A stretch of 64,000 nt of DNA, taken from positions 5,518,001 to 5,582,000 of the forward strand of contig OX597819.1 of the NCBI GenBank assembly GCA_951406725.2, given 5' to 3'. Positions 1 through 64,000 of this stretch are shown one piece after another (position 1 is the first letter of the stretch; every line of letters begins with the position of its first letter). A program made the translations under genes and the position numbers. The DNA comes from Octopus vulgaris. Lineage: Eukaryota. The notes beneath the pieces are model-generated. The model was not told the DNA's origin and searched no databases. It was given only the letters and a program-made list of their open reading frames with translations.

Positions 1-2362
1 ATCCCAGGGCCCCAATAATTACGGGTATAAACCTGAACTTGTAATCAGGATAGAGTAACTGCAGATTTTTCAATAGTTCAGCATAGGTCTCTTTTTTCAC
101 AGATCTTCGGCTTTATGTTAATATCCGCTGGGCAGCTAATTTCTACAACTGTTCACAGTTTCTCTTCTCTATCCCAAATCATTATATCAGGGCTATTGTG
201 CTTACATTTTATTGAGGTATTCATTGGTACATTCCGCCAGTATTCCTTTTCATTACGAGTGGCTATGGTTTCTACCATATTGTGGGTTCCTATTCTTGGT
301 CCTCGGGATTATCCTTCCGATGGATTTCATTATAAAGTGTCCTAGCTACAACGTCATATCTCATCGGTAGATAATACCATGATCACATTTTCGTAAAACT
401 GCTTATGATGTGGGTGATATCTTCAGTGTGAACTCCACAAAGTCTGCATCGATTGTTACATTTTACAGTTTTTCCTGCATCTCTATCCTTTTTGTGCATC
501 AGGTACTTGGTTGATATTTCCTGTTCCTGGATTGCAAACGCATACCCTTCAAAGTAATCCGGGTATTCGTCCATGATAAACTGCCTTGATGATCGATGTT
601 ACTATCATCACGAAGCTTTCTACTAACATATCCATGCATTTTCTTCTGCTCATATAGGCTCATCCTTTCATCTGATGATACGTTGCGGTAGAGTCGTGCA
701 ACTTCTTTGGGCATGTATTCTAAGTTATCAGACAAAGACTGTTGCTCAAGTCTTCGAAGTCTTATGATGTTATCAGCCTCATGTATGCAAACTTGGTCAA
801 GGGCTGCACTTCGAGTTCAAACACTACGAACACTTTGTGGGCCACTGTTTTACTGAATGCAGAGAGTTCTGAGGTCCAAATTTTCTTTATACGGCTGTAA
901 TATTCTTCAGTGACACGTGTTTTGTTACAGGTGTCATTGTAAGATATATTTCCATCCACCCCTCGATATTTGTAACATTCCTCGTCAGATACAGGGGAAA
1001 CAGTCAAATCAACGATGGAGATGTTACTTGTATGATTTATTGACTTCCCCCTTTTCACAACCATATAACAACATTTATCCTGACCAAACTCCAACCTACA
1101 TCCTTTGAGAATGTTATAACTAGGTCAAGGCTCTTTTTCATCTCATGCATATTCTTTGCATAAAGTTTTAAGTTTTAAGTTATGCACAAAGAAACAGTGT
1201 GTAATTTTGGTATCTCTGTTTCATTGTGAACCAGGGAGATACCCTTCAGGCTTCCTTAACATGAATAAGAAGGGGTTTAACAAAAAGTATAAAGAACATC
1301 ACAGAGAGGCTATCTCCTTGGAATATGCCTTTGCCATATTGTATTTTATCGGTGATAATACAGTCACTCTTCTGTGTTTAATTTCGAGATGGTGGCCCAC
1401 GATGAAGTCAGGTCAGCTATGGCTTTGACTATTGTCATTGGGACTTTAACAAGTTGAAGGGCTTCTAGCATCCACGAGTGGGAACAGTCAAAAGCTTTCT
1501 TGTAATCTAGCCACATTAAAACTAGGTTCCTCCTATGTTCCCGCACCTCTGACATCACAGTTCTGTTGATTAGCAATTGCTCGGCACATCCCCAGACTCC
1601 CTTCTTCCCATCTGCTTGTTCTGCTGTGATAATGTTATTGGTTTCACAATGGTCTTGGAGGAAGAACTTTAAACATGTTGTATATAGGCGCAGGAGTGGC
1701 TGTGTGGTAAGTAGCTTGCTTACCAACCACACAGTTCCGGGTTCAGTCCCACTGCGTGGCACCTTGGGCAAGTGTCTTCTACTATAGCCTCGGGCCGACC
1801 AAAGCCTTGTGAGTGGATTTGGTAGATGGAAACTGAAAGAAGCCCGTCGTATATATATATATGCATATATATATGTGTGTATGTGTGTTTGTGTATCTGT
1901 GTTTGTCTCCCCAACATCGCTTGACAACCGATGCTGGTGTGTTTACGTTCCCGTTACTTACCGGTTCGGCAAAAGAGACCGATAGGATAAGTACTGGGCT
2001 TACAAAGAATAAGTCCTGGGGTCGATGTGCTCGACTAAAAAGGCGGTGCTCCAGCATGGCCGCAGTCAAATGATTGAAACAAGTAAAAGATAAAAGAGAT
2101 AAAAGAGAATATCTTATACATTAAGTTGTGGCATGCAATTGGCTGGTAGTTTTTTTGCCATTTGGGTGGTTCTGCATTTGGGGATCAATTTTCTCTCTGC
2201 CAGAGCTAGCCAGTGTGGTATGCTACTGTTCCTAATGGTACAGATTGGTGAGGTATGGTCGGTAGAATATTAGCACCAATATCCAACAATTAATTCTCTT
2301 CCAATATTTTATGTCTTGGATGTAACGCAATAACTTGTTCGGATTTTTTCCAGCCACAGTTT
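1..2362 (-). mobile_element. Decayed non-LTR retrotransposon with restriction-like endonuclease (R4/Dong-type), interrupted by a SINE at 1687-2109; runs off the window start
   Basis: Minus-strand fragments: RT (NYQPIACHNLMYKI; EQADGKKGVWGCAEQLLIN; WLDYKKAFD), CCHC knuckle (CRLCGVHTEDITHIISS), RLE domain (KHNSPDIMIWD...VEISCP...IPVIIGALG at 1-250). Many stops and frameshifts. Confidence 0.85.
1687..2109 (+). mobile_element. tRNA-derived SINE family A (CORE-like domain, internal TA/TG microsatellite)
   Basis: A/B-box-like head (TGGCTGTGTGGT...GGTTCAGTCCC), CORE-like GTGGCACCTTGGGCAAGTG, A-rich tail; many near-identical copies in the window; splits the RT frame (LMYKI|YTTCL). Confidence 0.9.
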
Positions 2363-2410
2363 GTTTATATTTTGTTTCTTTGTTTCTTATAAACAATGTT
2401 AACTTCGTCG

Positions 2411-2452
2411 CTACACTGAAGAGATTCAGCTAAGACCGAAATTCGTATGTGG
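2411..2452 (+). ncRNA. Minimal type I hammerhead ribozyme motif, stem II partly degenerate
   Basis: CTACA-CTGAAGA-GATT...GACC-GAAA-TTCG-TA-TGTGG: 5-bp stem I, intact core boxes, GUA site. Confidence 0.5.
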
Positions 2453-2469
2453 GATTAGTATTTTGTTTT

Positions 2470-2883
2470 TTTACTTGATTCAGTCATTAGACTGCGGCCA
2501 TGCTGGGGCACAGCATTGAAGAAATTTTTAGTCGAATAATCGACCCCAGTGCTTAATTTGTTTTAAAGCCTGGCATTTATTCTATCATTTTCCTTTTATC
2601 TGGACTGCTAAGTTACGAGGACATAAAGACATGGTTATCAAAAGGTGGTGGGAGACAAACACAGACTGAAAGGCACGCGCGCGCGCACCCACACACGCAC
2701 GCATACACGCACACACACCCACACACGACGAGCTTCTTTCAGGTTCCGTCAACGAAATCCACTCACAAAGCTTTAGTCGTCCCGAGGATACAGTACATGA
2801 CACTTGGCTAAGGTGCCACGCTGGAGGACTGAACTCGGAACAACGTGGTTAAGAAGCAAACTTCATATCACACAGCCACGCCT
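2470..2883 (-). mobile_element. SINE family A, diverged copy
   Basis: Reverse-complement similarity to 1687-2109 over head and tail. Confidence 0.85.
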
Positions 2884-3024
2884 TTAATATCATTTTTATT
2901 ATGAAATAGATAGATTAAATACGATTCTATAGTTGAAATCGAATTATTATTTTTATGAAATAAGTAAATATTAAATTTCTCTACCTCTCACAAACATAAA
3001 ATAGATGGACAACCTACATATTCT

Positions 3025-3640
3025 TGTGTAACTTTGATAAGTTTAAAAGGTTTCGACCAGTATAGGCCCAGGCCATGTCTAACTCAATAGCACCATCTGG
3101 TGAAGTCTTTTATATATATATGGGGCACTATAGCCCAAACTAACAAAGAGTTATTATTGTTGGAGACATATCCGGGTGTAGGACATTGGTATGGAATTTT
3201 TTGAAGAAATTTGTCCAGTGAACATTTGAATTTTATGGGATCCATTTCCGTATTGACGTGTTTCGGTATGGTATTAAAGGGAGCTGGACTAATTGAGGCA
3301 AAGTAATTGTGACGTAATGTTGCTATGTGTATAGAGTTCGATTTTCGTAGTGGGGGTCCAAGTTTTGGATGGATTTTAAAATTGATGCCAACATCATTTG
3401 TGCAATATTGATGGAATATTTTCCCCATCACACAAATGATGTACCACTCCCGGCGGCGTTGGAGAGAGTAGAGATTGAGCTTTTTTAATCGACCCCAATA
3501 ATCAATGCCTCTCATTACAATTACTCCAAGATCTCTGGTGTTGTTGTATGGCACTAGTGTTGTTGAATCACCCGAGGGAAGAGCATATGGTAATTTCAGA
3601 ATTTCCTCTTCTCCAAAGTGGATCAAATCAAACTTAGAAA
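3025..3640 (-). mobile_element. CR1/L2-group LINE 3' fragment
   Basis: ORF 3084-3626: RDLGVI, DYWGRLKKLNLYSLQRRRE, FKCSLDKFL, typical post-RT region. Confidence 0.75.
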
Positions 3641-3989
3641 GCTATTTCAGATGCAGAAAGAAATGTAGTGGTGCTTGGAGCCATAGTTGGTAGTGATAAG
3701 CGTAACTGCAAAGATGGTGGTTAATGATGATGTTGTTGCAGTAGATGAGGATGATGATGATGATGATGGCGGTAGCAAACATGTCAGCCAAATTTCTAAT
3801 TCCGATTGCGTCTTCTCTTACATAACAGAAACATGTACACGTATCCATATATAGATACATAGACATGTGTGTTTATAGTCATATGTAAGGCTAGTATTTA
3901 CTTTTAAGTCATCCTAGTCATTTTAGGTATCCAAATATTACAGATTTAAACTTGAATTCATTTTCATATTTATCCAGATTTGTTAAGAA

Positions 3990-4153
3990 TAGGTGCAAGA
4001 GTGGCTGCGTAGTAAGTCGTTTGCTTCAAAACCACGTGGTTCCGGGTTCATTCCAGCTATGTGACACTTTGAACAAGAGTCTTCTACTATGGCCCTGGAT
4101 CGACCAAATCCTTGTGAGGAGATTGATTAGGTGGAAACTGAAGAAAGTCCGTC

Positions 4154-4229
<76 letters not shown>

Positions 4230-4380
4230 CTTGTTTCAGTCATTAGACTGCGGCCAGATTGAATCGATCCGAGTACTTTTTTAAAGCCTGGTACTTATTC
4301 TATCGATCTCTTTTGCCGAACCGTTATTTTACGGGGATGTAAACACACCAACACCGGTTGTCAAAGGTGGTGGTGGACAA
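3990..4380. mobile_element. SINE A head (+, 3990-4155), (TA)n, SINE A tail (-, 4228-4380)
   Basis: Similarity to the two halves of family A in opposite orientations. Confidence 0.75.
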
Positions 4381-4946
4381 CACACACGCACGCACTAGCA
4401 AACATCCTTTGATAGTTTATAAATCCTCTTAAAATCCAATAAAGTAGTTATTGTGGTCATTATACTCTACTGATCGACTGATGGGATTCCTGAAAAGCGT
4501 CTTTCCCTCTAAAGGTAACAACCGTCATATATGTAAACTCGCATTACAAAGAAAGTCGACAATTTCGTCTTGCACATATAAAATAGACTTGCATGTATAA
4601 AAATGATCGCGAAAGAATAAATTATAATTCTTCAGAATACTTTGTCTTAGCAATCAGAGTTGGATAATTAATATTTTGCGGCAATAAAATGAAGTGTATA
4701 AAGTCAAAGAATTGAATTACCAGTTAATGGGTCGTGAGTTCATGGCTTTTGCAGGTATTTCATTATCGTTGTACTGAATACTTCATTTTAAATACCTCAG
4801 CGAACCTATGGCGAATTGACAACAAAACCTTTGTTAAATATAAACCCCTCACAGATAGACATCTTTTCGAGTAAGCGTTTTTCTTTCCTAATATACTTAG
4901 CTTCATATATGCAAGAATTAATCACTGGTCTTGTTAGTCTCTGCGG

Positions 4947-5373
4947 TTGAATAAAATTGTGTTATTTAGAATTGCTACGTGTCTAAATATCCTAAACTGG
5001 GTCGGTTATTTATTGCATTTTCCAAGCGGAAACATCAAGTTTAAAATATACTTTCTTTCGCTTAACACTCCAACTTAAATCTGAAAACATTCTTTCATTA
5101 TTCAATTCTCAAATTTCAGTCCCATAGGAGTACACCACTCACCCCAACACAGTTCGTCTACGTCTTAAATTTCAAGATAATTATAGTCGATGCTAGTTCT
5201 TTTTTTGAATAAAATTGTGTTATTTAGAATTGCTACGTGTCTAAATATCCTAAACTGGGTCGGTTATTTATTGCATTTTCCAAGCGGAAACATCAAGTTT
5301 AAAATATACTTTCTTTCGCTTAACACTCCAACTTAAATCTGAAAACATTCTTTCATTATTCAATTCTCAAATT
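4947..5373 (+). repeat. ~169-bp near-identical direct duplication (4947-5115 and 5205-5373)
   Basis: TTGAATAAAATTGTGTTATTTAG...TCAATTCTCAAATT occurs twice. Confidence 0.9.
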
Positions 5374-5816
5374 ATTGCAGCGTAATTTTAAGGAGTTGAC
5401 GGGGGACCATCGCATCACCCTCGCTCTCCGTATAAAATTATTGCAGCGTAATTTTAAGGAGTTGACGGGGACCATCGCATCACCCTCGCTCTCCGTATAA
5501 AATTATTGCAGCGTAATTTTAAGGAGTTGACATTGTCTCCCTCTCCCCACTCTCCCAGTTATTGCAGCGTAATTTTAAGGAGTTGACGGGGGACCATCGC
5601 ATCACCCTCGCTCTCCGTATAAAATTATTGCAGCGTAATTTTAAGGAGTTGACGGGGGACCATCGCATCACCCTCGCTCTCCGTATAAAATTATTGCAGC
5701 GTAATTTTAAGGAGTTGACGGGGACCATCGCATCACCCTCGCTCTCCGTATAAAATTATTGCAGCGTAATTTTAAGGAGTTGACGGGGGACCATCGCATC
5801 ACCCTCGCTCTCCGTA
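5369..5816 (+). repeat. 66-bp minisatellite, about 7 units, one with a substituted 3' half
   Basis: Unit AAATTATTGCAGCGTAATTTTAAGGAGTTGACGGGGGACCATCGCATCACCCTCGCTCTCCGTATA. Confidence 0.95.
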
Positions 5817-6312
5817 ACCCCTTCCTAACAGCATTAAATTCCCTTAAAATCCATCATAGTAGTTAATGGTCTAGTCTCGCTGTTATTCTATATTTTGGCA
5901 ACGTCAGCCGTTTATAATTATAGTCTTGTCACATAGCCACAACCCTTACAATACTGTTGTTGACACCATCACTGCTACTGCAATACTAAAGCACAAATAA
6001 GACCACTTACCACCACAATACGGTCAGTATCACCATTACATTTCCATTGATATCCGCATTACTACCACCACCGCCACTACCACTGATTATAATTACTTCC
6101 ACGTGGATCATCATGGTTAAAACGTGCTCCTACACTTCTACTTTTTTTCTAACCACCCCAATAAAGATTACAGAGACCCTTAACACCAAGAGACGGATAT
6201 AATGGGAACATGGGTAGGTTTTTCAGAATGATAAACAGTTAAGTTTCACTGTTAAACTATTACTACAGAACTGGGTTGCGTTGATGGATATCAAAATATC
6301 ACATAACGCTTT

Positions 6313-6445
6313 AACTACAACAACAACAACAGCTGCAACAAAAGCAGCAGCAGCAGCAGCAGCAGCAACAAGAGCAGCAGCACCAAAAGCGTCGGTAGCA
6401 GCAGCAGCAACAGCAGTAACAACATTATCAGCAGTAGTAACCATT
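6313..6445 (+). repeat. Mixed (CAA)n/(CAG)n microsatellite
   Basis: Visible trinucleotide runs. Confidence 0.85.
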
Positions 6446-7194
6446 ACAAATAACGAAGACATCATCCTTTGCTATACAAAAATGAACCAAAAAGAAACCC
6501 CAACAACATTAGCAAATAAAACCACACACACACATACACACATACACACACAGAGCAATAGAGCATTATATAGCCTAATTAGCAATCAACGACCGCGATA
6601 ATAACCTCAAATAATATGCACACGAACCCACACCAATTAAACGCTTTCGTGAGACATTTAACAAGTCCAGCCCCCAAATGCTGCAGTGAAGAAGAGTAAA
6701 AGAGTAAAATACCTTCCCATATTTCTTCCTTTTTTCTGTGCGGTTAATAATAATTTAACAATGTTTAACGGACACTAGCTGCTTCTTGTAGAAGTAATCC
6801 AACTTGATTGAAATAGCTAATATACAAATTTTAAGGATTCTATGATTAAAATAATCAAAAGAAAGAGAATTTAGTCAAGTCAATGAATTAGGTATTTTGC
6901 TTTCTTCTCACCAACTCACCAAAACAAAAAAAGAAAAAAGAAAAAAAGGCGGCTAAGACGCAGAGGAAAACAGTCTATCAAATGAGAGATTGCAGTGATA
7001 CAAAGATATTCTGGTCGAGCGAGCGTGAATTGCCAACGATTTGATGGATGGATGTCGGAACATGTGTGGCGTAAGAGAACATGTAACAAAGACATTACTG
7101 GAGATTGCTTGAGTTAAATGCTTTCACCGAAAGGATGCTTGCGATGTAACTGTGGTCGGGATTGCAGTATAAGAAACGGTATTGGTTTTGTTCA

Positions 7195-7565
7195 GTGGAG
7201 GCACAATGGCCCAGTGGTTAGGGCAGCGGACTCGCGGTCATAGGATCGGGGTTTCGATTCCCAGACCGGGCGTTGTGAGTGTTTATTGAGCGAAAACACC
7301 TAAAGCTCCACGAGGCTCCGGCAGGAGATGGTGGTGATCCCTGCTGTACTCTTTCTCTCACTCTTCCTGTTTCTGTTGTACCGGTATTTCAAGGGGCCGG
7401 CCTTGTCACTCTCTGTGTCACGCTGAATATCCCCGAGAACTACGTTAAGGGTACACGTGTATGTGGAGTGCTCAGCCACTTACACGTTAATTTCACGAGC
7501 AGGCTGTTCCGTTGATTCGGATCAACCGGAACCCTCTTCGTCGTAACCGACGGAGTGCTTCCTTT
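7195..7565 (+). mobile_element. tRNA-derived SINE family B
   Basis: Head TGGCCCAGTGGTTAGG...GTTTCGATTCCC; flanked by TSD TATTGGTTTTGTTC; other copies at 28138, 29122, 47160. Confidence 0.9.
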
Positions 7566-8992
7566 TATTGGTTTTGTTCGCAAGATGAAAAAGTAAAACG
7601 TATGTACCTTCCGCCTAAACCAAATCTCAATCTTTTGCTTTTTTTCACTCACACACAACTCAATAGAGAAATGTAAAACTCCTAAAGTGACTGGGCCTGA
7701 TTAAACTACAAACATATATCTAAAATATCTTGGGCCCGAAGAAATCACGGTAACAACTCGTATAAGCACTTTCAAATTTACTGAATCGGAAAGCTGTGCA
7801 AAATCATAACATTTCTAAAGCCTTGTGGAAACTCGAGTCAACTTGCATAAAGGCCCATCCTCCTCCTATGACCGCCTTCAAATATTTCAAAACGGTTAGT
7901 TTTTTTTTTATATCGCTTTCCAAATCATAGTATAGATTTAGAACTCTACACAGAGCCAACACATTACTCACAATCTTAAGACAAATATCTCACCAATTTC
8001 AACTGATTTCATAAAGGAAGGAACCGTTAGATAATGCAGTTCTAGATAAATTACATACGATTGAAAGACGAGATAGTTATAAAGTACCTTTGATTCCATG
8101 TCTATCCAATTAGAACTGACCCGGGACTGAAAAGAGACATTAACAAAGATAAGAATCTACATAATTGTCAATGAGAACCATTGGTCGAAGAATTACCCCT
8201 TTTAGTTGGCAGAGTTCTTCAAAGAGGGATTAAAATCCAACAAAAATATATGCAGAAGTTCAAAATTATTATTGCTACATTCTAGGGTAGACAGTAACAA
8301 CAACATGAACATTGGTACAAGGCCACAAACTGGAAGTGGAGATGTACATTACTGATTCAATAACAGCATATAAATGATAAATTATTGATCTCCGAAGAGA
8401 TGAAAAGTCGATCTGGCAGAATTTTAAACTGTAGAAGGAAATAAATAATCTAAGGTAAAATAATTTTCTGTCTTTAACAGTCTGCGACACTTTCTACCAA
8501 GTCAAAGAGGAGGTATGCTATGTGATCTTTCGAACTGCTAAAAATAGCAGCCAAATGTCCTCATATTATATTCTTAAATGCGGGAAACATTGGAAAACAT
8601 AACGAGGCGGAATAGTCTCGGTCGGAACACCTTTGATCATAAGTCTATTCATTATACCTGCCACCAGCAACAAAATAACTGCAACAATTGCTCTGCCGAG
8701 CCAACAACGGTGTTTCGCATGCAGTTTATCGATTTAAACCATATCCTATCATCTTTGAAATAGCAAATCAGTATCTCTCAAATCTAACTACTATCTCACC
8801 TCTCAAATCTAAAACTGTCTCAAAAATCGTTTAATATACTGGGCAGCTCAGACCTAGACATATCATAAAAAAACTGGATGACCACATTTAAAATGCCGTT
8901 TGGCCAATAAAAACTTTTCACAAAATGCCATGATAGTTGAACCTGACGCATGCGTGAAAGGCAAACTTCAAGTGACTACTCGACAAGTGTAC

Positions 8993-9038
8993 TTCTGACT
9001 GACAGGGCACGACATATCGAAACACCAGTGTCTCAGAA
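8993..9038 (+). ncRNA. Degenerate type I hammerhead motif
   Basis: Stem I TTCTGA/TCAGAA, CTGACAG (G8A9 altered), GAAA, stem III ACAC/GTGT, GUC site. Confidence 0.45.
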
Positions 9039-9262
9039 TCCCTTTAATAATGAATCAGATGTGTTATGAACACATATTCATCGTAAAGAAACTGTTCTCC
9101 TGTGACGAATACAACAGCGATTAGCATAGTTACTTTCGAATCTGCCGGAACGTGTTAAGAGTAAATATGCAAGCCATCGTTCTGAATCTCGCTGTTCACC
9201 GTGTGTATGACGATTTATTATCGGTTGGCATGGCTCAGTGGACAGTTTATCCGCTGAAATCA

Positions 9263-9660
9263 TCATAATAATAATAATGAAATTATTGTATACAGTGCTC
9301 AGGTGCACCACAACTTGTCAGAAAGTGCATATAAAGTACATGCAGTAATGTACAAATGTCTGGAAAGCGAACAATGCATGAGTCAGATAGATGCTTGCGT
9401 GTGTATGGAGGGGAGACAATCAGGTGTAGTGTTGGCGAATCTCAGGAAGCATGGAAGTTTTGAAGGATGCAGTGCTCCGACAACTAACAACTGATGCCGG
9501 CAGTTTGTTCCATGCTTCAGCAACTCTCAGCGTGAAAAAATGTTTCCTGAAGTCATGGGAGCTGTGCTGTTTTCTGACTTTGTAAATATGTCCACGGGTG
9601 TTAGATGGGTGGAGTTTGAAAAGGTGCTCAGAGTTATTGTTTGTACGATGGTTGATAAGG
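9263..9660 (-). mobile_element. CR1-type LINE 3' end
   Basis: NTRGHIYKVRK...RKHFFTLRVAEAWNKLPASVV...FK motif and (ATT)n tail. Confidence 0.85.
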
Positions 9661-10002
9661 TTATCGGCTCTTATTTGAATCATCGGCCCGGAGTGGGAGA
9701 GGCTTCTGGCTGACGAAATATCATAGTCCTAGAAACCTTGGTATTAACAACTCATGAATTGAGTGTGTTATGAAAACACATTCATCGTAAAGGTAATGTT
9801 TTTCTGTGATGAACACGACAATGATTTGCATACCTACGTTCGAATCTGTCGACATGTGTTAAGAATAAATATGCAAGTTATCTCTTTGAAGCTCGTTTTT
9901 CATTGCAAAACAATTCACAATTTATTACAGATTCCTTGTTTGTAAGTTAATTGTAGTTTTCCGTCAGGAGAATTGTTGAAGAAAACTGGAATAAGAGGCT
10001 CC

Positions 10003-10405
10003 CATGGCTGTGTGGTAAGTAGCTTGTTTACCAACCACATGGTTCCGGGTTCAGTCCCACTGCGTGGCACCTTGGGCAAGTGTCTTCTACTATAGCCTCG
10101 GGCCGACCAAAGCCTTGTGAGTGGATTTGGTAGACGGAAACTGAAAAGAAGCCCGTCGTATATATGTATATATGAGTGTGTGTGTTTGTGTGTCTGTGTT
10201 TGTCCCCCTAGCATTGCTTGACAACCGATGCTGGTGTGTTTACGTCCCCGTTACTTAGCGGTTCGGCAAAAGAGACCAATAGAATAAGTACTGGGCTTAC
10301 AAAAAGAATAAGTCCCAGGGTCGAGTTGCTCGATCAAAGGCGGTGCTCCAGCATGGCCGCAGTCAAATGACTGAAACAAGTAAAAGAGTAAAGAGAGTAA
10401 AAGAG
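10003..10405 (+). mobile_element. SINE family A
   Basis: Near-identical to 1687-2109. Confidence 0.9.
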
Positions 10406-11577
10406 TATTGTAGGAAGGGTTAGTCTAGGGTGCTGAATATTACGGCGCCGGTCTCTTTGTTCCTATTGGGGAGAAGAAAAAAGAAGAAAGAACGTACATA
10501 ATACATCCTTGTACTCAATGAATACAGTTAACACAAAAGGAATCACCAATGTTGATATGCAATACATATATTGACTAAAATAATTTATAGATGCCTTCAA
10601 ACTTTTCCCACAGGGCAAAATAAAATATAACATCAATTGCACAACTGAAATAACCAACTCAACAACAGTTGAGACAACCACAAACAATACATCAATCAAA
10701 CACACAATAGAAATATATAAACCAGCCAACGAAGGGGCCTCTAAGAGGCTACTCGAATTGCTAGAAATAGTAACCAAATCTCTCAAACCATATCCTATCA
10801 TCTTCTGTAAATAAAGATTGGGTATAGATAATGTGCCTTACATAGCTCTAAAATAAGGCATGGTTATGGTTGGAACGGATGGCACCATAGGTATGCTCGT
10901 CCAACAAATATATTTACATTACATTTATTTTTAATGTTTGGATATCTTATTTCTGATCCTGAATTTTTCTTCAAAAATTGCTATAATTTATTTATATAAC
11001 AGCTAAAATATCAAATAGCTAATACGTTGTGTAAAAACAACATATATCAGAGAAATAAAAACAAGAAACATGAGAATGGGATGAGTGGACAAACATAGAT
11101 TTAAGATGAAATGAATAAATATATATCAGGTTTGGGCAGAAAATATACTCTGTTATAATGAGACCATTCGGAATCAGTAACTACCCCTGTTAACCTCAAA
11201 GCCAAATACAACCCATGTGGAACAAATCTGAATCACGCTAAAATCAAACAGTAAAGAAACTTAACTCAAAGTTTGATGACAGAACCAGAATTTGGCAAAT
11301 TAATAAAGCGAAAATTGACATGGTGTAAGAGCACTATTCTTTATAGGATATAGGTATTGACAGTCATAACAACCACACTCGTTGGGGCTTAACTAAATAC
11401 AAATGATGGTAAATTCATTATTGAATAATATCATCAACCAATAGGCACTAATTTTCCTGGTCATCTATTTTGAAATACGGTGCAGAGTCCACAGCTGTTT
11501 GTATCATAATATGGCACTGGACGGATGGTGGGATAATATGAATGACTAAAGCGAGGGCTTATGGGTGAGCTATGTAA

Positions 11578-11836
11578 AAATAAATAAATGCGCCCTTTTA
11601 AAGCCTATCCAGGCTTATGGGCCCGGTTTCCCGGTTTCAATGGCGTATGTGTTCCCCAGCTGGACGGGACGCCAGTCCATCGTAGCGTTACTTATTTTTG
11701 CCAGCTGAGTGGACAGGAGCAACGTGAAATGAAGTGTTTTGCTCAAGAACACAACGCGTCGCCCGGTCCAGGAATCGAAACAACAATCTTACGATCATGA
11801 TGCTGGCACCCTAACCACTAAGCCACGCGCCTCCAC
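11578..11836 (-). mobile_element. tRNA-derived SINE family D
   Basis: Minus strand: GTGGCTTAGTGGTTAGG...GTTTCGATTCCTGG head, TTGTGTTCTTGAGCAAAACACTT CORE-like block, CGATGGACTGGCGTCCCGTCCAG block, (ATTT)n tail. Confidence 0.75.
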
Positions 11837-11959
11837 CATTATCATGTACATCGCGATGTTTTCTTTTTCGTGGTTAGAAGGTGTATGAGTGCATTTGCTG
11901 AAAATTCAATAATTGAAACTATAATTTGGTCTTAACAGTTTTCAAATTAAATAATTTTA

Positions 11960-12340
11960 TCTTTTACTTGTTTCAGTCATTAGACTGCAGCCATGCCGGG
12001 GCCACTGCCTTGAAGAATATATGGTAGATTGTATTGAACCCAGTACTTACTTTTTTTTTTAAAGCCTGATAATTATTCTATGGGGGACGTAAATACACCA
12101 GCAGCGGTTGTTAAGTGGTTGTGGTGGTAGTGGGGACAAACACAGACTCAGACACACAAACACACACTCATACATATGAAGGGTTTCTTTTCTGCTTATC
12201 TACCGAATCTACTCACAAGGCTTTGGTCGGCCCGAGGCTATAGTAGAAGACACTTGCCCAAGGTGCCACGCAGTGGGAGTGAATTTTGAACCCAAGTGGA
12301 TGGGAAGCAAGCTACTTGTCACACAGCCAAGCCTGAGCCT
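11960..12340 (-). mobile_element. SINE family A, diverged
   Basis: Reverse-complement similarity to family A. Confidence 0.8.
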
Positions 12341-12359
12341 ATATTATTTCAAATTTAGA

Positions 12360-13150
12360 AACAAGGCCAGTAATTTTGAGAGGAGAAAAGTTGTCGATTG
12401 CATCACATCAAGTATTTGACTGATACTCGGAAGGAGGAAAGGCAAAGTTGACTTCGGCGGGATTTGAACTCAGAACGTCTAGAATCCTAAGTTAATGCAA
12501 CAATGCATTTCGTTCGACACTAATGATTCAATCAATCCACCATCGTTTTCATGTCCAATACACAAAGATTATTTTCTTTTCTACTTAAGGCACAAGGCCT
12601 GAAATTTTGGTGGGGGGGGGGGTGGCCAGTCGATTAAATCGACCCCAGTACGCAACTGATACTTAATTTATTGACCCCGAAAGGATGAAAGGCAAAGTCA
12701 ACTTCGGCGGAGTTTGAACTCAGAACATAAAGACAGAGACGAAATACCTATTTCTTTACTACCCACAAGGAGCTAAACACAGAGAGGACAAACAAGGACA
12801 GACATTTGAATTAAGTCGAATATATCGACCCCAGTGCGTAACTGGTACTTAATTTATCGACCCCGAAAGGATGAAAGGCGGAGTTTGAACTCAGTACGTA
12901 AAGACAGACGAAATACCTATTTCTTTACTACCCACAAGGGGATAAACACAGAGATGACAAACAAGGATAGACAAACGGATTAGGTCGATTATATCGACCC
13001 CAGAGCGTAACTGGTACTTAATTTATCGACCCCGAAAGGCTGAAAGGCAAAGTCGATCTCGGCGGAATTTGAACTCAGAACGCAACGGCAGACGAAATAC
13101 GGCTACGCATTTCGCCCGGCGTGCTAACCTTTCTGCTAGCTCGCCGCCTT
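12360..13150 (-). mobile_element. Tandem cluster of SINE family C units
   Basis: Repeated ATCGACCCCGAAAGGATGAAAGGCAAAGTCGAC...GGAATTTGAACTCAGAACG units with a tRNA-like head at the right end. Confidence 0.85.
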
Positions 13151-13169
13151 AGCACAAAGATTATATTAG

Positions 13170-14790
13170 CTCGGGCTCTCCGTGACAGATTTATTTCGTG
13201 ATAGACAAAAGAAGAATGAGCTACGTCGACCCTACCGTTTGTCAATCTTTCGCAGACCTCAAGGAGAAGCAGGGCAAGGCTTCTTAGTTTGATACTCCAT
13301 TGTATTTGCTCGTTCATACTTTAAATTTCGGTATTAGTGTCGCTTTACAGCAACTCATCTAAGATGATCAACCTTTATCGTTTATTTCTGAACGGCTACA
13401 AACGGCAAAGTCTGTATATGGTGGTTTTCGACAAATTGTTAGAAGCATATCTATCTGTGAATTACTTCCAGCACTTTTGGGAAGGTCGAAGATTTTTTTA
13501 TCAAACTGACCATAAACTTTCACACATGCACTGTGGTGAAGTTTGGACAAATATCTTCTCTGGTAAATTCAGCAGTTCGATTTTTTTTATTTCATTATAC
13601 AAATAATATTCCTAATATTCGGTCTATCAACGTAACTAACAATTCAACCACAAATGCACTCGCACGTATAAATATCAATGATCTTCAAACACAGACGGAT
13701 CTCACAAAAGCTGCAACTGATTTGGAAGATGATGACAAACATTTAGATTGCGGAAAGAAACGCCTCTACTGGCTCTATTTGGCGCGAGATTTCTTCTGAA
13801 CACCAGCAACCATATGTAATGGAGAATTGTTACCACTCCCAGGTATGACTGCAATACAAAAACTAATTTCATTTAGATATATATTTGGATCTGCATCAGT
13901 AAACACATCTTATAGTGGACGAAGAATTGTGTTTTATTATCAGAGAACGAAGGTTCTTCGATATGTCGAATCCTCCCAGGGCACTTTCGCATCACCAGAT
14001 GCAGGATTAGATCATGTTCACTTCCGTGTGTCCTCTTACTACATCTCAAGGTTTTTCATATTTATTTACCCTCAGAGACAGATATTGCAAATAACTTGAA
14101 GCCATCCTCGCCCCTGAAATTTCTGCTGAAACAGTAGCTAAACCTTTTATATAGCAATAAATTTCTCGTTTCAGCATCCCAGTTACCTTTACAACAGACG
14201 GAGGATATCAATTTAAATCCAGTTCTTGTTCATGAAATTTCAATGTTGAACGGCTGCACGTGGATTTTTAAAATTACTTATAAGCCGAAAGCCAATGGTG
14301 TCGTTCATCGTTTCCATCATGAGCCTAGAGTAACTACCAAAAACTCACTTGATCTTTCGAAATAGAGGAAATACTCACCATTAAAGCTTCTAGTAATTTG
14401 TTCAACAGTTAATGAAGAAATCAATTGTACTCTAGTTGAATTAATCGATGAAATTTCTCTCAATTTACCTGGTGCATAACAGCAGGAAAATAACATGACT
14501 CGCCTTCATGAAAATCGCTCACTTCTCTGTTCAGGATGCTTTGTTAGACCTATATATAGACAGAGGGTAGGTTCAAGCGCAGATTTAGATTAGTTATTTG
14601 AGAATGTATTACGCACAACATGATTAGATCCTCGATCCATATCACGCGCAATACTCGTCCAATCAAAGCACAGGACTCAACCAATGTTCTGCACTCACAT
14701 AATAGGTAAGACGACCAATCATTACAGATTAACATGGCGAGCCTAAAACAGGCTAATCGACTTCAATATGCCATAATAGAAATTGGCCTA
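13170..14790 (+). mobile_element. Heavily decayed Ty3/gypsy pol (RNase H + integrase)
   Basis: FQHFWEGRRFFYQTDHK (RNase H), PGMTAIQKLI, EISAETVAK, FTTDGGYQF, KPKANGVVHRFH (integrase core) across shifted frames. Confidence 0.8.
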
Positions 14791-14816
14791 GCTACATCTT
14801 GTCCTATAATGTATCT

Positions 14817-15220
14817 CAGGAGTGGCTGTGTGGTAAGTAGCTTGCTAACCAACCACATGGTTCCGGGTTCAGTCCCACTGCGTGGCATCTTGGGCAAGTG
14901 TCTTCTGCTATAGCCCGGGCCGACCAATGCCTTGTGAGTGGATTTGGTTGACGGAAACTGAAAAGAAGCCCGTCGTATATATGTATATATGTATATATAT
15001 ATATATATGTTTGTGTGTCTGTGTTTGTCCCCCTAGCATTGCTTGACAACCGATGCTGGTGTGTTTATGTCTCCGTTACTTAGCGGTTCGGCAAAAGAGA
15101 CCGATAGAATAAATACTGGGCTTACAAAAAGAATAAGTCCTGGGGTCGAGTTGCTCGACTAAAGGCGGTGCTCCAGCATGGCCGCAGTCAAATGACTGAA
15201 TCAAGTAAAAGAGTAAAAGA
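14817..15220 (+). mobile_element. SINE family A
   Basis: Near-identical to other A copies. Confidence 0.9.
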
Positions 15221-16129
15221 ATATAATGAATCTCACGAAATACATTATTTTAAAACGCTCTTTTACCCTCATAAAAACAATGATATATACCCTTCTTTTG
15301 TTCGTTCTGTCATGCACAATAATTTTGTCCTTATCTGTGTACACCTTTTACTCTTAAATTTTCGGACAGAAGTTAGCATAAACTTAATCCTTACCACCTA
15401 TTTAATCTATCGAATTAAAATGATTTCGTTGGGCAGATTCATTTTATTTCCTCATGTCCCTACACTTTTCAGTTTATGCTATGACATAATTTGTATAGAT
15501 TTCGATCTATATAAACTCGTCTGAAAAAGAGAAAAGTCATTCAATGAATTATTAGTAAATGTTAGTTATCTATTAAAGGATAATGATACCTCTATGACTA
15601 TTATATTACAAATAATGAAGTAAGTTAGAAGAAATAGTTTCTTAAACAAAAACAATTATCCCAGAAAAGAAAGTCTTCATGAACAAGCTTAAATAGTTTC
15701 ATAGGAATTTGAAATGAAGTTATAAATGTTAAATTATTACTTACTATAATGTGGTGAGGTCTGTTAGGAGGCGTCTTTAAAATTGAATATGTTATTCTGA
15801 TTGTAGATATTTATTGTCATCCATAAAACTGATAAAACTTTCTGCTAAAGGCATATGGCTTGGAATTTTTGTATAAACTAATGCTTTCGGTTGCCATTTC
15901 ATTTTCGTCTCGAACCTAGCGGAAAGTTCCTTTTGTCCATTACTTATAAATGACTAACAATATTTATCATTGATATTATATATACACCAATCTTACTCCA
16001 ATTATTTTTCACTTTTATTTTTAAATTTAAGCGTAAAGAAAAAAATAATACATATCTATTTTGCAATTTATAGAATTTTATAAAATTCAGTTTGTTTATG
16101 TATGGTGATTTATGTTATTTGCAATCCGT

Positions 16130-16556
16130 GGATCTTTTCGGTTTGAACGGCAGTTTTTAAAAATAATTTCCACGTAACTAAACACTTTTAAACTTCGTAT
16201 ACTGGTAGAATGTGTTTATCTTTTTCTCTTGGTTTTATTCAGAAAATTCTATAGTTTGTAAGATATTTATTGTCTTTTTTTCTTCAATTTCTGCAATTTC
16301 AACCAATCAGTGACGTCTATTGAGGTGAAAACATTCTGTGCCGTATGAATATGTCCCTCGCTTAAGAAACAGATTCGGTTTATTTACATTTCTGAAGAAA
16401 AAAAGATACCTTTCCCCCCACCCCTAACCCTAACCCTAACTAACCCTAACCTTAAAACAGATTGAAATGCAATAGATCAATACTAGGGTCATAATTATGG
16501 GTGACAATTTCATATGACACCGCTAGAAAAAACTGCCGTTCAAACCGAAAAGATCC
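16130..16556 (+). mobile_element. MITE with ~29-bp TIRs, 8-bp TSD and internal (CCCTAA)n
   Basis: GGATCTTTTCGGTTTGAACGGCAGTTTTT at both ends in inverted orientation; flanks CAATCCGT/CAATTCGT. Confidence 0.9.
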
Positions 16557-16680
16557 CAATTCGTTTTATGCTCAGAAATATCTTGAAAGGATTGTATGTT
16601 TATTTTAAGCAATAATTAATGCGAGCGGAATAGATTCACCACTGTAGCAAGTGCACGCCCTGTAACAACAATCACCATAT

Positions 16681-16842
<162 letters not shown>

Positions 16843-16850
16843 TCGGTATG

Positions 16851-17082
16851 TGGCGAGCTGGCAGAATCGTTAGCACGCCGGGCGAAATGTTTTGCGGTAT
16901 TTCGTCTGCCGTTACGTTCTGAGTTCAAATTCCGCCGAGGTCGACTTTGCCTTTCATCCTTTCGCGGTCGATAAATTAAGTACCAGTTACGCACTGGGGT
17001 CGATATAATCGACTTAATCCCCTTGTCTGTCCTTGTTTGTCCCCTCTATGTTCAGCCCCTTGTGGGTAGTAAAGAAATAGGT
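16851..17082 (+). mobile_element. SINE family C
   Basis: GGCGAGCTGGCAGAATCGTTAGC...GAGTTCAAATTCCGCC head plus conserved body. Confidence 0.85.
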
Positions 17083-17488
17083 ATGTGTGTGTGTGTGTGT
17101 GAGAGAGAGAGAAAGAGCGAGAGAGAAAATATTAACAGCCATCTTTTTCTTTATACATATTTATTTTTGCATGTTGTATTTCTCTTCTTATCCTCGTCTC
17201 AATATATTTTATCTGTTTATATAAACGTCTTCTGAGGGTACGCATCTACACATACTCATAGGCACATACACATTCACACATACGCGTACGCACACACACA
17301 CACACATGCACACACGTGTGTATTGTATCTGAGCGTGTACAGAGTAACATGAGGCAGAAGTAACAACGAAAAAAAGATTCCTAAGATGTTTGTCTGGTTG
17401 TTCTAACCACGCTGTTCGTATGTAGATTAGTTTACTCAATGTGGAGAGCAAGAGTGTAGGGAGAGAGAGAAAGAGAGAGAGAGAGAGA

Positions 17489-17549
<61 letters not shown>

Positions 17550-17987
17550 CAACATATTTAACATGGGTTTCATCTGTTTAGCATTTCAGAGGAGCACATC
17601 ACCTGTGAGGCATTCCCCTCTCGGCCCGACGCACTCTTAACTATTAGCTCATAACACTATTTATTGTTCACCGATGTATCCCAAACACATAACAACATAT
17701 AAAAGTGGACCACGATACTCTCTCTTCTTATCTCTCTCGAAAAATTCCAGTGAATCTTTCTTCACTGTATCAAATGTGCTGAGGTAGCATTTGTTCTACG
17801 TTTTCTGTCAAACGTTGCTCTTATTGTTTTAGCTGATAACAGACGAATACTTCATCGTCCATAGACATTTGAGGTGTTTTTAAACTTGCTCCTAGGTTTT
17901 TTCCCTCTGGTTTTATTTTCAAATACATTATGTAATATTCTCCATGATGTAGTTGTTGTTGTTGTTGGTTTCCTCCTCCTCCTCCTC

Positions 17988-18026
<39 letters not shown>

Positions 18027-18084
18027 GTTGTTGTTGTTGCTGTTGTTGTTGTTATTATTATTATTATTGTTATTAGAGCTGCAA

Positions 18085-18472
18085 TCTGGCAGAATCGTTA
18101 GCATTTTGGACGAAATGCTTAGCGGTATTTCGTCTGCCGTTACGTTCTGAGTTCAAGTTCCGCCGAGGTCGACTTTGCCTTTCATCCTTTCGGGGTCGAT
18201 AAATTAAGTACCAGTTACGCACTGGGGTCAATGTAATCAACTTAATACCTATGTCTGTCCATGTTTGTCCCCTCTATGTTTAGCCCCTTGTGGGTAATAA
18301 AGAAATAGGTATTTTGTCCGTCGCTACGTTCGGAGTTTAAATACCACCGAGGTCAACTTTGCTTTTCATCCTTTCGGGGTCGATAAATTAGGCACCAGTG
18401 AAGCATTGGAGTAGATGTAATCAACTAGTCCCCTCCCATCAAATTTCAGGCCTTGTGCCTATGGTAGAAAGG

Positions 18473-18526
<54 letters not shown>

Positions 18527-18734
18527 GCGGTGAGCTGGTAGAATCGTTAGCATGCCGGGCGAAAGGCTTAGCGGCATTTTTAAGTTCTGTGTTCAAATTC
18601 CGCCAAGGTCGGCTTAGCCTTTCGTCCTTTTGGAGTCGATGAAATAAGTACCAGTTATGCACTAAGGTCGATGTAATCGACTTGCAATTTCACCTCCACA
18701 ATCGACCCCCACAATTTCACAATTTGTAGAAAGG

Positions 18735-18740
<6 letters not shown>
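18085..18740 (+). mobile_element. Cluster of SINE C copies among (ATT)n tails
   Basis: Three C units separated by (TTA)n runs. Confidence 0.85.
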
Positions 18741-18785
<45 letters not shown>

Positions 18786-19308
18786 CAAGAAACAACAAAA
18801 ACAACAACAACAACAGGTGTTGAATGTCAGTATTGGTAAACATTCAGAATGTTTTTCTGTATTTAGTTACGTCCCGAAGGCGGCGTTCCAGCATGATCTT
18901 AGCCACGATAGTAAAAGAACTAGAGAGCTATCCCTTCATATTCTGAGTTCAAATTCTTCCAAGGTTCATGTAGTCTTTTATCTTTCCTTTGGAATCCATA
19001 AAACAAATATTTATCAGTGAAGTACAGGAGTCGATATAAAGACATCTCTTTTCATCCATAAAATGTTGTGGTCTTGTACCTATTTTAAGAAATAGTATTA
19101 TCGCCTTTTCAGTGAAACAGCGGTAATTAATAGAATGAGCTAGTTTAATTTTCACATATGGAACTGTGAATCTTGAAGCAAACAAAGCTATAGATAATAG
19201 TATGTAAATTTTGGGTTAAAATCCCTTATGTAAACATAACAGGCATTCTACCATTGGACAAAGCACTACTTCAAATTTCTCTACCCATTTTAGAAACTTT
19301 ATTTTTAC

Positions 19309-19524
19309 CAGTGAGAATCGTAAGTTGTTGACGTCTCAACAATTTAGAAACTTTCAAGAGAATGTGAAATAATTCTGTTTTGGAATTGTGAACCTCGAAG
19401 CAATTAAAACTGTAAACCCTTTGAGTAGAAAAAGTGAAGGCTGCCCGTGTAAATAATGATTGGTTCTGTAGACTTAAGACATGGTCAGGATCCGAAAGAA
19501 ACAATCTTCTAGGTGTAGCTTTAT
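19309..19524 (-). CDS. Weak candidate internal exon (216 bp, phase 1-1) of putative host gene
   Basis: Open frame ...KATPRRLFLSDPD...LTILTG, TAG acceptor with weak pyrimidine tract, G|GTAAAA donor; phase-compatible with exon 24157-24248. Confidence 0.2.
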
Positions 19525-20463
19525 CTAGATACTTGTATTTAAATTATTTGTTTAAAAAGCGGAGCATGTAATACAGCTGAAAACAAACTATGTTCGTAGC
19601 TCGCAACCGAAGATGGCTTGGTACTATGTTTCCGATAATACTTTTAGATGTTTATGTGGTCACAAATAGACACTGCTTAAATTAAACACAAGGCCAGCAA
19701 ATTTAAGAGGAAGGTTTAAGTCGATACTCTCGACACCAGTACTTGATTGGAACTTTATTCTATCGATATCAACAAGATGAAAGGCAAAGTCGACCTCGAC
19801 GGAATTTGAACTAAGAACGTATAGATACAAAAGAAATGTCGATGAGCAGTTATTTCCAGTTATTTCCATCTCAAAAGTCTCAGAATGAAAAATGTGATAT
19901 ACCGGCCAATTTTAGTGTCTTATTCCATTCAGCTACAGATGTGGTAAACCTTGCCTCCATTGCAGCATTACGTATGTGTGATAGAGTAAAAGAGTCGCTA
20001 GCCGTGGTGTCTCGGATGAGATACTTGCCTCTAACCCCAAGGAAAGAGCGAATCCATCGTGTCGCTACCCAATGTTCCTGGACAATTCAATTGACCTTAG
20101 AATTAAGGGAATATTTACTTTGACTAGAGCTTGATTAATTATGTGGTTTACCTCATTACGGCGAGCAAAGCTACTTCTTTTATTTTTCTAATCAAATGAA
20201 TCCATCTTTTAACTGTAGAAGAATAGTATAACTTCAACTGCAAAGTTATCGAAACGTAATTTACAGTACTCTTTTTTTAATCTTGTAGAAATAAACTAGA
20301 CGTTATCATCGTGAACATGAGTAATTAAGGGACATGGCTGATGAAACGGAGTCTGGTTCATGTAACAGAATAATCAAAGCCTTTTCAACACATCTATTTG
20401 TGACTCTCTCTATCTCTTACCCTTTCTCTCACTTACTCACTCACCTTTATATATATATATATA

Positions 20464-20858
20464 CTAGCAGTATCGCCCGGCGTTGCTCGGGTTTGTAAGG
20501 GAAATAATTATATAAGCATTTTTAGAGATGTAAAGTATAATAGCCATCTCAATATGGCTAACCACAAAGGGGGAGGGGTGTTACTGTAGGTTTTTACGTT
20601 CTGAGATTTAGAAATAAATTTTAGAGAGTTACTTCCCTTATATATGTCAAAAATGGATTAAAAATGGGAAAAATTGATGGTAAATTTTTTTTTAAATCGT
20701 AGACTCATCGTAGACGCGCGCTAATACCCAGACGGTCTCGATATGAATCACGACTATAAGATACCCGGTTTTGGTTAAACTGCACCGCAAAATGTGGGAG
20801 TAGTTAGGAATGTAAATCGTAGGAGACAGACACACAACCTCACTTTTATATATAAAGA
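20464..20858 (-). mobile_element. Non-autonomous Helitron (Lep1-like architecture)
   Basis: Minus strand starts A|TCTTTATATATAAAA and ends with hairpin CCCGAGCAACGCCGGG then CTAG|T; second copy at 36729. Confidence 0.85.
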
Positions 20859-20921
20859 TTTCCTCTATTTACATAATATTGAGGTCTCTTTCTTTCTTTT
20901 GTTATCTTACTGTTTTTACCA

Positions 20922-20990
<69 letters not shown>

Positions 20991-20999
20991 TAGTTAGAT

Positions 21000-21430
21000 A
21001 GATAGCCGCACCAAAGATAAAAAGAAAAAGAAAAAAAAAAGAAATAGACAGTGCCGGAGGTGTGCAGTGTACTGCCGGCATGTCCCAATGCCTCTTTGTT
21101 GGGAATCGTGCCACCGACAGAGGAAGCTGTGGTCCCTCGCAGTGAAAGTAAAGAATATGTGTTATTCTATCTTAGGGTAGGGGTTGTTGACAAATTTGTT
21201 GAGAGTTGTGTTCGTGTCAGGACCTGATGGACCCGGCCTGCATGATCAGCAGCATTGGCCGTCGCAGGTGGTAAAAGACAGGGAGTTCCTCCGAATAGTG
21301 GAGTCCTGTTCGAAGGAAGATTACAATTATATCTTTTGGCGACCCGACTTGAGGCTGAGGGATTGCCTGCAGGCGGCAAGAAAATTGATAGGGGATGATT
21401 GAAGAGACTTGGTGTCTCAGTCTGGGTAAG
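21000..21430 (+). mobile_element. GC-richer degraded coding-like fragment, probably a retrotransposon ORF1 remnant
   Basis: Broken frame WPSQVVKDREFLRIVE...YIFWRPDLRL; assignment is by recollection only. Confidence 0.3.
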
Positions 21431-21643
21431 AGGTTTATTGCCTCATTTTTGTGTGCTCTTTTTAAAGACAAAAAAGAAAATTTGTAATAAACTAAAGGAA
21501 TAGGTTTAATACCTCATTTTGTTTTTTTAAAAAAGGATAATGTATTAGAGAAGCAAAAAATCATCGGGGGTTTTTTGTCTTCTCCCATCAATATCATTTA
21601 AAAAAATTTTTACATCTTTCATCTCATTAATGTATATATCTCA

Positions 21644-21700
<57 letters not shown>

Positions 21701-21704
<4 letters not shown>

Positions 21705-22876
21705 CCAACGAGGGTACGGACGCCGCTATATATATTATATGTAGAAAAATACAAAGAACGTAAAACATTTAGAAGACGATACAAAAAACACGGACGGGAC
21801 ATTCGAAGCCTTCAATCTTCAGTCAAGAACCGGATCATCCTAGCAATTTCGGCTGATTAATCTTGAGATCGCTCCGATCCGGCCAGCCCCAAGGAAAAAC
21901 TAAGCTACGAGCATTAGATTTCTTGGAAAAAGGATCGAATGTATACGAAACAGGGACAGAAAAACGGACGGACGATGCCACACGAATATCTTCTAAATGT
22001 TTTACGTTCTTGTCCCAGTTTGTATTTTTCTACATATAATATATATAGTGGCGTCCGTACCCTCGTTGGCCTTATGTAAGTACATATTCCTGTAAATTTG
22101 GTACGACTCTACACACTGTCTCTCTCTCTCTCTCTCCTACATTTCTCTGCCTTTCACACTTTGCACTCTACTCTGATCTGTCCCCTTCTCTCTCTCTCTT
22201 TCTACTTCTCCTCCTTTTCTCTTTTCTTGCCTCTGATTCTTTGGTCTACTCTTCCCCCCACTCTCTCACATTTCTCTGTCTTTCTCACTTTGCACTCACT
22301 AGCCAATCCTTGGCACGCACTCTTTCTTCTCCCTTCTTTAATTCCTTCTTTCTCTCTCTTCTCCCCCCCTTTGTTGCCTTCGTCCCTCTTTTTCTCTCTC
22401 TCTTTGTTTCCTTTGCCTCCTTTCTTTTCTCTCTCTTCTCTCACGTGACCGCTGGTCAAATCAGCCTTTTTGGCCTCCGACCACTGCCGTGAGAACATCG
22501 TTGTTTTCGTCTGCCGATAAAGGCATTTTTTCCAAATACGCCAGCTAAACTTGTTGTACTGTTTATTAGTCGTAAGACACCTGCTGTTTTTGTCCTGTTT
22601 TACCATCATTGTTTTGTTGTATTTTAAATTCGTGTGGCATCGTCCGTCTTTCTGTCCCTGTTTCGTATACATTCGAGCCTTTTTCCAAGAAATCTAATGC
22701 TCGTAGCTTAGTTTTTCCTTGGGGCTGGCCGGATCGGAGCGATCTCAAGATTAATCAGCCGAAATTGCTAGGATGATCCGGTTTCTGACTGAAGATTGAA
22801 GGCTTCGAATGTCTCGTCCGTGTTTTATGTATCGTCTTCTAAATGTTTTACGTTCTTGTCCCAGTTTGTATTTTTC

Positions 22877-22884
<8 letters not shown>
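21701..22884 (+). mobile_element. Non-coding Penelope-like element: inverted pLTR (21701-21987) plus body with ~50-bp direct repeats
   Basis: 21740-21987 is the reverse complement of 22628-22880; direct repeats 21989-22038 and 22835-22884; CT-rich core; degenerate HHR boxes; (TA)n on both sides. Confidence 0.7.
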
Positions 22885-22934
<50 letters not shown>

Positions 22935-22938
<4 letters not shown>

Positions 22939-23156
22939 AATATGTTACATTACTCAATAGTCAAGATAAAACTCTGAGTTTCAGATGCCGAAGTGGAAAT
23001 CCACAACACCATCTCTTCGGTTATCTAGCTATTTGAAAACGCTATGAAAAAATATCTTGACTATTGAGTAATGTAACATATTGTTGTATAGATAAATTTC
23101 CTCTATTTACATAATATTGAGGTCTCTTTCTTTCTTTTGTTATCTTACCGTTTTAC

Positions 23157-23162
<6 letters not shown>
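22935..23162. mobile_element. Miniature inverted pLTR pair of the PLE family at 44257-45843
   Basis: Minus copy 22935-23054 containing the HHR, followed by a plus-strand pLTR tail from 23053; a further tail piece lies at 20859-20925. Confidence 0.8.
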
Positions 23163-23216
<54 letters not shown>

Positions 23217-23317
23217 GACCGACCAAACCATCAGATGTCGCTACACATTGCTGATCACAATGCGTTCGCATTGCTTTAACCTTCAAATGACGCCACCCCG
23301 CTGGATAGAGCGAGCAG

Positions 23318-23386
<69 letters not shown>

Positions 23387-23389
<3 letters not shown>

Positions 23390-23525
23390 CGTAGGAGTGG
23401 CTGTGTGATAAGTAGCTTGCTTACGAACCACATGGTTCCGGGTTCAGTTTCACTGTGTGGCACCTTGTGAGTGGATTTGGTAGACGTAAATTGAAAGAAG
23501 CTCGTCGTATATATGTATATATGTA

Positions 23526-23598
<73 letters not shown>

Positions 23599-23810
23599 AT
23601 GTGTGTGTGTGTGTGTGTATATGTTTGTGTGTCTGTGTTTGTCCCCCTAATATCGCTTGACAACCGATGCTGGTGTGTTTACGTCCCCGTAAAGAGACCG
23701 ATAGAATAAGTACTAGGCTTACACAGAAAAAGTCCTGGGGTCGATTTGCTCGACTAAAAGGCGGTGCTCCAGCATGTCCGCTGTCAAATGACTGAAACAA
23801 GTAAAGAGTA
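23387..23810 (+). mobile_element. SINE family A with internal deletions and expanded microsatellite
   Basis: Similarity to family A. Confidence 0.85.
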
Positions 23811-23815
23811 AATAC

Positions 23816-23870
<55 letters not shown>

Positions 23871-23876
23871 CGTATG

Positions 23877-23932
<56 letters not shown>

Positions 23933-24156
23933 TGTGTGTGAGCTTTTGTCTGTTAATATTGTATCACGTTTTTATATTTTCGTACAGAATTTCTGTTGAT
24001 TTGTTATTCATGTTTATAATGGTCCCTCTTGTCTGAACAATGCAGCCTTCCATGTCAACCCGTCATGTAAACATTAATTAGGTCATTACTATGATTAACA
24101 TCTGTTAGAATCGTTTTCAAACTTAGTTACTAGGCAGTTATTTATAGAATACTTAC

Positions 24157-24248
24157 CGAAATGAATAGTCACAAGTTCTTTACTGACCAGCAATTTTTTT
24201 TCTTCAGCATGAGATTCACGTGAGTAAATAAACAAAAAATAGAATAAA
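24157..24248 (-). CDS. Candidate exon (92 bp, phase 2-1) of putative secreted/membrane protein
   Basis: TTTTTGTTCCTTAG acceptor, CG|GTAAGT donor; in frame with exon 31556-31767, giving MRRSGLQEIERILFYFLFIYSRESHAEEKKLLVSKELVTIHF. Confidence 0.4.
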
Positions 24249-24689
24249 CTAAGGAACAAAAATATTTAAAGGGGAAAGAGAAGAAATAGCTTACTATTTC
24301 TTCTCTTACTATTTCTAGAAAAAGAGAAGAAATAGGATAAGGAAGAGAGGGAAAAAAACCCGATGAAAATTAGATATAAAGAAAAAGAAAAAAAAATGTA
24401 TCTCGCAAGCAATAAAATAATTAAAGATCTTTACGTGGGAAAATAAACAGAAAATAATTTTTTGATGGCTGATAAGAATGTTTTTAGGCAAAAAGCAAAC
24501 ATAGCGCCATGCTAGATAATACACCCAGGCATTTAAGAACTGACATTGACATGATGAAGTATACGGAAAGTTTGGATTAGGAGAAACAGAACTTTCGGTG
24601 GCTGTCTGGGGGTGCAGAGGCTTGAATGTTTGTCATTACTCATCAATTGTTTCTTCCGTCAACTTTTTTAAACTTTTTTTTCGGTCTCA

Positions 24690-24890
24690 AATTTTGGAAC
24701 ACGACCAGCAATTTCAGGGAAGGGGTTTAAGTCGATTACATTGACGTCAGTGCTCAACTGATACTTCTTTTATCGACCCCGAAGGGATGAAAGGCAAAAA
24801 TCGACCTCGGCGGAATTTGAACTCAGAACGTAAAGATGGACAAAATACCGCAGAGCCCGACGTGCTAACGACTCTGCCAGCTCACCGCTT
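24690..24890 (-). mobile_element. SINE family C (similar diverged copies at ~19680-19830 and 27830-28040)
   Basis: Family C body and head on the minus strand. Confidence 0.8.
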
Positions 24891-27800
24891 TCTCTCTTCC
24901 CAATATTCACCGAAATTATGTTCGTTGCTGTTATGCAAAAGTGTCGTAAGTCCAAAACGTTACTTTTTCAGAAAACGAAAAAAACATAATTTCCCCATTC
25001 CATAGGAAAACCGTTGTACTACACTTTGACAATTGTTGTTATCTTGGCATCTGAAGCAGCCGGAGATACGGTAGTTTGACCAAAAGAAACGGCTATTGCA
25101 AGCAAAAATGAAAACAAGAAAAAAACCCCCCAAAAAACGTATTTAGCCAAATTTGGACATGCGACAGTTTAACATAATAGCAACGATATGTATCTGAAGT
25201 AGACGGATTTAGAAAATTATCAGAATTTGACATATCTTTCTTCCAAAAATCTCTCTTGAATTTCAACTAAATTACTCGGCTTTATTTCAAAGTATTTAGA
25301 TTGTTTCGCTTCCATATATCTATCTACTAAGCTTCAAGCAAACTTTTTGAATTAGTTAGTTCATGTAGTTCACGGTGTGTAAAATCTAGTCAGCAAATTC
25401 AGCGTAGAGATTCTTGTAGTAATGCTAGTCAAAATTGTGAGAAAGCAATTACTTAATGCTGTATTAGTTGTAATTCTTCTTCGCCTCACCTCCTTCTGCC
25501 CCTCAGTCTTTTTGAAAGATCACTCACGACTTTTACCGAAATTATATCATTTTCTTTGTATACTTCTGTTTGTTCCCCGCATTCTTTTTTTCTTTCTTTC
25601 TATCTCATAGTTAATCCCATTTGATAGTTTCCCCATATAAGCTAGGGTCACAATTTATCAAACATAGATCTTATTACGTTGTATTTTATAATTAAAAAAC
25701 GTTTTTACACAACGAATTCTCGTGGCTTCTACTATTTCGTCACTTATTGAGAATATTTGAAGGATATAAAATCTGCATTGTCATAAAACAATCGTATCCA
25801 AGAGAAACGAATCCATATAATCATATATGCCATATACATAAGTTTTCATATATATAAAAGCAAATATTTATTTAGCTAAATACACAAACAGTTAATGATG
25901 AAGGGATAAAAAAAAGAAAAGAAAAGAAAAATTATAATTCACACTTGAAAAATTGAAAAAACATTAATTGTGAATTTCTGGTGTAAAATATCGTTATATT
26001 CCTTAAGTCTGCTGGTGCCTAATTGTATATCGACCGCTAATTTCAGTATCTGTTTAACAGAATCTCCAAGAAAGTCTGCAGTTTCCCTAAAATTACTGTT
26101 TGAATGGAGAATAGTGCACAAATCTAGAAATTTATTTATTTGTCCTTTTGTAAGCACAAAAATCGGTCTACACGAAGTCAGTAACAACCACTTGTACACA
26201 TTTGCTTACGTGTATTACGTGTAAATATTGGTAAATAGGCAACTGTCTTTGAAAGTCCTTTGGATCACAAGGGTTGGTTATCACTGATTTAATAATTCAC
26301 CTGTCTTATACAACGCTTGTTTACCACCGGTGACTATACTACGGGTTACTTTCTCTCATAGACATTTGAGCTGAATGGTATGTAATTAGGTTTACTGATT
26401 ATAAAATGTCTGCAGTAAATAGCAACTTATGATTCATAAACTGGTTGCTCAAAGCTTTATAATTCTGCAATTTTTGCTTCGTAGGTTTCCCATAACTGAA
26501 TATCAACAACAATTGTCTAATGTATTACAAACTTTGCCACCCACATTGTCTATATTTATTTTTGTAACAGTGCTAAACCCTGAACCTTATATTATAAAAC
26601 AATTGTGATAAAAACACCTACAAAATGTTATCAAATTAACTAAAATCGCTTTAATCTATACATACATCTCCTCTACAAGTTATGGGCGTGGCCCTTACTA
26701 TCTGGTTGGCTGTATATTATGATATTAGATCTTTGTTACAGACGTTTACGATACTTTGCAAACTGTTCTCCCAGCATAAAGGTACAGTCAGATCTGTTTT
26801 GTTAGATGTTACATGTGTTTTTTTCTTCAGCAGGAAGGTTATCTTTGATCTGCTGCCAACGTAGCATTTAACATCATTCTTGAAGAAGGCAGTTTCGCTC
26901 AACAAACACGTTTCCATTAGGAGAAAAAAAAAACCCAAAGCAGAGCAAATAAAAAATAAAACAAACAACTCCCACCGCACAAAAAATTTCTGATAATAAA
27001 AAAAATGATTGAAAACATTTTTCTTTGATGGTACTATACATGGCAGTGGTTAATTTTCTTTTTTGTTACTTAAAATAACTATTCGTAATCCAAGTCGAGG
27101 CATCTATAATCAAAATGGCAAAGTGGAGCGGTTGGGTCACCAGCTAATAAGGATAGAGTGATTTAAACGCCATTAATTAATGTTAAAGTTGTGGCCTAAC
27201 AATATTCAGAAACTGACATAAATAGACTATGTTCCTTAATCTATATATTGACAGAAATAAGTAACTGTGTCTTTTAATTCTCTCTTTACCAAAGTATAGA
27301 AGCCTACACTTAAATATTCAACTATCAGGACACAAATCTCTCTCTCCATCACTCTCTCTCTCTCTATATATATATATATACTGTTAGATAAGACGAATGG
27401 TATATATATATATGTATGTGTGTGTGTGTGTGTGTGTGTATGTAGTTTTAATCGAGACGAAGTTGATAAACCAAGAATGACATGATTTTGATTCCTGGGG
27501 AATATTGATTTGCTAAAATCCATCAGAAAGACATAAATATGACACAGTATTTTTCTTCTTCTCTTCTAGTTCAGAAAACCGACTCAGTTGCTTTACTCAC
27601 ATCGTAAATGACTTTTTGAAAAGCTATGAGCGTGATAAACTCTTGTTTCTCCTCTGAAGTATTTCTCTGTAAAAGATTTTGTAGCAAGAGATATGCTATC
27701 GGAAATTCAAATTGGCGAACTGATTTCCTCTTCGTTAACTCCGTAAATTTTCATATCATGAATTAATCAATATTTATTATCATTGAACAGATACAAACTG

Positions 27801-28137
27801 TCACGTAAAATAGTGTCTGTGATATTGGTTTCAAATGTTGGCACAAGGCCAGCAGGTTCGTGGAAAGGATTAAGTCGATTACATTGACCCCAGTACTCAA
27901 CTGATACTTATGTTATCGACCCTGAAAGGGATAAAAGGCAAAGTCGACTTCGACGGAATTTGAACTCAGAACGAAAAGATGGGGCGAAATGCCGATAAAC
28001 ATTTTTCCCAGTGTGCTAATGTTTCTGCCAATGAACCGCCTTGCTGTGATATATAAATATTAAATCTTTGTTTCAATAATTTATGTTGAGGGATAGAACT
28101 GGTAAAATAGAACCGTATAGTGAGTACTTCTATCATG

Positions 28138-28491
28138 GTGGAGGCGCAATGGCCCAGTGGTTAGGGCAGCGGACTCGCGGTTTCGATTCCCAGACCGGGC
28201 GTTGTGAGTGTTTATTGAGTGAAAACACCCAAAGCTCCACGAGGCTCCGGCAGGGGATGGTGGTGATCCCTGCTGTACTCTTTCACCACAACTTTCTCTC
28301 ACTCTTACTTCCTGTTTCTGTTGTACCTGTATTTCAAAGGGCCGGCCTTGTCACTCTCTGTGTCACTGCGTTAAGGGTACACGTGACTGTGGAGTGCTCG
28401 GCCACTTACACGTTAATTTCACGAGCAGGCTGTTCCGTTGACTCGGATCAACCGGAACCCTCATCGTCGTAACCGACGGAGTGCTTCCACC
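28138..28491 (+). mobile_element. SINE family B
   Basis: 12-bp TSD ACTTCTATCATG (28126-28137, 28492-28503). Confidence 0.92.
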
Positions 28492-29121
28492 ACTTCTATC
28501 ATGCTACACACCCGTACGTAGGACGACATGAACGAAACACTCTCCAAGCAGCACTTTTGATGGTTACAGTGGTGAAACGCCTCATCTTATTCCTTTATAT
28601 CTAGGTGAACTGGATTATTAAAATTTAAAAATCGACTGTCATTGTAGCTAATGACTTTATAATACTTCATAATACTTCAAAATTTAAAAATTCTGTCTAC
28701 TTGTGCCTTGATTTGGCTTTAAAATTATTTTAATTGACCCCATTTATTTTTGCTTCAAAGATGGTTGTTGCCCTAAAAACTTTCAGAGGGCGTTAACAGT
28801 AAAATGTAAAAGTTTTTGGAACATTTCAAGTCACTCTTAAATACTGTTATTATACTAATCGAGTTGTTTAAATTTGCCTCTATTCTTTTGATAGTATTTT
28901 AGTTGAAACTAAAGGTCAACGCCTCGACGCAACACAATAGGTTGTATTTTGCATTTATAGTTTATCCTCTCATGCTCACCAAGTGAAACGATCTCAAATA
29001 GTTAGCTATAGTTTTTTTTATGTGTCCTATTACAGCTAGTTCTCTGCATATTAAAGAGGTTATGATAAGGTCTCGTATGCAGCGCTGTTAAAACCTCACA
29101 AAAGTCTCTTCGTTTTATTGC

Positions 29122-29446
29122 GGAACTCCGTCGGTTACGACGGCGTGGGTTCCAGTTGATCCGAACAACTGAACAGCCTTCTCGTGAAATTAGCGTGTAA
29201 GTGGCTGAGCACTCCACAGACACGTGTACCCTTAACGTAGTTCTCGGGGATATTCAGCGTGACACAGAGTGTGACAAGCCTGGCCCTTCGAAATACAGGT
29301 ACAACAGAAAGAGTGAGAGAAAGTTGTGGTGAAGCCTCAGGTGTTTTCGCTCACTAAACACTCACAACGCCCGGTCTGGGGGATCGAAACCGCGATCCTA
29401 CGACAGCAAGTCCACTGCCCTAACCACTGGGCCATTGTACCTCTAC
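29122..29446 (-). mobile_element. SINE family B
   Basis: Reverse complement of family B. Confidence 0.88.
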
Positions 29447-30979
29447 CTTCATTGTATAGCCTTGTATAAATATATACATAAAAACCCTACATGATTCTAA
29501 ACGAGAATTGTCAAAATAGTGGGGGGACTATGTGAGGGCCAAGCGACTCCCAAGAGAATTAGCAACGTTATGGTAATAACTGAAGTTGGGAAAACACTGG
29601 TTCACAATAGTGTTCACTTACATTGGCGCGCACCTCAGATTTGTTGGGTAGGAGTAAAGTTAGTTGAATCTACCCAAGAACATACTCAGGACATATTCTG
29701 TTAATGGCAGAAGGATTTGAACTCAGAATGCAAAGAGAGAAAATTAGTTCAGCATTTCATTGGTTTTCTCCACTCTTTCTCCCCAGTAATAATCGTTTCT
29801 GATTTAACCACAGGGCCAGCAATTATAGGGAGAAGTAGTCAGTAGATTTAAATCGACCCTTGTATTTGACTGATGCTTTACTTTGTTGATCCTAAAAGGA
29901 CGAAAAGGACCTTGACTGGATTTAAACTCAGAACTTAAAGATCAAGAACAAAAATGAATATCGCGAGACATCATTTTTCAACTGAAGACGCATAAAAGCA
30001 AAACATATCTAGCCTCAATAAAACAAGTACAATGATAGTGAAAAAAAGTTTGCTAAATTGCGGTAAAATTTGCCAAACAGCTACAGATAAGTAATGCACA
30101 CAAGAATGTATGTTGTCCAACAAGAGAAGAGGAGGCAGGTGAAGCAATAAGTCAACCCGATTGTGAAATGAAGTTTTGAAGTTGGCCGAAAAAGCTATAA
30201 CGAAATGAATAAATAAAAACGTTCAAGTGACGGTTAAAGATGGGCTACGAAAGAAGTAAACAATAAAATTGAAATAAAAATTCTTTAAAAACTGTTGCAG
30301 TCGGATAGCATAATATAATTCAGAAATGACTTGAAACAAGTTCATTTAAGGAACTAAATGAAACCATTATAATAATCTGTTTGAAGCATTTTTAAAATAA
30401 TAGTTAGGAGGAATAGACTGTGTCCATGGGCTTTGCATTCCATCCGATATTAGTCAGATTTTTATGGTTGATTTTCATTTTGAACTGCTGCAAGTCGATG
30501 TATTTTACATCGTCATGTAAATTTATGGAAATAGCAGCCAAACACCCTCTTATTATATCCTATTGTGTTTTAAATGAATAAAACTTTACATTATATAGTC
30601 TTACAAAGTCCCAGAAAGATGGAATGGTTTGTGTTGCGGTGTCTTAAATTACAAGTCTGTTCGATCAAAGTAGATTTAGGACTAAACAATAACAACAATA
30701 TAAGCTTGAAGGAAATTCCAGTAAGTGATGTTCTGAGGTGGAAAGGTATTCGTGGTTAATGCCAGGTTTGAGAAAGAAGACAGGTTGAGCGAGGAGAGAA
30801 GAGACAGGAAATACTTCTCATTAAAAAGCAAACAATTAAATCATTAGGAAAAGCCGAATCCACTGCACACTTCTTAATAGCTTATTTATATTTAGTGTAG
30901 AGGATGAGGTAAATTAAGTTTAAATGAGAACACGTAGATGAAATGAAATTAAGTTTATTGTTCGTGTAGTAAGCTACGA

Positions 30980-31540
30980 CTCTGGTCAAGATCTGAGATC
31001 CGACGCATCACCAAAGTACGGATCTACCAAGCACTAGTGCGAACGATTCTCCTTTACGGCAGCGAGTCATGGCCGATGAAGGTGGAAGATATTAAGCGAC
31101 TAGAATCCTTCGATCACCTCTGTCTACGCCGTATCCTTCGTGTCCGATGGCATCACTTTGCCTCCAACAATTCGGTGCGACACCAGTGCAGAATCACCTC
31201 CCTCCGACAAGTCATCCTAACGAGACGTCTGCGTTGGCTGGGTCATGCCCTCCGTCGTCAACCATCTACGAAGCAATTGCCCCAGCTCCCCTTCAGGGTT
31301 GGCGAAAGTGATGTGGTGGACAGCGAAAAACCTGGCTGATGACGGTCAAGGCTGGTCTTGAACCCAACCTAGGCCCCCATATCTACGGCGTTCGCCGCTG
31401 GAATAAGGAGTGGTTGGAGATCACGCGGCCGTTAGCCTCAAATCGCCAGGTCTGGTCGGCGTTTGTGAGAGATACAGCATTGAGGATGAATGAAGCCAGC
31501 TCAACCCACCCCGGGTGAATGCTGTCTCAAGACAAAGAAA
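30980..31540 (+). mobile_element. RTE-clade LINE 3' end (5'-truncated)
   Basis: TKVRIYQALVRTILLYGSESWP...CLRRIL...RRLRWLGHALRR...GGQRKTW...YGVRRWNKEW; CTACGA on both flanks. Confidence 0.9.
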
Positions 31541-31555
31541 ACTACGAATTCTTAC

Positions 31556-31767
31556 ATTCTCTCGATTTCCTGTAATCCAGACCGCCTCATGGTTCCAGCA
31601 GACAAAATGGAAAAGGTGTTGCCGGAGAAGATGGCGAGGGGAGATGCGCTGGAACAGTCACTCTGACTCACGGGGCTCGCACTTGCAGATAACCATCTCC
31701 CAATTCCCGCGATAGCAATGAGCAGGGATATGGTCCGGGGCGGAATCAAGACAGAATCAAAACAATA
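31556..31767 (-). CDS. Candidate host exon (212 bp); possible start codon at 31590
   Basis: GC-rich island not matching local repeats; TCCTTTTAACCAG acceptor, AT|GTAAGA donor; one frame open throughout; ACCATGA context. Confidence 0.45.
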
Positions 31768-31893
31768 CTGGTTAAAAGGAATTACTAGTACATAGTTGGG
31801 CATTTAAATCCATCCAGCGTCGACTTTACTTGTGATCCCTCAGTGGACATTAAAATAAGTACTAATAATATATTTTTTTCTGTTGTCTCATAA

Positions 31894-33961
31894 CACTGGA
31901 CAACAAAGATTTTGCTTCTGGGGTAAAAGCAGGTGTTTTAGACTAAATCGTGGATGCTGATTCCAAATCCGCACTCAGAATTGTTCTAGCACGTCAGGAT
32001 TTTGAGTGATGTGCATGCGCAAAATTATAACTATACTTTCGGCTAGATGTAGGCCGTATTATAAAATTTGCTAAATTGAAAGCGGTCTTAATTCAAAATT
32101 AAAGAAATAACAGCAATAAAACAAACGATGACAAAGTTCATTATTTAGTTTAGCAATAGATGGCGCTGACGTAGTGTGTGCAAATCCCAAATACGTCAGT
32201 TTGTTCTTGGTAACTCTCAGTGTCATTTGTGCTGCCATCACGGGTAGCATGTGTATCGCTCGCTCTGCGTGATTACTGCTTTAACTGTGTTCCCTGTGTA
32301 GGATCATGAACAGGAGAGGCTGTGTGAATCACTCAGACAACTTCCATTAAGTATGTGGAAAATTTGCTCCGCGTGACCAGCGGAGGAACATTGTCACTAA
32401 ATTAAAAACTGCCTGTAAATATTATTTCGGGTGTAAAGTGGGGACCAAGACAACAGGTGGGCACCTCATATATGCTGCACCGTGTGTTGCTCGGGGTTTA
32501 CACAGTGGCTGAATGGAAAACGGAAGGGAATGCCTTTTGCATGAGCCAACCAATCATGTCTCTGATTGTTAGTTTTGCATGACTAATACTAGTGGTTTCT
32601 CAAAGAAGACCAAAGCAAAAATTGTGTATGCAGATTGTAAGTTGGCTCTAAAACCTTTCCCACGTGACTTCGAGAACCCTGTCCCATTTCCCTCTCACAT
32701 GCTTCACTTGAGAATCTTGACATGTCGCACGATGAAATCCCTGACTCTCCTGTCGACGTACGTAGATGATTCTAAGAAAAATGAGCCAGGCTAGTTTAAT
32801 CAAGAAGATTTGAACGATTTAATAAGAGAGTTAGCATTGTCAAAGGCGAGGGTAGAAGTTTTGGGATCCAAAGCACAACAACGGAATCTCCTACAGCTAG
32901 GTACGAAAATTTCCATTTTCCGCTCCCGCAATCTGTCTTTTTCAAGCAAGAAAATAATGCTCGTTTCTGTACTGACGTCAATGCACTCATGCAAAAACTA
33001 GGACACGTGCATATGGCTAACGAATGGAGATTGTTTATAGACTCGAGTAAGGTTAGCCTCAAAGTTACATAATGATTATGAGAAACCTTCCATTCCTGTG
33101 CGTCATGCTGTCGGTATGGAAGAAAATTATGAATCGATGGAACTCTTTCTGAAAGGAGTTAATTACTCAGTTCACAAGTGAAATATTTGTGGTGATTTAA
33201 AGGTGATTTCTCTCCTCCTGGGACTGCAGCTAGGATATACCAAAAATATGTGCCTCTTGTGTGTTTGGAACAGCCGCGACGACAGCAATCATTACACTGT
33301 AAAAGACTTGTCTAAAAGAGATTAGCGCATAGTTGGTCGGTACAATGTGCAGCATATGCCACTGGTAGACTCGTAAAAGACCTTCCTTCCACCCCTTCAC
33401 ATCAAACTCGGCCTTATGAAAAACTCCGTAAAAGCAATGACACACGATGGTTGTGGATTCCAGTACCTAAAAGTAAAAGTTGGTACAGAGAAAAGCGACG
33501 CAAAACTGAAAGCAGGCATTTTCACTGGACCCGAGATCGGAGAATTGATATCTGATGTAAACTGAATTCGGTTGAGCTGACAGCACAGGATTCATTTATG
33601 TTAGTTGTACAAAACTTTCTTAGAGATCATAGAGTTGAAAACTATGCTGATTTAATAAGCAACATGCTAAAAGCGTGCGAAAGAGTGAGATGTCGAATGT
33701 CCCTTAAAATGTTCTTCTTGCATTCTCATCTCGATTTTTTTCCCAATGAATCTTGGTGCTGTTCGTGATTATCTACCTTGAACTTAACTATTCCTGATTC
33801 TAATATAGTATTAATGTATAATTATGCGCAAAACTCAAAACCCTGACGTGCTACAGCAATTCTGAGTTCAGATTCGGAATCAGCGTACTCGATTTAGTCT
33901 AGTACGGTACCATTTGTCTGGGTAGCAGACAATAAATCTTTTGTTTTTTGTTGCCCACTGG
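31894..33961 (+). mobile_element. Chapaev3 (CMC) DNA transposon with pseudogenised transposase (~32306-33770)
   Basis: TAA|CACTGG left end, long imperfect inverted ends, TAA right flank; WAPHICC, EWRLFIDSSKVSLK, ICGDLKVISLLLGLQLGYTK, PPLHIKLGLMKN, FLHSHLDFFP motifs. Confidence 0.9.
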
Positions 33962-35364
33962 TAATCAATGCAGAGGAGTCTCCACTGTTTGGTTTATTAT
34001 TTATTTTATATCGCAAATAGTAAACAATAACGTCGTTAGTAACAGGTTGCTACCTGAAAATTTCAAGCTCACTGCACTTCTGGCGAAGTGAGTGTCTGTG
34101 AATTGGTGCAGCACAATTATCGCCAAGTACTTTGTCAATCTACTTGCCTTTGTGTCTTTTACATCGGTAAAAGACGCACATACACCCTCGCACCCCATAT
34201 ATGATGGGATTCTGCACAGATTCCAGCTACTAAATCCCGCCTCATAAGATATTAATCAACTCGAGTTTTACAGAAGACACTTTCTCATGTAGTTGCGAAG
34301 CGGATTTTTAATTACGCCATTACTCTCATATGCTCAATCGATAGTGATAAATCCTTGTTTTTAAATCCAGATTGATAAATTTTTGTTTCACAGAAGAGGA
34401 ATTGAAATGGTATTTTTCCTTAAATTAATTTATTCTTTATATAACAGAATTAATATCAATTATCCTGATACTTGTGCCTTTCTATTCCTGTTTCTTATTC
34501 ACAAAAGAAAATTGCCTTTTGGACTGTTACATCATATTGGTCGTGGGCGAAGACTCGCTTCAATCAACTAAAGTCATTTAGCTGACGGGAACAAACACAT
34601 TGTTTTTACCCGTTTCATGCTGTCAATTGTGGCGATACTGGGAGGTTAGGTTCAGCTGGGAGTAGATTTGTTATTCACAACAGATATCTGACCTAAGAAC
34701 AAATGCATGGTGAAGTTAAATGTTTATCCTTTTTATTAAGCCATTCATTCTGCTTATAACCTTTTACCTTGGCCACGTTTGCCACGTCCGCCTTTCGTGG
34801 TTTGTGAAGAAAATGCTCTGTTAACCTAAATTTTTCTTCGTCAGATATGCCAAATGCCGAGGAGTTGTGTTAAGTAGATTAAAAAACACTGAGTTATATT
34901 TTGGAAGCCGATATAAGGAATATAAAGGAAGAAAATGGGATCAAATGGGATTAACTATAAGATAGAAAGAAAGAAAAAAAGAATGCGGGGAACAAAACAG
35001 AAGTATACAAAGAAAATGATATAACTTCGGTAGAAGTCGTGAGTGATCTTTCAAAAGGACCGAGGGGCAGAAGGAGGTGAGGCGAAGAAGAAGAAGGAGA
35101 AGCTAAATAGAGGTGAAGTAGGAGGAAATCAAATATGAAAGGATACTATAAAATGTCTTGAATATTGAGCGATAGAAAAAACATGCGTTGTTTGAGGTTA
35201 CATTTCTGTAATACCACAACACAGAACTCACTTGTTAACAATATGGCTGCGATAATGAATGTACGTATATATTTATGTATTTATTTTTTTGGGTGGAGTA
35301 CGAAACACGTCTTTTTCACTTGCTATGGATGAAATTCTCTGGAGATGGAGAGATCTGATTTCTT

Positions 35365-35423
<59 letters not shown>

Positions 35424-35979
35424 TGCTTCTTTTTTATTTCTTTCGTTTGAATTTAAATAGGGTTTTTCTGTCAGTTCTGTCGAGTAAGAAAAAAAAAACA
35501 ATAAAATTTCCTCTTCGAGAATTAATTTTGACGGTTTTCCTTTCGGTTTGATTTCTGCTTTATGTAATTTTTTAAAGAATCTATTAACTTTTTTTTTTGT
35601 CTCTGAAGGGATTTAATCATATGTTTGTAATTGCTTTTCACTTCGAACACACACGCACATACTCATACAAAACATTTGTCTTAGCAAAAATTAATTAAAA
35701 GAGAAGACCTAAAATGCGACTTTTTGTAAATTTGTCCATTCCCTCTCTGTTTTGTGCCATCATCAACGAAACTGATTTCAATTTTTCCGCTTTTCATATT
35801 TAGAACAAACACCAATTGTCAACTTGGATCGATAAAGAGTTTATTCGAAATATTGATTTATGTTTGATTACTACTTGAGATCCTATTTCATAGGATACAC
35901 ACTCGTTTATTTTTGAATAGAATATTGCATTTTCTTCTTTATGCAAACTGTCAAATTGAGCATGAATATATATATATTC

Positions 35980-36370
35980 TTTTGTTTGTTTCAGTCATTT
36001 GGCTGCGGTCATGCTGGAGCACCGCATCGTAGGATTTTAGTCGAACAAATCGACCCCAAGGCGTACTTTTTTTAAGCCTAGTACTTATTCTATCGGTATC
36101 TTTTGCGAGACCGCTAAGTTACGGGGACGTAACCACACTAACACTGATTGTCAAGTGGTGATGAGGGGATAAATATACACACACACACATACATACACAC
36201 ATACACACACGTATATACGATGGATTTCTTGCACTTTCCGTCTACCAAATCCATTCACAAGGCTTTTGGTCGGCCCGAGGCTTTGATAGAAGACATCTGG
36301 CCAAGGTGCCACGCAGTGGGACTGAACTCGGAACCATATGGTTAGGAAGCAAGCTTCTTACCACACACCC
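35980..36370 (-). mobile_element. SINE family A
   Basis: Reverse complement of family A. Confidence 0.85.
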
Positions 36371-36371
36371 A

Positions 36372-36403
<32 letters not shown>

Positions 36404-36728
36404 TATACAATCATATTTAATACGTTCGTGTACACTATGATGTGGAATGATCTTTGCTAAAGATTCGTCTTACAATGTATGAGAAGACACATCACTGGGG
36501 TATTAATGACGTCATCGGAACGAATTCGTCAGTCATAACTCATTAATGAAGATTAATGACGTAGAAGCGCATGCGCCTTACCGTCTGATGTCGTCATACT
36601 TATACCGTTGATGTGTTTTCACACACACGTTGTTTGTAAGGAGAACTTTCTCCCGGCACAATTTTCGCAGCGAATGTTTTTTCATGTCTGAACCTTTACT
36701 TTAAGTACGTGTCACATATATATAATTA

Positions 36729-37123
36729 CTAGCAATATCGCCCGGCGTTGCTCGGGCTTGTAAGGGAAATAACTATATAAGCATTTTTAGAGAGTTATAG
36801 CCAAAAAATAGCAAAAAAATGCATTAAAAATTGAAAAAAAATTAAGGTAAATTTTTTTTAAATCGTTGACACATCGTAGATATTTTTAGAGAGTTACTTC
36901 CCTTATATAAAAGCGAAAAAAATGCATTAAAATGGAAAAATATGATGGTAAATTTTTTTTAAATCGTAGACTCATCGTAGACGCACGCTAATACCCAGAA
37001 GGGCTCGATATGAATCACGACTATAAGATACCCGCTTTTGGTTAAACTGCACCGCAAAATGTGGGAGTAGTTAGGAATCTAAATCGTAGGAGACAGACAC
37101 ACAACTTCACTCTTATATAAAGA
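36729..37123 (-). mobile_element. Non-autonomous Helitron, same family as 20464-20858
   Basis: Shared termini and body. Confidence 0.85.
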
Positions 37124-37129
37124 TGCTTT

Positions 37130-37453
37130 TTTTTTTCAGTCATAGAGTTAGATTTATGAAGGTCTTCAGTAGAAAATCCTTCGAATTCTGACTCGCTGCT
37201 TGATATAATGAAATTCGTATCCATTTTTTGTCAGAATTACAAATTTTGAAAACACAATAGGAACAAATTTCGGAAAAAAATCTCCCATAATTCACGGAAT
37301 TAAAATTACACTTCGATTTTTGTACAAAACTGTAGTTGAAGTGTTTACGAAGTATAATACGTGTTTTCACGAATGTACTAAAGAGATTTGCTCTGATATT
37401 CTCATTTAAATATGAATAGGTAAATTCGGGCGGCTTGGTAACGAAAGGGTTAA
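37130..37453 (-). mobile_element. piggyBac-like terminal fragment
   Basis: Minus strand begins TTAA|CCCTTTCGTTACC; short acidic ORF start (SESEFEGFS). The other end was not identified. Confidence 0.45.
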
Positions 37454-38182
37454 ACGGATGCATACATTTATTAATCTCTTATTATAATAACTATATATAA
37501 GTGTCGTCTGTTTATACATAAACACTGTTCCATACTGCAATTATATATACATATATCTATATATAATATTATATAATAAAATATATACAGAGTAAAATAA
37601 AAACCAATTTACCTTTTCTATCCGTCCGTGTGTCTTTGCAAATGTGTTGGAATGATAAGTGAGTTGGGTTTTGGCGCCTTTTTTACTAATAACAAACACA
37701 CACGTGTTTGTATGTAGTTGTATGTGTATGTAGTTGTATGTAGTTGTATATGTATGTGTATGCGTGTGTGTGAGGAATGACACACACACACACTCACGCA
37801 CGCACACATGTACATCAATGCTTTCGGAGTGATATGTTAAAATATTGAGTTTTCTCGAATTTTGTCTTAATTGGGGGTGAAATTGAAAGAAATATATTAT
37901 GGCATGAGCGAATGGAGTACTTTGAAAAATCTTAGGTAAATTCTAATTGAAGAAATTGTGTGAGGAGTAAATGGTTATGTATTTATTTGTTTCTGTTTGC
38001 TGTGTTTTTTTATTTTTTGAGTAGTGGTTTAAATACTTTCAGTTTAGTCTTCCTCAAATCACTCTGTCGCTATTTACTTTCATTTTATTCGTTGCACACT
38101 GTGTGTGTGCGTTTGCGTGTGGTGTAAACCAGACTAAGAAAAGCATTTGACACACACACCAGAATGTGAGTTTTCTGTAAAT

Positions 38183-38502
38183 TTTGCTTAATTGGAGTTT
38201 AAATTTTAAAAACTGGACCTGGCATGACGCGATGCATTCTACTCTTAAAAATGCTAGGTAAATTGTAATTGAAGAAATCCTATATTGTAGATTTGTATAA
38301 CTCCCAAAGGGAGGCAGATAAAATCTGCCTTTTATAATATTTGCTTAATTGGAGTTTAAAATTTAAAAACTGGACCTGGCATGACGCGATGCATTCTACT
38401 CTTAAAAATGCTAGGTAAATTGTAATTGAAGAAATCCTATATTGTAGATTTCTATAACTCCCAAAGGGAGGCAGATAAAATCTGCCTTTTATAATAAGAG
38501 AT
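38183..38502 (-). repeat. 157-bp tandem duplication at a Helitron-like 5' end
   Basis: Two near-identical units; the right end reads ATCTCTTATTATAAAA on the minus strand; diverged third unit at ~37860-37960. Confidence 0.8.
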
Positions 38503-38604
38503 ACACATATATATTTTAGTCAATGCTACTTCGTTTGTCGCTAGTTAATACATACTCACACACACACGCACGCACGCACGGACGCACACACACAGCTGTA
38601 ATAA

Positions 38605-40895
38605 TTTATTCTTCTATTAGCCACAAGGGCTCACATATAAAAACATTAAATGACATACAGCAACATAAAAGACAAAAACAGGACGATACAATGGGTTTTC
38701 CGCCTGAAAGCAATATAAATAACAATAAAAAATTAAACAAATTAGAACTTCCAATAGGGAAAGCGCTTTAAGGTTATCCTTGAAAACCCCACAAAATCTA
38801 CGGGTGCCTGATCAACAGGGCAAGAGCCATTCTCCTTTTCTTTTTACAGGTGCAGACTCAGAATTGGTCCTTTCACACTGGCCATTCTTCCAGCATTCAC
38901 CCACCTTTCAACAAACTTGCTACAAGGCAACACTTCCCTCTCTACCCTCAGCTTCCTTGAAAAAGTTGATGAGGGCTTGGTCAAAGAGGAAAGTGTCTGT
39001 CTTTAGCTCTTTCAAACGAGTCCACCATACTACCACTTTCGCTACAGCCACTACACAAATAAAAATTGGCTGCTCCCTCCCGATTAAAAGAGGGTGGCGG
39101 GGCAATCTTCACAATGGTTTCAGCTGATAGCCAGATCTGTCCTACATGCGACAGAAGATGTTCGACATAAACCCACTGGTCAGCAATACTCGGGAACTGA
39201 ACTAGGGCGTGCAGAACGGTTTCATCGTTCTGACAGCACTTCCGTGTCTGTAAAGTTTATCCCGAATAGGCAGCGTCTCATGGTACCACTACCAGGCAAG
39301 GGATTTCTGGAAGTTATCTATAGGTCCAGGCCCAAAACAAACTGGTTAGTTGATCTTCATCAACGCCCAAAGTTTCCCCGAGAACGTTGTCGAACTTTCC
39401 CTCCACTATCCCTCTATAGAACGCTAGAGTGGAACTGCTACCGACCGCATTGCCCGCCTTGGTAGAGGGCTGTGAACACTTGACGGCACTCGAGGTGCCA
39501 AGCGCCCCTCCTCAGTCTACGCCTAATCCAGGATTGCAGCTCACTCAAAGAGAGAGCTGTGGAAAAGTGTCTCTTACAAACGGTGACCACACCTGCTCAC
39601 CGTCAAGGAAACGCTTGAGATGCCACAACCTCAGCACATGTCTGCGCATCAGTATCCATGGTATACCCAGCCCTCCATTCAACGGCTGTTGGCAGCAGAT
39701 GGAACGCCTGACCAGTGGAATGTGCCCCTTCCATAGAAAGCGGCGGAAGAGTAAGTGCACCAGCTTGGTCAACCAGCAGACAGTTAAGCGGTAGTAGATG
39801 ACGGATGCGATGTACGCATTCGCCACCTTCACTCGACCTTTCAGGGTCAGCTTCCTCGTGGCCTATTTCTGGGTGAGATTGGTTACCCTGCTCGTCACCT
39901 CGTCCCAGTTTTTTTCCACCTGGAAGACCGGACCAAACCAGACTCCGAGCAACTTAACGGGACCGTCTGTCCAGCGACCCATAACGCTGTAGGACGGCAT
40001 GGACTTGCTCCTCGAGGTGCCGAGTTGCAAGTCCACTGACTTTTCTGCGTTAATTTTTGCTCCTGTCACCGCTTCATATTCTTGTATTGTTTCGCCAAAC
40101 AAGTCTATATGCCTGTGACTCGACACTATGACAGTGACATCATCAGCCTTAGCAGACACACTTCTCCCACATCCTAGATCACGCGGGACACCCCCCAAAG
40201 CCTCCAACTTCCGCAGTAATGGCTCAAGGGGCAATCCATACAGAAGGTAGTAGAATGGGCAATTTTGACGGACCGAACGCATGATGCTGAATGACTCCGA
40301 CAGGTGACCATTCACTCGAACAACCGAGCAGATGCCGCTGTACAAAGCAGCGATCTAACTGCGGAAAACTGGACCGAAACCGACTGCCTTGAGGGCAGCT
40401 GCTAAGTATTGATGGTCCACCCTATCGAAGGCTTTAGATTGATCTAAATTGATCAGAGCCCCATTCATGCCTGCTTCATTACCACCTTCTCTATGATGTA
40501 GCGCATAAGATGGAGGTTATCGTGAATAGTCCTGGCTGGGATGGCGCATGTTTGCGCCTCGCCAACCAGCTTGTTCACGACAAGCACCAACCTCTTGGCT
40601 AACACCTTGGCCAAAATCTTCAACTCTGCATTGTGCAGAGTGATGGGCCAAATATTCTCTATAACGTCCCCTTTGTTTGGGTCCTTCCTTGCAGTGTCAC
40701 CGACCTTGGACAGACAAAAGTGGGAATTCTCCCATTCTCATTCTACTGCCAGTTGTAGTAGGCGTCTGCTACGAGGCCCGCAAACAAGCCTGGCATCGAA
40801 GTATAAAGTTCGTACGGCAAGACCATCCAAACCTGTATCGATTCCTACAAAATATGCTTCAGGTCATTAAGAAGACCAAAGGTAATCCCATAAAC
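38605..40895 (-). mobile_element. Tx1/L1-clade LINE ORF2 pseudogene
   Basis: INLDQSKAFDRV, RVNGHLSESFSIMRSVRQNCP, ADDVTVIV, GAKINAEKS, VKLLGVWFG, NGGLGIP; frameshifted. Confidence 0.9.
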
Positions 40896-40969
40896 AGGCC
40901 TTCCCCATTTTTAATATATCCTGCTCTGCATCTTAGAGTGTGCTTCTTTCGGATTTATGTTTTTTACAA

Positions 40970-41000
40970 TATACATACATACATACATACATACATACAT

Positions 41001-41060
<60 letters not shown>

Positions 41061-41172
41061 GTATATGATGTATATGTATATATGTATATATGTATATATA
41101 TATAATATATGTGCATGTGTATATGTTTGTACAAATGTATATATATGTGTATGTATGTATGTATATATATAT

Positions 41173-41203
<31 letters not shown>

Positions 41204-41287
41204 GTATAAAATTATAATTATATATAATTATATATATATATATAAAATATATAAATATATATGTATATATAAATGTATGAAATTATA

Positions 41288-41338
<51 letters not shown>

Positions 41339-41420
41339 GTATGTTTATATGTATTTATATTTATATATAAAATGCATTTACGTGTATGTGTGTATGTGTT
41401 TATGTATGTGTCTGTGTAAG
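40970..41420. repeat. (TA)n/(TACA)n low-complexity array
   Basis: Direct. Confidence 0.9.
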
Positions 41421-44066
41421 TGTAAACTACAATGCCAACGCGAAAAAGTATAAGCACTCATACAATATAGGCCATGATATGACCTACACTTGCCCTATAC
41501 CTTACGTGACCCGATTCCCTTTATAGAAACATTTTAGATAAAGTCACAAACTAAACACAATATGTACTATTTATATCCTAAATATATATCTAAAAAAAAA
41601 CAAACAAATCCAGTGTTAAAACTGTTGCACCACGAATTCTTTTAAATATCTTTTTATTTACCGACCAGTACTTTTCACAGATGTTCTGAAAAGTTTACCA
41701 CTGGATTTTTTCAAGAAAACTCTTGTACTATTTTCCATATGAATTTATATATATATATTTAAAAAATTATCTGAAGGAGATCACCTTATCAACAGATGTT
41801 GCTCTATAGAAATTTTATAAGCTTTTATTAATTTTGTATTTGTTCAGACGTTGTTGTATACCCATATATGGGGTCCAGGAATTACCGTCAAGTTATTATG
41901 TACGTGACCGGAACACAGCCTCATAGAATCAATTGCCTGAGGACAGGAAACGAGAAATAAAAAGTAACGATTAACATAGCATCAAATTTGCTTGTACACG
42001 CACAAACACCCGCACCCATCCTATAGACTCACACACACAATATTTATAATATATGTATATATATAGGGTACTACATATGCACCCGCGTCGTCAAAAATAC
42101 AAGTGAAAATACTTCTGAGCTACAGAAGGATCACTATAATAATATAGGCATGAGACAAGAAAAAAATTAGTGAACAAGTATAACATCTTACCTCCGCCAA
42201 GGATGCAGGAGGAATGCTGGTTAATTTGATATCATGGTTTCGAAGTTAGCACCAAAGTCTCCTCCGTCAAATCTGCCCGAATTTCCTCAGTCAAATCTGC
42301 CAGGGACAGCTACTAGAACTATCATGCTTGTAAATTCATTTGTAAATTAATAATATCAAGGGTAATAAGATTTAGATGGTAAATATTTTTACCAAGGGTA
42401 ATAGGATTTAGATGGTAAGTGTTTTTATTTTTCATTCCCTTCGAAGTTTTATCCCTAATAGTGGTTTGGAATTTAACTGTTCTGTCTAAAGTGCAGGGAG
42501 TCCTATAATGGATGCCTCTTATGTGTTTAAATGTACACTGTATTTATATGAATAATATATAGTCTGTTGACTAAATTTTTACACGCTAGGCCACTGGTAG
42601 TAGAAATTCTTAATATTTCTTATTACCCTTGATATTATTAATTATTGATTAATTTTTTTCTGGATAATTTTCGAATTGAAAAGCCGGCATTTTTATTTAC
42701 TGCCTACAAGGTGCTGCGCTTGCGCGATAAATTAAAAAAATTAGAATGTATAAGCTCGAGGCATATACTGGATTGCATAGTGTATATATGTTTAATCTAA
42801 GGTGTACTTGCTGAAGAGGACTTCGCCTAGCAAATTATTTCATTTGCTAAAAAAAGTCTGAAACCATGCTCCAGGATTTAGATGGTAAATGTTTTAACAT
42901 TCATTCCCATTATTACAGTACAATTGACAGGACCGTTAACATACCGGACAAAATACTTAACGGCATTTCTTCCAGATCCTTTCTTTTTGTGTTCAATTCC
43001 GCTGAAGTCGACTTTGTTGTCGATAAAATAAGGTACCAGTCAAATACTAATTTTAGGTCTTGTGCCTATGGTAGAAAAAAATATTACATGACTGTACACT
43101 AAATGACCATATCGTCATACTTCACGAATATACACTACAATACATAATACTATACTGATATATTTTACAAAACTGTTACAACTCGTATAAAATACTGCGA
43201 ATTGGTAAAGCCGTTGAACAAAAACCTAGGGGCATTTGTTCCGGTTTCCTGCGCTCTGAGTTCAAATTCCACCTAGTACTACTTTACCCATCACTCTTTG
43301 AGTTCAATTAAATGAAAAAACAAACAAACTAATATTCCATCCAATGGATTTGTCGAGAGTGTTGGAGCATCAGAAGGGTTACCTTTCAGTATTTGCTTCA
43401 ACTCTTTGCGTTTGAGTTATGGCGTAACAGACTCAATTCATCGCCCGTTTTATATCCACCTTGCATGCATGCCTTTAGTGAAATTCACATCCTTGCGAAC
43501 AATTGGATCAGGTCTTCATTTGTAAATGAAAATGCCCAATGACATAATCTGTATAAAACCATATGCAAAAAAAAAAGGAAAAAGAAAAAAGTTTATGTCA
43601 AGGTCATAACAGTTATTTAATATAAAAAATACCTACTAATTTGTATGATTAAGGATTCATTACCGTTAGAGGTGTAACGATGCAGGTTCACTTTACGTTG
43701 TGATTCACCTCTGATATACCTGCTACACAGCTGCTCGACCTACCAGAAATAGCAGCTAAGTCCCTCTCAGACCACTGTCCTAAAATAGAAAGAAATATAA
43801 GACGTCATATAATCTAGTCGGGGATACTCGTAAAAAGACAAAACGGTTTCTGTTGGAACATCTTTGACTAAAGTTTTCACGATCAATATTGACCTGGGTT
43901 AAAACATTAGCAATTGGATCCAGATCAAATAAAAGTGCCATAACCAAAACAAAATCCTTCATCTTGAACGATTTACATTCTTTGTTTAACTGCATTCTAC
44001 CACTCGTTATGAGTATGCAGCTGCACAGATTACTTATACCTATTTCTTTTAAATAAAAGAAAGCAT

Positions 44067-44217
44067 AGGCGTGGTTGTATGGTAAGAAGCTTGCTTCCCA
44101 ACCACATGGTTTCGGGTTCAGTCCCACTGTGTGGCACGTTTGGCAACTGTTTACCACTATAGCTTCGGGCTGACCAAAGCCTTGTGAGGGGATTTTAGAA
44201 AGCGGATACCGAAAGCT

Positions 44218-44220
<3 letters not shown>
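44067..44220 (+). mobile_element. SINE A head; its tail lies at 45915-46135, split by the PLE insertion
   Basis: Head and tail are in the same orientation on either side of the PLE. Confidence 0.75.
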
Positions 44221-44260
<40 letters not shown>

Positions 44261-44561
44261 ATAAAACGGTAAGATAACAAAAGAAAGAAAGAGACCTCAA
44301 TATTATGTAAATAGAGGAAATTTATCTATACAATATGTTACATTACTTGGTAGTCATAAAACTCTGAGTTTCAGATGCCGAAGTGGAAATCCACAACACC
44401 ATCTCTTCGGTTATCTGGCTATTTGAAAACGTTATGAAAAAATACCGTTAAAAATGAAGGGAAATTACTCTGTTATAACTCTGCTTTGCCTGCGTACTTA
44501 TACATCGCTCGCATTTTTCGTCATAAAAATTATATAAAAATACATAAAAATATATAAAAAT

Positions 44562-45551
44562 ATAACTATAGACACTAACCTGACGGTTGTCAATTTCTTA
44601 GACGTTTCCTTAGATCTTAATAATAATATTTATAAGCCTTATAGGAAGCCCAATGATAGACTAAGTTATATTAATGTAGGTTCATGCCATCCCCCTATAG
44701 TATTCAAAAATTTAGTTAAAAATATTAGTAAGAGGATTTCTAGCCTCTCATCTAATGAGGACATCTTCAATAGCGTTGCCCCAGTTTATAATAAAGCTTT
44801 AAAAGATAGTGGTTTTAGCGAAAAAATAAAATATACACCTATCACCAGCCCAACAATAAGGAAAAGGAATAATAGAAATAGGAAGGTCATCTGGTTTACG
44901 CCCCCTTACTCACCCGAGGTGGCCTTCAATATAGGTAAATATTTCCTAGCACTGATAGATAGACATTTTCCAGTTAACCATGCTTATAGGAAACTCTTCA
45001 ATAGACACAATTTAAAAATTAGTTTTAGTTCAACTACCAATTTTAAAAACATAATCAATCATAACATACAAAAAACACAAGAAGAAAACAGCTGTTCATG
45101 CAGGAATAAAGAATTGTGCCCGCTAAATGGAGCTTGCATGTCCAAGACCATCATATATGAAGCTACCGTAAACTCTATAACCACTAAAGACACCGTTTCG
45201 ACGAAGAAATACGTGGGCCTGACAGAGGGTAATTTCAAGGCCAGGTTCAATAACCACACTTTGAGCTTTAGGCACTGGAACAAAAGAAAAGCGACACAAT
45301 TATCCAATCATATTTGGTCTTTAAGAGATAAAGGTGTCGATTATAACATACAATGGAAGATTTTGGCCAGATGTAAGCCCTATACTAACGGCAGCGGAAG
45401 GTGCGGTTTATGCGACATGGAGAGATGGCTTATCTGGAAAAGCAGCTTAGACCCTACCACATGTCTAAATACAAGGACAGAGCTTTTCGGATCATGCCCA
45501 CATGTGACTAAATTTCTGTTACGTTTTTGGTCCCCTAAAGAAAACGGATAG
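44562..45551 (+). pseudogene. PLE RT C-terminus + GIY-YIG endonuclease, open frame without its start (Nematis-like cysteine layout)
   Basis: VNFLDVSLDL, YKPYRKPND, SCHPP, VIWFTPPYS, CSCRNKELCPLNGAC, IIY...YVGLT...RFNNH, CGLCDMER, LNTRTEL..CPH. Confidence 0.9.
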
Positions 45552-45745
45552 AACATGCTTTCTGTGTTATGTCCCAAGAAGATTTTATATATTTTTATAT
45601 ATTTTTATATATTTTTATGTATTTTTATATAATTTTTATGACGAAAAATGCGAGCGATGTATAAGTACGCAGGCAAAGCAGAGTTATAACAGAGTAATTT
45701 CCCTTCATTTTTAACGGTATTTTTTCATAACGTTTTCAAATAGCC

Positions 45746-45808
45746 AGATAACCGAAGAGATGGTGTTGTGGATTTCCACTTCGGCATCTGAAACTCAGAG
45801 TTTTATCT
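45746..45808 (+). ncRNA. Type I hammerhead variant (CCGAAGA core); copies on minus strand at ~44356-44416 and ~22964-23026
   Basis: Stem I AGATAA/TTATCT, stem II GATG/CATC, extra T, GAAA, stem III ACTC/GAGT, GUU site. Confidence 0.65.
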
Positions 45809-45860
45809 TGACTACCGAGTAATGTAACATATTGTATAGATATATATATATATATATATA

Positions 45861-45912
<52 letters not shown>

Positions 45913-47159
45913 TATGTGTGTGTGTCTTTGTGTTTGTCCCCACCAACGCTTGACAATCGGTGTTGATATGTTTACGTCCCCGTAATCTAACGGTTTCGGC
46001 AAAAGTGACCGACAGATAAGTACTAGACTTAAGTCCCGAGGTCGATTTGTTCGATTAAAATCCCTCAAGGCGGTTCCCCAGCCCAGCTAGGCGTCGCCTA
46101 ACGATTGAAATAAGTAAAAGATAAAAAGAGAAAAGACATACTTAATACACAGTACTATACTGATGTGCATTACAAAACTGTTACAATTCACGTATAACAC
46201 ACGGCAAATCTGTAAAGCCGTAAGCAAGTGTCTAGCGGTATTTGTTTCAGCTTTCTGTGCCCGAGATCAAATTCCGATAAAAAGACGTTACAAAGGCGCA
46301 GTTCTAAAAGGTAAAAAGGAAACAATCTATCTCCTGGCATTGAGAACTGTGAGCTATTGTTATTTGAGGTCAGTCAGAGATGGTATTTAACAATATAAAA
46401 ATAACCTAGTATTTTTCGTTGACAAAATTTCAGCTTCGTGCGATTTATGTCATTTCCAGTGTCATAAAGCCTGCTTCTATTTCTTAAAGTTTAGATAAAA
46501 GGGGCATTCTTACTATGGTACAACAAGTTCATTTACTGTAAATACGATCTCTGAGGTTAAGTGAGATAAAGAGAAGCCTGTTGTGATAACAGGTAATGCG
46601 ATCAAAAAGAATGTTAGGGAAGTAAGAGATTAATCCGAATTCTTACTTAAAATGATAATGAGTAATACTATATTGTTGAAAGAACAAAACATTGACATTG
46701 CTAAATAAATTGTTCACTCAGGTATGCGTTTATACATATATTAGATTCTGTTTTGCTTTTTTGGGGGATATATTTTGGGATCTCTGCTTTGTACAGAAAT
46801 CTAGAGGAACGACGTTCTCTTGGGATGAAGTGGGCAGAGTGGTTAATGCAAAGTCAGTGGAGATGGCGGACACAAAATGGCTTCGATGAGGGGGAGAGAC
46901 AACTGAGTTGAGAGAGCTAGAGTAAAAGAAGGAACGTGACCAGCCAGTTTCGTGGTAGAGAGTGGACATAACACGTTTGTAGACCAAAGGTATGGCGGCG
47001 AGCTATTTTCATGTTAATAATTTGGGTGGCTTTTTTTAATGATAATCATGTTTACGTTTACAGAAACATTCGTCCATAGAAATTGGAAAAATATTTATGA
47101 TGAGTTCATATATTCTGAAGTAATGTTATTAGAAGATGCTCTTTGATGGTGAATATGTG

Positions 47160-47537
47160 GCACTCCGTCGGTTGCGACGACGAGGGTTCCAGTTGATCCG
47201 ATCAACGGAACAGCTTGCTCATGAAATTAACGTGAAAGTGGCTGAGCACTCCACAGACACGTGTACCCTTAATGTAGTTCTCAGGGAGATTCAGCGTGAC
47301 ACAGAGAGTGACAAGGCTGGCCCTTTGAGATACAGGTAGAACAGAAACAGGAAGAAAGAGTGAGAAAAAGTTGTGGTGAAAGAGTACACCAGGGTTCGCC
47401 ACAACCCCCTGTCAGAGCCTCGTGGAGCTTTATATGTTTTCACTCAATAAACACTCACAGCGCCCGGTCTGGGAATCGAAACCGCGATCCTATGACCGCG
47501 AGTCCGCTGCCCTAACCACTGGGTTATTGCGCCTCCA
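47160..47537 (-). mobile_element. SINE family B
   Basis: Reverse complement of family B; TGAATATGT on both flanks. Confidence 0.9.
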
Positions 47538-47894
47538 CATTGAATATGTAGACTATTTAAAAAAGATAGTGGAAGCTACAATTGGTTTGTTGCGTTGATG
47601 ACATGGAAACAATGATAGCTTACTATCTTTTATAATGAAAGATGGTGCGCTTTGCTTAAATTCTCTCTATCACCCATTCTTCATTTCCTACGTTTACATA
47701 TATTATCTACTTACAGAGTAACCTACTCTATAAAAAAAACCGATAGAATAAGTGCCATGCTTAAAAGAAATAAGTATCTTTTATCGTTCACTTGGTTAAG
47801 TCATTAGACTGCGGCCATTCTGGTGCACCACCTTGAAGAATTTTTTAGTCGAATGTACTTATTTAAAAAAAAAATGTAGTGTCTGATTTAACGA

Positions 47895-47944
<50 letters not shown>

Positions 47945-47981
47945 GCGCACACACACACACACACATACACACGCACGCACG

Positions 47982-48012
<31 letters not shown>

Positions 48013-48812
48013 GTGGTTTGTAACTGTTCATTTTATTGTTTCTGAGGATAACACGGACATACACCAAATCAATGTACTTTATTATAAGACATGGATAGAT
48101 AAATAAAAGCAGTCTTTAGAATATTCGTGATTTATTCTTTGTTGTAGAATAACTGAAAGAAAGTATTGCTAATGAAATGAAATGAGATTAGTCGAGTAAT
48201 GTGAATAATTTACTCCGTCTATTAAAGCATTCGCGGTCAACAGTTTTGGCGTGATTTCTGATATACTTAGCAATTCGGTCTTCTACCCTTCCTTATCTCA
48301 CCGCCGTGAATGCGAAAACAATGTAAGTACGTAACTACTCAGACATAACGAAGTCTACAGAATTCATTAAAGATAACGAGGAACGAAGCAAAATTCCACA
48401 GATTCTCTATCTGGAAGCTACGACTTATATCATGTTGATCGTACTAAATCTAGTAAATCATGTCGGCGATGACGAAGACAACGAAGTTCAGTAATTAAGA
48501 TAAAACAACTTTTACAGTCCACAGCTGTCGCAATTGTTATAAAGAAAGCGTTAACTTGCAGAACAATAATATATATATATGTACATTCTTGACGTTTGCG
48601 ATCACAAGTGATTTGGTGGAAGGATATCTCGTGTATTTTCATCACTTATATAAACAACAGTCAAATTCTTTTAGTTTTGGGGGAGATGGTCGCCTTTATG
48701 AATGGCTAGTGATGGGAAAAGTTATCTTTAACTAAACCGTCAGTTTTCACAAAGATAATGATTGTCATTGCAAAGGTATTGTAAAACAAAGCCCACCAAC
48801 ACACACACACGC

Positions 48813-48872
<60 letters not shown>

Positions 48873-48960
48873 ATGTATGTATGTATGCGTATATACATAT
48901 ATGCATATGTATATACATACATATGTATTTATATATATTTATACACACACGCACATATAA

Positions 48961-49019
<59 letters not shown>

Positions 49020-49054
49020 AACATATATATATTTACACACACACACACACACAT

Positions 49055-49220
49055 AGGAGCAGGGGTGGTTGTGTGGTAAGGAGTTTCCCTCCCAACCAAA
49101 TGTTTCCGGGTTCAATATGACTGATTGGCACATCGAGCAAGTGTCTGTTACTATATATCCCTGGACAGACCAAAACCTTGTGAGTAGATTTGATAGACGG
49201 AAAATGAAAGAAGCCTGTTG
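49055..49220 (+). mobile_element. SINE A head
   Basis: Diverged family A head after a TA/CA array. Confidence 0.7.
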
Positions 49221-49257
49221 CTCGCGTGCGTGTATGTAGAAACGTTTGTATACGTAT

Positions 49258-49312
<55 letters not shown>

Positions 49313-49339
49313 AGAAAGAAGGATAGGGAGGAAGGTAGA

Positions 49340-49706
49340 ATTACAGAGCTGTGAGGTATTTTGATATTGGCGAAACTATAGGAGTTGGAATTGGAAGTTC
49401 TCTATCATGCACCATATTCATCTTATCTTGCTCACAATGACTACCACTTCTTCCAGAATTTGGATAACTTTTTTGGTAAGGAAAACAAATTAATTCCGAC
49501 GATGCTGTAAAACACGTCTTCCAAGATTTTATTAACTCTAGATTGCCAGGCATTTACAGTTCCGGGATGGACAAGCTACCATTGAAATGGCAAAAGTATA
49601 TTGACAAAATGGGTGCATACTTTGATGAATAAAACTATTCCTTGTATTTATAAAACATTAGCAAATTTTTTTCTTTTCTACAAATTTCATACTTGACGAC
49701 CAAATA
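49340..49706 (+). mobile_element. mariner transposase C-terminal remnant with right end
   Basis: HAPYSSYLAHNDYHFF (YSPDLAPxD motif), GMDKLPLKWQKYIDKMGAYFDE*. Confidence 0.85.
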
Positions 49707-50164
49707 TTTTATCGAAATCCATATTTTTTTACTCCTGTCAAAGATTTTCTTATTAAATTGTGTTCAAAGTATTATAAGTAAAATCACGACCCCTCTAAAC
49801 TCAGCACTCCCGTATCACTCCCTTGAAATTTGTCAATTCCTTGGGAGCACACAAAATCTTTCCATTTCCTAATTTCATATCAACGATAAACAGCCGATAA
49901 ATGTCCTAATTTCATGTCTACAAGAAACAGCCTTTCTTACTATCTTGTATAAAAATGCATTTGAAGGCCAGGTTGAAAGATAGGACAGATTATAATCTCT
50001 CTAAACACTATAATTAACTTTTAATGGTACCCTACAATCTACTCACATTTTGCAAAAACGTAAATCAAAAACAAAATAAGAAATTGTTTTAATTAAACAG
50101 AAACCAATTTGCGCAAAGGCGTAGTTATATGGAAATCACTAAAACAGGCAAGGACTTATATAAT

Positions 50165-50520
50165 TCTTTCTACTAGAGGCACCATGCTTGAAACTTTTGT
50201 GGATGATGTTAGTCGATTACATCGACCTCAAGTACTCAACTAGTACATTATTATATCGACTTCTAAAGAATAAACGGCAAAGTTGACTTCGGCGGAATTT
50301 GAACACAGCTGAAAGAAATTCCGCTAAGCATTTTGTCTGGCGTGGTAACGAGGACTTATATAATCCTTACTACTAAAGGTACAAGGCCTGACATTTTTGG
50401 GGAGAGGATAGTCGATTACATCGGCCCCGGTGTTTTACCGGTACTTAATTTATCGACCCCGAAAGGATGAAAGGCAAAGTCGACCACGGCGGAATTTGAA
50501 CTCAGAACATGAAGACGGAC
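50165..50520 (-). mobile_element. Two SINE C copies
   Basis: Family C body twice. Confidence 0.8.
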
Positions 50521-51544
50521 AAAATAAACGAGGACTTACATAATGAACTCTATTGCAATGCTACTTAAAGTGGTGGTCTGCGGACCGGTGCCAGTCCGTG
50601 AGCCATCAGCTGCTGGTACACGGTGAATTTCCAGAAAAGAAAGAGACATTATAAAATGCTTATGTAATATTGTATTATTTGAGGCGAAACGCTTGCGGTT
50701 TTGTTACTGGTGATTAATTCAGTGGTGTATTTTTGCTTCAAGGTTAGTGTTGGAATTGTTGTTGAAATTGTTGTTGTTGCATTCTTTTCTTTGTGTTGTT
50801 AGTAATACCATTATGCGTATGGCACAGAGAGTGAACTTTTATTCCCCTTTGTGAGGGGAATTATCCACTTTTTGTGGCGTTTTTCCACAATTTATTTTTT
50901 TGAAAATGAATACTTCCCCTGTAGAGGGAAAAGAAAAAACTGTGAAAAGAACTGTGGAATATTAAGTATGCTGACGGCAGAAAAACTTGTCGAACCGACA
51001 AAAAAGATTAATTTTGCAGCTGTGGCTGGAGTGAAAAAGAAATTATGTATTGACAAAAATGGGATATTTTCTAAAAGATGGACAGAATTTTCTACTTAAC
51101 TAAATAATTTGAAACTTCGTATACTGGTAGAATGTGTCAAAAGAAAACATTAATTTCAATTAGTCTTTTTGAGAAAAATGTATTTTGTAACTTTTACGTA
51201 GTTTAATTCTTCGAATTTTAACCAATCGTATTCTCTGTTTTGAGCTCAATTCATATCTGCCGTGTTATTCGTCCTGATCACTGTCTTCTGTCTTCAAAGG
51301 CTTCTCGCATGTTTATTTCAATGTCATCCTTGACTTACGGAACGATTACCTGTGTGTGTGTGTTTTTGTTGTGTATGTGTGTGCGTGTGTGTGTTATTGT
51401 TGTGTATGTGTGTGCGTGTGTGTGTTTGTTGTGTGTGTGTGTGTGTTATTGTTGTGTATGTGTGTGTGTGTTTGTTGTGTGTGTGTGTTATTGTTGTGTA
51501 TGTGTGTGTGTGTTTTTGTTGTGTATGTGTGCGTGCGTGTGTGG

Positions 51545-52330
51545 ACAGACAAACGGATTAAGTCGATTACATCAACCCCAGAGCGTAACTGGTACTTAAT
51601 TTATCGACCCCGAAAGGATGAAAGGCAAAGTCGACCTCGGCGGAATTTGAACTCAGAACGTAGCGACAGACGAAATACCTATTTCTTTACCACCCACAAG
51701 GGGCTAAACACAGAGAAGACAAACAAGGACAGACAAAGGGATTAAGTCGATTACATCGACCCCAGAGCGTAACTGGTACTTAATTTATCGACCCCGAAAG
51801 GATGAAAGGCAAAGTCAACCTCGGCGGAATTTGAACTCAGAACGTAACGGCAGACGAAATACCGCTAAGCATTTCGCCCGGCGTGCTAGCGTTTCTGCTA
51901 GCTCGCCGCCTTATCTCTTCAACAATATGTTATAAAAGAATGGAATTCGGAAGCTAAAATATACTCAAAACCATTTTTGTAGAGAATGAATAATAGACTG
52001 AATGAGTCTTAGTATATTACTGGTACCTGTTATATATTAAACTCCAAAGCGATGAAAGACAGAATCCACTTGAGCGAGAAAGACGGAGATTAAGCGAGTT
52101 GGCTGAGGTGGCGAGCGACCAGAGTTGTTAGCACACTGAGGTGGGGTGGGGGGCGATCCTTAGCGGTATTTCGCCCGTCTCTACGTTTTGAGTTCAAATG
52201 CCGCCGAGGTCAACGTTGTCTTTTATCCCTTCGGGGTCAATAAAGTAAGCACTAGCAGAGCACTGGGGTCGATGTAATCGACTTACCCCTTCCTCCGAAA
52301 TTGTTGGCCTTGTGTCAAAATTTGAAGCTA
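51545..52330. mobile_element. SINE C copies: tandem minus (51545-51910) and plus (52105-52330)
   Basis: Family C similarity. Confidence 0.85.
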
Positions 52331-52792
52331 ATGTCAAAGTGTCCGACTCTCCACCGTGTTTCATTTGATATAGACTGACTTCTACCGACAACTTTTGGTA
52401 GGAGAGCATAGTTAATTAAATGGGCGCCAATATCAGAATGTGTCTTTAGCAGCATCTATATTCAGAATGAAAAGAGCCGTAGTTAAATAGACAAGGCGTA
52501 ATCTTGGACGAAGTTCTAACAGTGCTGCTGCTGCTGTTATCTGAGTCAAAGACGATGTCTGTATGTTGTAGTTCAAGCCGCTCGACATAACAACCAACTT
52601 TTCGTCAAATCACACACAAGTAAAGAAAGGGCACATTGAGATAAATCCATCTCCACCCGTTTGATTTATATTACTTACTGTTATTGTTCGTAATATTTTT
52701 CTTTATTCTTTCAACATAGGCTGTCGTATGTATTAACACTAATTTGAACTGAACATGTATTTCAAGGAATTCTATTTTCATATGTTATGTCA

Positions 52793-52949
52793 AGGAGTGG
52801 CTGTGTGGTAAGTAGCTTGCTTCCCAACCACACGGTTCCGGGTTCAGTCCCACAGCGTGGCACCTTGGGCAAGTGTCTTCTGCTATAGCCTCGGGCCGAC
52901 CAAAGCCTTGTGAGTGCATTTGGTAGACGGAAACTGAAAGAAGCCCGTC

Positions 52950-53031
<82 letters not shown>

Positions 53032-53150
53032 GTGTGTGTGTGTGCATAGAGACCGATAGAATAAGTCCAGGGGTCGATTTTCTCGATTAATGGCGGTGCT
53101 CCAGCATGGCCGCAGTCAAATGACTGAAACAGATAAAAGAATAAAAGAAC
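52793..53150 (+). mobile_element. SINE family A
   Basis: Family A head, TA/TG array, partial tail. Confidence 0.88.
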
Positions 53151-53782
53151 ACTCATTAGCTAATACAGTATTTTACTTTACATGCGAAAGACAAGTATTT
53201 ATCAGTAAAATCCTCACACAAGTTGTGAGCGAAACAAATGTTATGACGAAGCTTTTCTCATGTCCGTTGTATATCCTGATTTAGTGCTGTTGTACTGACT
53301 ACAACTATCATTTTCAAAGTTGTTACATATTGAGAATTAAATAATCTTTTTGTCCTTCAGGATCGAAAAACAGAAACGTGCTCGAACAAATATTTTGTAA
53401 ACAGCTCCGTCAAAAAGTGCCATACGCATAATGATATTACTAACAACACAAAGAAAAGAATGCAACAACAACAATTTCAACAACAATTCCAACACTAACC
53501 TTGAAGCAAAAATACACCACTGAATTAATCACCAGTAACAAAACCGCAAGCGTTTCGCCTCAAATAATACAATATTACATAAGCATTCATTTCTTTTTTG
53601 TGTGGGAGGATTTGGCATAAAAATCTATGTGTTACGTTTTTTAAAAATATTAAATTTTTTTTGTGTATTATTAATCTAACAGGAAAAGAAAAATATTGCA
53701 TTTAGTACCTGAAATCTAATTTTCGTTCCAATGAAAGAGATTGTCGAAACTCTAAATTTTCTATCTCGTCAATTCCATTCCA

Positions 53783-54286
53783 TCTCTTATATAAAATCCG
53801 ATCTGTGTGTGTGTGTTTGTTTGTTTGTGTGTGTGTGTGTGTGTGTGTGTGGCTTCTAGGATCTCGGACATCCTCCATCCGATTGAACTCAAATTTGATA
53901 TGTAGATATCGACGGTATCAAGGCGTGTATAAGTCTTGAAAAAATTACAAAAATCGATTCCAGGTGAGAATGCGATCGATAAAGCCGTGGGAAATCGTTT
54001 TTCTTTGGAATAGAAAAAAGTCTATCTTTATTTCTTCTTTTGCTGGTGTCTCAAATTTAGGTTAAATCAGCGTTTCTCAAAGGGGGGACCTATGGGACGG
54101 TCGGACAAGTTGTTTTGAGAAAATTTGGTTTAAATGTTTGACAACACAGCACCGTCCATTGGACGGGGCGGGGGGCGTTTTGCTCGAATTGAATATATTG
54201 CTTTCTAAATTATTCTTATCGACACTGACCTCCATAACTATTTTCAAATGTTTCAAACTTACAAGGGAACTCTACGTGATAGCTAG
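53783..54286 (+). mobile_element. Helitron-derived non-autonomous element (second family)
   Basis: A|TCTCTTATATAAAA start, (TG)n, CCGATTGAACTCAAATTTGATATG core, CTAG near the end. Confidence 0.6.
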
Positions 54287-55229
54287 ACTTACTAGAAAGT
54301 AGGAAGCAAATTTTCCTCAAATCGCACATCACCGACTTAGAAAAGGAAGGACTGTTTATAAATTTGTCCTGGATTCCCTGCACATTGGGAAAAGAGCAGA
54401 GGGGAGGGTTATAACTGAAATCATTGACTTATTTAATCAGGCCTGGCACGAGGCGAACCAATAACAACACCAATAACGAATGTTACCAATGAACCTAGAT
54501 TCTTAGTTAATTCAGCGCACTCTTTTTGTTCAGCACTTTCTTTCGTTTCAGCGCACTCTTTAGCTACACTAAAGCATACGACCGAGGGCTTGTAACTTGT
54601 AAGCAGCCCAGCGCATTTCTAGTGAGTGAGATAAGACCTCGTTATACTCAAACTGATGAGTTGACTGTCAACCACTGTCCAACTGTCACTCATCAACAAT
54701 GGATATTTGAAGCAAAGGAAAATGGAATGAATCAGAAAATAGAAAGATTTAAAAGAATACAAATACACTGTGTAACAAAATTTTAGGTTTTTTTTGTCTT
54801 TGGTCAAGAAGTGCTATTTCCTCTTTGCTTTTATCTAGAAATCAAAGGAAATGACTACTATTCCCTTCAAAATTTTAGTTTTGTAACCTCGACATCAATG
54901 TTTTCAAACTGACCTGCTTTTCATTCCATTTCAGATAGATTCATTGCCGAGTTGCTGAAGAAGAAATATCGTTATAGCAAACCACCGATTTGCTCGTCAG
55001 TCGCTTGAGCAGGACCGTTATTGACTGACAATATGTGCATCTCTGACCATGAGCAGCAGTAGTGGGGGAGTAGCTTAGCCATATGTTGAGAGAGATTCTT
55101 TAGGGTTTTAAAAAATGTAACAAAAGCAAATTTTGAAAGAAATATTAGCCATTTTTCATACCTTCTAGGAGTAAGCAAACAGGATATAACAATTACTACC
55201 TAAGGACAAAAAAAGTGTTACATAGAGAT

Positions 55230-55445
55230 ATCGGTTTCAAGTTTTGGCACACGGCCAGCAATTTTGGTGGTGTGGTTGAGTCGATTACATTGACTCCAAT
55301 GCTCAACTGTTACTTGTTTTATCGACCTCGAAAGGATGAAAGGCAAAGTCGAACTCGGCGGTATTTGCAGTTAGAATGTAAAGACGGACGAAATACCGTT
55401 ATGCATTTTGCTCGATGCGCTGACGATTCTGCCAGCTTGCCGCCT
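55230..55445 (-). mobile_element. SINE family C
   Basis: Family C similarity. Confidence 0.8.
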
Positions 55446-55749
55446 CAAAGAGTACAAATATCAATATGAGAGAGACAGAGTTAATATAAAATGCTGTAGC
55501 TATACTTCCATCTTTTTAGTTGGTTCAAACGTATCTTGACACATTTTCGCGAGTTATTGTTGTCTACGAATGTGTATATGTCCCTGGGTTGAGTTGGCGG
55601 CCTGTTGCCCAACACTTCGTTCCTAATGTAGGAAAGCTGTCCCGGTTGAAGTGAGCATGGTGAATTAATAAAATCTATAGTACTCAAGTGGAGAAGTGGT
55701 ACTTAGAATCATTATGACGTGTCAGTGGAAGAGTGAAAGTACATTACGT

Positions 55750-55792
<43 letters not shown>

Positions 55793-55797
55793 GTATG

Positions 55798-55941
<144 letters not shown>

Positions 55942-56093
55942 AAAAAATGAAATGAAGAAAATGCTGACAAAATAATTTAAGTAAGGGAGAGTGTATTTAA
56001 TTAGGTGAAAGTTCTTTTTACCGGTTGCGCATTTGTTATGCTTATCAAAAGATATTTTTTAAAGAGAGATAGAGTTACTTTCTGATAGATTTT

Positions 56094-56154
<61 letters not shown>

Positions 56155-56911
56155 GAAGAAATAAATAAAGCGAATGGAAAGGCGTGTGGCTAAAAAGTTT
56201 ACTTCACAGTGACATGGTTCCACGTTCGATTTCCTGTGTGGTACGCTGGGAAAATGCTTCCTACTATATCCACAGTTATACATACATACACACGTGCACA
56301 TACATATACACATAGTTTGTGTGTGTGTATGTGTGTGAGTTCCTTTATGTCCTAAGTTAACTTAGCCATCCGATAAATAGATATCTATAAAATTAAACGG
56401 GTGATATCTCAGTTAGCTGCAGTCTAATGACCGAAACCAGTAAACTTGCCTCGGCAAGAGAAGTTGTTGAGCAAACGCGTCAGCCGTTATTTAACTGCTG
56501 AGTGTGATCTGTGCAGTGATCATCAGTACGACGTTCGTTCTGCATTGACCCAGTTAAATTTGTTGTACGTGGGCGTAGGACAGTAGATGATGATTAACAT
56601 AGACATGAATACCATAAACAAGAAGTCTTTCACTAAAAAAGAAAGAGCATTAAATCTGCAGTGAAACGAAATTTTGTTATAGCTCCAACTAAAAATTACT
56701 TAAATGTTTTCGTGATGGTTGGATAACGAATAAAATAACAGATTGAGTGTCGGTTAATGACTGTGAGTCTAATCTTTGGTTTAGTCAAATAATATATATA
56801 TACTTATAATTGATATAGGATAAAATGCTTTTCGGGAAAAAATTTTTATCAATGGCCCTCATATCAAAAAATGCCTTTAAAGGTAAAACTTATACATAAT
56901 TTACAAGTATG

Positions 56912-56970
56912 TGCCGCTGAAGAGGGGAAAATTTCTTGTGAATTAACCCCGAAATTGGACCAATACGGTA
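56912..56970 (+). ncRNA. Canonical-core type I hammerhead ribozyme
   Basis: TGCCG-CTGAAGA-GGGG...CCCC-GAAA-TTGG-A-CCAA-TA-CGGTA: all three stems pair; AUA site after 56965. Confidence 0.8.
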
Positions 56971-57317
56971 ATAACGAATTTTTTAGAGATTCCTATCGGT
57001 TTGTTTCGAGACGCATAAATTTAATGGTTATCGACAATTTTTTGTTTCGGCGTATCTGGCATTAGAATTTTTCTTCTGCCCTTATCTTGTAAATTATATA
57101 TATATACTTAAGCAAGAATCTTGTTGACTGTAACTTCCAAGTTTCGGCCACCTAAGCCATTCGACAGACTGGCCGAAACTTCGAAGTCACTGTCAACAAC
57201 AACATTCTTATTTAAGAATAATAAATTTATACTCTACAATAGTATAGAGCAACCTAGCAGATTAATGTAAATTTGTGAACATAAACAAATTTACACATGC
57301 ACACTCACATACAACCT

Positions 57318-57369
<52 letters not shown>

Positions 57370-57457
57370 CTCATGCGGAATGAGAAAACGATATGACAAA
57401 TAAGGGAACAATTAACAGCAGAATATCCATATTGACGACAGACTGACAACAATGTTC

Positions 57458-58246
57458 GGATCTTTTCGGTTTGAACGGCAGTTTTTAAAAATAATTTCCA
57501 CGTAACTAAACACTTTTAAACTTCGTATACTGGTAGAATGTGTCGCATAAAACATCTTTTTCTCTTGGCTTTATTGAGAAAATTCTGTAGTTTGTAAGAT
57601 ATTTGTAAGATATTTTCTTCATCTTGGTAATTTCAACCAATCAATGACGTCTATTGAGGTGAAAACATCTGCCGTAAAATTTTCTGGCGGTGAAATATGA
57701 AAATGTCCCTCGTTTAAGAAACAGATTGGGTTTATTTACATTTCTGAAGAAAAAAAGATACCCTTCCCCCACCCCTAACCCTAACCTAAACCCTAACCCT
57801 AACCTTAACCCTAACCCTAACCCAACCCCTAACCCTAACTCTAACCCTAACCCTAACCCTAAAACAGATTGAAATCGATCGATACTAGGCTCATAATTAT
57901 GGGTGGACACTAAAGAGGGAACGGTTTTGTTATCCAGCTCTGTTTACGAGTGATCCCTCAGTTTATGGCCACAGGGTATCTTTTTTTCTCATAAAAAAAC
58001 GGACATTTTCATATGACGCCGCCATAAAATGTTACGGCAGAAATCGTTTTCAGACGTCATTGATTGGTTGAAATTGCCGAAATGCAAGAAATTAAAGACC
58101 AAATATCTTACAAACTATAGAATTTTCTCAATAAAGCCAAGAGAAAAAGATGTTTTATAAACACATTCTACCAGTATACGAAGTTTAAAAGTGTTTAGTT
58201 ACGTGGAAATTATTTTAAAAAACTGCCGTTCAAACCGAAAAGATCC
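57458..58246. mobile_element. Foldback MITE with ~230-bp inverted arms, internal (CCCTAA)n and perfect 8-bp TSD
   Basis: Same TIR as the 16130 element; TSD CAATGTTC at 57450-57457 and 58247-58254. Confidence 0.93.
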
Positions 58247-58429
58247 CAATGTTCTATAAATTTAAGAAAGGGTTCAGATTAGAATTCCGAGAAAATTACC
58301 GAGGCAAGAAGTCTGAAACATTATGACTTTGACGACAAAGATCATAACGGTAATCTAAATATATCATTTATAAAAAAAAGTTTGGTGAGATTTTATTTTA
58401 ATAGATTAGTCAGCGGAGGCTGGGTAGGG

Positions 58430-58990
58430 GAAATGAATACGACCTGTGAATAATGTCCGATCCCTTGTTGATGTCGCTTCGATCATATATAAATCTCCTT
58501 TTGAAGTAAACACGTAGGCGTGGAGGAAATTCCGGAAGGTCGAAGCTCTGCAGAAGAGGGATTGGTCCATGTGTTTTACGCGTGGCTTTGGAATTAGAGG
58601 AAGAGGTAAGTAATTCAAGATGGAGTAGGTGTGACTATGCTAACTAGTTCAGATAGAGAGGGTATTATTGATACTTAGAAAAACGACAAATATGTTGAGT
58701 CATTCACCTAATCAGTCAGCTTGCTTTATTTTTGGTGCAGTATAGGTAATAAAGTTGGTATTACTTGGGCTTTGTAAAGGGTCAACAATTCATCAGAGTT
58801 CAAACACTTTAAATACGTTCTGTTTCTGAAGAAATTTAATCTTTAGGATTAAGTTTTAGATGTGTTATGTATGTTGCGTTCACAAGCTTGAAGGATTTAT
58901 CCAAAATCTTTCACGAATGCCAAATATGGAAAGGTGAACTTCGCTACATAAGATCCTTAATAACAGACATAATGTCAATTTGACTCAGTC
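58430..58990 (-). mobile_element. Old L2/Crack-type LINE 3' remnant
   Basis: LIPKPRVKHMDQSLFCRASTFRNFLHAYVF resembles the terminal SFFxRxxxLWNxLP motif. Confidence 0.55.
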
Positions 58991-59447
58991 ACGTTAGTAA
59001 AATATATAATCTAAATTAAGAAGAACTGAATTCAAAAATGATTTAGTCCCGAAGTGTTTATATCAGAATTATTTTGAAGAAAAGTATTAGTCGTCTTCAG
59101 TGCTGGTAGAGCGGACTTTAAATACGGAGGCGGTTTGTTTTTTCCTTTCTTTATTTCCAAGATTAATCGTGGAAATATATTACATAACAGCCCGGGGGAA
59201 TTTGAAGTTTTGAAATTAGAATCTCAGTTGACTTAATGTCAGCTTAATTTTTGTAACACGTACATCAGTAATATCCTGTAACTGTCAGTCAAAAAGCTGA
59301 GTAGAACATTTCTAAACCTCGTGATTAGACAAGCCTGCTGTATCTACCTACCCACTTCCTTTCCACTCCCACAATTGAAAGCATAATTATGAGTATGTGT
59401 CCGTCTATGCGTGCGTATGTATATGATTTATGCATATATATATATAT

Positions 59448-60379
59448 ATATCAAGAACAATCTTACTTAGAAAGGGATGCGTGCGTTCCGTCATATAATA
59501 TATTAATAAATAAAACATATACATATATATATACATATATGTACGTACCTACCTCTACATGTATATATACACGCATATATGAGTACAGGACACCAAAAAA
59601 ACGTCGAACACAATGAGAAACGAAAACATAGACACAAACCCAAGGAACTGGACATTTTTCTTAAACAAAAAAAATAGAGTACAGGACAAATAACACAAGG
59701 AAAAACCCCTTCTTCAGTCGCCATGGTTTCATCTACTCTACGTTTCGAAGGTGAAGGCGAGACGTATCTTCGATAGAAACTTTCCTTCCTGCGAAAAGCA
59801 AATCAAATAAAATTTGAGATCTTTTTGCAGAGGGGTAAAAATGGTAACAAAAATAGGACAGTAACGACAGTACAAAATATAAACAGTAAAAAACAGGACA
59901 AGGAGAATAACAAGACAAGAAGGGCTGTTAAGCCGAACGAAAAAATGTATTACGAGCGCTATTTTTGAGAACGGCGAAGGGGGCAAAGAAAATTGCCGTC
60001 CACACCTCAAGAAGGTCAGGCGAGAAAGAAGGTGACAAGGCTCTCGTCGCAGGTTAACGGCGGGAGGGAGGAGGAGGAATAAGAGAAAGGGAGAGAAGAA
60101 AGGGGAATGTTTATGAGGAAACCAGAAAGAATGAAGAATGAGAGAGAGGGAGAGAGAGAGTGTGAAGAATGAGAGAGAGGGAGAAACAGTTAAGTAGAAG
60201 AAAAGGAAATCAAAGAATGAATGCAGAGAAAGAGAGGGGACAGAAAGGTTAAGAGTGCGCATCAAAATTAATATCAAGAACAATCTTACTTAGAAAGGGA
60301 TGTGTGCGTTCCGTCATATAATATATTAATAAATAAAACATATGCATATATATATATACATATATGTACGTACCTACCT
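59448..60379 (-). mobile_element. Second non-coding PLE-like element with ~108-bp direct repeats
   Basis: Direct repeats 59448-59554 and 60271-60379; CT-rich core on the minus strand; degenerate HHR boxes at 59685-59800; (TA)n flanks. Confidence 0.65.
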
Positions 60380-60389
60380 ATATATATAT

Positions 60390-60570
60390 ATAGTTAATCC
60401 AAACAAGAAAGCACAAAAAAACACAACAACGCGAGGACGTGGAACAAATATAGTATTATTGGACGCTCAGGAAAGAAGGGAAGAAGGAGCCCTTAACGTT
60501 TCGAGCAGAGCTCTTCGTCGGAAACATAGGAGAGGAGAAGGAAAGATCCAAGGAAGGTTAGTGGAAGACA
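60390..60570 (-). mobile_element. PLE pLTR fragment with minimal hammerhead motif (60490-60525)
   Basis: Minus strand CCGACGA-A-GAGC-TCT-GCTC-GAAACGTT; stem I is weak. Confidence 0.6.
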
Positions 60571-60664
60571 TGTAGGGTCGTATATTCCGCGACGGTTGTG
60601 TTCTTATATATATATATATAGACGCTTGTCACTCTGTGTCAGGTCTCCGAGAACTACATTAGGG

Positions 60665-60797
<133 letters not shown>

Positions 60798-60817
60798 GAC
60801 AAACAAAAGAAAGCACA

Positions 60818-63173
60818 GGTAATTAAAATAATCAATCTCTCGAATAAAGAACTTACACCTAACGAAATAAGCATACTTTCCAAAGGACTTAAATTTACAC
60901 CAACCCCACAACGTTCAAATTACTATGAAATGTTAGTTAGTTAGTTAGTTAATTTTTTGGCTCAAAAAGCAAAAAGCAAGGCCATGTAGGGGGACATGGA
61001 GTTATGTACAGGGTGGTGTTCGTGTAAAGAGTTCAGGCCACTTGAGGTCAAGGGAGAAATGAAAGACGATATTTTGGAATTTTGTAGGAAACTAAGACTT
61101 GCCGAGGAATTTCATGGCAAAGAAATATATGATGAATCAATAGCTAGAAACAACAGCAATTACACCCCTTCCAAGGGAAAGAATAAAGCCTTAGACCGCT
61201 ATTGTGACTACATAACTAATTCCCCTTTTCAATTCACAAAGAAACAAAAATACAGCCCTAACTTTAACAAAAGAGAATGGAACGACCTCATCAAACTAAG
61301 AGAAGACAAAACAATAACAATTAAGGAGGCAGATAAGGGCAACGCGGTAGTTTTAATGAATACAAACGATTATAAAAATTTAGTGCTATCCCTATTAAGA
61401 GATGAAACATATTATGAAAGGGCCCAACATTATGATCAACCAAAAATAATGTATAACCTCAGGACATTAATCAACACATACCGAGAAGGACCCACGGACA
61501 AGGAGTACGAATACATCACTAACTTTAAGTGCAAATCAAGTTTGTTCTACGGTATCCCTAAAGTCCACAAAAACCAAATAATTAGTGAAACATGCAAAAC
61601 ATCTACCGATATACTCATCAAAATCCCTTCACCAAATGATCTTAAACTTAGACCGATAATAGCAGGCCCAGCATGTGAAACTCACCGCCTCAGCAACTTC
61701 TTAAACCTTTCCTAAAGCACATCAAAAACTACGTAAGAAACGATATAGACATGCTTGACCACCTCCCAAAAACAGTCAATGAGAAAACCCTTCTAGTATC
61801 CTTCGACGTAATTAACCTTCATTCAAACATCTCTCACACCCTAGGAATAGAAGCGATCACTTTCTGGCTAAACAACTACTCCTTTGAACTCCCAACTTGC
61901 ATAAATAAAGAACTTATAATAGAAGGATTAGATTTATTTTAGAAAACAATTACTTTATTTTTGATAATAATTTCTACAGACAAAGATCGGGAACAGCGAT
62001 GGGTACGCGTACTGCGCCTTCTTTTGCCAACCTAGTGATGGGATACCTCGAGAAAATACTCTACCAGAAAACACTCGAGAAATATGGAAACACTTTCTCC
62101 ACCTATATCCAGAACAACTGGAAAAGATATCTCGACGACTGCTTCATCCTCTGGGATGAAAGTATAGAAAAACTTGAGGAATTTAAAATACTATTAAATG
62201 GAATAAATGAAAATATTCAGTTCACGATAGATCATAACGAAGAAGAATTGCCATTTTTAAACATCCTCATTAAGAAGTCGGCAACAAAATAGAGACAGAT
62301 ATCTATTATAAACCGACAGACTCCAAGCAGTACCTACCCTTTGATTCATGCCACCCAAGACACACTAGAATAAATGTCCCTTTTTGTTTAGCTAGAAGGA
62401 TTTGCACCATAATATCAGACACAAACACCCGACACACACGTCTCCAGGAACTTAGAACTACACTCATAAATAGAAATTATCCACAGCCCCTAATAGACAG
62501 TGCAATCCAACGAGCACTTAAATTAAGTATAGAAGACCTGAGACAAACAAAACCAAAAAAAAGAAAGAAAAATTAAAAACCCTTCCCTACATCTCTACAC
62601 AACCCACTTAATAGTGAGGCCTTCAACACCATTCTACAAAGCACAGCCCTACTAAAGGGAGACCCAAAGATGAACCGGATCCTCGAAACACACACCATCA
62701 TTAAAAGTAAACGGCAACCAAAATCCTTAAAAAAGATTTTAACCCAAGCTAAACTGCACTGAACAACAACCACAAAACCAGCAGTTAGAAAGCCCAACTG
62801 CGGAATCTGTGTCATCTTGGTAGAAGGTTCAGAATTCACATTAGAACAAGGCCATCAGTTTACCATCAGAACAAACTTCACCTGTGCATCAGAAAACTTA
62901 ATTTACGTCTTAACATGCGCAGGCTGCAATAGGCAGTATATAGGCCATACAAAAAAACAGCTTACGAAAAGGATGGCGGTGCATAAATCCCAAATTAGAA
63001 ATCCGGAATACAGGAAAATACCAGTCCGCGGACACATAGATAGATGTGCTTCAAATAAAAATCCCAAATTCACAACTTGCTCACTTTACAAATTCACTCA
63101 ACACCAAAATAAAGAACTTTATTTCATTAGAAAATTCGGACCAAGTTTGAACACCCTGGGCCAGGAATATTAA
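60818..63173 (+). pseudogene. Penelope-like element (Neptune-type) RT + GIY-YIG, frameshifted
   Basis: IINLS...[94 protein letters not shown]. Confidence 0.93.
60933..61055 (-). mobile_element. Short retroposed 3' tail with (TAAC)n inserted in the PLE ORF
   Basis: TSD GAAATG (60927-60932, 61056-61061); removing it restores ...NYYEMKDDILEF. Confidence 0.8.
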
Positions 63174-63477
63174 AACAACCAATGAGCTGCTGCAACCCCA
63201 ACCACCACCACCACGATTACTACTACTACGACCAACAGTCGCTGCTGCTACTGCCATTTCAACCGCTGGTCATTCGGACACATAAGACAGCTAAAAACAA
63301 CCACGTGGATTCTGTTGAGACCAGTAAGAAGCAATTATGAACTTTTTTATTACACTTAACTTTTTAAAATATTTTTGATAAGGTTCGTTTTTTCAAAAAG
63401 AACCGAAACATGTAAATTTTCTAAGAAAATTAAAATTTATCTTATATAGTGGCGTTTTCAAACTTATTTTTTTATAA

Positions 63478-63765
<288 letters not shown>

Positions 63766-64000
63766 ATGCGTATCTGCATAATATGATAACAATCGTATGT
63801 GGAATTAAAATATAACTCACACATGCAGCCACACTAATATTCACAGTGGGGTATAATCGCTTCCTTTCACTGACGAAAGCAGATTTAGTGGAATGTGCTT
63901 CAAAAATAATATTGAAAATAATATTTCGTAGTCTTGTAAACAATATTTTAGTCACTTTTCCTTTTGTGTCACTTTTTGATTATTCGGTCTTGACGAGATG

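What the first reader, a model, noticed from the sequence alone, without database searches (positions are those of the whole stretch)
45746..45808. Hammerhead family with fixed non-canonical core (CCGAAGA, extra U before GAAA) and a built-in competing helix
Seen: all three copies (45746, 44356, 22964) have C at core position 4 and an extra U, with stems II and III intact (stem I is shortened in the 44356 copy). CCGAAG is perfectly complementary to CTTCGG (45779-45784) inside the extended stem II, next to a GTGGA/TCCAC hairpin. Known: the consensus is CUGANGA, and short-loop stem III HHRs of PLEs are thought to work as dimers. Inference: a natural variant ribozyme with an off conformation that could gate cleavage during retrotransposition.
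Basis: partly seen in the sequence, partly recalled or inferred. Interest (0 to 1): 0.75.

Follow-up and report, generated by a model that had tools for sequence, protein, structure and literature searches.

The report
Penelope-element hammerhead with fixed C4 core
This is the hammerhead RNA motif at the tail of a jumping gene with about 4,000 copies in this genome; nearly every copy has C in place of a normally fixed U, which likely makes it a slow self-cutter, a few tiny insertions begin exactly at its predicted cut site, and the proposed built-in off-switch helix is predicted to form rarely and is not kept across the family.

Summary
The motif is real. It is a type I hammerhead in the pseudo-LTR of a young Hydra-clade Penelope-like retroelement (2.58-kb unit, 708-aa RT + GIY-YIG ORF, (TA)n targets). 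C4 is the family consensus (3683 C vs 114 U), and the U copies look like CpG decay. The 'extra U' is C in an older subfamily, and U before GAAA is common in published Hydra hammerheads. The 44356 copy is the inverted end of the same insertion, so it is not independent. The CCGAAG/CUUCGG helix is predicted at only 1-3% and is broken in the older subfamily and in a CCGAUGA sub-lineage, so gating is not supported. The element is mostly copied from uncut RNA: 78 of 100 full-length 5' ends run past the cut site. Yet 6 of 12 (TA)n-flanked mini-insertions start exactly at the predicted cut, a weak footprint of cleavage. U4C is published for a viroid. I found no report for Penelope elements, but a key paper was unavailable. 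The scan noted C4 Hydra hammerheads before, on other DNA.

The parts
45746..45808 (+). Type I hammerhead motif in the 3' pseudo-LTR: stem I 45746-45751/45803-45808, core CCGAAGA 45752-45758 (C4 = 45753), stem II GATG 45759-45762/CATC 45785-45788, T 45789, GAAA 45790-45793, palindromic stem III 45793-45801, predicted cut between 45802 and 45803 (after GUU)
   Evidence: sequence, descriptor scan, folding; same architecture as Hydra hammerheads in Craig 2021 File S2
45768..45784 (+). Stem II insert: GTGGA/TCCAC hairpin (pairing about 0.98) and the CTTCGG hexamer complementary to CCGAAG (helix 1-3%)
44561..45551 (+). 5'-truncated ORF of the Hydra-clade PLE (end of RT, CxCX5C linker, GIY-YIG endonuclease)
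   Evidence: (Pfam GIY-YIG E=0.022, below the curated cut-off)
45552..45842 (+). 3' UTR / pseudo-LTR ending about 40 nt past the predicted cut, running into (TA)n
44256..44564 (-). Inverted pseudo-LTR plus tail of the same insertion; holds the 44356-44416 hammerhead copy with a 3-nt deletion in stem I
22933..23054 (-). Second insertion in (TA)n: inverted pseudo-LTR piece with the 22964-23026 hammerhead copy
23053..23160 (+). Second insertion, forward piece starting 1 nt after the predicted cut site (2-nt microhomology at the joint) and running to the tail end
   Evidence: L145
20858..20916 (+). Tail-only fragment of the same element, without the hammerhead

Best explanation
The motif is the type I hammerhead of a young Hydra-clade Penelope-like retroelement, fixed for U4C across the family, and it is likely a weak, dimer- or protein-assisted self-cleaver rather than a switch-gated one. 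Shown: the element, its copy number, the C4 consensus, and 3' ends about 35-40 and 105 nt downstream of the predicted cut, in (TA)n. Inferred: reverse transcription starts at those downstream sites, so a coding copy can only be made from RNA whose 3' hammerhead is uncut or religated. U4C, the monomer-unstable stem III and (in the young subfamily) A9-U pairing would all keep cleavage low. Occasional cleavage after GUU would free a short 3' RNA that is copied into mini-insertions starting at the cut. The CCGAAG/CUUCGG helix is likely incidental.
For: ELEMENT: tandem unit 2579-2590 bp and a 708-aa ORF with RWK, DKT, CxCX5C, CxxC and CxH, matching the Hydra diagnosis. C4: 3683 vs 114 U. In 6 of 7 U4-selected insertions with an inverted partner, the partner has C4, which points to post-insertion CpG decay. 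CONSTRAINT: majority differences from the young subfamily are 0 of 63 sites in the hammerhead vs 13 of 103 in the flanks (middle subfamily, p=0.002), and 2 of 63 vs 14 of 95 (old subfamily, p=0.03). The one core change that has spread is at free position 7. CLEAVAGE FOOTPRINT: 100 of 120 junction copies were fetched. Of 12 (TA)n-flanked 5' ends in +49..+60, 6 start exactly at +51, on six contigs (p=2e-4 under a uniform null, lower with microhomology weighting). UNCUT TEMPLATES: 78 of 100 full-length 5' ends (100 of 164 fetched) run upstream of the cut. PRINT: U4C lowers activity in vitro but suffices in vivo in a viroid (PMC3088659). The PAc hammerhead is protein-assisted, and uncut RNA is the dominant insertion template (PMC11167929).
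Against: No cleavage assay exists. The (TA)n class was singled out after seeing the data, 2 of its 12 members were moved there by eye, and n is small. The excess among inverted joints (19 of 48 at +51/52) vanishes if microhomology is weighted (p=6e-4 unweighted, 0.03 and 0.66 at weights 1.5 and 2). Full-length copies show no pile-up at the cut (0 of 100 at +51, 4 at +52..+57). None of 26 copies that diverge just after stem II ends at the cut or joins foreign RNA there. Deep mutagenesis found low activity for CUGA single mutants (PMC9901934), so U4C plus the 11.1 change could be close to dead. The tail (+91..+155) is as conserved as the hammerhead, so the constraint may reflect protein binding. 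Flank differences come from BLAST alignments and may include indel artefacts. A canonical CUGA family in the same genome also showed no segment starting at its cut (0 of 41, of which 30 were selected for the upstream half), so C4 is not shown to cause read-through.
Confidence: 0.6

Rival explanations
1. Catalytically dead relic. U4C and the change at 11.1 inactivated the ribozyme. The fold is kept by short evolutionary time or as a binding site for the element's protein, and the element transposes without cleavage.
For: At most about 1-2% of roughly 4,000 copies start at the cut (estimate). No full-length pile-up. No upstream product ends. Hammerhead mutants do not affect PAc insertion in vitro. 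CUGA mutants are weak.
Against: 6 of 12 (TA)n mini-insertions start exactly at +51. All other core positions are intact across three subfamilies about 10% apart in the pLTR. The same U4C change marks a subfamily of a second, unrelated hammerhead family (about 51 of 100 listed; 10 of 10 loci sort with a linked downstream variant), which random decay would not favour.
Confidence: 0.27
2. One reading: the CCGAAG/CUUCGG helix is a selected off state that is released during retrotransposition.
For: Perfect 6-bp complementarity in the young and middle subfamilies. It is compatible with stems I and III in constrained folding. A specific match like this is 2% by shuffle. The element does need its 3' hammerhead uncut.
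Against: Predicted population 0.6-3%. Mismatched in 21 of 29 older segments and in the CCGAUGA sub-lineage. C4 predates the perfect helix. No compensatory change was seen.
Confidence: 0.07
3. Efficient cleavage followed by religation into unit-length circles, which are copied by rolling-circle reverse transcription. Read-through of the cut site then reflects ligation, not low activity (model of Cervera and de la Pena 2014).
For: Head-to-tail arrays of up to about 5 units. Units within one array differ at 0-2 sites vs 8-17 between most arrays.
Against: Two arrays on different contigs differ by 1 site, which a homogeneous tandem master explains equally well. No heterologous ligation at the cut in 26 copies. 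A U4C core is expected to be slow.
Confidence: 0.06

Closest known systems
Hydra clade of C-terminal EN+ Penelope-like elements and their hammerheads (Craig et al. 2021, PMC8557442; passages, section 11 and supplement part 2 read)
   Same: Under 3 kb; single RT + GIY-YIG ORF; RWK, DKT and CxCX5C motifs; (TA)n targets; type I hammerhead with a palindromic stem III and 1-nt loop; GUU cut triplet occurs there too; U directly before GAA in 17 of 25 listed families (my count).
   Different: All 25 listed families have CUGA, though the authors' descriptor required it. Here the core is CCGA, stem II has one unpaired pyrimidine at its base, and the stem II insert is 22 nt. The 12-nt core string was not found in that supplement.
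Metazoan PLE minimal and short-stem-III hammerheads (Cervera and de la Pena 2014, PMC4209133; parts 1-2 of 4 read)
   Same: Located in the pLTR, palindromic stem III, dimer model, low activity; core variants (U3-A8) and a bulged helix II (D. virilis) are described.
   Different: U4C is not mentioned in the parts read.
Viroid hammerhead with U4C (Ambros and Flores 1998; seen only as cited in Perreault et al. 2011, PMC3088659, passages and section 8)
   Same: The same core substitution, reported as much slower in vitro but sufficient in vivo.
   Different: There it is a variant of a viroid RNA; here it is fixed in about 4,000 genomic copies of a retroelement.
PAc (Poseidon) protein-assisted hammerhead (Frangieh et al. 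2024, PMC11167929; parts 1-2 of 4 read)
   Same: Two internal RT start sites give a 'tail' (here ends near +87 and +157), and uncut RNA is the main template.
   Different: No U4C is reported for PAc, and no RNA-seq reads were found ending at its cut. Here some genomic mini-insertions start at the predicted cut.

Membership tests
Hydra-clade PLE | Single ORF, RT with C-terminal GIY-YIG, element under 3 kb | tested here: met
   2579-2590-bp unit, 708-aa ORF; Pfam GIY-YIG only E=0.022, below the cut-off
Hydra-clade PLE | RWK and DKT motifs, no GxKF; CxCX5C linker; CxxC and CxH in the endonuclease | tested here: met
   against section 11 of Craig 2021
Hydra-clade PLE | (TA)n insertion, pseudo-LTRs, tandem and inverted copies, tail | tested here: met
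Hydra-clade PLE | Placement in the RT phylogeny | not tested
   no tree built; published Hydra proteins were compared by eye only
Type I hammerhead ribozyme | Three helices around the core; G12-A13-A14, A15.1-U16.1 and an NUH triplet | tested here: met
   stem III is only plausible as a dimer (intermolecular duplex -7.4 kcal/mol)
Type I hammerhead ribozyme | C3-U4-G5-A6-N7-G8-A9 box | tested here: not met
   U4 is C in 97% of matches; the other six positions are met
Type I hammerhead ribozyme | 10.1-11.1 pair stacked directly on G12 | tested here: inconclusive
   G pairs with C36 in the model and leaves one pyrimidine. G-U or G-C with a bulged C is possible but predicted at under 1%. U-U, U-C and G-U occur here in published Hydra motifs
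Type I hammerhead ribozyme | Site-specific self-cleavage | not testable with these tools
   only an indirect genomic footprint
Conformationally gated ribozyme | A conserved, populated alternative helix | tested here: not met

The most novel reading that the evidence does not exclude
U4C is a recurrent, selected detuning of Penelope-element hammerheads. Because reverse transcription starts downstream of the 3' ribozyme, these elements gain from a slow core. C4 has been fixed independently in this Hydra family and in a subfamily of a second hammerhead family in the same genome, while residual cutting leaves mini-insertions that begin at the cut. Such families would be missed by every CUGANGA-based survey.
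Probability: 0.25. Interest if true: 0.65.

Novelty: new variant of a known kind. Interest (0 to 1): 0.42.

Why it matters
What hammerheads do in Penelope-like elements is still open (stated in PMC8557442). A very successful young family with a core change known to slow cleavage is a natural test of how much cleavage these elements need. Its mini-insertions starting at the predicted cut are a rare genomic hint of cleavage in vivo. Published PLE surveys required CUGANGA, so C4 families may have been scored as lacking ribozymes.

Tried and rejected
SEARCHES WITH NO YIELD: an Rfam scan of the window gave only microsatellite noise. A DNA search of the genome with 141 nt returned nothing because common words are skipped. 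A protein search returned only 100%-identical copies, so no sister family with U4 could be reached. Sequencing runs: no RNA holder is on record; the contigs laid show subfamily variants but cannot show expression or ends. TESTS THAT CAME OUT NEGATIVE: pile-up of full-length 5' ends at the cut; upstream products ending at the cut or ligated to other RNAs (0 of 26, all internal indels). The excess of inverted joints at +51/52 is not robust to microhomology (a rough hand-collapse to 14 of 40 events gave p=0.01, 0.15 and 0.84). In the upstream control window (+34..+49) there are 263 matches; 30 were fetched, with 20 junctions, 9 of the same subfamilies. That is about 5 per nt, like +53..+60, against about 17 per nt at +51/52. 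REJECTED: antisense hammerhead (no core). U4 as an ancestral subfamily is disfavoured: the 17 of 27 U4 among 'old' segments is a selection artefact. The rolling-circle test on arrays was inconclusive. PAPERS NOT HELD: Lunse et al. 2017 and Ambros and Flores 1998. The former could already list U4C short-stem-III variants. SEARCHES FOR PRIOR PRINT: (hammerhead + U4C + self-cleavage: only Perreault 2011). The supplements of Cervera 2014 were not read and could bear on novelty.

Full report
OBSERVATION. The sequence at 45746-45808 (+) reads as a type I hammerhead: stem I AGAUAA/UUAUCU, core CCGAAGA, stem II GAUG/CAUC around a 22-nt insert, U, GAAA, palindromic stem III ACUC-A-GAGU, and a predicted cut after GUU between 45802 and 45803. 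Below, C3 = 0 and the 3' product starts at +51. The other two copies lie on the minus strand. The 44356 copy is the inverted end of the same insertion (100% over 209 nt), so the window holds two independent insertions.

THE ELEMENT. The motif sits 200 nt behind a truncated ORF ending in a GIY-YIG domain. The genome has 3756 exact matches to a 24-nt motif pattern and 4028 to an 18-nt one, with 0 for the reversed controls. Tandem arrays give a 2579-2590-bp unit with a 708-aa ORF. It carries RWK, DKT, CxCX5C, CxxC and CxH and lacks GxKF, which is the Hydra-clade diagnosis in Craig et al. 2021 (section 11). Of 44 segments from loci not selected on junctions, 26 end near +87 in (TA)n, 16 carry the tail to about +157, and 2 are other. 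This is the two-start-site 'tail' signature described for PAc.

C4. The pattern with C4 has 3683 matches and with U4 114, or 3.0%. U4 copies are spread over all subfamilies, and in 6 of 7 insertions with an inverted partner the partner has C4. C4 sits in a CpG, so U4 is best read as decay after insertion (inference). In eight public runs laid as contigs, no variant at C4 was listed. A second, unrelated minimal hammerhead family (window 60521) is about half C4 (51 of 100 listed, my count). There C4 sorts with a linked downstream variant in 10 of 10 loci, so it forms a subfamily. A third family (window 56917) is U4 in 99 of 100 listed. In print, U4C is known from a viroid, slow in vitro but sufficient in vivo (PMC3088659), and CUGA mutants were weak in a deep scan (PMC9901934).

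THE 'EXTRA U'. It is C in the older subfamily. In Craig's File S2, 17 of 25 Hydra families have U directly before GAA, opposite U or G (my count). So this is the known soft base of stem II in this clade, here with one more unpaired pyrimidine. In the young subfamily the U is predicted to pair with A9 (0.86-0.92), which would disfavour the active core (inference).

THE COMPETING HELIX. Its constrained energy is close to that of an open-core hammerhead fold, but both are minor: 0.6-3% for the helix, while stem II and the inner hairpin pair at 0.94-0.99. In six other natural copies the helix is 1e-10 to 3e-3. It is mismatched in 21 of 29 older-subfamily segments (that set is enriched for U4-selected loci) and in a CCGAUGA sub-lineage (8 of 103 segments). 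No compensatory change was seen. I do not support it as a selected gate.

IS THE MOTIF CONSTRAINED? Majority differences from the young subfamily are 0 of 63 hammerhead sites vs 13 of 103 flanking sites (middle subfamily), and 2 of 63 vs 14 of 95 (old subfamily, leaving out the selected position 4); p=0.002 and 0.03. The tail is equally conserved (0 of 60, 1 of 65), so this need not mean catalysis.

DOES IT CUT IN VIVO? I searched for copies whose 5' end lies in +49..+60. There were 120 matches; the 100 listed were fetched. The script classed 48 as inverted joints, 10 as (TA)n, 3 as unique and 39 as indels or direct joints; I moved two of the last group to (TA)n by eye. Six of the 12 (TA)n-flanked ends are at +51 exactly. 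These are clean 35-105-nt insertions on six contigs (p=2e-4 under a uniform null; microhomology to TA would favour +52, not +51). The class was chosen after seeing the data. Inverted joints show 19 of 48 at +51/52, but this is explained if microhomology is weighted. Background on both sides is about 4-5 junctions per nt. Against frequent cutting: 78 of 100 full-length 5' ends extend upstream of the cut, none is at +51 and 4 are at +52..+57 (100 of 164 fetched). None of 26 copies diverging after stem II ends at the cut. The canonical family likewise showed no start at its cut in a small, biased sample (0 of 41).

MECHANISM. Shown: architecture, consensus and end positions. Inferred: reverse transcription starts downstream of the 3' hammerhead, so productive templates are uncut or religated. 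The ribozyme is likely slow and needs a dimer or the element's protein, and rare cuts leave mini-insertions (0.6). Rivals: dead relic (0.27), gated switch (0.07), efficient cutting with circularisation (0.06).

NOVELTY. The element is a Hydra-clade PLE by motifs (no tree was built). The motif works like a hammerhead but fails the strict U4 criterion, so I file it as a variant. Paper searches found no C4 PLE family. Lunse 2017 was not held and may bear on this, and the Cervera 2014 supplements were not read. Earlier notes of this scan report C4 Hydra hammerheads in this genome and in others; they are unchecked and not counted as support. Also seen: PMC6765202 (passages) and bioRxiv 10.64898/2026.07.22.740005 (part 1 of 5); neither changed the reading.

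Noticed in passing
window 56917-56968 (+): Canonical CUGAAGA type I hammerhead (GGGG/CCCC stem II, palindromic stem III) in a short TA-flanked repeat. 518 matches in the genome, 99 of 100 listed U4; no linked ORF found in 30 loci.
   Followed up: partly
window 60495-60521 (-): Minimal hammerhead CCGACGA-A-GAGC/GCTC-GAAA of another repeat family. 1016 matches, split into C4 and U4 subfamilies.
   Followed up: partly
window 2416-2455 (+): Degenerate hammerhead-like motif with a CTGAAGA core and short stem I.
   Followed up: no
L061/L062 (G000:C1:57.21 Mb) and L307 (G000:C11:13.70 Mb): Multi-unit tandem arrays whose compared units differ at 0-2 sites, within and between these two arrays.
   Followed up: partly
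ORF residue 346 (L061): The RT catalytic motif is YKDD in 103 of 104 matches, where the published Hydra proteins seen show YRDD.
   Followed up: no
element +42..+48 (window 45794-45800): The stem III palindrome is a frequent fold-back centre and a recurrent 2-nt deletion site among copies.
   Followed up: no
runs X1-X20: The young element is held at 0.89-1.00 word share under nine organism codes. This could be related species, mislabelled runs or horizontal transfer.
   Followed up: no
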